A stretch of DNA of 64,000 nucleotides, from positions 4,650,001 through 4,714,000 of the forward strand of contig JBHGNT010000008.1 in the NCBI GenBank assembly GCA_043228905.1, given 5' to 3'. This DNA is from Azolla caroliniana (lineage: Eukaryota; Plantae; Polypodiophyta). The notes under the pieces were generated by a model. It did not search any database and was not told the origin of the DNA. It worked only from the letters and a program-made list of their open reading frames with translations. Position numbers and translations under genes: made by a program. Of this stretch, positions 1 to 64,000 are shown piece after piece. Every line of letters begins with the position of its first letter. Positions within the stretch are counted from its first letter, which is position 1.

Positions 1-1740
1 ATGCATACATATCTAGACATATATAAATGCATACATTCTTCATACATATTAGAATAAGCCATATATATTGACATACATATATGATATATACATAATGCAC
101 ACATTAAAATTACATGTTACATATATACATACACATTCTTACAAACTATTTTATATATTACATATTACACACATATATTATTATACACACAAATCACAAT
201 TATATACAAAAACATGTTGTGGTGTGCATGTGTGCATTTCACAATATATACATACCAAACACAAAAAATTTACATACATAAATAAATTACATATTATATA
301 TGCACATACACATACACATAAATATAGAAGATTACATATTATATTTAATACAAATCTACATACATACAAACAAGTTACATATATTTCACAAGAGTTAGTT
401 GGGAGCTATAGAGTCGGGGTAAAATAGGGTTTATTTCAATTTTGCTTGAGTTAAGGATCGGTTGAGTTTTTTTGTTGTTTTTGTTTGATAGTTTTGGAGT
501 TGTTTCTCCAAGTTGTATATGTTGATCCCATTGTGGATTTGGACAAACATTGTTGTATTCTATTTGCTAACTAATGCGAAGTAGTGGTTTTTTGGGAAAA
601 AAAAACAAGTTACATATATTACACACACATAAATAAATTACAGACTACATATCATATAATCCATACATATTATATGATATACAAATTTACATACACATAC
701 ATACATACATAGATACGTACATATTCCACATATCACCATATATATAGGCTATACGAAACCATACAAAATACAATACTTACATATATATACATATATACAT
801 TCATACACACACATTGGATATATGTATACTTACACATACATCGGATATATACATGTATATTATATGCATATTACAAACATACATCCATATATGAGCTATA
901 CACATACTAAACATTAAATACACCGAAAATAAAGATACATAAATACATTACATATATACGCATACATACATTCATATATTCATTCATACATTGCTACACG
1001 TATATACGTACATATGCCTACAATGTCACACATATAAATTTTATAAACACACATACATACATTACATGCAAGCATACACATACATACATTACATGTATGC
1101 ATACACATACATATATTACATGCATGCATACACATACATACATTCCATACATATGTACATATATATCACCACATACACACACACATAGCCATACACACGA
1201 CAATAGTACATATATACATACATGTCCATACATTAGCTATATACATACATATTAAAAGCACACATCCATACATATTGAATCATGTACATTGACATATGCA
1301 TAAACATATATACATAAATTACATATGTTAATTTCGGGTTATTTTAGTGTTTAGTATGTGTATGGGTCATATCTAGATGTATGTTAGCAATATGCACATA
1401 ATATGTATGCATATTCCACATATCACCATATATATAGGTTATACAGGGTCATACAAACTACATTCCTTACATATATCGATACACATGTATACACATACAT
1501 TGGATATATGCATACATATTATGTGCATATTGCTAGCATACATCTAGATATGACCCATACACATACTAAACACTAAAATAACCTGAAAATATACAACCAT
1601 ATATACACATATGCACATTTGTACATGGACATACATACATTCATTCATACATTGCTACACGTATATATGTACATATGCCTACAATGATACACGTATAAAT
1701 TTTACAAACATATATCCATACATATACACACATATATACA

Positions 1741-1772
<32 letters not shown>

Positions 1773-2500
1773 TCCATATATCACCATATATATAGGTCAT
1801 ATGGGGTCATACAAACTACAATACATACATATTACAAACACACATCCACACACACATGTATGCATACACATACAAACATACATACATTACATATTACATA
1901 TATACACATATGTACATGCATACATGTACATACATATATTCATTCAACACATAATGGATCCAATATACACATCTAAACTTACAAACATGCCATATATACA
2001 ATACATATATGTACATACATACACACATCCCATACATACAATGCATATGTATATACAATAGATACATCGTACAATTAATACAATACAATATGTACATACA
2101 TACACACTTACATATGTACACATATCACATACATATATATACATGCAATACAATACATATGCATGTATATATAGAATAGACACACACATATATACACATG
2201 TATGTACGCATAGACATATGTATATAGAACATACACTCACATAACACACACATACATATGCACATGCCATACGAATAATACATACAAATTACAATACATC
2301 ATATGCACATGTACAGAACATACACACAAATAGCACATACATACATATGCACATGCCACACATACAACACATGGAGTAGAATATGTACATACATATGCAC
2401 ATGTATAGAGCATAACACACACACACACACACACACACACAAATATATATATCCACATACATAAACATGCACATGAATAGAAGATACATACACACAGTAG
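1..2500. repeat. Low-complexity TACA/CATA-rich degenerate repeat region inside the TIR element
   Basis: Composition; internal duplications (~700-1000 vs ~1410-1830); mirrored at ~46120-47620. Confidence 0.9.
386..602 (+). mobile_element. Short poly(A)-tailed retroposed insert (5'-truncated L1-type 3' end or retroposed RNA)
   Basis: Direct repeat AAACAAGTTACATATATT at 368-385 and 603-620; A-run at 597-605; T/G-rich composition differs sharply from the flanks. Confidence 0.75.
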
Positions 2501-2895
2501 AACACTCTTTTTAAAACGCCTCTCAAAGGGATGCTAATTGTTTTAAAAAAATGGGGGAAGAAAGGGGGGGAGATTATATATGTGATGTGCTTTAGTAAAA
2601 ATTGGGGGGAAAAAGGAGATAAATAGATAGATAGATTATATTATCGGCTTCGGATCTCAAAGGAGAGAGAAAGAAAAGAAAGAAAGAAAGATATATTAAC
2701 GTCTTCTAAGGCCAAAATTGGCCCATGAGACAAATGGTGTACAACAAAAATGGGATATTTACCCATTCATCGAAAGTAAAAATAAAAATAAGATAAAATA
2801 GAGTTTAAGCTAAATAGTTCTAAGAAAACAACAAACATGTTCTATATAAAAAAAACATGTTCTACAATGAGAATGATTCTATACTAGGCCTAATT

Positions 2896-5800
2896 TCATT
2901 TCCATCCAAGTCTCTCGAAGAGAAGCGGGGGGTCAAAGGGTTGCCATGATGTGGATGTGGCCCGTGGTCCCCATGTAAGAGGTACCCCAACCATAGCTTC
3001 GAGTCGACGTAGCTCACGTTCCCTTATCTTCTTAATCTTTTCTACTCCACGTTGACTTGTGTTGAAGCCCAACATCCGAGGACGTTTGGTTGCTCTTTGT
3101 ATTTCTGCTTCCTCAAGGGAGAGGCCGAGCGGCATAAGTGTATCCACATTCATCGTCTCCCCATGTTCCTGAAAAATTACACTAGGTACATGTTGATGAG
3201 TAGTAAAAGGGTTATGATTAACACTTTGTAATTTATCCTCCCTATGTTGTTTTAGCTCTAAGATATACCTACCTAGTCTCTTTACACTCGAGGTATCTAA
3301 TAGTTTGGAGAGGGTGGGAGAGGGTCCTAGTATGTCTTGGTATTCCGCCCGTATCTCGGCATAAGTTGGGCACTTGCATGTGAAGTGATACTCATCCTCT
3401 ATCTCTATGTGGCATAACCTACATAGCCTTTCCTCTCTAGGGACTCTATTAGCTCGACCATTCTCAATCTCAAGTTGGTGAGATGATATCCTAAGTTGTC
3501 CAATGGCCACCCTTAGTGCATTTGATAAGAAAGTATCTAGGTATCTTGGTCGTGTAATAAACCCTAACTTAGAGAACTGCAAGAAGTGTTCCTTATAGTA
3601 CACCATTTTAGATGGGAGTGGCTCTCGTGGGGTGATCCATTTGTATCGAGTGTAGATTTGCCATATTTCTTGGCGTATCACTTTATTACGATCTTCACGA
3701 GAGATTAAAGTTTGATCAGTCCCATGGTTGTACTTAAGGGGAGGTAGGTTATTAATGTCTATGCCATTTGCAAATAACCAACTCACCACAATGCTATACC
3801 AAGAGTTGGTGTCTCCAGACACATGTAAGGATCGGGATGCCTCAAAGGCTCGACGGGATATCCTATCTTGTGGTTGACTATGTATCCGATGAATAAAAGC
3901 TACCACTTGAAAGAGTGCTTCTACTAACATCGGGGGTAGGCTAAACTCCGCTCTAATAATGTCATGTGGTACTGTCGATTTGCTTCGGAGTTGACGTGAT
4001 AACATTACCACTAAAGGTCTCTCCAATTGCGTCCACATGAAAGATGGTAGACCTGGAGCCCATACTACTGATGCATACATGAGGGACGGGGTCACTAATG
4101 AGTCGAAAAGCCATCCCTTAGTCCGTGGCTCTTGAAAGTATGCTTGGTGGCATTGTCTCTCTAAGAGTGAGAGGGATGCATATCCTCTCGTTAGCCTATC
4201 TTTGGCTGCCTGGGTCATCGAGAATTTACCTGAGCGAGCACTAAAAGTGACTCCCAAGTATACATAAGATCCCACCACCTCAACTAGTTTATGAGAGAGG
4301 ATGAGGTGACATTTACTCCTAACTCTGGGCGATGTATGAAAGATAAGGACTTTAGTTTTCGCTAGATTCACTACCAGTCCTCGTTGTGTACAAAAGTCAT
4401 CTAGGGCATTAAGATGCTTTTGTAGGTCGTGTTCCGACTCCGAGAGCAAGACAATGTCGTCTGCGTAGAGTAAGAGACTAACTTGCGTATCCCCAATAGC
4501 CACTCCTTTGCCTCCCTTACGAGCAATAAAATCAGTGATCTCATCAATGTAGATCCCAAAAAGAGTCGGTGATAGGGGGCAACCCTGTTTTACACCAATG
4601 GTGCTAGTGAAACAATCGGATAGGCCACCTGGGCATCTTACGCGCCCATAGAGTTGCTCATATAGGGCATAAATGGCCCAAATCATGTCATTTGGTATCT
4701 CCAAGCTCTTAAGTCTATCAAACAACCTCTCCCTAGGTACTGTATCAAAGGCTTTACGAAAGTCCACAAAGCAACAATATAGTTTCTTCTTACGAGCCTT
4801 TGTTTGGTCAATTAAGCACCTAAGTGTGAAGATGTGGTCAATAGTGGAGAAGGCTCGTCTAAAGCCAGCCTGCTCAGGTGCTCGAAGACTTAATGTTTCC
4901 ATATAATCACTGAGCTCCGCTTCCATTACTGCACCATATAGTTTAGCAAGCGTATGACCTATCATAATGGTCCTATATGTATTTGGGTCCATTGGGTCCC
5001 CTCCTTTATGTATAGGGGCCACAGTGTTCATGGCCCACTGTGGTGGAAAACCCTCGGCGAGGGCGCGGTTGAAGATTAGAGTGAGAAGGGGATCTAGGCA
5101 CTCTCGAGCATATATGATGTGCTCGGCTCGCAATCCTGTGTGGTCCATGAATTTCCTATGTTGTAATTTTTTTATGACCTTCGTGACCCTAGAGGTCGTG
5201 AAAAGTGTCCCCATGGTAGGTCGAGGTGTGGAGGGCATTGGAATGGGTGGTTGGTTCGGGACATGGTAGAGTCTCTCGGTATATGTGTGCCAAATATTGG
5301 GATCCTCGATGGGTGTTTGTGGTCTCGGTTCCCGTAGTCTCTTCCATGCAAGGGCACAATCCCTACTCATGAGCATATGGTAGAGTTCCCAATATTGAGA
5401 TGCTTCCCAAGCTCGTCTTTTACGACGTGTCATCTTGCGCATCTCTTTGCGAGCCTGTACTAAGGAGATAGTACCACTGAGTCGCGATACTTTAAGTTGT
5501 CTATACAACTCTCTACAATCCTCGTCATACCACTTGTTTTGTGGCATAGACCCTATTCTACTATGATTGGAGTCTTTCGTGTATGGGAAGCTACTAGTGG
5601 CGGCTGAGTGAAGGATGTGTGTGAGTTCTGTAGTGAGGTTCTCTAAAGGCAAGGAAGAATCAAACGAGGAAAGATGGGCTTGAACATGTCGAGAGTAGAT
5701 GTCCGCGAGCTCATGCGTGAAATGTATTATAGTGTGATGGGTTGGTTTACTAGAGTTGGTGGTGTGGGAGGTGTCACATTTTAGCTCAAAGTATAGGAAG

Positions 5801-6642
5801 GTATGGTCTGCCCCAATGGGGCATGGGGCCACCCGGAAGGAGCTAACCATGTGGGTAGCTTCAGGGCGTCCTATTAGATAATCAACGGTGCTTTCCCCTC
5901 CTCCATGTGGGAAACATGTGAGCTCTTCCGAGCCCGGCCACTTGGCTAAGCCATTATATATGATCATCTGGTGTCGGCTTCCAAGTTCAAGCAGATGATG
6001 GCCAAAGCTTGTGGCATCCGCACCTTGATCCTTCGATGTACGTGTTATGCCTAAGGCTAAAGGGTCGACATTCACCATTTCTAGGTTTCTATCCATCTGA
6101 AATATTGTGCATTGTCGGGACTGGGTTCTCGCATTGAAATCTCCTACCAGGAAGACTTCCCCTTGAGAAGAATATCGGATTATGTCATCCGACAAAGGTT
6201 CGTATGGAGAAGGCCCATGTGGCGTTCCTTCATCAACTATACTCGCCTCTCCAGCCATATTGTAGCGGGACCCTTTCGGGGGGAAGTAACAAACTGCGAT
6301 AAATATCACCTGATCCTTACTAGTGAGGACTTTCACCCACATAAAACGGGCTTCTGGGTCTGACTTTAGTATTTCTATCCTATTATTTATCTCTTTCCGA
6401 AATAATATCGCAACCCCCCCAGACCCTCTAGTAGTGTGTCGACGTGAGGTTTGTCTAAAGACAGATTCCCAACGAAAACCGTCAACTCGTGGCAGTCCTC
6501 GATTTGGGCTTTGATGTGTTTCTACTACAAAAAGTATATCAGATACTTTCAAAATCTCCTCTAGACGGCCAGGATGTGTCCAAAGTGCGCCGTTACAGTT
6601 CCATAAAGTGATCCTAAGTTTATTATCTGTCACATGGGCCAC
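2896..6642 (-). CDS. LINE ORF2: apurinic endonuclease, reverse transcriptase and C-terminal Cys/His motif (intact, 1248 aa)
   Basis: Motifs WNCNG, VETH, GDFNA, VDY, ADH (APE); QAGFR, FVDFRKAFD, GVKQGCPLSP, YADD (RT); RLCRLC..EDEYHFTCKC. Confidence 0.95.
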   Translation of the reverse strand: MAHVTDNKLRITLWNCNGALWTHPGRLEEILKVSDILFVVETHQSPNRGLPRVDGFRWESVFRQTSRRHTTRGSGGVAILFRKEINNRIEILKSDPEARFMWVKVLTSKDQVIFIAVCYFPPKGSRYNMAGEASIVDEGTPHGPSPYEPLSDDIIRYSSQGEVFLVGDFNARTQSRQCTIFQMDRNLEMVNVDPLALGITRTSKDQGADATSFGHHLLELGSRHQMIIYNGLAKWPGSEELTCFPHGGGESTVDYLIGRPEATHMVSSFRVAPCPIGADHTFLYFELKCDTSHTTNSSKPTHHTIIHFTHELADIYSRHVQAHLSSFDSSLPLENLTTELTHILHSAATSSFPYTKDSNHSRIGSMPQNKWYDEDCRELYRQLKVSRLSGTISLVQARKEMRKMTRRKRRAWEASQYWELYHMLMSRDCALAWKRLREPRPQTPIEDPNIWHTYTERLYHVPNQPPIPMPSTPRPTMGTLFTTSRVTKVIKKLQHRKFMDHTGLRAEHIIYARECLDPLLTLIFNRALAEGFPPQWAMNTVAPIHKGGDPMDPNTYRTIMIGHTLAKLYGAVMEAELSDYMETLSLRAPEQAGFRRAFSTIDHIFTLRCLIDQTKARKKKLYCCFVDFRKAFDTVPRERLFDRLKSLEIPNDMIWAIYALYEQLYGRVRCPGGLSDCFTSTIGVKQGCPLSPTLFGIYIDEITDFIARKGGKGVAIGDTQVSLLLYADDIVLLSESEHDLQKHLNALDDFCTQRGLVVNLAKTKVLIFHTSPRVRSKCHLILSHKLVEVVGSYVYLGVTFSARSGKFSMTQAAKDRLTRGYASLSLLERQCHQAYFQEPRTKGWLFDSLVTPSLMYASVVWAPGLPSFMWTQLERPLVVMLSRQLRSKSTVPHDIIRAEFSLPPMLVEALFQVVAFIHRIHSQPQDRISRRAFEASRSLHVSGDTNSWYSIVVSWLFANGIDINNLPPLKYNHGTDQTLISREDRNKVIRQEIWQIYTRYKWITPREPLPSKMVYYKEHFLQFSKLGFITRPRYLDTFLSNALRVAIGQLRISSHQLEIENGRANRVPREERLCRLCHIEIEDEYHFTCKCPTYAEIRAEYQDILGPSPTLSKLLDTSSVKRLGRYILELKQHREDKLQSVNHNPFTTHQHVPSVIFQEHGETMNVDTLMPLGLSLEEAEIQRATKRPRMLGFNTSQRGVEKIKKIRERELRRLEAMVGVPLTWGPRATSTSWQPFDPPLLFERLGWK

Positions 6643-6648
6643 ACGCCG

Positions 6649-7124
6649 TCAATTGGCGGCACGATCATTTATTATGACACGTCCGTCCCGGTAGAAAGCA
6701 CGATGCCCCTCTTTACGAGCTTGTATGACTCGCGGCATACAAGTTTTACGATGCTCAATTTGCATCTTGGTCAAGTCTTCATCGAGGTAGATAGGCTCCC
6801 CGCCCAAGCCTCGAAGAATTGGTCTCTTTTTAAAAAAGGCGATTCTAGATTCTGAGTCCTTAAACTGAAGGACTAAAGCTCTTTTCCTAGTTGTGTCACG
6901 CCCTACCCTCCAGGTTTTAGTGATTGGTAGGGCTTCGTACCCTAACATTTTCCCTAATGTTTGTGCATCTTCATCCGGAGATGCCCCTTCCTTGAGCCCA
7001 GTAACTCGTACATTTAGGCGTCGAGCTTGACGCATTTTTTCTTCCTCGAGGGTGGTGTTTACAATGTTTTCATCCTTTAGTTCTTTTTTAATATTACGTT
7101 TTACTACATCAACCCACCCAGTCT
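6649..7124 (-). pseudogene. LINE ORF1, C-terminal portion (5'-truncated)
   Basis: Peptide KTGWVDVV...DRAAN is identical to the C-terminus of ORF1 at 16397-17188. Confidence 0.9.
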
Positions 7125-7164
7125 TTGTCTCCTCTTTCACCCCCCTCCCCATCTCACAGCTTCC

Positions 7165-7640
7165 ATGGCCGTTGTAGATCTCGAGTATCGCTGCTTCATT
7201 GGAGGTCTCGCATGGACCATCGATGATCGTAGGATACTTCAACGAAGTTGTCAACTCCAAGGTTATCAATGACCATGAAACGGGACGATCACGAGGCTTT
7301 GGCTTTGTGACATTCTCTGATGAGCAAGCGATGACAGGTGTGATTGAGTCGACGAATGGAAAAGAGCTCGATGGAAGGAACATTATTGTGGACTAAGCTC
7401 AGGCAAGATCGGGTGGGGGTGATGGAGGCTATCGTGCCTCCAATGGAGGTGGTGGTTCACAATATAACAGGGAGAGATCAGATGGAGGAAATAGTGGATA
7501 GTGGTTGTGCCGATGGCTATAATGATACCAATGGTGGTGGAAATGGTGGCTATGGTGGTAGCAATCGCAGTGGTGGTTATAGTGGGGTAATAAAAGGTAT
7601 TCAAGAAGTGGCTTGGATTAACAGAATTGGAGGAAGTAAA
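7165..7640 (+). pseudogene. Glycine-rich RNA-binding protein (GRP7/8-like, RRM) pseudogene, intronless, carried by the TIR element
   Basis: MAVVDLEYRCFIGGLAW (RNP2); SKVINDHETGRSRGFGFVTF (RNP1); NGKELDGRNI; GGYGG tail. Frameshifting deletion after DDR and an in-frame TAA. Confidence 0.9.
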
Positions 7641-7671
7641 CAAAATGAAGACTTTACAAACTTTTGTTTAT

Positions 7672-7676
<5 letters not shown>

Positions 7677-7733
<57 letters not shown>
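7677..7733. repeat. (GA)n microsatellite
   Basis: Seen directly; only ~5 units at the equivalent site of copy 2 (~45415-45425). Confidence 0.95.
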
Positions 7734-7735
<2 letters not shown>

Positions 7736-8618
7736 ATGAGCATGATCGACCTCCTCTTCGAAGTAGTCCTCTAGCGAGCAAGGATGTGCAAGACGAGCTA
7801 CAAGAAGGTGCGAGAGTTTTTTGTTTTTTACATTGATTTCTTCATTGTTCTCTATATAATCCTGAAATGCTTAGGATTGCTAATTTTGTAAACAAAACAC
7901 TGATTTTAAGAATTATCTGGTTTTCTTTTCTTCATATGTAATTTTTGAATTGATTTTTATAATCTTGCATCTTGAAATTGTACTATAACAACTTTTGCTT
8001 TTGTTGAAATTTTATTGTTCTTTTATTGTTTCTTTTTATTTAACTTTGATTTCTGTATAGCCTTGTATATATTATCATGTTAATTATGTATTAAAAACTT
8101 TTGTCTATGAATTTACTTTGCAAGGATACCCAAAAAAGCAAATCATTTGGAGGGTCTTATGGAAATATTGTCACTTGATCTATGATAAAACAAGTGTTTG
8201 TGGTGAAGAGGGGAGAAGGAGGAGGATATAGGAAATAATGATGCCGAAAACATGAGGGAAAGTGACATTGCAAACATGAAGGTTCTTAGTTTAGTACCAT
8301 ATCAATTTAAAACTATGTTTGTATGAGTATGTGTATGCATGTGTGCATGCGTATTTGCATATGTATGTGCATGGTTGTGTTTGTATGCATGTATGAATGC
8401 ATGCAGAAATGCGTTTACAACATTCTCTTGCATACTTTTTTTGCCATGTTACTTTGTGTATTTGCTATTGTCATTTCACATGAAAGATGAGCTCTTTCGG
8501 TCTTGAGAAACCTCATGTAGCTTCAAGAAGCGATTGACAATAGAGGCGAGAGATTCTAGTGAGAATCGAACAAGAGTTTGTTGTGATTTGTGCAAGCTTT
8601 CGTGCGAATGCAAGCTCG

Positions 8619-8739
8619 AATCCATATCTACCATGCTCTAAAAAAGAAAGAAGGCGGACCAATACAACTTCTAAAGAGGAATCCATATCTACCATGCTCT
8701 AAAAAAGAAAGAAGGCGGACCAATACAACTTCTAAAGAG
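8619..8739. repeat. ~60-bp tandem duplication specific to copy 1
   Basis: ATCCATATCTACCATGCTCT...CTTCTAAAGAG occurs twice here and once in copy 2 (~44460-44520). Confidence 0.85.
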
Positions 8740-10943
8740 CTTATGCCATACCATTTGAATCTTGGTTGACCAACACTGAAGTGCACATAAAAAACACTTA
8801 ATTTATTTTGTGATATCTTTGTTGGAAAGGCTGTAGATCTTGTTGATATGTGTTATATTAATGATACTCTTAATCTGGTAACCCAAACATGAAGTTCCAT
8901 TCTCTTGTTTCGTTTCCAAATTTCTTTGTTATGCAAGGTGGCACGATAACATAGGAACAATGGAAGAGATTGAAGCATGTGTATATTTGGGCAAGAAATG
9001 ACATATATGATTGTGCCGACCTTGAATAACTCTTGCAATGTTGGAGTTTCTTTGAAACTATATGGAAGTAGGCTTTGTTAATTCAAGCTTCCGGAATTGA
9101 TGGCTTGGAGAAAAGGGAGGTCATCGAGGCAAATATAGTAACACGAAAACCACAAAGCATGCATCCATACACGATTATAAATATATATACATACATAGTT
9201 ATGGGCATGTACATGAAGCTTGTTCATATAAATTACATTGATGATAACCCAACACTACTTTTCTTGCGAATTTCAAATTAAATGTTCTTGATGTAAAGCT
9301 CTGTGGGTTCCAGAGCCTAAATACTTTGTTTTTGCTGCAGAGAGATTAATGGCTATGGCTGTGAAAGAGAATATGTTTTATAGATTAAAAGTGTTGTGTG
9401 TGAGTGATTGCATTGTAACAAGTTAGGGACTCAAATGCTCAATTTTTCTTAGCGAAAAACTCAATGTGTGTTTGTTCTAGCATTGCAACATTTTTATCCA
9501 ATGAAGTTCTTGCTCAAGTTGAATGTTGTGAATGATTCTTGAACATCTCATAACACAGTATTCTTGTTATATATATGCCCTTTTAGATATATTGTTTTTC
9601 ACTTCCATGAAGCCACAATATATGCATTGTTACATAGGCATGTTAGAGAAGATGGCATGGAATGAAGACAACCTTTCATGCTTATTGATTAGATGGCGAT
9701 CCTTCTTCGAAGATGATTTGAAGACACATATGCTCCACATCAACATACATGCAAACAAACAAACATACATCGATACATAAAAACACATTTTTTTAAAAAG
9801 AAATAAAGAGAAGAAAAAAATTTATTAAAAAAAGTAAAAACAAAATTTACTCTTTTCAAAAGGTGTTGCACAATGATGGTATATGTGCAGTGCCAATAGC
9901 AGTGTGTTTTGGCATCACTACTAGCTTATTTTGTTGTAGTGACATGTATAATACACGTTCACACATGCACATATATAGAACACATGCACACACATACACA
10001 AACATACGTACATACACACACACACACACCATTACACTTATATGCACACACATGCACATGTAACACATAGATAGATACACACATGCCATACACATAAAAT
10101 ATATACAACACATGCAATACAATACAATACATGCATATATAAACATGGAATACAATACACTACATATGTACATTTACATGCAATACAATACATACATGTG
10201 AACATACATACACATAACCCATACATAAAATATATACAACACATGCAATACAATACAGTATGTACATACACACATATATTGAACATACATGTGTTTTCTA
10301 TGTAAGGGCATTTAAAATGAGTTGTTGTCAAAATATATATTTGCACTAAGCGGTATTTTTATTAACTGTTTTTTTACAAAAGGGTCTCTAAAATAATAAA
10401 AAACATGCGTATAAGGGGTTTATAAAAGATGCCGTGAACGCACGTGATACAACCTCTTTATATATAGTGGAGCCCCCAGGCTCGGTGGGCACAATTTCTA
10501 ACTCATTTTGATTTCAAGATCGTTTTCCACCCTGAGAAGCAACAAGGGAAGCCAGATGCTCTATCTCGACGTTCATATCTCGCACCTCGACCTGGAGATC
10601 CGGCCTTCGACAACCAAAAGCAAATTCTACTAGGGCCATCAAAGCTACAAGCAAGAACAGTTTATGCGACGCCGCTTCATTCACGCCTTGTTGATACTAT
10701 TCGGCAACAACTTCACTCTAATGATTTCGCTAAGGATGTCTCAGCCCACATTAGTCCAAGCCATTCATCTTGCTCCACATTGCAAGATTCATCTCAACAT
10801 TATCAGGACTTCAAGTGGCAAGATGGATTACTCTTTTACAAGAATCTCCTTTACGTCCCTGATGGATCACCCCGCCTTCAAGTATTATAACATTGTCATG
10901 ATGCCCCTATGGCTGGACATTTTGGTATTGCCAAGACCATGGA

Positions 10944-11562
10944 TGTTACGGGCATGACCATATAATATCCCGTGGTGAGAATTTACCGTAGTATTCTATA
11001 CACGTGGATAAGTGTGAGGGTTAAATGAGAGTGTAAAGAAGGGGAGGATTACTTTTAATCCTCGGGATTGAGACAACCCATTAGGCCAAGTGTGAACTTG
11101 CCTAGGGGCCTTGGGTTTCGCTATAAATAAGAGGCCTAGCTACCCTCATTTGATTATCTTGTTGACTACGTCAAGACTCTGTCTTGTGGTGGGTCAACTC
11201 TTGTAGCGAGCGCACTAGCACCAGAGACGAACTCGAGCCTCAATCGGTGTCCCATACCACCGTTGTGGCGTCGAGTCGTACCTAGTGTTGGCACGCTTGC
11301 TACAAGAGTTGACTCACCACAAGACAGAGTCTCGACGTAGTCAACAAGATAATCAAATGAGGGTAGCTAGGCCTCTTATTTATAGCAAAACCCAAGGCCC
11401 CCAGGCAAGTTCACACTTGGCCTAATGGGTTGTCTCAATCCCGAGGATTAAAAGTAATCCTCCCCTTCTTTACACTCTTGTTTAACCCTCACACTTATCC
11501 ACGTGTATAGAATATTACGGTAAATTCTCACCACGGGATATTATATGGTCATGCCCGTAACA
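10944..11562. mobile_element. 619-bp foldback element: ~269-bp inverted arms, TGTTAC...GTAACA termini, 5-bp TSD ATGGA
   Basis: 10944-11212 is the reverse complement of 11294-11562 (~8 transitions). ATGGA at 10939-10943 and 11563-11567. Host integrase reads AKT|MEL across it. Confidence 0.93.
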
Positions 11563-12646
11563 ATGGAGTTGGTGAAGCACTTGTTTTGGTGACCTCATTT
11601 GCAAAAATTTGTTGAAGATTATGTTCATACATGTGACACCTGTTGTCGAGCCAAAATACCAAGACAAAATCCTTATGGCTTGTTACAACCAGTACCGCCT
11701 CCAACCAAGCCATGGCATTCTATTTCTATGGATTTCACTACGGATCTGCCACCTTCAAAAGGATTTGATACCATTTTAATAGTAGTGGATCGATTTACCA
11801 AGTTGGCACATTTTTTACCATGCATAAAGAGTATCAATAGTTAGGAAACCGCAGATATTGTTATGCGTGAAGTATTTTGCCATCATGGTCTTCTAGATGA
11901 TATAATTACTGATCGTGGTCCTCAATTTATCTCTCACTTTTGGAAGCACCTATGGGCAGTGTTACCGGCCGGCAAAAGAGTCCAGAGTGGGAAACGGAGA
12001 GCTAATTAAGTAGTAGGAATGTGGTTGTAATTAAGCTATGAGTGTGGACAGACGGACCGGAAACGGTATGCCGTTCCGGATCCGGACCGATCCCGAATAG
12101 GTGCGGATGGCACCGTTTTGTAATACAGACCGGAAACCTATTTAAAGGCCCGGATACAATGTAATAGTTAGCGGTTAATTAATGAAAGCTTAAGCGTTGT
12201 TATCTTTCTGTGTTAATTGTCGTTCTGTCTTAATTGTTATATCTTACGCGTGTGTTATGAAAGACGATCATAATAAGTAACTTAATTAAGTCGGATTAAG
12301 TGTTGAGGTCTAATCCGGTTGCCGTAACACCCTTTGGTGAAGTGTCTCCCGTTGTCGAGGTATTCCTCGCGGATGCGTGGAATGAGGCGGGACCTCGGGG
12401 GTCTTGTACCGAAGAGCAAGAAAGAAAAGAAAGAAAGAAAGATATATTAACGTCTTCTAAGGCCAAAATTGGCCCATGAGACAAATGGTTTACAACAAAA
12501 ATGGGATATTTACCCATTCATCGAAGTAAAAATAAAAATAAGATGAAAAATAGAGTTTAAGCTAAATAGTTCTAAAAAATAACAAACATGTTTTATATAG
12601 AAACATGTTCTACTACAGTGAAAATGGTGTTATACAATTGTTATTT

Positions 12647-15600
12647 TCATTTCCATCCAAGTCTCTCGAAGAGAAGCGGAAGGTCAAAGGGTTGCGATGT
12701 GGATGTGGCCCGTGGTCCCCATGTAAGAGGTACCCCAACCATAGCTTCTAGTCGACGTAGCTCACGTTCCCTTATCTTCTTAATCTTGTCTACTCCACGT
12801 TGACTTGTTTTGAAGCCCAACATTCGAGGGCGTTTCGTTGTTCTTTGCATTTCTGCTTCCTCAAGGGAGAGGCCGAGCGGCGTAAGTGTATCCACATTCA
12901 TCGTCTCCCCTTGTTCCTGAAAAATTACACTAGTTACATGGTGATGAATACTAAGAGGGTTATCGTTAGCACTTTGTAATTTATTCTCCCTATGTTGTTT
13001 TAGGTCTAAGATATATCTACCTAGTCTCTTTACATTCGGGGTATCTAATAGTTTGGAGAGGGTGGGAGAGGGTCCTAGTATGTCTTGGTATTCCGCTCGT
13101 ATCTCGGCATAAGTTGGGCATTTGCATGTGAAGTGATACTCATCCTCTATCTCTATGTGGCATAACCTACATAACCTTTCCTCTCTAGGGACTCTATTAG
13201 CCCGACCATTCTCAATCTCAAGTTGGTGAGATGATATCCTAAGTTGTCCAATGGCCACCCTTAGTGCATTTGATAAGAATGTATCTAGATATCTTGGTCG
13301 TGTAATAAAGCCTAGCGTAGAGAAGCGCAAGAAGTGTTCCTTATAGTACACCATTTTAGATGGGAGTGGTTCTCGTGGGGTGATCCATTTGTATCGAGTG
13401 TAAATTTGCCATATTTCTTGGCGTATCACTTTATTACGATCTTCGTGAGAGATTAAAGTTTGATCAGTCCCATGGTTGTACTTAAGGGGAGGTAGGTTAT
13501 TAATGTCTATGCCGTTCGCACGGAGCCAACTCACCACGATGCTATACCAAGAGCTAGTGTCGCCAGACACATATAAAGATCGAGACGCCTCAAAGGCTCG
13601 ACGGGATATCCTATCTTGTGGTTGGCTATGTATCCGATGAATAAAAACTACCACTTGAAAGAGTGCTTCTACTAACATCGGGGGTAGACTGAACTCAGCT
13701 CTAATAATGTCATGTGGTACTGTCGATTTGCTTCGGAGTTGACGTGATAACATCGTCACTAAAGGTCTCTCTAATTGCGTCCACGTGAAAGATGGTAAAC
13801 CTGGAGCCCATACTACTGATGCATACATGAGGGACGGGGTCACTAATGAGTCAAAAAGCCATCCCTTAGTCCGTGGCTCTTGAAAGTATGCCTGATGGCA
13901 TTGTCTCTCTAAGAGTGAGAGGGATGCATACCCTCTCGTTAGCCTATCTTTGGCAGCCTGGGTCATCGAGAATTTACCTGAGCGAGCACTAAAGGTGACT
14001 CCCAAGTATACATACGATCCCACTACCTCAACTGGTTTATGAGAGAGGATTAGGTGACATTGACTCCTAACTCGGGACGATGTATGAAAGATAAGGACTT
14101 TAGTTTTCGCTAAATTCACTACCAGTCCTCGTTGTGTACAAAAGTCATCCAGGGCATTAAGATGCTTTTGTAGGTCGTGTTCCGACTCTGAGAGCAAGAC
14201 AATGTCGTCTGCGTAGAGTAAGAGACTAACTTGCGTCTCCCCAATAGCTACTCCCTTGCCTCCCTTACGAGCAATAAAATCAGTGATCTCATCAATGTAG
14301 ATCCCAAAAAGAGTCGGTGATAGGGGGCAACCCTGTTTTACACCAATGGTGCTAGTGAAACAATCGGATAGGCCACCTGGGCATCTTACACACCCAGAGA
14401 CTTGCTCATATAGGGCATAAATGGCCCAGATCATGTCATCTGGTATCTCCAAGCTCTTAAGTCTATCAAACAACCTTTCCCTAGGAACCGTGTCAAAGGC
14501 CTTGCGAAAGTCCACAAAGCAACAATATAGTTTCTTCTTACGAGCCTTTGTCTGGTCAATTAAGCACCTGAGTGTGAAGATATGGCCAATAGTGGAGAAG
14601 GCTTGTCTAAAGCCAGCTTGCTCAGGTGCTCGAAGACTTAATGTTTCCATATAATCACTGAGCTCCGCTTCCATTACTGCACCATATAGTTTAGCGAGCG
14701 TATGACCTATCATAACGGTCCTATATGTATTTGGGTCCATTGAGTCCCCTCCTTTATGTATAGGGGCCACTGTGTTCATGGCCCATTGTGGTGGAAAACC
14801 CTCGGCGAGGGCGCGGTTGAAGATTAGAGCGAGAAGGGGGGCTAGGCACTCTCGAGCATATATGATGTGCTCGGCACACAATCCTGTGTGGTCCATGGAT
14901 TTCCTATGTTGTAATTTTTTGATGACCTTCGTGACCCTAGAGGTCGTGAAAAGTGTCCCCATGGTAGGTCGAGGTGTGGAGGGCATTGGAATGGGTGGTT
15001 GGTTCGGGACATGGTAGAGTCTCTCAATATATGTGTGCCAAATATTGGGATCCTCGATGGGTGTTTGTGGTCTCGGTTCCCGTAGCCTCTTCCATGCGAG
15101 GGCACAATCCCTACTCATGAGCATATGGTAGAGTTCCCAATATTGAGATGCCTCCCAAGCCCGTCTTTTACGACGTGTCATCTTGCGCATCTCTTTGCGA
15201 GCCTGTACTGAGGAAATAGTACCACTAAGCCGCGATACTTTAAGTTGTCTATACAACTCTCTACAATCCTCATCATACCACTTGTTCTGTGGCATAGACC
15301 CAACTCTACTATGATTGGAGTCTTTCGTGTATGGGAAGCTACTAGTTGCTGCTGAGTGGAGGATGTGTGTGAGTTCTGTAGTGAGGTGCTCTAAAGGCAA
15401 GGAAGAATCAAAAGAGGAGAGATGCGCTTGAACATGTCGAGAATAGATGTCAGCGAGCTCATGCGTGAAATGTATTATAGTGCGATGGGTTGGTTTACTA
15501 GAGTTGGTGGCGTGGGAGGCGTCACATTTTAGCTCAAAGTATAGGAAGCTATGGTCTGCGCCAATGGGGCATGGGGCCACCCGGAAGGAGCTAACCATGT

Positions 15601-16390
15601 GGGTAGCTTCAGGGCGTCCTATTAGGTAATCAACTGTGCTTTCCCCTCCTCCATGTGGGAAACATGTGAGCTCTTCCAAGCCCGGCCACTTGGCTAAGCC
15701 ATTATATATGATCATCTGGTGTCGGCTTCCAAGTTCAAGCAGATGATGGCCAAAGCTTGTGGCGTCCGCACCTTGATCTTTTGATGTACGTGTTATGCCT
15801 AAGGCTAAAGGGTCGACATTCACCATTTCTAGGTTTCTATCCATCTGAAATATTGTGCATTGGTGGGATTGGGTTCTCGCGTTGAAATCTCCTACAAGGA
15901 AGACTTCCCCTTGAGAAGAATATCGGATTATGTCATCCGATAAAGGTTCGTATGGAGAAGGCCCATGTGGCATTCCTTCATCAACTATACTCGCCACTCC
16001 AGCCATATTATACCGAGATCCTTTCGGGGGGAAGTAACAAATGGCAATAAATATCACCTGATCTTTGCTAGTGAGTACTTTCACCCACATAAAACGGGCT
16101 TCTGGGTCTTTCTTTAGTATTTCTATCCTACCATGTATCTCTCTCCAAAATAATATCGCAACCCCTCCAGACCCTCTAGTAGTGTGTCGACGTGAGGTTT
16201 GTCTAAAGACAGATTCCCAACGAAAACCATCAACTCGTGGTAATCCTCGATTTGGACTTTGATGTGTTTCTACCAAAAAAAGTATATCAGATACCCTCAA
16301 AATCTCCTCTAGACGGCCAGGGTGTGTCCAAAGTGCACCGTTACAATTCCATAAACTCATCCTAAGTCTATTATTTGTCACATGGGCCAC
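12647..16390 (-). CDS. LINE ORF2 (APE-RT), intact, 1247 aa
   Basis: Same APE, RT and Cys-His motifs as copy 1; many differences between copies are synonymous. Confidence 0.95.
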   Translation of the reverse strand: MAHVTNNRLRMSLWNCNGALWTHPGRLEEILRVSDILFLVETHQSPNRGLPRVDGFRWESVFRQTSRRHTTRGSGGVAILFWREIHGRIEILKKDPEARFMWVKVLTSKDQVIFIAICYFPPKGSRYNMAGVASIVDEGMPHGPSPYEPLSDDIIRYSSQGEVFLVGDFNARTQSHQCTIFQMDRNLEMVNVDPLALGITRTSKDQGADATSFGHHLLELGSRHQMIIYNGLAKWPGLEELTCFPHGGGESTVDYLIGRPEATHMVSSFRVAPCPIGADHSFLYFELKCDASHATNSSKPTHRTIIHFTHELADIYSRHVQAHLSSFDSSLPLEHLTTELTHILHSAATSSFPYTKDSNHSRVGSMPQNKWYDEDCRELYRQLKVSRLSGTISSVQARKEMRKMTRRKRRAWEASQYWELYHMLMSRDCALAWKRLREPRPQTPIEDPNIWHTYIERLYHVPNQPPIPMPSTPRPTMGTLFTTSRVTKVIKKLQHRKSMDHTGLCAEHIIYARECLAPLLALIFNRALAEGFPPQWAMNTVAPIHKGGDSMDPNTYRTVMIGHTLAKLYGAVMEAELSDYMETLSLRAPEQAGFRQAFSTIGHIFTLRCLIDQTKARKKKLYCCFVDFRKAFDTVPRERLFDRLKSLEIPDDMIWAIYALYEQVSGCVRCPGGLSDCFTSTIGVKQGCPLSPTLFGIYIDEITDFIARKGGKGVAIGETQVSLLLYADDIVLLSESEHDLQKHLNALDDFCTQRGLVVNLAKTKVLIFHTSSRVRSQCHLILSHKPVEVVGSYVYLGVTFSARSGKFSMTQAAKDRLTRGYASLSLLERQCHQAYFQEPRTKGWLFDSLVTPSLMYASVVWAPGLPSFTWTQLERPLVTMLSRQLRSKSTVPHDIIRAEFSLPPMLVEALFQVVVFIHRIHSQPQDRISRRAFEASRSLYVSGDTSSWYSIVVSWLRANGIDINNLPPLKYNHGTDQTLISHEDRNKVIRQEIWQIYTRYKWITPREPLPSKMVYYKEHFLRFSTLGFITRPRYLDTFLSNALRVAIGQLRISSHQLEIENGRANRVPREERLCRLCHIEIEDEYHFTCKCPTYAEIRAEYQDILGPSPTLSKLLDTPNVKRLGRYILDLKQHRENKLQSANDNPLSIHHHVTSVIFQEQGETMNVDTLTPLGLSLEEAEMQRTTKRPRMLGFKTSQRGVDKIKKIRERELRRLEAMVGVPLTWGPRATSTSQPFDLPLLFERLGWK

Positions 16391-16396
16391 ACGCCG

Positions 16397-17188
16397 TCAA
16401 TTGGCAGCGCGATCATTTATTATGACCCGTCCGTCTCGGTAGAAGGCACGATGCCCCTCTTTACGAGCTTGTATGACTCGCGGCATACAAGTTTTACGAT
16501 GCTCAATTTGCATCTTGGTCAAGTCTTCATCGAGGTAGATGGGCTCCCCGCCCAATCCTCGAAGAATTGGTCTCTTTTTAAAGAAGGCGATTCTAGATTC
16601 CGAGTCCTTAAATTGAAGAACTAAAGCTCTTTTCCTAGTGGTGTCACGCCCTACCCTCCAAGTTTTAGTGATTGGTAGGGCTTCATATCCCAACATTTTA
16701 CCCAAGGTTTGTGCATCTTCGTCGGGAGATGCCCCTTCCTTGAGCCCAGTAACTCGTACATTTAGGCGTCGAGCTTGACGCATTTTTTCCTCCTCGAGGG
16801 TAGTGTTTACAATATTTTCGTCCTTTAGTTCTTTTTTAATATTACGTTTTACTACATCAACCCACCCAGTTTTTGCTAGTTCCATATCACTTTTAATCTC
16901 TTCTTTAACTTTTTTTATCTCGTCCTTAATATCCTCTAGAGAAGATATTTCACCATCTTCCCTAGATGTTTCAAGGTCCTTAATTCGTTTTTGAAGGTTT
17001 ACGTTATCTACCTTAAGTTTCGCTACTTCAGCAATAAGCAATTCTCTTTCTTCCTTATCTTTTTGTTTTTCAGCTTCAATTTCTTTCACCCATTTTTCCA
17101 TTTTAACGAACCGGTTAAGGACATCTAAAAAATCTTCCTTACTTATAATTTCTTCGTTTGTTTCCTTATGGTTTCGTCGAGAAGTCAT
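16397..17188 (-). CDS. LINE ORF1 (coiled-coil N-terminus, probable RRM-like/CTD region)
   Basis: ATG at 17188 (MTSRRNH); charged heptad-like region, then RRLNVRVTGLKE...IYLDEDLT, resembling LINE ORF1 proteins. Confidence 0.85.
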   Translation of the reverse strand: MTSRRNHKETNEEIISKEDFLDVLNRFVKMEKWVKEIEAEKQKDKEERELLIAEVAKLKVDNVNLQKRIKDLETSREDGEISSLEDIKDEIKKVKEEIKSDMELAKTGWVDVVKRNIKKELKDENIVNTTLEEEKMRQARRLNVRVTGLKEGASPDEDAQTLGKMLGYEALPITKTWRVGRDTTRKRALVLQFKDSESRIAFFKKRPILRGLGGEPIYLDEDLTKMQIEHRKTCMPRVIQARKEGHRAFYRDGRVIINDRAAN

Positions 17189-18003
17189 CTTGTAATTCAA
17201 AAGATAAAGAAAGAAAAAGACAAAAGGACAGAAAAAACTTAGCCGAGCATCGACGTCTTTCGCGCTAGATATGAGTGTAGAAGCACATGTATGCTTGTTT
17301 CAGCCGGTGACGTCGTCCGGTAAGTGAAGTACCACGATGAAGGGCAACGGCTACACACGATAAAAGCGGCCAAGAATCGAGGACGAGAAGGGAGAAGAGA
17401 CCCACTACGTGCGAGAGTAGATTCACAGGGACACGGCCCTTCGACACAAAGACGCGAGTGGGACAGCGACACAGAGAGACACGAATGTATGTATGTATTA
17501 ACAAAGACAAACAACAAAACACGAGGTCGGTTACAACCGAACAGGCCGGCGAACAGATGTCGATACCTGTTCATAAACACACAGAAAGGAAGGAGTAGGT
17601 TGGAGGTGCTGCCGGAAGCACTCGGGCATTCCTCAGAGCAGCGCGAGCCTCCCGAAACCTGCACAGAAGGAAGCTATGGAGCTTGCGAACCAGAGAGAGA
17701 GAGAGAGAAGCCTTCGCACACAAACCGACAGCACTTCGTCCTCGACTCTCCGCGATCCCATCCCCCTTCGCATCTCCCTCCTTTTATAGGCAAGGAAGGA
17801 GCCGTTTCCCCCTTTACTTCCTACCCACTAAATCTACCTGCCTAGGATCTTCCATGGACAACATTCGAGAAGAGCCGGTTCCTACGTTCCTGTGCACCGA
17901 TTCCGCTTGTGGACGGTTTTCTTCACGACATCCGCCCCCACCTAACCACGCATCCACCGGCATGCGCCAAATTGAGTTGGGACGGAGAAAACCGGTCCAG
18001 CCT

Positions 18004-21000
18004 TCACTCCCCGCTCGTCGGTTCTTCCTCGGTTTCGGATCGTTCGTCGTTGCGGTCCAGGTCAATCGGATCCGGCTCGTCGTCGTGACGCTTCTTGAAC
18101 GCTTTGATCCGCTTCCCCGCTACCGGTATCGCCATTCTCGTATTGTCGAGTTCCGCCAGATGGTACGTCCCGTTGTCGTTGGCGCTTTGTACCACGTAAG
18201 GCCCGAACCACCTTCTTACGAACTTCTGTGTCGCTCGGTGCCGGTTGTCAAGGCTGCTATCGTAGACAAGCACCCAGTCGCCTTCCTCGATCTTCTTCGG
18301 TCGGAGCCGGTGCGTTCGGTCGAACCGGGCTTTGTTCCTCATCCTTGCTTCCCGAAGCTTTTCCGCAGCCTGCTCCACGTCCTCCGGTCTTCGCTCGAGC
18401 TGTCGTATACGCGCCGCCAACAGTTCCTCCCTGCTCATCTCGTCTCTCCAGTCCACGGTTGCCCACGAGGAGATCGTACGTTCCATCGGCATGACCGGCT
18501 TCTGCCCAAACATGAGTTCTGCCGGCATGAATCCGGTTACCGAACTGTGCGTAGTTCGGTCCGCCCACAACGCGTAAGGCAGCAGTCATGGCCAGTTCCC
18601 GACTTGACCTCCGCATGCCCGAACTAACGCCTTGACGATCGGTCCGTGTCTGCGCTCCACCTTTCCATTCGCCTCCGGATTGTACGCAGTGGTAAGCGAG
18701 AGCTTGACTCCTAGCCGGTCGAACAGCTCCTCGGCCTCTTCGGCGTCCAACTCCCCGCGATCAGCCACAATCTTCCCGACGCACCCGTACCGGCATATCA
18801 CGTCCTCAATCAGGAACCGACATACGGCCGCGGTTGTTTTGTTCTGAAGGGCCCGGCCTTCTACCTGGTTCGTCAGATCTTCCCGAGCCAAGACCAGATA
18901 CCGCATCTGTCCTACTCCCATCGGCATCGTCACCAGGTCTACCATCCATTTGAAGTGGATGGTCGGAGGGTACGTAGGGTGAAGCTTGTCCCGGTGTCGG
19001 ACCACGGAGTGCATCTGACAGCTCTCGCAAGTTGTCACGAACTGATGCACATCCCGGTACAGTCCCGGCCACCAGTACTTCCCCTTTATCTTCTCGAACG
19101 TGGCCCACGTTCCACAGTGTCCAGCCCAAGGGCTGTCGTGGTAGGCCGTCAGCAGCTCCTTCTGTTCTTCCTTCATCGCCACCACCCGGAGCGGGACGCC
19201 GTTCCTCTTCTTCGGGTGCTTCCATAAGTATCCATCCCGGAGAAAGAATCGGTAAGCTTTCTTCCGGATCCGGTTGGCCTCGTCCTTCGTCCATGACGCA
19301 TCCAACGTCATTGTCCTCAGAAACCCACCGATCCGGAGCCACTCGCCGTCGTACTTGCTCTCGTCGAAGCCGTTAAGCGCCGGAGTGCTCGTCCCATCGG
19401 TTGTCACATACGCCGCCTCGAAGAAGTCCACGCCGACTTCTTCATCCTCCGAAACCATGCCGCCCTCGTCATCAAACCTCGCCCTTGAAAGCATGTCGGC
19501 CATGGCGTTGTCCTTTCCGGAAATGTGCCGTATTTCCGGATCCAGGGACTTGATGTATGCTATCCACCTGAGCATCGCCAGGTCCGGTGTTGCGCATCCG
19601 GAAACCATGCCGAGAATTGGCAGGCAATCCGTCTCGATGATCACTTCCGTCCCGATCAAGTAGTCTTTGTCGGCCTTTACTGCCGAAACGATACCCCAGA
19701 GTTCGCGTTTAACCTGGGCGTACCCTCACTGTCGCTCACTAAGGACCTTTGCGCCGAATCGGATCAGGAACCGAATGTCGTCCCCGTCTTCTTGGTTGAC
19801 GACCCATCCGATCCCGGTCGGACTTGTATCCACCGTTATGTATACCGGGGTACCCTTCTCGTAGACAGCGTTCCGGAGCGCCGGTGCTGCCGCAAGAGCT
19901 TCCTTCAGCTTCCGGACCGACTCCGTGTGCTCGTCTCACCACTCGAATTTTCGCCCTTTCTTCAGCAACCCGTATAGCGGCTCCGCAATGTGGGCGTAAT
20001 GTGGGATTCATATGTGGTAGAATGCGCATGCCCCCAGGAACCTCCGAACTTCCGTAACCGAGCTACAGTTGGTCTTCATCACGGAGATGGCTTCTACCTT
20101 TGCCGGAGACGGCTTCCGACCATACGGTCCACATAGGTGCTCGACCACCAGGATTTCTGATTGCCCGAAGGCCGATTTCTCCTCGGAGAAGGTGAGCCTC
20201 GCATCCTCTAGCCTTTGTAGCACCTTCTCGCAGTCGCCGATGTGAGTTGCCACGAATCGCCGGCATCCGTCCGGCCCGATTGTCTCGTCCTTCTCTTCCA
20301 CCGGGCACCCTTTGATAGGGATGTCGTCTAGAAACGGCATGGTGATGTCCGGGATGCAATCCCTCAGTACCTTGTTCATTGCATTCACCATGTGGGCCAC
20401 CGAGTTGGTCCCTCCTTGCGGCAGGGTACACATTCGCACTAGGCCGAGGGGAGTTCGCATCGTCGTAATGTCTCTGCTCTCCACGGCTAGCTGGAAATGG
20501 TCGTACCCCGAGTACAGATCACCGACCGAGTAAATCGACCTCCCGGCGAAGGCCTCCGCGAACTCGTCTATGGTCGGTCCGATTCCTGCGTTCCGAATGG
20601 TCACTCTGTTGACCGGCTGCAGGTCCTGAATGAAGCGCAATGTTCCGTTTTTCTTTGGTACGGTAAACCATCGGTTCGAGTATGGCGCACTCGACGGTTC
20701 GAGAATACCCATATCGACTTTCTGCCTCAGCAGCTCCATCAACTCCAGGATGTGAGCTCTTGGTACCGGAATTGGCTAGAGATTCCACGGCACATGCGGT
20801 ACCGTGAATATCACCATCGGCTCCACGATTGTCGGGTCCGCGATCTCTTCCGGTGAGAATGCGAAGGCTTTCCCGTGCCTTCTGAGCATTCTCTGAAACC
20901 GGTCTTCCTCCGCCGGCAGTAGGAACCCGCCCCCACCGATCTTGAGCTCCCGGAGCGTCCCGTCGGTGAAGGTGTGTCCAATGCAGGCCGGATCTCGTAA

Positions 21001-21180
21001 ACTGGGGTCCGACGCCACCCCTCTGATTCGGGACTCGCTGCCCTCCAGCAAGGGTGCCGCGACTGGCCTTACCTTCCGGTCCACAGTCTTGTACTTCGTG
21101 CTAACTCAGGCCGTCCGATCCAACCCGAGCCCCTGGCTGAAGTTCGCGATGACTTCGTACATCTCTTCGGAACATACCGG
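18004..21180 (-). pseudogene. Ty3 pol (RT-RNase H-integrase), frameshifted
   Basis: DLQPVN, DLYSGY, LPQG, FLDD (RT); VDTSPTG, ETDC, ADMLSR (RH); YHD..GH..CESC, VDL, ADRG, NPEANGKVER, FGPY (INT). Confidence 0.9.
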
Positions 21181-21281
21181 TGTCGTAGTGTATTTCGTAC
21201 ACTACGTGAAAAAGTAAAAATAATATAAATGATTTAATTACATATAAATAAATAAAATAAGAATATCAAGATATTTATCAC

Positions 21282-21352
21282 GTGCATAGGGCAGGATTCG
21301 AACCCTGTACCTCCACGTAGCCAAACCTCAACTTTACTATTATGCTACCTTA
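21282..21352 (-). promoter_or_regulatory. tRNA-like Pol III A-box/B-box module in the LTR (second copy 24025-24095)
   Basis: Minus strand GGTAGCATAAT(A/G)GTAAAG...CAGGGTTCGAATCCTG with tRNA-like spacing; the cloverleaf is incomplete. Confidence 0.65.
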
Positions 21353-21909
21353 TCTTTAGTGTTTTATAAATAGATTTAATAACTATAAGTGCTTTATTTG
21401 CGCCTACCTTTATTAAAAGGTAAATCATGTATATTTAGAGTGCGTGAATATTTTATAGAAAAACGCAAGCAACTAAAAAGTGACTCATGCACATCTAGCG
21501 TGCATGAGCACTATATTTAGCAAATAAAAGCAAGGATTAGAAAAGCATCACATGCACATTTAGTGTGCATGAACATATTAGAAAAAAAGCATGTAGCTAT
21601 GCTTAGTCTCTCCCATCACTATATAAGGATGGGGAGCACATTGTAGTTTTTGTTGATTATTTTTCTATAATGATCAATCAATCTAAAATATTCGTGGGAT
21701 TCACGAATTTGCTAAAAATAATTCTCTCTTACTACCTAAATATTGACTAAATATACTAAACTCGTGGGATTCACGAGATTCTTATCTTATAACTCTTTAT
21801 ACCTATTCTTTACTAGCCTTATTTGTATTTTTCTTTCTCCTAGTCCAAAACCTCGGCGGTTCCCACCCGACTCACGCAAACGATCCGGAGCCGAAAGGCA
21901 CGACACAGT

Positions 21910-21926
21910 TGGTGAACCCGACGTGA
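21910..21926 (+). other. Primer-binding site complementary to the tRNA-Trp 3' end
   Basis: TGGTGAACCCGACGTGA, 4 nt after the LTR; complementary to the plant tRNA-Trp(CCA) end ...TCACGTCGGGTTCACCA as I recall it. Confidence 0.8.
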
Positions 21927-21943
21927 AGGCGGGTGGCAAGGAG

Positions 21944-23971
21944 ATGGAGAATCAACAAGAGGCAATGAGCATAACGATGATGATGATGTTCGAGCGGATG
22001 CTACAAGAACAACGAGCGATGTCGGAGATCACGGGGGCAGTAAAGCGGCTCGTACAACGAAATGGACAATTCAACGGAAATGATGTGTCACGCTATCTAC
22101 GTGACTACAAGGCAGAGATGATGCGATGTGGGATACCGGAAGAATTGCAAGTGATATCCTTTAGTCGGGTAGCCACGGATGAGCTACAAGAGAGAATCCA
22201 CAAGATACGGCAACAAAACTCGACATGGGGGTCATTCGAAGAAGCTTTACGAGAGGCATATGATTACAAGAGATCGAAGGGAAAAGATCGGCGAGAATTC
22301 GACGAATGGGTGGCATCGGAGAAGACCCACCGAAGTGCAACACAAACATTCCTAGAGTTCGAGCATCGTTTTGCTCGACTCTCGGAGCGGGAACAACGGT
22401 TGGTGGGGGAGGATAAAGTCCTAATGTTCGTAAAATCGATCGATCGAAAAGAAAGGATGGACATCGGGATCGAACTCGAAGACGATGACGGTGCGAACGG
22501 TCTTACCGAGGATTGGGCCAAAGTCGAAAGGGTATGCCGGAGACATGATGAGAGGAAGATGAGAATCTTGTCAACGACATGGCCGATGAAGGATGGTCGA
22601 TTGAAGACAAACGATGGAGCCAATATGAAGGCCGAAATACAACATGATGGTCCGACGGAAGAGGGTGTAAAACAAGCTACCCTCTTGTCTTGCGAAAGAA
22701 CAACGACAAAGGATAAGGCCGATAACCCAAGTGTAGAAGAAGATTTCAGAATACAAGTGTCCGAAACATCGGGTGAAAAAGGGGTAAGCATAATTGATGT
22801 TTGCATAATTGATGCAGTGAAAGAGAGAAAGGAGGACTTGATTGAGGAGGTCGCCACGAAAGATGACATCGAATCGAAGGTGGCTATGGACGAATCAACG
22901 ACGGATGGCCATATCGAGACTTCCCCACCACTGATTCTAGAGACTCCGGCGGTTGCGTTCGAAAGGCAACGTGAGACCGAAGAGACGGAAGGTGGCGGAG
23001 AGAAAACAAAGGTCGAAGTCGATGCATACGACGGAGAGATAGCCGAGAATATGGCTATGGGTGAAACAATGGAGGATGATAATACCGAGGATTCCTACCC
23101 ACTAATCCTAGAGACTTCGGCGGTTGTGTCTGAGAAGCAACGTGAGACCGGAGAGACGGGAGGTGGCGGCAAGAAAGGTAAAGTCGGAAGCCAGTTAGGA
23201 TGGAAGGTGATATGGACGGGATTCCGACCCGAAAGAAAACCGAACCGGGCGAATGAGGATTCGACGGAAAGTCGACCCGAAAGAAAGTTGAACCGGGCGA
23301 ATGAGGATTCGGCCGAAAGACGACCCGAAAGAAAGCCGACCCGAAAAGGGGTCGACTCGGTCAAAACCGATCGACCGAGTCTGACTTGGCCGAACGCGAA
23401 TATGGATGGAAGCCGACCTAGCCGAAAGCCGATCGGACGAGACCGATCCGGAAAGAAGCTAATCCGACTCAACTGGAGGTTGGACCGGTCGAGGCTGGTG
23501 AAAACGAGGAAAAGAAAGCCAACCGAAACCGAAACCGATAGATCGAAACCGGGCCGGAAGGAGACCAACTCAATCGAAACCGAACAACCGATTCCGATTC
23601 GGCCGAATACGAATCCGATTGGAAGCCGATCAAACCGAAAGTCGATCGGACGAGAGCGATCCGGAAAAAAGTCAAGGTTGATGAAGACAAGAAAGAGGCC
23701 AGTAAAAGACACTACCACGAATGACAAGGGCCAAGAATATGACGAGAGAGAACAAAGAATATGGTGGATCGGATGGCGACAATGGTTCGGGTGGAAAGAA
23801 TGGGTCTACTCAAAATGGAGAGACAAAGTGGACATAGCGGGACAAACGGAGGATGAAGGGGAGACAACGAGCATTGGCAACTTCGGCACATACCGGAGGA
23901 TGTGCGGGTTCGGAGGGGGCGAGTGTTGTAGTGTATTTCGTACACTACGTGAAAAAGTAAAAATAATATAA
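21944..23971 (+). CDS. Gag-like protein (675 aa from first ATG) with long acidic then basic repetitive C-terminus
   Basis: FNGNDVSRYLRDYKAEMMRCGIPEE..FSRVA aligns with host-element gag FNGKDATKYLASYGAEMLMRDIPEE..FPRVA. The frame stays open into the 3' LTR. Confidence 0.8.
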   Translation: MENQQEAMSITMMMMFERMLQEQRAMSEITGAVKRLVQRNGQFNGNDVSRYLRDYKAEMMRCGIPEELQVISFSRVATDELQERIHKIRQQNSTWGSFEEALREAYDYKRSKGKDRREFDEWVASEKTHRSATQTFLEFEHRFARLSEREQRLVGEDKVLMFVKSIDRKERMDIGIELEDDDGANGLTEDWAKVERVCRRHDERKMRILSTTWPMKDGRLKTNDGANMKAEIQHDGPTEEGVKQATLLSCERTTTKDKADNPSVEEDFRIQVSETSGEKGVSIIDVCIIDAVKERKEDLIEEVATKDDIESKVAMDESTTDGHIETSPPLILETPAVAFERQRETEETEGGGEKTKVEVDAYDGEIAENMAMGETMEDDNTEDSYPLILETSAVVSEKQRETGETGGGGKKGKVGSQLGWKVIWTGFRPERKPNRANEDSTESRPERKLNRANEDSAERRPERKPTRKGVDSVKTDRPSLTWPNANMDGSRPSRKPIGRDRSGKKLIRLNWRLDRSRLVKTRKRKPTETETDRSKPGRKETNSIETEQPIPIRPNTNPIGSRSNRKSIGRERSGKKSRLMKTRKRPVKDTTTNDKGQEYDEREQRIWWIGWRQWFGWKEWVYSKWRDKVDIAGQTEDEGETTSIGNFGTYRRMCGFGGGECCSVFRTLREKVKII

Positions 23972-24652
23972 ATGATTTAATTACATATAAATAAATAAAA
24001 TAAGAATATCAAGATATTTATCACGTGCATAGGGCAGGATTCGAACCCTGTACCTCCACGTAGCCAAACCTCAACTTTACCATTATGCTACCTTATCTTT
24101 AGTGTTTTATAAATAGATTTAATAACTATAAGTGCTTTATTTGCGCCTACCTTTATTAAATGGTAAATCATGTATATTTAGAGTGCGTGAATATTTTATA
24201 GAAAAACGCAAGCAACTAAAAAGTGACTCATGCACATCTAGCGTGCATGAGCACTATATTTAGCAAATAAAAGCAAGGATTAGAAAAGCATCACATGCAC
24301 ATTTAGTGTGCATGAACATATTAGAAAAAAAGCATGTAGCTATGCTTAGTCTCTCCCATCACTATATAAGGATGGGGAGCACATTGTAGTTTTTGTTGAT
24401 TATTTTTCTATAATGATCAATCAATCTAAAATATTCGTGGGATTCACGAATTTGCTAAAAATAATTCTCTCTTACTACCTAAATATTGACTAAATATACT
24501 AAACTCGTGGGATTCACGAGATTCTTATCTTATAACTCTTTATACCTATTCTTTACTAGCCTTATTTGTATTTTTCTTTCTCCTAGTCCAAAACCTCGGC
24601 GGTTCCCACCCGACTCACGCAAACGATCCGGAGCCGAAAGGCACGACACCGG

Positions 24653-26814
24653 TATCGTCCGGTCTTCGTTAAGGTCTTCTCCGGCTACCTTCCTCAGCAT
24701 TCCCAAGGTGTCGTCGAAGGAGACCTCCTCCACGGCTCCGCTGATTTCCTCGTCCGGGCCGAGAACTCCGCACGCTCGAAGTCGCACTTCCGCCCTTGTC
24801 TTTTCTCGGCCGACGATGCCGACTATCATACACCCTCCGTTGTTGGAGAAGCAAAATTTCCTACCCATCGTACAGTCGTGGGGTCTTTCCCAAGTGTCCG
24901 GGCTGTCTCGGCCCCACGCCTTGGCAACCCTCTCAAAAAATCCTCCCGGCTCTCGCCACCGAGGGATTCGCGGTTTCTCTCGTGGTTTGGCCGCACCGTC
25001 AGAAATTGCACCGAATGGCGCCCGTCCTGGCTTTTGACCCTCGCGTAGGCCGAACCGTTGTCCAACACCTTGGTCTCCATTCTCGCCGCCGTGATGTATG
25101 GTTCCCCTAATATGACCGGATGCGAGGACGTCTCCTGTACGAAGAAGTGTTGGTCAATCTCGACGTTGCCGATCTTTACTCGCACATTCGGGCAGGCCCC
25201 GTGCAGTTCCTCGGTGGCGCGCGTCGCCGCCCGTATCTTCCACCCGTGCCTTGTGTTGATCGGCCACTTTCCCTTCTTATAGAAGTCCATGGACATTAGG
25301 TTTATTTCCGAACCGTGGTCCACCAACGCCACCACCGGTTCCTGAACATCTCCGATCTTTACCGGGGTCTCCGTGGTCGCTCGGGCCCAGTGTGGCCTCG
25401 AATAGTGGCTCTCCGCCCACTCATCTTCCAGCGCCGAGTCGTCGATGTGCGTCGTCCGCACCTCCACCGGTCTTTCCGGTTCCGTCTCCGTCGACAGTCG
25501 CTTCCGTTTCACCAAGTCTACAATGGAGTCGTGGAACTCCTTCTTGGCGATCCCTAGCACCTCCCGCAATGACAACCCCACTTTGTTGTCGAGGATCCGT
25601 TCTTCTAGGACCTTTCGTAGGTCCGTAGTCCTTTCTATTTCCGTCCCCAGTCGGTACCCGCCCTTCCTGGGGTTATCTCGCGAGCCGGACCCACCGGCAT
25701 CGTTCCGTCGTTGCCCGAATCGGGTCTCCTACCGTTGTGAGGGCCCGGCCGCTCCGGCTTTCCCCACTCGTTTTTCTTCTACTAGAGCCTCGTAGTTCCG
25801 GCAGGCGGCTTCTACGAAGCCCGTCTTCTCCTCGACCGGATCGCTCCACCCGGTTATTTCCCGGACCCGTCTCTCAGCGCGGTCCGTTTCATCTTTCCTC
25901 AGCCGTGCGCCGGCGAGGCCTTCCAGCATTGTCGACCAGAAACCGTCTTTGCTCTCCTTTCGGGCCTCGCTGCCCCCGACCCGAATACCGGCCGACGCCG
26001 AGTAGTGGATGGCCTCCACGTGTCGGGCCGCTGCCTCTTCCATCAGTCTCTTCATACCTCCTCGCCCATCGTTTCGGTTCAGGGCCCTCCTGGTGTCGCC
26101 AACGTGCACCCGGCCTTCCCACAGGTACACCACCCGGTTTCTCAACGCCTCTGCGAAATCGCCGCAGTCCTTCCGAATGTGGCCGACCTCGTCGCACCAC
26201 ATGCACCTGTTCCCCGCTGTCGGCCGTCGGTCACGAGCCGGTTCGCCGCCTTCCCTTCGAGTCTGGGCGATCTGGAGATCCTTTATCGCCCACGTCAACT
26301 CCTCCAGCGCTGCTCCTCCGGACGAGCCATTGACCATGCCGGTCGAAGCCGGACCGGTTTCGAGCCATTCCCGGGTTTCTTCCCTTCGCACTTGTGGTGC
26401 CGGTTCAAGCCTCCTTGCTGTGACAGAGCCCGCACCGGCCGCCCCGTTGTCAGCCCATTTCATGAAGTCTCGTTTCGAAAGCCGGAGCGCGTCGTCCAGC
26501 CCGTATTTTTCCAGGAGTCGGCCTTCAAACTCCTCCCAGGTACGGCTCTCCGCCCGCGCCTCGAGCACCTCCGCATGGATGCTCGGCATCGCCACTCGAG
26601 GAAACCCGGCAAGATGCTTCTCTTCCGGAATGTCCCGCATCAGCATTTCTGCCCCGTAGGACGCCAAATACTTCGTGGCATCCTTTCCGTTGAACCAGCC
26701 GATCGTACCAACGACCGCCTCAATGGCTCTGTCGAGGGCGCCGAAGCCCTCGCGTGCGCTCAATATCTGATCCACTGCCGAAGCCATGGCCTCCACATGA
26801 TCCGACCCTTTCAT
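24653..26814 (-). pseudogene. Ty3 gag (CCHC knuckle) and aspartic protease
   Basis: CMWCDEVGHIRKDC; ALVDHGSEINLM...VILGEPY; interrupted by a stop at 25729. Confidence 0.85.
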
Positions 26815-26837
26815 TTTCTGCTCTTCTGCCGCCTCCT

Positions 26838-26854
26838 TCACGTCGGGTTCACCA
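26838..26854 (-). other. tRNA-Trp primer-binding site of the Ty3 element
   Basis: Minus strand TGGTGAACCCGACGTGA, 4 nt after the 5' LTR; identical to the PBS of the gag-only element. Confidence 0.8.
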
Positions 26855-27758
26855 AAGATGTCGAGGTATTCCTCGCGGATGCGTGGAATGAGGCGGGACC
26901 TCGGGGATCTTGTACCGAAGAGCAAGAGAGAAGGGAGAAGAGACCCACTATGTGCGAGAGTAGATTCACAGGGACACGGCCCTTCGACACAAAGACGCGA
27001 GTGGGACAGCGACACAGAGAGACACGAATGTATGTATGTATTAACAAAGACAAACGACAAAACACGAGGTCGGTTACAACCGAACAAGCCGGCGAACAGA
27101 TGCCGATACCTGTTCGTAAACACACAGAAAGGAAGGAGTAGGTTGGAGGTGCTGCCGAAGCACTTGGGCATTCCTCAGAGCAGCGTAAGCCTCCCGAAAC
27201 CTGCACAGAAGGAAGCTATCCAGAGCTTGCGAACCAGAGAGAGAGAGAGAAGCCTTCGCACACAAACCGACAACACTTCGTCCTCGACTCTCCGCGATCC
27301 TATCCCCCTTCGCGTCTCCCTCCTTTTATAGGCAAGGAAGGAGCCATTTCCCCCTTTACTTCCTACCCACTAAATCTACCTGCCTAGGATCTTCCATGGA
27401 CAACATTCGAGAAGAGCCGGTTCCTACGCTCCTGTGCACCGATTCCGATTGTGGACGGTTTTCTTCACGACACTGTAGACACCCTGTGTTAGGCCATTGT
27501 CCGGCCCGAAGAGTTAACAGGCAGGCCTCAAAATCTCCTACAAACTCTCTTTGGCTTATCATCCACAAACCAATGGACAAGCAAAGTGCACAAATCAAAC
27601 GCTCGAGCAATATCTTCGATGCTTCATTAGTTATCAACAAGATGATTGGAGCAATATTCTACATCTTACTTAGTTTGCATACAATAACATGGTACACTCT
27701 TCTACCAAGGTTACACCTTTCTTTGCCTACACCGGTAACCATCCTCAATGGTGTATCT

Positions 27759-29262
27759 TGTTGAGAAATCGATGTGGAATAGATCACAATAAACGAACTA
27801 CGTGCTAAAATACGAATCACAGAAATGCCAGATAAACAAGACACACAACAGTGCACAGAGATTTACGTGGAAAGCCTAAAACGGGGAAAACCACGGGTGA
27901 ACAGATTTCTTCACTATACAAAGTGGATATACAACACCGAGAGGAATACAACACTCTGTCAAGTGTATCAGCCGCACAGGGCTCTTCGCGTTTGCTGTTA
28001 CACACACAGCTATGGCGCGGCTCACACTTCTCTCTCGCACGCTCCCTTGCATTTTACAACTTCTGCACTACTTCCACATGGTTAAAGTTTGCCCTAGTTG
28101 CATATATACTTACACAACTTTTCTGGCTATTTACATACCTAGCCCACGTGGGGTGCACATCTAGACTATTTACAATTATAGTCTCCCGAGTTGGCTACGT
28201 ACATGATTCTGGTTTCACTCATCAACTCGGCTCCTCTCTCTTTCCCATCTGGAGGGACTTGTTTCCCCACATCATCATCATTATTATTTCTATAATAATA
28301 ATAGTTGAATCTTCAAACAATCGACTCACTGTTTTCGACTCTTCAACTGTCGGCTTTCCGAACAGTCAGATCTTCCTTGTCATCGACTATCGGCTTTCTG
28401 ATCAGTCAGTTCTTCCTCCCACTAGAGGGACATATTCCCAACAAACTCCCCCTTCACTCCTGTGGGAGGAAATCTGTCAGTCCTGTATTTTGACGACAGA
28501 CTCTGAGTCTGTCCAAAGGTAGGTTCTTCGTCAGCATGTCGGATCCATTGTTGTCGGTATGGATCTTCACAAGGAAAAACTCTCCTTCTTCGACTCTCTC
28601 CCACAACCAGTGATACCTTCTCTGTATGTGCTTGGTCCGGGAGTGGTATGTCGCGTTCTTGGCTAGGTGTATGGCGCTTTGACTGTCACAATGAAGCAAG
28701 ACCTCCATTTGCTCCATGCCTAGTTCGGTGACAAAATTTCTCATCAAGATCAACTCTTTTTTGGCTTCTACAGCTGCCATATACTCTGCCTCTATAGTTG
28801 ACAAGGTTACAAACTTCTGCAGTCGTGATTGCCATAACACTGCTCCCCCTGCATAGGTCATCACGTACCCTGACGTGGATCGGCTCGAGTCGACGACTCC
28901 TGACATGTCCGAATCGGTACAACCTTCCAGCATAGGTTTTCCAACACCATACCTTAGGCACACCTCCAAGGTGCCTTTTAGGTACCTGAGTATCCACTTC
29001 ACTGCTGCCTAGTGCTCTATGCCTGGATTACTCATATGTCGGCTTACTGCTCCTACAACAAAAGCTATGTCTGGTCTCGTACAGACCATAGCATACATTA
29101 GGCTGCCGACGGCTGAGGCATATGGTACCTTCTTCATCTCAGCCTTCTCCCTCTGTCCCTTCGGACATTGCTTCGCATTTAGTCTGCAGTTTGTCGGCAA
29201 CACGGAGCCGACCAGCTTTGCATCTGACATGTTGAACCTCTCTAGGATCTTCGTCACATATC
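27759..29262 (-). mobile_element. Truncated Ty1/copia: RT end, RNase H, PPT and 3' LTR (27759-28443)
   Basis: YASAVGSLMYAMVCTRPDIA, TDSD, EAEY, CDSQSA, HSRTKHI; PPT AAGGGGGAGTT; LTR termini TGTTG..CAACA. The 5' part is deleted together with host sequence. Confidence 0.88.
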
Positions 29263-29544
29263 GATCGTTATTGTCTTACATCTCCTTTTAAGGTAGGTGA
29301 CCAACTATGGTTGCTTTGTCGTCACATCAAGACTACCCGACCATGTGAGAAGCTCAATTATTTGCGCTTAGGTCCTTTTCTCATCACTGCGTGTATTAAC
29401 GATGCCACCTTTCGTCTTAATCTTCCAGCACACATGCGGCTTCACCTAGTCTTTCATAGCTCTCTTTTGGAACCTTGTCGCACCTCTTCTATTCCTAATC
29501 GTGTCATGCCACCTCCGCCCTCTGTCCAACTTGTTGACGGCCTT

Positions 29545-29700
29545 GAATATGAGGTAGGCTATATTATTGTACGAAATAAGCTCTATTATCTGGTTGATTG
29601 GGTTGGCTATCCTCCAAGTGATCGCACTTGGGAACCCATCAATAATGTTTCTAATGCTCAAGCTCTTGTCTAATACTTCCATCATCGTTATCCAAACAAA
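29545..29700 (+). pseudogene. Integrase chromodomain remnant
   Basis: EYEV...YYLVDWVGYPPSDRTWEP...FHHRYPNK. Confidence 0.88.
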
Positions 29701-30184
29701 CTGGGCCCTACATTGTTAACAACGACTTCCACTCGTCGTTCTCGAAGGGAAGATAGTGTCATGAATACATAAGCATCATGGATTCACTTGGGCTTGAACC
29801 CAAAACCTTGTAATACATAGTCAAGAACCTAATCATTAGAATAGCATATGATTATATAAAATAATAAAAGCTACTTCTTGTAATAGATCAATTATTGTAA
29901 ATGTTCTGGAACATTCTAGAACATCTTAGAATATTCTAGGTCTAGAACATTCTAGAATATTCTAGAAATCACTAGGCTATTCTATAGGAACCTATTGTTG
30001 AGATCTAGATATGAGATATCTTCTAAAAATAAGTCTTATTGAACGGTGGGGGTAAGCCCCCTTTATATAAGATGAAGCATGCGAGCATGTTTATCGTATA
30101 ATAATAAATGATACATATCATTATTATAAGTTCTATAATATATAAAGGAAAGATACAAGGTTCAAATCCCAATGTGCTTGATCC

Positions 30185-33100
30185 TCAACACTCCCTCTCA
30201 AGCACATTAAGATCATAAAGACCAAGTTTTCTTCTAAACTTGAAAAACTTCTCTTTTGGTAATGGCTTGGTGAAGATATTAGCAACTTGATCCTCTGTTT
30301 TGATATGTCTCAAATCAATGAGGCCTTCGACTATCTTTTCACGAACGAAATGATAATGAACCTCAATATGTTTTGTACGAGCATGAAAAATAGGATTCTT
30401 TGCTAACAAGATTACACTTATGTTATTACAATAGATAACTAATTGTCTTTGTATTTTGACTCCAAGATCCTTTAATAACATCTCTAACCATGTAGCTTCA
30501 CATGTAGCTTGGGTTGTAACTCTATACTTTGCTTCTGCAGTGCTCAATGCAACAGTTGGTTGTTTCTTTGACAACCATGACACAACTCCACTACCAAGTG
30601 AACAACCTTATCCAATCGTACTTCTTCTTGTCTCTTTATCTCCAGCCCAATCTGTGTCACAAAAGAAACTAGGAGACACCTTATCATTAGAATACAAAAG
30701 ACCATATTCTAATGTTCCTTTTATGTATCTTAGAATTCTTTTTACTATCACCATGTGCGATTTCATAGGCTCTTGCATATATCTACTGACAATACCAACT
30801 GAAAATGCAATATCTGGTCTTGTTATTGTCAAGTAGATAAGCTTTCCAACTATCTGTTGATACATCTTGACATTTGTAAGAGCATCATTTTTAGTAGCAT
30901 CTAACGTCATTCTTTCTTGCATTGGTGTTTGCATTGGCTTACAATCATACATACTAAATTCTTTTAGCATATCAACCATATACTTTTTCTGAGAAAGCAT
31001 CCAACCATTAATACATTTAATCACTTCAATGCCCAAGAAGTATTTAAGCTCTCCTAAATCCTTCATCTCAAACTCATTTGACATATTATGTTTTATTTTT
31101 TGTACAAGTTCATCATTATCACCTGTTATAATTAGATCATCTACGTATAAAACAATAATGATTTTACCATTTGTACCATCATTCATAAAAATTGATGCGT
31201 TTGCACAACTTTGCTTGAAATTCATACTTTTCAAGTAGTTTCCCAACCTTTCAAACCATATTCTTGGTGATTGTTTTAGTCCGTATAAGCCCCTCTTCAA
31301 TTTGCACACATAATCAGGGATAACATTATCCTTAAAACCATGTGGTTGTTCCATGAGCACTTCTTCCTTCAAAATACCATTCAAAAAAACATTTTTTACA
31401 TCCATCTGATATAAATTCCATTTTAGAGATGCTGCTAAAGAGATAACAACCCTAATAGAGGTCATTTTAGCTATTGGTGAAAATGTTTCTTCATAATCTA
31501 GACCATATGTTTGAGAATAACCTTTAGCCACTAATCTTGCTTTACATCTATTCAAAGTACCATCAGAATTGAACTTAGACTTATATATCCACTTACAACC
31601 AATTACCTTTTTATCATTCGGTCTAGGCACTAGCTCCCGTGTATCATTCTTGTATAATGCATCAATTTCTTCTTGCATAGCACACTTCCATTCTTTATTC
31701 TTATATGCATCTTCAAAACAATTAGGCTCAATAAAATCATTAACTTTTGCCATAAAGAGATAATGTTGTGCAATGCAACTATCATATATTAACCTCTAAA
31801 CAAGTTTTCTTATTCTACTAGATCTTCTTAATTGTGAAGTTGTCCCACAATTTATGTCAACTTCTTCAACGTAATCATCTATTTTCTCATTCTCGGTATC
31901 AACATCATTTTCATGATCCATGCTACTTAGCTTACTTGACAAAGGCATTTGCACATCACATTCTAATGTTTTCCTATTTTGCATTTCATCACATTTTACA
32001 CTCTTTGAGATGTAAAACTTCTCATCATCTATATCAAAACATCTATATCCATTTTTTATGACATCAGTACCTAGGAAAATACACTTTATAGCCTTTTCAT
32101 CAAGCTTCTTCCTTACTTGACTAGGAACATATACATAGCAAATACATCCAAAAACTTTTAATGTATCAACTCGAGGCTTTTTTATTATAAAACAATTCAT
32201 AAGGAGTATTATTACCAATTATGGTTGTTGGCATTCTATTTGTCAAAGTCACTGCATAGTGACAAGCATTAGCCCAAAACCTTTTTGACAAATTTACTTC
32301 AAATAGCATAGCTCTAGTTGTCTCTAGTATATGTCTATTTTTCCTTTCTGCAACTCCATTCAGTTGAGGAGTGTATCTAGGTATGACTTGCCTTATAATA
32401 CCATTTTCTATTAAGAACTTATCAAATTCATTTGACATATACTCAGTTCCTCCATCACTTCGAAGCATTTTTATTTTTCTATTACATTGATTTTTAACCA
32501 TTTGCTTGAATTCAATGAACTTTGTAAAAATGTCACTTTTCTTTTTTACAAAGTATATCCACACCATTCTAGAATAATCATCAATGAATGTTACAAAATA
32601 CCTTGATCCTCCAATGCTTGCTACTTGTGAAGGACCCCAAACATCCGTATGAACCAACTCTAATGGGTGCTTGAAAGTTGGATTCCTCATCGGCATTTCC
32701 GTCCTTGTGAACTTTGCTTTACAACACGGCTCACAAAATGGTAGAAGAAAATCTCTATTAAACTTTGGCAATCCATGAACCAAATCATTATTACTCATAT
32801 TTAACAATCTTTTTGCACTCACATGTCCCAATCTTTTATGCCACAACTCAAACTCATTTTTTTTCATTTGCAATCATGCATTTCTTTTCTGTGTCATTCA
32901 ATATGAACATTTGTCCTACTTTTCTTCCGGTTACAAGCACTTCTCCCGTGTTTAAACTTGTTATTGTACATCCATACTTATTAAACAATACATCCATATC
33001 TTTCTCAACTAGTTGACCAATAGAAATTAAATTCTTTTTAACACTAGGTGCGTACCACACATCTTTTAGCTTTTTGGACATGTCATTCGACAAATGCAAT

Positions 33101-34068
33101 TGAACATCTCCACAACTTTTTACATCATAACATGTATCATCACCCATACAAATTTCAATTGGAGTGGACAAACCCTTTGTTGCGTCAAACAAACCACAAT
33201 CTCCAGTCATGTGATTTGAACAACCAAAATCAAGATACCAAGCATTATTTGCATTCTTACCAATTGTAACTGCAAGTGCATTTTTATCACATGTATTCTC
33301 ATCATGTTCATCTACTTGAGTAATACTACTAGATACATAATTACTTTCACTATATTTTCCATTATTTATATCACTTTGTCGAATCCAACAGTCTTGCACA
33401 TGATGCCCAATCTTATTACAATAAAAACACTTAATACTTGAGGCTGAATAACCATGAAAATTACCTTGATTATTCTGAAATTTTCGTCCTCTTTGCATTC
33501 TCCCTCTCCCTCTATTATTATTGTTATTGTAGTTCTCACCTTCTTATTTATTTTCATTGTAAATTTATTCATTTTGCCATATTCCACGAGCTTGATTTCT
33601 TCCTCATTGCCACCTTCCTCCTCTTCCTCTTAAAGATTTTCCTTTATTAGCATAGAAAGATGGTTTTTCACTCCAATCCTTACCACTCTTTGATGAACTC
33701 GTAATTTGTTCTTCTTGTAGCAGCTTCGGAAACAACTCATCAAATGATGGTATTCTAGCAACATAAATGGATGTTTTAAATATATTAAAGTTTGATGGCA
33801 ATCCTTTCAAACATACACACACAATATCATCATCATCCACAATACAATCTATCAATGCCAAATCATGCACAATTTTCCTAATTTTTCCAACATAATCCAT
33901 GATTGTCATGTTTCTATCCATTTTAACATTTTGTAATTGCTCTTTTAGTTGCATTTTTCTAGCCAAAGATACATTCGAAAAAATCTTTTCTTATGTTTTC
34001 CACATTTCCTTAGTAGTATTACAATGCTTTATATGTGGAATCAAAGATGATGAAAGAGTGTTTGAAAG
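30185..34068 (-). pseudogene. Copia gag-pol remnants
   Basis: CFYCNKIGHHVQDC; WYLDFGCSNHMTG; LWHKRLGH; HTDVWG; RSDGG; NGVAERKNR; KARLVAKG; YVDD; FHARTKHIEVHYHF. Several stops and frameshifts. Confidence 0.9.
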
Positions 34069-37000
34069 TGTTGAGAATGAAGCTCAACTTGTGTGAACAT
34101 GTGCTTATGAAGAAAAGGACGATGTGTGAAAAAGTGTGTGAGCACACTTTATTGTAATCCGTGTAGTTGTCGAGTGTTAGTGTGGTCAAAGAATATTAGA
34201 TATTCTTATGACAAAATCGTACTCAAGTGGATATCTTGGTTAGATTCCACCAACACATTTAATAGGGCAGTCCCTTGAGGACTTGTATATAAAACCCCCT
34301 TTGGCCATTTAGTTTAGTTGATGATCTTTAGATAATTAATATAGCTCTCTTAAGTGCATAAGCTATCATTCCCCTATTGTGTGTTTTCTTATTTTTCTGG
34401 TTATTCTCTGTAATTCCTTCTCTTGCTTATACATTCACTCTCTCTCTCACTACGCTTCTGAATACTAAACTCTACTAGAGTTAGATTCTTCATATGGTAT
34501 CAGAGCGTGAGGGTTAGAGATCCTTCACTGAGCTCTACCATTGAAACTGTGTGAGCAGCTAGAGACGTTGTTTTAAAACCTGCTATCGTCGCTGCAGTTT
34601 TGCACAGCAAGAGGCTCACCTTAACAAGATCATACAAGTCAAGCTAAATCAGAAAAATGAATGCGCAAATGGGTAGCGCACTTCCAAAAGAGAAGTTGGA
34701 CAGGCACAACTACACATCTTCGGAATATAAGATGCAGTAGTACTTAGTTGGGCAAGGGTATTGGAGTTATATCGAGGGAGCTCAGGAAACAACCCCCAAT
34801 ATTACAAGTCCCAACTACCCCACATGGCAGCAAGGCGCTAGTAGGGTAATGTATTGTTTGGCAACATGTGTGCAAGATCACATATTAAGCTATATTCAAG
34901 ATGCGAAAGCCCCAACAGAAGCATGGAAAAACTTGAAGAAGATTTTCGCAGCTTCAACCACAACGAGAAAGCTTCAACTTCGGCAAGAGTTGAACAATAT
35001 TTGGCAGGGGGATATGTCTGTGACGGACTATACCCTCCGGATGAAAGACTTATGCGATTCACTTGGCTCCATCAATGTTGTAGTTGATGATGACGAGATG
35101 GTGCATATCTGTCTTGGCGGCCTTACACAAAAATATGCCTCATTTCGAACTGCCATAATAACAAGGGAGAACCCCCCAAGCTTTTTCTACTTGCAATCCA
35201 TGCTAATGGTTGAGGAGAACCATACACGGTCGAAAAGCACAGCATCTGATGGGCAGATGCTATATACACATGATGATCTTAGTCGAGGTCACAGTCGTGG
35301 TCGTGGAAATCGGGGGAGGAATGGCCGAGGAAGAGGTGGACGAGGTCCACAACAGTTTAATTCCAGGCAGCAAGAAGGTCGAAACAGTCGAGGGAATTCC
35401 GGTAGAAAGGGTAGCTTCCACCAGCTTGCATAAACCAGGCAAAACCAGCAAACCGAGTGTTGGTATTGTGGAAAGCCTGGCCACTTTGAAGCCGAGTGTC
35501 GGAAGAAGAAGAATGACTCAGTTGCCTCACCTCGGCAGCAAACAAACTATGTTGTGATGGCTGACCTAGAAAACAAAGTGCCGATGTTTATTATCCGACA
35601 CCGGGCGAATAGCATGATAATAAGTGTTTCCCAACCTGATGATGTATGGTTCGTGGACTCAGGTGCCTCAAATCACATGACAAGTCATCAATAATGGTTC
35701 ATGAATTTGAGGGAACTCGAGAGACCTAGCGTGGTGGAGACCGATGATGACTCCACACACATGATTGAGCACATTGGAGATGTGGCCCTTAACAATCATG
35801 ACAACAAGGGTTACATGAAGGATGTATTGCATGTCCCGACAATCACAAATAATTTGGTCTCGGTTGGCCAAATTGTCGAACAAGGAATGCAAGTGCCATT
35901 GAACCAGGAAGGTTGCTTCATCGAAGATAAAGGCCAACTTATCGCTCATGCAAGAAGAGAAGGTTGCATGTTTATTCTTGATGCGACGGAGGTGAACACA
36001 GCAATGTATGCAAAGGGACTCAAGGCGGAGTCTGATATTGAGTTGTGGCACAAAAGGGTTGGCCATGTAAACCTCGGTAAACTCCGATCAATGCAAACAA
36101 AAGGGGTTGTGCACGGATTGCCACAATTTACTTCGAAACATCCTGATAATGTATGTGAGGTGTGCCAACTAGGCAAGCAACATAGGCATCCATTCCTAAG
36201 CGAAAGAAATGTGAGTAAAGGATTGTTGGACGTCATCAACTCAGATGTATGGGGCCTAGCTCAGACAACGACAATCGGTGGGTGTAGGTACTTCGTTACC
36301 TTCATTGACAACTATTCATGACATACCTGGATATGCTCGATGAAGTCGAAAAGTGAGGTCTTCTTCCACTTTCTCAAGTTAAAGAATTGCATGGAAAATG
36401 AGACGAATCGCAAGATTCGATGCTTACGGTCTGATGGTGGCCAAGAATACTTCTCAACCGAGTTCAAGGCCTTTCTATAAGAGAAGGGGATTCGCTGGGA
36501 ATTCTCTTGCCCATACACACCACAGCAAAACGGTGTTGCTGAGCGGAAGAATCGTACAATTCTTGAGATGGCCCGTGCCATGTTGCATGAGAAGAACATG
36601 CCCAAGATCTATTGGGCAGAGGCAACAGTTACGGTTGTGTATCTCATCAATAAGTGCACAACAGAGGGTGTCCATGACATCACCCCTCACGAGAAGTATT
36701 TTGGGACAAAGCCAAACCTTTCGCACTTGAAGGTTTTTGGCAGCATTGCATTTGTGCATGTCCCCGATGAGAAGCAGAGAAAGCTTGACCCAAAATCAAA
36801 GAAGATGATCCTCGTTGGTTACTCACTTGAGCAAAAGGGTTACAAGTGTTTTAACCCCATCACTCGACAGTCACGAGTAAGCCGAGATGTGGTATTTGAT
36901 GAGGTGACATCATGGTATGGCCCAACATCAGTGACCCCCATTGTGCTTGAAACAAGCAGATTTGGAGTAGATTCTCAGAGTGAAGAAGAAGAGATGCTAA

Positions 37001-39671
37001 CGACCATTATGGGTGGGGAACCAGTAGAGAGTCTGCCCACACTCCAGCTGACTGGACCTGAGGTGTCATCTAGCAATCAGAGTCTTGCACAGCATGAAGA
37101 AACCTCTAATGTGCTATCACCTTTGTGCTACACCCGTAGAAAGAAAGAAAAGGGCAAGATGCTTGAGCAAGAGGCCAAGGACATGACATCTAGTGAAGAC
37201 TTAGATCATTCACCCCGATCAGTTCACAACAAGTATGAAATGAAGAAGGCCCCGGAAATGACCAAAGGAAAACTCCGTCAATCGAACCGACAAAAGAGCC
37301 CGATAGTTAGGTTCGGGTACAATGAGTACATGGCCCACCACTATGCATTCATGATGAAGGTCGCAACAGACCAAGAACCCGAGACTTACAAAGAAGTTGC
37401 CCAAGATCCCCGGTGGATCGAGGCAATGAGGGAGGAGATGCGCGTGTTGTTTGACAACGATACTTGGGATTTAGTCCCATCCTCTGAAATCAAGAAAAAT
37501 CCAATTGGTTGCCAGTGGGTGTTCAAGATAAAGCATAATACGGATGGCACAATCAATCGATTCAAGGCTCGGCTAGTCGTCAAAGGGTATGCTCAAACCC
37601 ATGGCATAGACTATGAGGAGACATTTGCCCTGGTGGCAAAAATGACCACTGTGAGGACAGTAATTGCTCTCGCAACATCGAAAGGATGGCACTTGCATCA
37701 AATGAATGTGAAGAACGCATTCCTCCAAGGTGAGCTCGAGGAGGAAGTTTACATGATGCAACCACCTGGCTTCGAATCAAACAAACATCCACATGCAGTT
37801 TGCCGATTGAAGAAGCCGCTCTATGGACTGAAGCAAGCCCCAAGAGCATGGCATTCAAAGATCACATCATATCTTCACGACATTGGCTTCCGGATGTCAA
37901 AATCTGATAACTCATTGTATGTTCAGAACAATCTCAAAAGCCCCATCTTCTTAATCTTGTATGTCGATGACCTTGTCATCGGTGGAGAAAGCCTCACCAA
38001 GATACAAAAGATTAAAAAGTTGCTTTTACAAAAGTTCGAGATGAAGGATCTGAATGACTTACATTATTTTCTCGGCATCGAGGTCATTCAAACTCTAGAC
38101 GGGTTCCTACTCTCACAACAACACTATGTGTTGAACTTGCTCTACAAGTTCAGAATGACTGAGTGTAAGTCCATCTCGACACCCCTTGATCGAAATATGA
38201 AGCTAACTGCAGATTTTGGAAAATTCTGCGAGCCAAAACAGTAACACCAAATAATTGGGAGACTTATCTACCTAACTATCACTCGACCAGACCTCAGCTA
38301 TCCGGTCGGGGTTCATAGCTAGTTCATGGCAACCCCCCGCGACACTCACATGGATTGTGCTAAGTGAGTGTTACGTTATATTAGTGGAACACTTAATTAT
38401 GGTATCTTCTATAAGCATGGAGCACCACTTCGACTCGAAGGCCTCACGGATGCTGATTGGGCAAGCAATGCATTTGATAGGCGATCCACTTCGGGATTTA
38501 TGTTTTCCCTCGGTAGTGGAGCAGTCTCTTGGAGCAGCAAGAAACAACCAGCAGTTGCTCTATCGAGCACTAAGGCAGAGTATAGGGCCACAACTGTAGC
38601 TGCTTGCGAAGCTGTATGGCTTAAAAGACTGCTAAAAGACTTCAACGAATTGGTGAACAAGCCAATACTAATCCACTGTGAAAATCTCAACAGCATCCAG
38701 CTTGCAAAGAATCCGGTGTCTCACGCTCGGACTAAGCACATCGAGGTGCACTATCATTACATCTGTGAGCGCATATTGGCCGGTGACATTAACCTCCAAT
38801 ACGTTGGCACCAACATGCAAGTGGCTGATATTTTCACTAAGGCACTAGGTCTCAACAAGCTACGACAATTCTCAGTGGATCGAGGCCTTAGACCACTCGA
38901 TATGTTGAGCTTGGGGGAGAGTAAAAGTACAAAGACGAAGGAAAACATGGAGAATCAGCACGATACAAGAGGAAGAGTGAGACTGGCATCGGCAAAGTAA
39001 GGCTGGCACATCTAATCGACTTGACCTGACAAGTTAGAGGAAGACTTTCCAAAGCCCGGAATTTTTGAACCTTGAAATTTTGGATTGGCAAGATCAACAT
39101 TGCTAGATCAAGATCGAGTACATAGGAACAATGGGAAAACCACGGTCTAGTAGTCCGACCAACTGCAGTTGGGTCTTCCACTACACCAAGACACTCAAGC
39201 TTAAGAGGACACACAATTGACCTTGAGGGGGCGTGTTGAGAATGAAGCTCAACTTGTGTGAACATGTGCTTATGAAGAAAAGGACGATGTGTGAAAAAGT
39301 GTGTGAGCACACTTTATTGTAATCCGTGTAGTTGTCGAGTGTTAGTGTGGTCAAAGAATATTAGATATTATTATGACAAAATCGTACTCAAGTGGATATC
39401 TTGGTTAGATTCCACCAACACATTTAATAGGGCAGTCCCTTGAGGACTTGTATATAAAACCCCCTTTGGCCATTTAGTTTAGTTGATGATCTTTAGATAA
39501 TTAATATAGCTCTCTTAAGTGCATAAGCTATCATCCCCCTACTGTGTGTTTTCTTATTTTTCTGGTTATTCTCTGTAATTCCTTCTCTTGCTTATACATT
39601 CACTCTCTCTCTCTCACACACACACACTACACTTCTGAATACTAAACTCTACTAGAGTTAGATTCTTTATA
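34069..39671 (+). mobile_element. Full-length Ty1/copia with TG...TA termini, 5-bp TSD GAAAG
   Basis: LTRs 34069-34494 and 39234-39671; PBS TGGTATCAGAGC 34495-34506; PPT 39225-39233; GAAAG at 34064-34068 and 39672-39676. Host gag reads MVILS|NTLSS across it. Confidence 0.94.
34657..39000 (+). pseudogene. Copia gag-pol with multiple premature stops
   Basis: CWYCGKPGHFEAEC, WFVDSGASNHMT, LWHKRVGH, SDVWG, RSDGG, YVDD, TDADWA. Stops at ~34738, 35431, 35692, 36319, 36478, 38242 and 38365. Confidence 0.9.
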
Positions 39672-42318
39672 GAAAGTATTACCATGGCTTGTGCATCCTT
39701 TTTATTCCAATCCTTTGCATCCTCAATAACACCCGATTCTTTTTCCTTTCCCTTTCTATCTTCTTCTTTTATTATAGGACTAGGTTTATCATTAACAACT
39801 ATATGCCACAATTCTTCTGCTTTTAAAAACAACATGACTTTATACTTCCATGATGCATAATTATCTTTAGTCAAATTTTCAAGTTTCGCTACTTGAACAA
39901 ACATATTGAATGCAAGTACATAAGGATCTTAATTAAAAGTGTTTACCAAAAAACCGTTGTTGTTGAAGAGCTTGCGTGTTCATGATAGCTTGATGCTTGA
40001 CGGCCTTTCGATATGTCGTTGCGATAATCGAAGAAGAAATCACTTATTGTTGAGATGTTGATATTGATAGTTGAGATGAGGAAGAAAAGGTTGTACAAAA
40101 GTTGGTTATGGTGTTGAGATGTTGATATTGATGGTTGAGTTTGTGGAGAAGTAATAGAGAAATGATGGGAGATTCTTTGGCAAAGAGAAACGATTGATTA
40201 TGGCTCTGATACCATGTTGAGATCTAGATATTAGATATCTTCTAAAAATAAGTCTTATTGAACAGTGGGGGTAAGCCCCTTTATATAAGATCAAGCATGC
40301 GAGCATGTTCGCCACATAGCTTCATGTATGCATGACATTCTATGCATTACATGCTAGTATGTTTATCGTATAATAATAAATGATACATATCATTATTATA
40401 AGTTCTATAATATATAAAGTAAAGATACAAGGTTCAAATCCCAATGTGCTTGATCCTCAACAAAACATTCTATAACATTCTAGAAATCACTAGGCTATTC
40501 TATAGGAACCTATAAATATGGACATACAATTCTTCTCAAACCAATTCGAATCAACACCAGTGTTAAGCTTTCGTCACCTTTCTTGTATCCATCTTCATTC
40601 TATCGTACTAATACATTCATTCTTCTCTTATCACTTCATTCCTCTCTTCTCGTGATCTCTTTACATCTTTCTTCCACCACTCTATCTTTTCTCTTAGTTC
40701 TGACAATATGAAGAAATTTGACATGAGCGCATTAAAAAACCAAATAGGAGTTAAGGGAGAATATCGAAATAGTAAGAGAGATAGGCACATAATCTATCTC
40801 CATCACCACACTCATGAAAAGCCTTGTAAAACATCTCATTTGAGAGGATGACTCTTTGGAGGGTTATTATTACATAATATTCAGTATAATCTCGATTAAC
40901 TCCTTATGCCCTTTCTTGCGCATATTTTCAATGGTTAATTAAAAGAATATGAAGTGTTTAATAGTAAACAAAATATACAATAATACATGTTTCCTAAGTG
41001 ATTACATTGCCAACATATCAAGTCACAAATAATTATGTACTCCATCAAACTACCTCTAAATTACTAATCAATGTGTCTAATCTACTTTGCAACCACAAGG
41101 ACAATTTATACCTTGACCAAGTTTTGGTTGACCTCCTCGATAGTTGAGCCAACCTATTGACACAAAGATACGTGCATGTATGTGAAGTGAGAGCAAGACC
41201 ATTGGGGACTTGAACCAGAGAGGATGGAGTGGACTCAAGTTGTCTCGTGAAGTCATGTGCTCAGAAATTCTTTACTTCTTTAATAAGCTCGTGTCCACAA
41301 GTGGGAGTGTTAGTCTGATAAATAAATATACATAATTGTGTATGCCGATCTAAATAAGAAGACATAAAGGTGTAAATATTTGCTCATGAGCATGCATGTG
41401 AATGCATATGTGTTTGAACTTAAGAATATATTTGTAAATGTTTATATATATGTATAAATGTATATGTGCAAATGAAACGTCCAAGTGTTAGAATGTATAT
41501 GCATTTGAGAGTAGGAATGTGCGTTTTTTAATGTACCTATCTATGTGCATGCTTTGTGCATGCATATGCTTTTGTATCAATGCGTGGGATGTTTAGGAGT
41601 CGGCTTGGGTGACATGGTGAGGTGATGTAACCCGTAGGTGTGGTATGGAGAATTAAGGACGATGGAGTTGACGTATACAGACATCAATGACGAAAGTTGC
41701 ACTGCTGACAACTCCCGGGGGCTCCACTATATATAAAGAGGTTGTAACACGTACGTTCACGACATCTTTTATAAACCCCTTATACGTATGTTTATTATTA
41801 TTTTAGAGACCCTTCTGTAAAAAAACAGTTAATAAAAATACCGCTTAGTGCAAATATATATTTTGACAACAACTCATTTTAAATGCGCTTACATAGAAAA
41901 CAGATATATGTTCAATATATGTGTTTATGTATATATTGTATTGTATTGCATGTGTTGTATATATTTTATGTATGCGTTATGTGTATGTATGTTCACATGT
42001 ATGTATTGTATTGCATGTGAATGTACATATGTAGTGTATTGTATTCCATGTTTATATATGCATGTATTGTATTGTATTGTATTGCATGTGTTGTATATAT
42101 TTTATGTATACGGCATGTGTGTATGTATCTATGTGTTATATGTGTCTATGTGTGCATGTAAGTGTACTGATATATGTGTGTGTATATGTACGTATGTTTG
42201 TGTATGTATGTGTGCGTGTGTTCTATATATCTGCATGCGTGAATGTGTATTATACATGTCACTACCACAAAATAAGCTAGTAGTGATGCCAAAACACACT
42301 GCTATTGGCACTGCACAT

Positions 42319-42466
42319 CATAGTTCTAGCCATACATCCCATTCGTGTCATACTCAAACGCCAATATTCGTATCATACTCATACGTGAAAAGGCTCCAAG
42401 TATGATTGAAATCCATACACGGTACATAGATATATTATATATACATATGGTGTATATGGTGTACAT

Positions 42467-42518
<52 letters not shown>

Positions 42519-42895
42519 CGTGTGTGGTCTAGAGAGAGAAGCCCTGTTTTGCATGTGTGAGGAGACAGTGATTGAGTGTATATCTAGACTCTAGAGAGAG
42601 AGAGAGAGAGGAGCTATGGGTTTTGTCTGTGTGAGGGAGTATGTAATATGTATATTAGATATCTAGATTTTGTAGAGAGAGAAAATCTGTCAGTTCTCGT
42701 GTGAGAGAGAGAGAGTGTGTGTATGTGTGTCAGATGTCACTTCTATTCACAAAATATTATGAATATAAAATAAAAAAAACCAAAAAACAATCAAAAAAAA
42801 AAAAAGCCAAACGAATATCGCGTATCATACGCGTACGTTTGCAAACGTTCGCGTACGTCCAGTAAATTGGACGTACGCGAATATTAGGAACTATG
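42319..42895. mobile_element. 577-bp hAT-like MITE, TIR CATAGTTC, 8-bp TSD CTGCACAT
   Basis: CTGCACAT at 42311-42318 and 42896-42903; empty site in copy 1 at ~9883-9890; subterminal CGTA/TACG motifs. Confidence 0.92.
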
Positions 42896-45469
42896 CTGCA
42901 CATATACCATCATTGTGCAACACCTTTTGAAAAGAGTAAATTTTGTTTTTACTTTTTTTAATAAATTTTTTTCTTCTCTTTATTTCTTTTTTAAAAAATG
43001 TGTTTGTATGTATCGATGTATGTTTGTTTGTTTGCATGTATGTTGATGTGGAGCATATGTGTCTTCAAACCATCTTCGAAGAAGGATCACCATCTAATCA
43101 ATAAGCATGAAAGGTGTCTTCATTCCATGCCATTTTCTCTAACATGCCTATGTAACAATGCATATGTTGTGGCTTCATGGAAGTGAAAAACAATATATCT
43201 AAAAGGGCATATATATAACAAGAATACTATGCTATGAGATGTTCAAGAATTATTCACAACATTCAACTTGAGCAAGAACTTCATTGGATAAAAATGTTGC
43301 AATGCTAGAACAAACACACTGAGTTTTTCGCTAAGAAAAATTGAGCATTTGAGTCCCTAACTTGTTACAATGCAATCACTCACACACAATACTTTTAATC
43401 TATAAAACATATTCTCTTTCACAGCCATAGCCATTAATCTCTCTGCAGCAAAAACAAAGTAATTAGGCTCTGGAACCCACAAAGCTTTACATCAAGAACA
43501 TTTAATTTGAAATTTGCAAGAAAAGTAGTGGGGTTATCATCAATGTAATTTATATGAACAAGCTTCATGTACATTCCCTTTATCATAGTCCTTATCAAAT
43601 TTGACATTTGCAAACCTACACACAAAAAACACGTTATTTTACTTCTTTGTCGAGCACCATCATTCAATAAGTTGAAAACCTATACAGTAGCAATAAGAAA
43701 CCAAAGGTTAATATATTGTGCGAATGAAATAACATGATCAAAATGATAGTTGCAAACAAAAGATGTAGAGTAATAATCAAGAAGCATGAATCTTTATACC
43801 TTCTCCTCTTAAGTAATGCTACAATCTTGATCCCATGCACAATAAGTTCAACTCTTTTGGTCCATAATATAATCTGCAACAAACAAAAGATGTAGCGTAA
43901 TAATCAAGAAGCATCAATCATTATACCTTCACCTCCTAAGTGATCCCATGCACAATAACATCAACTTATGTGTTCCATAATATAATATGCAACCCATAAC
44001 TATGTATGTATATATATTTATAATCGTGTATGGATGCATGCCTCCTGGTTTTCGTGTTACTATATTTGCCTCGATGACCTCCCTTTTCTCCAAGCCATCA
44101 ATTCCGGAAGCTTGAATTAACAAAGCCTACTTCCATATAGTTTCAAAAGAAACTCCAACATTGCAAGAGCTATTCAAGGTCGGGACAGTCATATATGTCA
44201 TTTCTTGCCCAAATATACACATGCTTCAATCTCTTCCATTGTTCCTATGCTATCGTGCTACCTTGAATAACAAAGAAATTTGGAAACGAAACAAGAGAAT
44301 GGAACTTCATGTTTGGTTTAGCAGATTAAGAGTATCATTAATATAGCACATATCAACAAGATCTACAACCTTTCCAACAAAGATATCGCAAAATAAATTA
44401 AGTGTTTTTTATTTGCACCTATGTGTTGGTCAATCGAGATTCAAATGGTATGGCATAAGCTCTTTAGAAGTTGTATTGGTCCGCCTTCTTTCTTTTTTAG
44501 AGCATGGTAGATGTGGATTCGAGCTTGCATTCGCATGAAATCTTGCACAAATCACAACAAACTCTTGTTCGATTCTCACTAGAATGTCTCGCCTCTATTG
44601 TCAAATGCTTCTTGAAGCTACATGAGGTTTCTCAAGACCGAAAGAGCTCATCTTTCATGTGAAATGACAATAGCAAATACACAAAGTAACATGGCAAAAA
44701 AAGTATGCAAGAGAATGTTGTAAATGCATGTGTGCATGCATTCATACATGCATACAAACACAACCATGCACATGCATATGCAAATACGCATGCACACATG
44801 CATACATGCATACACATACTCATACAAACATAGTTTTAAATTGATATGGTACTAAACTAAGAACCTTCATGTTTGCAATGTCACCTTCCCTCATGTTTTC
44901 GACATCATTATTTCCTACATCCTCCTCCTTCTCCCCTCTTCACCACAAATACTTGATTTATCATAGATCAAGTGACAATATTTCCATAAGACCCTCCAAA
45001 TGATTTGCTTTTTGGGTATCCTTGCAAAGTAAATTCATAGACAAAAGTTTTTAATACATAATTAACGTGATAATATATATAGGGTTATACAGAAATCAAA
45101 GTTAAATAAAAAGAAACAATAAAAAGAACAATAAAATTTCAGCAAAAGCAAGAGTTGTTATAGTACAATTTCAAGATGCAAGATTATAAAAATCAATTCA
45201 GAAATTACATATGAAGAAAAGAAAACCAGATAATTCTTAAAATTAATGTTTTGTTTACAAAATTAGCAATCCTAAGCATTTTAGGATTATATAGAGAACA
45301 ATGGAGAAATCAACATAAAAAACAAAAAAGTCTCGCACCTTCTTGTAGCTCGTCTTGCACATCCTCGCTCGCTAGAGGACTACTTCGAAGAGGAGGTCGA
45401 TCATGTTCATGGCTATCTCTCTCTCAATTTATAAACAGAAGTTTGTAAAGTTTTCATTTTTTTTACTTT

Positions 45470-45943
45470 CTCCAATTCTGTGAATCCGAGCCACCACTTG
45501 AATACCTTTTATTACCCCACTATAACCACCATTGCGATTGCTACCACCATAGCCACCATTTCCACCACCATTGGTATCATTATAGCCACCGGCACAACCA
45601 CAACCACTTTCCACCATTTCCTCCATCTGATCTCTCCCTATAATATTCTGAACCACCACCTCCATTGGAGGCACAATAGCCTCCATCACCCCCACCCGAT
45701 CTTGCCTGAGCTTAGTCCATAGTAATGTTCCTTCCATCGAGCTCTTTTCCATTCGTCGACTCAATCACACTTGTCATTGCTTGCTCATAAGAGAATGTCA
45801 CAAAGCCAAAGCCTCGTGATCGTCTCGTTTCATGGTCATTGATAACCTTGGAGTTGACAACTTCGCCGAAGTATCCTGCGATCATCGGTGGTCCATGTGA
45901 GACCTCCAATGAAGCAGCGATACTCAAGATCTACAACGGCCAT
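45470..45943 (-). pseudogene. GRP7/8-like pseudogene, copy 2
   Basis: MAVVDLEYRCFIGGLTW...SRGFGFVTF...NGKELDGRNIT; same deletion and TAA as copy 1. Confidence 0.9.
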
Positions 45944-46816
45944 GGAAGCTTTGAGATGGGGAGGAGGGTGAAAGAGGAGACAAAGAGTCTCTCTCTCTCC
46001 CCCCCCTTTTTCCCTCCAATTTTTACTAAAACACATCACATATATAATCTCCCCCCCTTTCTTCCCCCATTTTTTTAAAACAATTAGCATCCCTTTGAGA
46101 GGCGTTTTAAAAAGAGTGTTCTACTATGTGTATGTATCTTCTATACATGTGCATGTTTATGCATGTGGATATATATATTTGTGTGTGTGTGTGTGTTATG
46201 CTCTATACATGTGCATATGTATGTATTGTACTCCATGTGTTGTATGTGTGGCATGTGCATATGTATGTATGTGCTATGTGTGTGTATGTTCTATACATGT
46301 GCATATGATGTATTGTAATTTGTATGTATTATTCATATGGCATGTGCATATGTATGTGTGTGTTATGTGAGTGTATGTTCTATATACATATGTGTATGCA
46401 TACATACATGTGTATATATGTGTGTGTCTATTCTATATATACATGCATATGTATTATATTGCATGTATATATATGTAAGTGTGTATGTATGTACATATTA
46501 TATTGTATTAATTGTACGATGTATATATTGTATATACATATGCATTGTGTGTATGGGATGTGTGTATGTATGTACATATATGTATTGTATTGCATGTGTT
46601 ATATGTATTGTATATATGGCATGTGTGTAAGTTTAGATGTGTATATTGGATCCATTATGTGTTGAATGAATATATGTATGTACGTTTGTATGTGTATGCA
46701 TAGGTTTGTGGATGTGTGTTTGTAATATGTATTTATGTGTATGTATATATTATTTATGTACTGTAGTTTGTATGACCCCATATGACCTATAGGCTATATA
46801 TATGGTGATATGTGGA

Positions 46817-46864
<48 letters not shown>

Positions 46865-48092
46865 TGTATATATGTGTGTATGTGTGTATGTGTATGGATA
46901 TATGTTTGTAAAATTTATACGTGTATCATTGTAGGCATATGTACATATATACGTGTAGCAATGTATGAATGAATATATGTATGTCCATGTACAAATGTGC
47001 GTATGTGTATATATGTATGTATATTTTTGGGGTATTTTAGTGTTTAGTATGTGTATGGGTCATATCTAGATGTATGTTAGCAATATGCACATATTATGTA
47101 TGCGTATACATGTATATGTATATATGTAAGGAATGTAGTTTGTATGACCCCGTATGACCTATATATATGGTGATATGTGGTTCAATATGTATGTACATGT
47201 AACATATGTAATGTATGTATATATGTTTATGCATATATGCATATGTCAATGTACATGATTCAATATGTATGGACGTGTGCTTGTAATATGTATGTATATA
47301 TCTAATGTATGGATGTGTATGTAATATGTAATTTATTGTGTGTATTATATATATATGTATGTCAATATATATGGCTTATTCTGATATGTATGTAGAATGT
47401 ATGCATGTATTTATATATGTAGTATGTATTGTATTTATGTACCTATTTACATATGGTAATACATATTTGTACAAATATAATATATTCATGTTTAGTCACT
47501 ATGCATGTATAAATGGGTGTAATGTGTGTATATACATATTCATGGATGTAATGTTTAAATGTAGGTATATATGCATGCACGCATGTATATGTATGCATGT
47601 ATGTATGTATAATGTATATATTCTACTCCAAATTTGAGCATTGTTTGCATAATATATTCTGTACTATCTCATTGAAATATTTAATATTTCATGGGCTTAT
47701 GTAATTTTTTTCTCCAGCATAATTGATAATACCCTTAGGTAGATATATTTTCAAAGATTTATTTATACCCTTATATATATACATTTTGTATCTCAATGGT
47801 CAATTTAAACCCCTTTTGATGAACTCACGTGCTATCATACAAGTTTTGACAGTGAAGCCCCCGGGTGACAACTACAATGGAGATAATGGTAGCCATTCAA
47901 CAATAGTAGCTACAGGTAGCATGGTGATAGTCATTCCGCAACAATAGTTACTAGTGATGAGGTGATACTTGTACGACAACTATGGTGGCGGAAATGAAGA
48001 TGATCCAAGCTTAAAATCTAGGACTCAACCCTTGATTCTAAGGCTTGAATGAGGGATTCATATTACTTGGAATTTCCAAAGGGGGGGTGGGA

Positions 48093-49158
48093 TGTTATAA
48101 AAATTACGTTTTTGTACTCCCTTGTCAAGCGTCGTTCGATGGACAAGACATCGACTTCATTTGGTGTAGCAAGTTCGACTCTGCCATCCGAAAAATTACA
48201 CGTTGACTTTGCAACTTTTTGCTTGGTAGTCAGTATCAAGATCCAAAAACTTTCTCACAACCCTCGAGGTGAAATCTTCGTATTAATGAGGCGAGCTTTT
48301 CAATGTCGTATTTCGATGATTTAGTTCCAAATTGCGTAACTTTGCTCGAGCTCAGATTTCTAAGCCAAAAAGTTTGACGTGTTCCTAGTTTCACAAATAA
48401 GTTTAGATAGAATATTTACATGAAATAATTATATATGAATATTAAGATTCTCAAATTGAGTAGTTACAACAAGGTAAATTCAACTCTGTTACATGGAGTG
48501 GCTTATAAGGTAGGAAAATAAGATAGAAGAGAATATATTTTGTGAGTAGAAGGTCAAAGGAACGTCCCAATAGACAATGGCTTCATTGCCTCTTGACATT
48601 GGTGGTCTTGCAGGCCCTCTTGATTTTTAGCCCTGAACTCATTCGAAATTCCAACAACACTTCCATCTTGGTTCCAAAATTCGACCTAAACAATGACCTT
48701 TGAGCTCCCTTTTATAGGCCTATAGAGATCCTCATGCATACACTCACTTCTTTTCTTAGAGCACTTGGCATGAGCAAAATGCCAATATCCACATCTGTTT
48801 GTATCTGTCTCCTTCATCCTATCAACGTCCACTTACCTCTCATAGTCTAGAGATGAATCAAACCCTTAACCTTTCATCCTTAATTTAAACTCTTGACGAT
48901 TGAGCTACATCTTTTTGTTATCTTGATTTTCAACTTGTTCAATGACTTTTGCTCATCTTTATATCCCTTAGGTTTGATAATTTCCATGTTGAGCGGACAA
49001 GCTCAACCGGATCCGAATCGGCTGAATAAGCCAGAGCTAGATCGGTGTCCGGAACAGAGAACCGGATTGGAGTGCAAATTGGTAGGTCGTTGGAGGTCTA
49101 TAATTCTAGACTACTTGGTAGTTATCCTAGGAGTTAGTGTCAGTCGCTCGTATGAGCA
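48093..49158 (+). mobile_element. Possible ~1.07-kb LTR of an unassigned element
   Basis: PPT-like AAAGGGGGGGTGGGA directly before TGTTATA; ends at ...TATGAGCA where copia integrase sequence begins. No partner LTR or TSD seen. Confidence 0.35.
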
Positions 49159-52093
49159 TTGTACCTTCTTGGTGGAAAGGTTGAAGCACATACACTTTTT
49201 GCTCGAGTGAGTACCGTATGAGTATACATTTCTCCGACTTGGGATCGAGCTTCTGCCGCTTCTCGTCGGGAATATGTACATATGCTATTGAATCGAATAT
49301 CCTGATGTGGGATAGATCCGGTTTCTTCCCATAGAACCACTCAGGGGGGGTAACATCGTGCACTCTTGATGTTGTGCAACAATTCATCAGATAGACGACC
49401 GTATTCACCGTTTCAGCCCAATATGACTTTGGCAGATGTTTCTCGTTCATCATTGCCCTTGTCACCTTGAGTATGTGCACCATTATGCTAAGGTGTGTGT
49501 CGGCAAGTAAACTCCCACCGGATTCCTTCTTGTTGAAGGTATGTTGTAACTGCGTCGGAGAAGTATTCTTTGCCATTGTCCGATCGAAGGCATCATACAT
49601 GATGATTGGTTTCCTTTTCGACTTCGTTCTTGAATTTCTAGAAGTGCGAGAAAACTTCACTCTTCTGCCGCATGGGATAAATCCAGGTATGTGTAGAGAA
49701 GTCGTCGATGAACGTTACGTAGTACCAGAAACCACCAAATGTTGCAGTCAGGGCTGGTCCCCATACATTTGAATGTACTACATCTAAGATCCCTTTGCTT
49801 ATGTTCCTCTCCTTTGGGAATGGTTGTCGGTGTTGTTTGCCTAATTGGCAAGCTTTGCACACGCCTGCAATTTCCTTTTCAGTGAAGATCAGGAGTCTGG
49901 TGACAACTCCTTTCGACTGCATTCCTTTGAGCTTTTGGAGATTGATGTGGCCTATCCTCTTGTGCCACAACTCTATGTCGGCGTTGGCTCTTTGGCCCTT
50001 CGCATACATTGCCGATTTCATCTCGTGAGAATTGAGGATGAACATCTGACCTTCTCTCCAACTACGAGCGATAAGTCGACCTTCTTTTTGGATGAAGCAT
50101 CCTCCATCGTTGAAGTGGACTTCCATGCCTTGTTCGACTATCTAGCCAACTGAGACCAAGTTCTTTGTTATTGTAGGAACATGCAAAACGTTCTTGATGT
50201 AGGTTTGGTTGCCTTCTTCCCCAAATGGGACATTGCCGACATGTTGAATGGGGCGAATTGTGTCATCCCCAATTTCCACATAGTCGGGTCGTTCGGGCTT
50301 TCGTAGCTCTTTGAACCAATCCTCGTGGGATGCCATGTAGTTGGATGCACCCGAGTCAACAAACCATACATCTTTTGGTTTGGAGATGTTGGTCGGGTTG
50401 GAGGCTGTCATCGAGTTCACTTTGGGCCTCATCACAAACATTCTGGCACGATTGTCGTAGTTGGAGTTGGAGGAATATTTTGTGAGTTGTCGGCTTGTGA
50501 GAGCCGACTCACACTTCTTTTTGTGACACTCTGCCTCATAGTGGCCAAACTTGCCACAATATCTGCACTGGGCGGAGTTATTCTGTCGGCTCAGTCCAGC
50601 ATGATAGCTCCCCCTTCTACCTAATGCTCCGCCTCACGCGTTCGCAGCGTCTTGTCGATAGGTGAAGTTTTGTTCTCTGGGTTGCCTTTGATTTTTCCAG
50701 CCTTGGCTTGCTTGACCCCTTCTTCTGTGGCCTTGTCCTCTTCCTTCGTTCGAGTTTGTGTAGAGCATTTGTCCATCAGATGCGCTCCCTCTTGTTCAAA
50801 CATGGTTTTCTTCTACTAGGAGCATTGACTAGAGATCGAAGAAGGATGGAGGATTCTCCCTCGTGAGGACAACCGACCATATTGTGCCGAACCGTGGTGC
50901 CAAGACACCGAGGCATATTTGCACCATTTCGTCGTCGTCAATGTTGACATTGATCGACCTGAGAGAGTCGCACAGCTCCTTGATCTTCAAGGTGTAGTTG
51001 CTGATAGACATATCCCTCTGTTGAATGTTGTTCAACTATTGTCGTAGTTGAAGCTTTCGTGCGGTTGTGTTTGCCGCGGATATCTTTTTGAGATTCCCCC
51101 ATGCCTCTTTTGGCGTTTTGGCCTCTTGGATGTAGTCGAGCATGCGATCATGAACGCATGGTGCTAGACAGTACAACACACAACTCGTTGCTTGCTCCCA
51201 AGTTGGATGGTCGACATGTGCTGTGTTGGGTTGATTTTCGTTTGCTCCTTCGACATATCTCCAATAGCCATGGCCGACAAGGTATTGGTGCATCTTGTAC
51301 TCCCAAGATGCAAAGTTGTATCTGTCGAGCTTCTTGGTAGGAAGAGCGCTTCCCATCTGAGTGTTCTGGTGAACTTCTTCTTCTTCTTCTCTTTGATACA
51401 AACTGTGCAGATTGTTGCTACATTGATTAACCAGTTCTTTCCAAGCGCGGGCTTGGGCACAACACACGTAAAGGTGATGGGCTTGGATCAAGCTACCACG
51501 TGCTCTGATACCATGTAAAGAATCGGTGATGATTCTGTGTAGCGGAAGAACTATGTGTGTGTGTGTGTGTGTGGGAGAGAGAGAGAGAGAGAGAGAGAAA
51601 CTATATTAACTATGCCCAGATGGATGTAGCTCATTGGTAAGGTTGCCCAATGGAGACCAGGTGGTCATGGGTTCAACCCCTACATTTCACAGTGGCATCT
51701 AGTGAAATAGAGATATGAAGTATATAATAGAGAGGTGAGGAAATTGGGTTTCAAACCCAAGACATGGTGCTTGTAGTGTTATCGACTTACCACTAGGGTA
51801 AGCTAATTACGATAATAATAAAAGAGAGAGAAACTATATTAACAAGGAGCAAGAATAAGCCAACAATTACAAAGAGAAGGAGAAGGTGCTTATGTAGTCA
51901 CCTTCTCTCTAGGTTCTCTCACTAGAATCGCCTATTGGGAAAGAGGTCGAGTCTTAACTGCTTAAAGAATATGTGTAATAGGATATTAACTTCTATGACA
52001 CACAAATTACTATATAAGGAGGTGGGGTGGTCACACACTTGAGTATTCTAGAGTGTGTTCCCACACATAGGAAGTTGAGTTTGATTCTCAACA
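49159..52093 (-). mobile_element. 3'-truncated Ty1/copia (5' LTR 51514-52093, PBS, gag, PR, INT), related to the 34069-39671 element
   Basis: TGTTGAGAAT start and GATTCTTTACA end; PBS TGGTATCAGAGCA 51501-51513; QMGSALP..KLDRYNFASWEYKM; WFVDSGASN; LWHKRIGH; KLDPKSEKC. Confidence 0.9.
51611..51822 (+). mobile_element. tRNA-derived SINE-like insertion in the copia LTR, ~21-bp TSD
   Basis: AGAGAGAGAAACTATATTAAC at 51590-51610 and 51823-51843; A box TAGCTCATTGG, B box GGTTCAACCCC; ATAATAATAAA tail. Confidence 0.75.
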
Positions 52094-52261
52094 ATTATTA
52101 AGTAACATTCAGAAAGTATAGAAGTACATATCAAGTGATTAAGTGTTTACACTTGAGTATTCTAGAGTGTGTTCCCACACATAGGAAGTTGAGTTTGATT
52201 CTCAACAATTATTAAGTAACATTCAGAAAGTATAGAAGTACATATCAAGTGATTAAGTGTT
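52035..52261. repeat. Perfect tandem duplication (period 114 bp) spanning the LTR/flank junction
   Basis: 52035-52147 is identical to 52149-52261. Confidence 0.9.
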
Positions 52262-53461
52262 GTAATACATGTTTCTCAAGTGATTGCAAGAGAACCAACA
52301 TATTGACATAAGTATGTATTCCAACCGGCTTCGACTTACTAATAAATGTCTCTAATCTACATAGCTACCAAAAGGGTGGGATGGTTTATACACATACTAG
52401 GCAGTGACTAGCCTCCTTACTAATTCAAGACCAAATGTTTCTGCCCAAAAGTTGTCTAAGGGTGACCTAACATAAGACCACAAAAGCTTACAATTTGGCA
52501 TGAAATAGACTCATGTCGTTGATGCATTTGCCACACATGCTATGACCAACCATAAACATTCTCTGACTGTGATATTTTTTTCTTATTGACATATGAATAA
52601 AGCATATCTTCTACAAAAACTTTTGGGTTCTTTATTGTTGTTTTAGCAGGCACAAATATTACCCACTTATAGTAACTTGGTGAGTTTACAGGCGACCACC
52701 AAAATGGCATCATCATTTCTATTGATAATTGGCAAATGAATGAGCAAAACATTCAAAAACTCTATTGTACATGGGAGCTTCAAGTTTCTACCTTACTAGA
52801 GTCCACTTCATTGTCCATGTACCTTTTCACAGTTTATCCTTACCCTCTAAAGAACAACATATCGCATGTTGCTTATGAGTTGTTTAATCACCTACTTTAT
52901 TGCCATCATTTCCATGTGAGTAGGAGGAGCCTTAAGCTTGGACATGCAATATTCAGGTAGTTTTGGAGATTAATCACGCATACTCCCGCAAACATATTCT
53001 AGTACATTTCCTAGTCTATGGTTTCTTGTCCCCTCCCCCTCTCTTAACCCTACTCCCCATATGTGTTAGACCAAAAAATGTAAACAATTCGTTATACAAA
53101 ACTGTTATATTTCACTGAACATGTAGAATTGTAAGAGGTTGTAGGTAAAGGAACCCATCGAAATTCTCACTCTCTCACTCCCAAGGTCATCAAACAAGAA
53201 GAATGGAAAGCGAATGAAGGATTTCTTGATCGATGCAAGTTCTTTGGAGCATTCGAGTGTTACTTATATTTTGCTTGATTTCATATAAGGTTATTGAAGC
53301 ATAAACAAATCAATATAAAAAATAATCAAAGAACAAAACCAAAAACCAAAAATAAAAATTGTTAAAATAAAACAAAAATAAAATGAAAAATAAAAAAAAA
53401 TAAAAAAATTGAGTACCCACAATATAGAAAAATAAAAATATGTAAAAATAAAAATAAAAGA

Positions 53462-53492
<31 letters not shown>

Positions 53493-53884
53493 TATGTAGA
53501 TGTAGATGTAGATGTGTATATACTATATATATACATATGTATGAATTGTATAGAGCAGAGCAGGGGAGGAATCATCAGGAAGGAACAGAACAGAAGACGA
53601 CGACTGAGATATGTCATAGATCCTCATGTCTCCATTGATTCAGGTATTTCCGTTTTCTTTTGCTCATTCAACACTCCATCTGTTTTTTGTCTTTTTTCTT
53701 GCTCGCATCTCAGAGCAAAGTATTTTCTCATGAGAGAGAGAGAGAGAGAGAGAGAGGGATCTTTTTGGAATCCGCGGGAGGCCAATTTCAATCCATGGGA
53801 TGGGGCTGAGCCCATTGCGAGGATTGAAATTGGGGTGGGTCGCTGAATTTTATTGACTTGGAAGCTCTGGTGTAAACCACCAAG

Positions 53885-53938
<54 letters not shown>

Positions 53939-55314
53939 CTACGAAAAGAATAAGAAGATGAAGAGGCTTTCCAAATGCTGGACATGTGCATTCACACTCA
54001 TTCCAGTGGCTCAAGCAAATTCACAAAAATACCATGCTTGACCGAAATGATTCCCTCCTCCACTGGCTATTTGACTAATCAGGGAAATATCCTGCATATT
54101 ATGTCATTTCTGTTAACATAAAAAAGTCAAATTTAAAAATTGCACATGAACCACATAGATAGCCCTGTCAAACAAAAAGTTTGGGATTAAAATAAAACAA
54201 TTTAGAGGAGCCTGGGTATAAGGTGTGTGTCAGTAATACTTGGAGATATGGAGAGAGATAAGACAAGCTTGTGGCCATTCTCATGCAATGATGCTGTATG
54301 ACATCAATGCCCTCCATAGTGAAATTCTTGGGAATTCGGCTATGATATTTGATATCTTCTTATGCAGGTACCATCAGGGTATTCAAATCCTTGAGATTCT
54401 GGATTGTACCAACTAAAATGTGTTTGGTCAACCAATATCTCCCTACATTCTCTACTAAGTGAGTGTTTTTGTCCTTGGCTACGAGCATCTGGAGCAAGCC
54501 AAGTAAAGTGCATTGGCGACAAATATCCTTACATCATCAGTCTCTATGAGATATGGGCTGCTCTGGCCTCTCAGAGGTCTTCTAGTATGACAATATGTAG
54601 AAGTCTGACATGTTCTTTTGTGCTATCGCTCTGTTGTCTTGGGCATTGTTGTTAATGTCATCTTTTTGTGCCCTCTTCCCTGAAGAAAATAGAAATGGGA
54701 GGGAAGTATACCGATGGATATGGCAGAGGTTGCTGGTGTGGCACATAGAAAGTAGCTATATACTCCCACCATGTAGAAGGTGATGGGTGGAGACAGAGAA
54801 TGGTCCGTCATGACTCAATGAGTCACAAAGATTCCCTGGAATCATGATTCATGAAAAACTTGTTGATGTCTCTCTCCAACTGAGATAGAAAGACTTTCCT
54901 CTTTCGTCATATGGGAGAATAGAAGACAATGTGTGACTCAGAGAAGTGAGCCCCAAAGACACCCCTTTTAATCTCCTCTCTCTATACTCATCATCCTAGG
55001 CAGGACACGAGCTGACCATGATTTACCTATCTGCTCGGTATGTGGAAAGGTTGTAACTGCGATGTTGTTTAGAACCGGTGCATGCTGTGGTACAGAGTCT
55101 TTAAATGAAACCATATTTTCTTTTCTTTCGGAGCTCAGGAATTCATGGATTAGTTTTCTCCTAAAGCTAATTTTTCTTGTGCTAATGCAAATATATGCCA
55201 CTATTCTTTGCAATTCAATTTCAATAGATTTACTTAATATCTATCTTGTAAAAGTTTCTAATGGAATGCAAAAACTTGTCAGGCATAATAACAGTTAAAA
55301 ATTTAGAATTGAGG

Positions 55315-58300
55315 ATGAAGCGCCGCCCTGGAATTGCCGGTTTGCAGACAGCCGCTGCTGCTCGGGTTGTTTATCTGCATTGCCACCATATTTTTTTGTT
55401 TTATTTCTCTTGCCTGAATAAATTTCTGACTTTCACATACATTGAATGCTGGTAATATTTTGTAGGGACAATACAAATTACTAGGAGAAAATGTGGCCAA
55501 AATCAGGACAGATCTTATGATGGAGCAACTTAGCACATTCAAGAACCAGCTTGAAGAATTTGCCAGGAAGCATAAGGTTTGATTTGCCATTTTTTAAATC
55601 CAAAACTAGTTTTTTGCTTCGTACTCTATCCTATTTCAAGGATTCAACCTGATGAGTGCATTGACCGTGCATTTACTAAATTGTTCAATTTTTCTGCTTG
55701 GTTTTTCTACATCCTTTCCTTTTGAGCATCTTGTTTGTTCATGTAACTTTGAACAAATGCTATTCAGATGTAAGAATGGAATTTTTGCAATAAAATAAGA
55801 TCGTGCTATCCAATTTCTATTGCAAAAGAGACCAGGGGAGGGGGTTTTTTACTTCACATACATAAATTGGCATGTAGTAGAGATTCTTGTTTGTTTTATC
55901 TTAACAATTTTATCTTCTCTTAACAAATCTTTGGTGTATAGTTTAGCAAATAGGAATATTTGACCTGAATTCTACATGTAGGATAATACAGTTTTATACC
56001 TTTTTTCTTAAGTCCTTTATAGGGCAGGGTAGACACCTTATCAAAAACTTTTTGAACATGTTTGGAGTTGGTTTTACCTGCATATGGTTGGGAGAAGATT
56101 AAGAGTTGAAAGGTCACACTTTGCTTGCTTGCCGAGATGTCATTCAGTCTTCCATCCCCAGATAGGTAATCTGCTCTCATGCTTGCTATAAACTTCCATT
56201 TACGGGAGAAGTGGCATTCAATCCGGCCTGACCATAATTTGCCTATAACATTCTCTTTCGTATTTCTCTATCTGGAAATTTGAACTTACTTTTAATCATA
56301 GTAACATAATAGATCCATATGCAATTTGATCGTACCATATTCCCTTCTGTAAAAGAATAGTTTCTCAAATAAATGTTGAATTTTCAGTTATCTAACCAGA
56401 ATATGTAGGCAATGTATACATTGGGCATTTGGAGTTGGTATTTCATCTTGGCTTAAATGGCTAAATTTATGTTGGGGTGCATTATTTAACTCAATTCCTT
56501 TGTCTGAAAATTGGAGTAGAGCTCCAGATTATGGATTCATTATTGAACCATAATGTGCCTATACCATTTTTTTTTTGTATTTCTCTCTCTGGGATTTTGG
56601 ACTTACTTTTAATTATAGTAATATAATTAATCAATATGCAGTTTGATCATACCATATTCCCCTTCTACAAAAGAATAGTTTGTCAAATAAATGTTGGATT
56701 TTCCGTTATCTTACCAGAATATGTTGGCAGGTCATCCTAATGTAAACATTGGGCATTTGGAGTGTATTTCATTTTGGATTGAATGGCCAAATTTATGTTG
56801 GGGTGCATTATTTTAACTGAATTTCTTTGTCTGAAAATTGGACTAGAACTCTATATTATTCTTTAAATTCTATATCTGTGATTGATAGCAGAACTGGATT
56901 TGAGTATACCTTTTTATCTTGTAATGTGGAACTTTGTTTTATGTAATATATGGAAGTACAGAATGATATCAAGAAGAACCCTGCTTTCAGAGCCCAGTTT
57001 CATGAAATGTGTGCAAAAGTTGGAGTTGATCCATTAGCGTCTAACAAGGGATTTTGGGCTGAATTGTTAGGAATTGGAGATTTCTACTATGAACTAGGTG
57101 AGTGCAAAATATGGCCTGATATGATGCTTTTGAGAAATTAATTTTTTATAGATTCTGAGGGCATCATATTGAAGGCTAATGTTTTCAAGTTATTTACTTG
57201 TATTTGAATACTATTATCCTCTAACAAAACATTGTGTGGGTAGCTGTACAAATTATTGATTCACAAAGGCTAACATTTTCTGATTATTATCTTAAATTTG
57301 TGTACCACATTATCATTTAGATCTTTTCTTTCAAGTTCAAAACTTATTTTGTGTATATAGGTGTACAAATTGTAGATATTTGTCTTGCAAGCCGGCCTCA
57401 TAACGGAGGTTTAATTGATTTGGAAGAATTGTGCACTTTACTTTCTAAAAAACGCAGGGCATCTCGAGAGCGAATCACAGAAGACGATTGCCGCCGTGCT
57501 ATAGGGAAACTTGAGGTTTGACATATGCAATCTTCATTCTATTGTTTTTAGAAGCCTAGATTAAAAAGTTACTGTGAAGTCTATATCTATGAAGATGAAA
57601 AAAAAATTATTATTTTACTTATGATATATGCATGATATTTATTTATGAAGCTTTATTTATGACCATCTCCCCTATATGTTTCTAAAAGTTAATTAATTCA
57701 TGAAATGCTGTATGGTCATCAGTGAGTAAACTTGGATGTTTACAGTGGTTGTAAAAAAGTGCATTCTATTTTAAACGTGGTGTACTGTCTGATCTTTATT
57801 CTTATTAGGTGCTAGGTAGTGGGTTTGAGGTGTTTTCTGTGGGCAAAAGGAAGATGGTGCGTTCTGTTCCGACTGAGTTGAATAAAGATCACAACCGAAT
57901 CTTGGAGATAGCTCAGGTATATATATGTATATTACACACAAATATACATGTATACATGTATTCATACAATACGTATGTATACACACACGAAATTCATACC
58001 TACATAAATAATGCATATTTATTACACACGCACACATATGAAACACATACACATTTGTTTTCTAGCAATGGATCATATCGCTGGCAGAACTTCAATGTCA
58101 TGTTAAAATCCTACCAAAAATATTTACAATATGTCAGATTAGAAGCATTCAACAAAAAAGGGCATAAATATGTCATGAGAGAATATGTAAGAAACTGATA
58201 CAGATCAGAAGCTGATTGCCCGGCATTCTGCTTATTACAAACAGTCTAGACTGTACATGAAGGCTAAAATCGAACTACTCTGGACATGTCCTGATACAAT

Positions 58301-58941
58301 AGTTTACTTGAGGCAAGTTAACAGGGGGCCTCTCATCTTTTCTGCACTCAGAAGGATTTCATCTACATGCTCAAACATGCTATAAATTGCCATTATTGTA
58401 ATTACAAGAACTATCCAAGTAGACATGACCAGAGAAATAGAAATTCCTTAAGAGGCAATGGATTCTTGCAGACCCATTTGATTCCCCATACCAAACATCT
58501 TTACTGAATGTCTTCAGCAATGGTTCCGGCTGCAATCCCATGCACACACACTTGTCTTGCCGGATTCACTGTCGAACTGTTCATTTATTTATTTACCTGT
58601 TATGGATTTTTGTCATGCGTGTAGGTTCGTGGATATGTAAGTGTGGAGGAAGTAGAAAAAGAGTTGTTATGGCCATTGGGCCGTGCCATCGATGCCCTTG
58701 AAACACTACTTAAGGTATGTATGCATGCATGTATGTATGTATGTATGTATGTATGTATGTATAGATGAGCTTGAAAGAAAGTGATAATCGTCTCCATTAT
58801 TACATATTATGCTTTGTATAGGAGGGCCTAGCATTGGTGGATGATGGCCATGCTGATGGAAAGCGGCGATATTGGTTTCCTTGTGTTGGCTCATTTTCTT
58901 CTGATGCCATCGAAGCAGATGTTGGTTCCCTTGTGTTGTAG
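55315..58941 (+). CDS. VPS22: ESCRT-II subunit VPS22/SNF8/EAP30, 256 aa; exons 55315-55365, 55466-55576, 56962-57097, 57361-57515, 57809-57916, 58625-58714, 58822-58941
   Basis: [11 protein letters not shown]; [52 protein letters not shown]; [12 protein letters not shown]; [13 protein letters not shown]. All introns GT-AG; exons sum to 771 nt in frame. Confidence 0.95.
56232..56860. repeat. Diverged ~315-bp tandem duplication in VPS22 intron 2
   Basis: CCATAAT.TGCCTATA...CTGAAAATTGGA.TAGA.CTC block occurs twice. Confidence 0.8.
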
Positions 58942-59824
58942 ACTGTATTATATGATGGCTGAAAAGTGGTCAGAAACCTTGTTTTCCATGAATATGTACA
59001 AATATAAACCATACACAAAGATGTAATACTTCCATATTTGCAGCTCTTTACTAAATTTCGAGACCGGTAGCTCTCAGAAAGGCTTAGGTTCTGATGCAAG
59101 CTAGGTGTGAGAAATTTGGAGTCCCGATTTTTTGTTTTATAGAGAGTGACAAGTCTTGTTGGGGAAAACATTGTTTGGATAGTGTAACTAATTTCTTTCT
59201 TTACAATAATCATTTGACAGACTATATTTCTTTCATTCTTTCCTGATGAGAGAAAGCAACGTTGGATGGCTTGAAACTTCATTTAAATGAACTATATATT
59301 TCTCTTAGAACTGTGAGTGTTTGTTTCTTAGGCTTCTAATGGCAAGCTCGAATAAAGAGCGACTATAACATGTCTCTTCGAAACTGCCAAAGCTTGTATG
59401 ATTATGTGAATGTCTATATGGAATGAAATATTAGTAAATTGTCTTCATAGAATTGTAGCAAATTGATGAACCTTTTGGCCATACTAATATATTAATACTA
59501 ATGTAAGAGGTGCTTCATTTTGTAGATTTGTAACTCTCAAAGACCTCTCCCTTGCTCTTTATGAATTTTTGCATACATACATATGTGTCTATATAGATAG
59601 ATAGGTAGATGCATGTAATGTATGTATGAATGCGGGCATAAATATGTATAATTTTAATCTAATCAAATTCTAAATCAAGGTTACAATGATCAAAGATAAT
59701 GGTAGTGGAAATTAACATTAAATTGTTGGGAGTAGATACGATTGAGAAATAATATATATTGCTTTTAAGCCCTTGGGTTCACCTTGTATGTCTATGCGTT
59801 GTATAGGATACATTGATATCTATC

Positions 59825-60010
59825 CATTGATCACCTAGAGTGGGGATTCTAATGAACATAGTAAAATTCATACATATATATCATATCTATACATTGATCA
59901 TCTAGATTGGGGGTTCCAATGAACAAAGTAAAATTCACACATATATATACCTATACATTGATAATCTAGAGTGGGGATTGCAATGAACATAGTAAAACTC
60001 ACACATATAT
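59825..60010. repeat. Three ~65-bp tandem repeats just downstream of the LOX stop
   Basis: CATTGAT...CTAGA.TGGGG.TT..AATGAACA.AGTAAAA.TCA.ACATATAT occurs three times. Confidence 0.85.
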
Positions 60011-60042
60011 AACATCTTTAGTAGAAATCTCTACAAATGTAT

Positions 60043-62982
60043 TCAAATGGAGGTACTATTGGGGATGCCTTTTCCTGTGAGCCCCTCGGAAGAGAAAGGG
60101 GAAAGAAGGGTGTATGGCACTTTGACAGATCCATGTCGATTGTGAAGCGTTGGGTTAGCATTACGAGCTATAATATTCTTCTCGATGATCAAAAGTTGAG
60201 CCTTAAACCGCTTGAAAGCTTCTATAGCCGCTTCATTGGCTATCCAAAAAGGTGCACGATCTCCCAGATACTCCTCGTCATCTGCATGGGTGGACAAAAT
60301 CTCGATGATGGCCATCACGATGATGGCTTGAGTCTTGGTGGAAAGAGATGTTAAAAAGTCAGGATGATGTTCCCCTAGTGTGTAACCATTCTTCTCATTG
60401 TCAATGACATTGTCCTCTTCATAAAATGGTATCAACTTTCTCGCAGATGTTGGTTTGTTTGGCATGAACCCTGCGTATGCATATTGTCCAAAATTTACCG
60501 CTGCATGATGTGCTGATGCGAGCCATATGATTGTAGTTAAAGCCTCCCCCAATTCATCGACCCCTTGCATTACATTTATCCACCCTTCTTTTTTGTCCCC
60601 ATGTCCCACCCCTAACACTTCATCCCACCATCTTTCCAACTCCACATCCTTCTTTAAAGCCTCTTCTCCATCACCTTTGTAGAAAATACTTAGGTATTCT
60701 CTCACCCACTCCTTGATCGCCCACCATATCTCTAGCCCGTCCACTGCAAAGGGATAGTCTTCTATCAATAGCCTCAACCCATGTTTTGATGTAGGATCCT
60801 CCACTGCCATCCCCCTACAATGATGAAACAACATTAACAACTATATTTTGCAACATATAAGCATACACATTACATTCCCTACACCACACTATTAGAGTAG
60901 GCCCAAGTGACTATTTTTGACAAATTTTGGATGGCTATAGATGGATTTGGTCTTGGCAGAAACCTCTATATATAGGTCTCAAACTAAAATTGCAAATAAC
61001 AAAATGCATCAACTAGCTGAATTTTGCAATGGACAAGGTTTACTACTAGACTATCAACTATTTCATAATTTTGTCATAGTATAGAAAGAACTCATGTATA
61101 ATGGGTTAGATATTAAGGTTGGGGTGAGCCAATTAGTTAGTAGATTGACTTTGGTCACGTTTAGTCTACATGGATATGCTTCATACATCAATCTTTGGTT
61201 TTATAAGATGAGGATATAAAAAGGCTAGCTAAGGTGCATTAGCTAGTCTCATTATGAGATTGGTTGACAAGAAAGAAAGAAAGATATATTAACGTCCTCT
61301 AAGACCAAAATTGGCCCATGAGACAATTGGTTTACAACAAAAATGGGGTATTTACCCATTCATCGAAAGTAAAAAAAAAAAAAAAAAGAATAGAATAGAA
61401 CTTAAGCTAAAGAGTTTTCTACATGTTTTATTACCTTTTGAGCAAATCAGCTGGCAAGCCTTGCTCATCGAACCGCCAACTTCTATACCCTACCGAGCTC
61501 ATCTCCATCGAGTATTTGTTAGAGAAAAATGTTCTTTCAATGATCCCTCCAATCAAGAATTGACCGGTGTAGGCATTGATCAATATTTTCCTCGCAATTG
61601 CATTTATGTTCATTGTATTTTTGAAATGTGGCACAAGCAAAACATGAAGAGGATGCATGGCACTAAGATGCCTATGTGTGGCAATGATAAAAGGCTCTAT
61701 GGAAGCATGGGTACGAAGCCTACAAAATGTAAAACAACATATAATTTTCAATATTGTTATGTAACATGTTTAACCAAATAAATCCCTAAGAAAAAATGAA
61801 AGTGAAAAAAAAATCCTTCTTACCAATGACTAATGAGTTGATGATAACCTGCATCATTGATAGATACATGTGCTTTGGCAAGATGCCACCAAGTATGGTT
61901 TTCGTTCGGGTCATGTGGTGGAGTAAAAACTCTATTCAATTTTTGGGGGTCATCCTTGTTGGAGTTAGTGGGCAAACTTAGTTCTATTGCAAGCAACTTG
62001 AGTGTCCCATTTTCTGTGAGGAAAACCACGGTTCGAGATGCATATGCCTTTACTTCCTCCAAGGCATTGATCTTCCCTATGTAGGGGAGGAATACATCAT
62101 GGTAGTCTAGTATGTACAATCTATTTTGATTGATAGCCTAACAAAGAAAAGTAATTGCAAAGCATTAAAAATCAGAAAACACATATGTTTACAAATGTAA
62201 CATGAAATGTATAGTTCTTGTGTATATTTATTTTAACTTGTTGCCCCATTGTATATATTCCTGGACTTGTATATTTCTTATTGATTAACTCATCACTACA
62301 TTTGCAAATAGTAAAGAATACATCCAAATTGTGCAATGAACACAATGTTGTGTTTTGAATGTAAGCCAATATTCTAAAAATTGATAGATTCTTATACCTC
62401 TACTACAGAGAGGCCGTTCATGTTTTTCTCTAAATCGTATGATGTTATTGAAGACGTTGTTGGCCCGTAAACATTTGGATCTAGTTTGGATTCAATGGGG
62501 AAAGCCTAGTAAAGTAGGAAAAGTGGTTAGTATCACTAAAAAAGCATTATATAAAACCTACATGATTTCAAATAAAAGCATTATATAAAATCACCTTTAA
62601 CCGTTGAATGACCATTGGATTCAGTCCGGCCAACATTTGACGTGCAAATTCATCATCTTGAAGCCAAGCAGTGTGGTTGGCTACAAGGAGGAAACACCAT
62701 GCATTTTGATAAGATATATGGTTAATTAGCAAGACAAATGACTAAGAATTGTTCAAGAGAACGAGGTTTTGCAAGTAAAAAAAGAGTTATTGAATGGAGA
62801 TCTAGGTGACATATTTCCTTGGAAATTGTGACTAGTTTTTAGATTAATTTGTAGAGCAAGAATGATTGATGAGCAAAGGAATCTCGATTCTCCACCATCA
62901 TTTTTAGATGATTGGTGAAGAGGTTCAATGGAATCTTGTTGAAAACTTACAAAGTTAATAATCGTGGCAATATTGAAAAACA

Positions 62983-63024
<42 letters not shown>

Positions 63025-63736
63025 CTTACCTTGTATTACTTGGGGTACTGGGAACTTGAGAAAATGCGTGTCTCCAGTGCTAGGATCAATGATTTCACGA
63101 GCTAGTTCAAACACATTTTTAAGCCCTTTTTCTATTTCCTCATTGGATAAGGGCACAATAGCACCAACATCGATGCCAACACCCTTGGAATAGAGCTCTT
63201 TGACTTCATCAATGTGCGTAAATGTCTTCTTTCCCTCGATAAGCCTCTCAAGCACCGTTAATGTTCCATGAGCAAACGACTTTATCGAGGATCCTAAGAA
63301 ATCAGACTTCTTGATACGTTGAAATCGTTCGTCTCTTGGCACATATACTAACTCTAGAAGCTCCACCGGCCTTTCCGATGAGGGGTCTACCTTATTCATC
63401 AACATCAAGTTTGACATTGTGTTATTATTTTGACATCAATGCATTTAATGGAATTAGGATACTCATAAAAATATTTTGTCTAGGAGCTTTACCTATCTCG
63501 GTCCTATCTCGGCCTGTTCTACACCTTCGAGGGTAGGGGAACTCTTTTGAACCACCTAGAATGGTTCTAGAGTAGAGTTGATTATCCTTATCTGGGTCAC
63601 CAAGATCATTGTACACATCATAGTCATATATCCGGTCATGCCTCCATCTTTTTCCCCTACCATTACCTTGTAATTGTTCAAGCTCAGAATATCGAAGATC
63701 AATAAGACCATCTGGAGTTTGGTTTGGGAGGTATAC
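60043..63736 (-). CDS. LOX: Lipoxygenase, 3' seven exons (63736-63493, 63386-63030, 62680-62595, 62505-62398, 62137-61824, 61719-61435, 60814-60043); 5' exons beyond the window
   Basis: [76 protein letters not shown]-terminal [12 protein letters not shown] introns with consistent phases. Confidence 0.95.
61269..61412 (-). mobile_element. 3'-end fragment of the same LINE family in the last LOX intron
   Basis: AAGAAAGAAAGAAAGATATATTAACGTC...TTGGCCCATGAGACA...CCCATTCATCGAAAGTAAAA matches 2680-2815 and 12430-12570. Confidence 0.9.
62985..63020. repeat. (TG)n microsatellite in a LOX intron
   Basis: Seen directly. Confidence 0.9.
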
Positions 63737-64000
63737 CTACAGATAACAATACCATCATTATATGCAAAATGCCTAAGCTTTCCAATTGTGAACGGGTTTA
63801 AATGAATTAAAATATACTTTTATGAAATGGAAAGACATGCATGTCACTAGTATGGGTATACATTATGATCATGCATTTATTTATGCATGTGCTCATGGAT
63901 GTATGTGAGATTTATCATATCATTGACTTGAGTTTTGTTATAGCATATATTGTTTGTCATTTATGGTATTCACATGTTATATTGGACAATGTGTGGAGGT

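Follow-up and report, generated by a model that had tools for sequence, protein, structure and literature searches.

A post-stop RNA arm complementary to the 3′ untranslated region suggests stop-codon readthrough at the ORF1–ORF2 junction of fern LINEs

How LINEs make the ORF2 protein (ORF2p) from a bicistronic RNA, and why that protein acts in cis on the RNA encoding it, are long-open questions for which most of what is established comes from L1 and SART1; these two use termination–reinitiation (in the parts of PMC5972666 and PMC10760644 drawn on here). A 64,000-nucleotide (nt) stretch of the Azolla caroliniana genome (contig JBHGNT010000008.1, positions 4,650,001–4,714,000; the window) raises the first of them in a particular form. 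Its minus strand carries two copies of a LINE in which the ORF2 frame opens directly after the ORF1 stop codon. How would ribosomes reach ORF2? The original prediction, made from the window alone, was leaky termination at the hexamer UGA-CGG, giving a fusion of about 1,500 amino acids (aa). Here we describe an arm just past the stop that is complementary to the element's own 3′ untranslated region (UTR), and weigh readthrough against other routes to ORF2p.

The features of this family (family A) in the window are as follows.

12419–17385, minus strand: copy 2, a full-length LINE of about 4.97 kb; at its 5′ end, 7 of 14 close copies lose their match at 17384–17385.
16397–17188, minus strand: ORF1 of copy 2, 263 aa plus TGA, predicted to form a coiled coil, an RRM and a CTD, like human L1 ORF1p.
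16394–16399, minus strand: ORF1 stop of copy 2 with its context, UGA-CGG (type II readthrough hexamer); the TGA is 16399–16397.
16373–16389, minus strand: proximal arm of copy 2, 17 nt, starting 7 nt past the stop and spanning most of codon +3 (GTG) and the out-of-frame ATG-TGA.
12647–16396, minus strand: ORF2 frame of copy 2, 1,249 codons, with APE endonuclease, reverse transcriptase (RT) and C-terminal CCHC motif.
12470–12486, minus strand: distal arm of copy 2, in the 3′ UTR, the complement of the proximal arm; predicted duplex −26.4 kcal/mol.
12452–12482, minus strand: predicted 3′-terminal two-part stem–loop of copy 2, fold −13.8 kcal/mol, with the distal arm as its 5′ strand.
12419–12440, minus strand: (TTTC)n microsatellite tail of copy 2.
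2668–7127, minus strand: copy 1, 5′-truncated, of the ATC subfamily, 94.6% identical to copy 2.
6646–6651, minus strand: stop of copy 1 with its context, UGA-CGG; the TGA is 6651–6649.
6625–6641, minus strand: proximal arm of copy 1, with 15 Watson–Crick pairs, one G-U and one U-U mismatch.
2896–6648, minus strand: ORF2 frame of copy 1, 1,250 codons, with its first Met at codon 103.
2719–2735, minus strand: distal arm of copy 1, overlapping the 3′ stem–loop of that copy (2701–2731).
61266–61416, minus strand: third piece of the same family, 3′ end only, with distal arm and tail.

ORF1 of copy 2 starts at the ATG at 17188, and that of copy 1 is 5′-truncated at about 7127. The structural model of the copy 2 protein (pLDDT 77.9) has the L1 ORF1p trimer 2ykp as its top Foldseek match (E = 1.5 × 10−6), and a PDB sequence search with ORF1 returned weak matches only, mostly to coiled coils. 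Named ORF1 homologues come from Adiantum and Ceratopteris; the longer homologues comprised three annotation chimeras and no natural ORF1–EN–RT fusion family, which is weak evidence. Profile scans for ORF1 in genome contigs and viral contigs came back empty, and an ORF2 scan of viral contigs gave nine partial RT matches. These elements may belong to the RTEX (RTE-X) clade, a provisional label, the RT tree described below being made up of unlabelled relatives. An APE endonuclease, an RT and a C-terminal CCHC motif, all present here, are a feature of that clade. The possession of an ORF1 and the microsatellite 3′ tail are also RTEX-like. RTEX elements have been recorded in green algae, where their tails are other than poly(A) (PMC3747384), and in bivalves (PMC10294476); in some RTEX elements ORF1 encodes an esterase (PMC3905857), unlike the L1-like ORF1 found here.

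Re-reading of the sequence confirmed that both junctions are identical (AAT TGA CGG CGT GTG GCC CAT GTG ACA), with a lone stop, an open frame directly after it that begins with an Arg-rich stretch, no inter-ORF spacer and no UAAUG overlap. Codon +3, three codons past the stop, is GTG in both copies, and the first endonuclease motif, WN, lies at codon 16. Other details of the original prediction held as well: the out-of-frame ATG-TGA is present near the junction, copy 1 has no in-frame Met until codon 103 (predicted at about 100), and the early ATG of copy 2, at codon 13, is ATC in copy 1, a difference along which the 30 closest genomic copies split 15 to 15. All 30 of these have ORF2 in the ORF1 frame after a single TGA, which is followed by CGG in 29, as in the window, and by CGA in one. 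Among 20 more diverged copies that were fetched, 18 had readable junctions, and all 18 have the in-frame TGA (16 with CGG) and ATG at codon 13. A genome search for the stop, 6 nt and the motif that follows gave 454 matches, against one for the reversed control. The closest copies, the diverged copies and the pattern count agree, and chance in the two window copies does not account for the in-frame stop. In a census of 130 junction copies, picked by our own searches but with no stop required for inclusion, the stop lies exactly 6 nt before the motif in 125, and the frame is kept in 125. The ATC subfamily, to which copy 1 belongs, comprises 15 copies with a median identity of 99.7%, and amplified recently although it has no AUG until codon 103; a selection test on its branch counted three synonymous and three non-synonymous changes, too few to show selection.

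The hexamer itself varies. Three further families in the same genome have TGA-CGA (family B, 11 of 14 junctions), TAG-CAA-GCA (family C) and AAA-TAG-GGA (family D). Twenty contigs of other assemblies were also inspected; 13 cross the junction, nine with TGA-CGG, one with TAA-CGG, two with TAG-GGA and one with TAG-CGC. UGA-CGG as a conserved signal was therefore rejected, whereas the frame and the single stop persist even in very distant relatives. Variable stop contexts had been named in advance as evidence against readthrough, and they are literally what was found; yet the variants UGA-CGG, UGA-CGA, UAG-CAA-GCA and AAA-UAG-GGA match or resemble readthrough types II, I and III. The constant part is the motif that begins 6 nt past the stop, a spacing kept although the families have different ORF1 ends. 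A structure 3′ of the stop had also been envisaged, but the local fold at the junction is not unusually stable (z = −0.72), and a local stimulatory stem was rejected on this ground. Rfam gave a single match, at chance level.

A different structure emerged when the post-stop motif was found, in reverse, near the element's 3′ end, a pairing that the original prediction had missed. In copy 2 the 17-nt arm is complementary at 16 of 17 positions to a segment of its own 3′ UTR, 3.9 kb away. Long stretches were fetched for 44 elements, 38 with the junction and six without. For 35 of the 38, the arm finds its best downstream complement in the family's own 3′ end, immediately ahead of the tail; the three others are L300, L308 and L314. 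Leaving out these three and two copies whose 3′ end is doubled, 33 copies of the four same-genome families remain, in which 445 of 462 cells pair; these counts come from related sequences and not from independent samples. Two-sided changes occur at J4 (G-C/A-U), J7 (C-G/U-A), J11 (A-U/G-C) and J15 (A-U/C-G), with G-U wobbles elsewhere and a fixed U-U mismatch in family A. Across families the duplex is 14–18 bp long and spans 3.4–3.9 kb. All four families hold the proximal arm at a fixed 6–7 nt from the stop but place it at variable distances from the endonuclease. The stop itself is outside the duplex.

Several controls bear on this complementarity. In each of the four families the junction window outscores all 254–291 control windows of the same element's ORF2, and shuffling gave p = 0.001 in five of five elements. 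Cognate pairs of arm and UTR score highest for families A, C and D, and B does slightly better with the UTR of D. Weaker complements also occur inside the family A element, at +420 and +3660. In 10 family-A-lineage rows the arm shows no variation at any of its four third codon positions, whereas only 1 of 20 such positions upstream is invariant, and a conserved peptide was rejected as the cause of the block, since its codons change non-conservatively and its bases vary in step with the UTR. When the sequence upstream of 20 unusual 3′-end motifs was followed, one of them led to a junction. The search turned up no GCG-type element whose 3′ end is intact; L070, which is of this type, lacks a recognisable 3′ end. 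The in-frame stop and the complementarity are a real feature, one that goes beyond what was first claimed.

More distant relatives extend the pattern. An ORF2 profile picked out 80 LINE loci in prokaryotic genome bins, which we infer to be host contaminants, many of them probably from marine animals. Thirty-three, those in which the match reaches the ORF2 N terminus, were examined; four have no upstream stop within the contig, leaving 29. Twenty of these have a long in-frame ORF1 and one stop directly before ORF2, five are spaced (ORF1 ends 47–225 nt upstream of ORF2) and four have no ORF1 nearby. The in-frame stop is TAG in all 20 and TAG-G in 15, whereas among the ORF2 stops of these same elements TAG occurs once in 14. 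Two of the 20 in-frame elements have a Met ahead of the first endonuclease motif, against four of the five spaced ones (five by eye; p = 0.005), and in six of the 20 the first endonuclease strand begins right at the stop. The post-stop window, chosen after the fern geometry had been seen, pairs with the element's own 3′ zone in 7 of 13 testable in-frame elements (Fisher p = 1.7 × 10−7), against one of five in a comparison group; the other six have no significant 3′ complement. In an unrooted RT tree of 28 rows (two others, with no RT motif, were dropped), in-frame elements sit on several deep branches, interleaved with spaced ones. The sister of the fern families in this tree, L328 (98/93), stops with TAG-GGG, has its first Met at codon 120 and carries a 16-nt complement immediately ahead of the tail.

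The duplex could be real and yet serve replication or RNA control (recognition by the RT in cis, a 3′ stem–loop hidden until the RNA is translated, or stability), ORF2 being reached through a context-only leaky stop or by another route. That the distal arm is the 5′ strand of the predicted 3′-terminal stem–loop in families A–D, with similar hairpins predicted in B, C and D, speaks for such a role, since stringent LINEs carry structures of this kind at their 3′ termini (PMC3747384, in part), as does the share of distant in-frame elements without a significant complement. It sits badly, however, with an arm held at one distance from the stop in four families whose endonuclease distances vary, a placement that implicates the terminating ribosome. 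We give this account a slim chance, while the hairpin itself presumably has a part in replication.

Removal of the stop from the RNA would also join the frames, either by A-to-I editing beside the duplex, so that UAG or UGA is read as Trp, or by splicing to a fused mRNA. Double-stranded RNA does adjoin the stop, and the stops are TAG or TGA and almost never TAA, which may reflect that each is one A-to-I change from a Trp codon. But the stop lies outside the duplex, and CGG or CGA appears where the stop has become UGA, as leaky termination predicts and editing does not. Land plants, moreover, are not known to possess ADAR enzymes. Three poly(A) RNA runs carrying the same species label yielded 1–7 reads over the stop, all less than 95% alike and from both strands, a coverage too low to inform on expression, editing or splicing; among 40 of 116 rows, these reads showed neither a joint nor a changed stop at the junction. 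We find loss of the stop from the RNA hard to credit.

Reinitiation deserves more weight. Ribosomes would terminate and then restart at the AUG, GUG or GCG three codons on, or at the codon-13 ATG, the duplex holding or positioning the post-termination 40S subunit, and ORF2p would be a separate protein, as in L1 and SART1. The main argument is the fern-specific codon +3: an R-Y-G codon followed by GC or AC occupies this fixed site in all fern families; it is AUG in families B and C, in L078 and in part of the A subfamilies, and GUG in A and D. Junctions from other assemblies have GTG, ATG (4 of 13 close junctions, and L078) or GCG (L070, L071, L075 and L076). L1 tolerates non-AUG starts, and a fixed 6-nt spacer would by itself yield the same frame automatically. 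SART1 coupling, too, needs downstream structure, and L1 reinitiates unconventionally (PMC5972666, in part). Yet codon +3 is buried in the duplex, where pairing alone accounts for its bases 2 and 3, its −3 base is mostly a pyrimidine, and it is GCG in two lineages. The start-like codon is absent from L328 and from the distant relatives, 18 of 20 of which have no AUG before the endonuclease; the TAG kept throughout those 20 is not required by reinitiation, and relatives that do have early AUGs mostly have spaced ORFs. On this evidence reinitiation seems unlikely, though a serious contender.

We consider it probable that the predicted long-range RNA duplex stimulates readthrough, by which a minority of ribosomes would produce a 1,513-aa ORF1–ORF2 fusion. 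What the sequence itself shows is the shared frame and the context of the stop, the two complementary arms and how they covary between families, and a distal arm that overlaps the 3′-terminal hairpin. Readthrough would explain the conserved identity of the stop, the missing AUG in most distant relatives and the context shifts among UAG-G, UAG-CAA and UGA-CGG or UGA-CGA, all of which are or resemble three known leaky classes (PMC13517186, PMC5382211). That the helix keeps a constant distance from the stop suggests a role for the terminating ribosome, which fits readthrough and reinitiation alike. The predicted fusion of about 1,500 aa is the best-supported reading, and its support is stronger than the first inspection could show. 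Several observations run against it. The duplex begins 1–2 nt nearer the stop than known stimulators do, their spacer being 8 nt, and a local stem like the CIRV SL-PRTE is absent. In families A and C the first base of codon +3 remains a purine although it is unpaired, which is how a start codon would behave. In most family-A subfamilies codon 13 is ATG, and mobilisation in trans could account for the ATC subfamily. The six distant in-frame elements lacking a significant 3′ complement, the fixed mismatch and internal complements of family A, and the three copies whose best match lies elsewhere weigh on the same side. Readthrough and reinitiation could both operate.

In the proposed mechanism, most ribosomes would halt at the UGA and release ORF1p. 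On a full-length RNA the 3′ UTR arm would pair 6–7 nt past the stop, near the ribosome's mRNA entry, and duplex and leaky context together would favour a near-cognate tRNA over release factor. Because the distal arm is shared by the duplex and the weaker hairpin, the two predicted folds are mutually exclusive; a ribosome that reads through would strip the duplex and leave the 3′ end free to refold as the stem–loop, which is probably recognised by the RT. RT synthesis would in this way be limited to intact RNAs and tied to the same RNA in cis, and readthrough would set the ratio of ORF1p to ORF2p, as in gag-pol. The switch itself, with its full-length check and cis coupling, is borrowed by analogy from the tombusvirus CIRV and may or may not carry over. 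Extended to a deep LINE clade, from ferns to probable marine-animal elements, the proposal becomes that the RT is made as a gag-pol-like fusion whose readthrough is gated by a kilobase-range RNA switch: a 3′ stem–loop opens to pair beside the stop, only full-length RNA yields the enzyme, and the ribosome then frees that same RNA for copying. We see the chances of this wider reading as evenly balanced.

If readthrough is used, a recoding strategy of plant RNA viruses also operates in a widespread retrotransposon clade, the enzyme is tethered to ORF1p trimers, and annotation that starts ORF2 at a downstream Met is wrong. If the switch holds, LINEs would have a third way of expressing ORF2, and their cis preference could be explained at the level of sequence. 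Even under reinitiation, the LINE literature searched describes no covarying duplex that spans kilobases to reach the stop of ORF1. A short, defined pair of sequences makes a directly testable model for both opening questions, with natural compensatory variants as a guide.

The comparisons with known systems below draw on parts of the cited papers. Long-range pairing between a stop and the 3′ UTR of a LINE was not found in the literature searched, whose scope took in neither most subscription journals nor Repbase, and the parts seen of papers on related LINE clades give no account of this junction (PMC10294476, PMC11203168, PMC5753468, PMC3905857, PMC3747384, PMC5009743). Repbase entries may already record the in-frame stop. 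Readthrough in a LINE is not itself a new idea: it was suggested from consensus sequences for the Paramecium Group 3 non-LTR elements, which likewise have ORF1 and ORF2 in one frame but form a separate ciliate clade, and for which the part of the report drawn on describes neither a stimulatory signal nor a test (PMC5405496). With L1 and SART1 the present elements share a bicistronic RNA, the L1-like ORF1p fold and, for SART1, structure past the stop; they differ in having no 63-nt spacer, no UAAUG overlap and no shared AUG, and instead a single conserved leaky stop and 3′ UTR pairing (PMC5972666, PMC10760644).

Among viral systems, type II readthrough at UGA-CGG or UGA-CUA is known from tobra-, peclu-, furo-, pomo- and alphaviruses (PMC5382211, PMC13517186). 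Family A has the exact UGA-CGG hexamer and a helix predicted about 7 nt downstream, but the helix is long-range, there is no local stem–loop about 8 nt after the stop, and the hexamer is limited to one lineage of the clade. Gammaretroviral gag-pol, in which MoMLV combines UAG-GGA with a pseudoknot (PMC13517186), has the same order of structural protein gene, stop and enzyme gene in one frame, and UAG-G is the commonest context in the distant relatives; unlike it, these non-LTR elements have no local pseudoknot, and a domain search of ORF2 found no protease domain. The closest parallel is CIRV, in which readthrough depends on pairing, across 3.5 kb, with a switchable 3′ replication element whose folds exclude each other; for this signal a short dual-luciferase cassette failed (PMC3234231). 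As with its PRTE and DRTE, an in-frame stop stands before the polymerase, the paired segments are similarly far apart (3.4–3.9 kb here, about 3.5 kb in CIRV), the distal arm lies within a predicted 3′-terminal element with a mutually exclusive fold, and a UAG-GGA context occurs, here in family D. The LINE, in turn, is a retrotransposon and not an RNA virus, its family A uses UGA-CGG, its arm pairs directly 6–7 nt after the stop, over 14–18 bp, with no large local stem–loop (SL-PRTE) to carry it, and its signal is predicted from sequence. The signal described here is a variation on an established recoding strategy, one that the literature searched does not describe for this class of elements, and it likely works like the tombusvirus signal without sharing all of its features.

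Copy 2, a full-length family-A LINE (12419..17385, minus strand), directly adjoins at its start one member of a repeat pair:

17385-17930 and 26928-27472: 548-nt repeat pair, 96% identical to each other

These repeats enclose Ty3/Gypsy-like coding fragments and are likely LTRs, and the LINE appears to have inserted at or within the adjoining one. Elsewhere in the window, a LINE 3′ fragment (61266-61416) is located between two stretches recognized by eye:

60043-60840 and 62947-63435, minus strand: plant lipoxygenase-like exons

The proximal arm, a 17-nt segment 7 nt past the ORF1–ORF2 stop with predicted pairing to the 3′ UTR, also has complements inside family-A ORF2: a perfect 10-mer 420 nt downstream (15960-15969 and 6212-6221, minus strand) and a second site near the ORF2 end (about 12720-12745; −28 kcal/mol). 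Both are weaker than the 3′ UTR site, and neither was seen in the related families B–D. They could be rivals of the 3′ UTR for the proximal arm.

Genome-wide, the conserved motif that lies 6 nt after the stop in the junctions also gave 264 matches that lack the stop, versus 56 for the control. In the examples read (L150-L177 and L248-L267), these were largely 3′ ends read backwards, and the junction was absent in 19 of 20 matches traced upstream. Truncated, short copies could explain such matches, as could SINEs with the same tail.

At the third codon after the stop, two different subfamilies in one assembly (L063 and L067) both carry GTG, and the same two subfamilies in another assembly (L066 and L068) both carry ATG; this pattern suggests exchange of the junction among subfamilies, or host-wise parallel change.

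A sense codon replaces the stop, leaving the ORF1–ORF2 frame open, in locus L293 and proteins P0077, P0148 and P0112. These are single copies, beyond which no fused ORF1–ORF2 family was found, and the sense codon probably arose by mutation after insertion.

An ORF2 profile search showed that public prokaryotic genome bins contain 80 eukaryotic LINE contigs (L327-L406), many concentrated in a few symbiont bins, from which we infer host contamination of those records. Among these distant LINEs, L330, L341, L353, L355 and L360 have spaced ORFs and an early AUG. They are intermixed with single-stop elements in an unrooted RT tree, an interleaving that suggests repeated switching between two expression modes.
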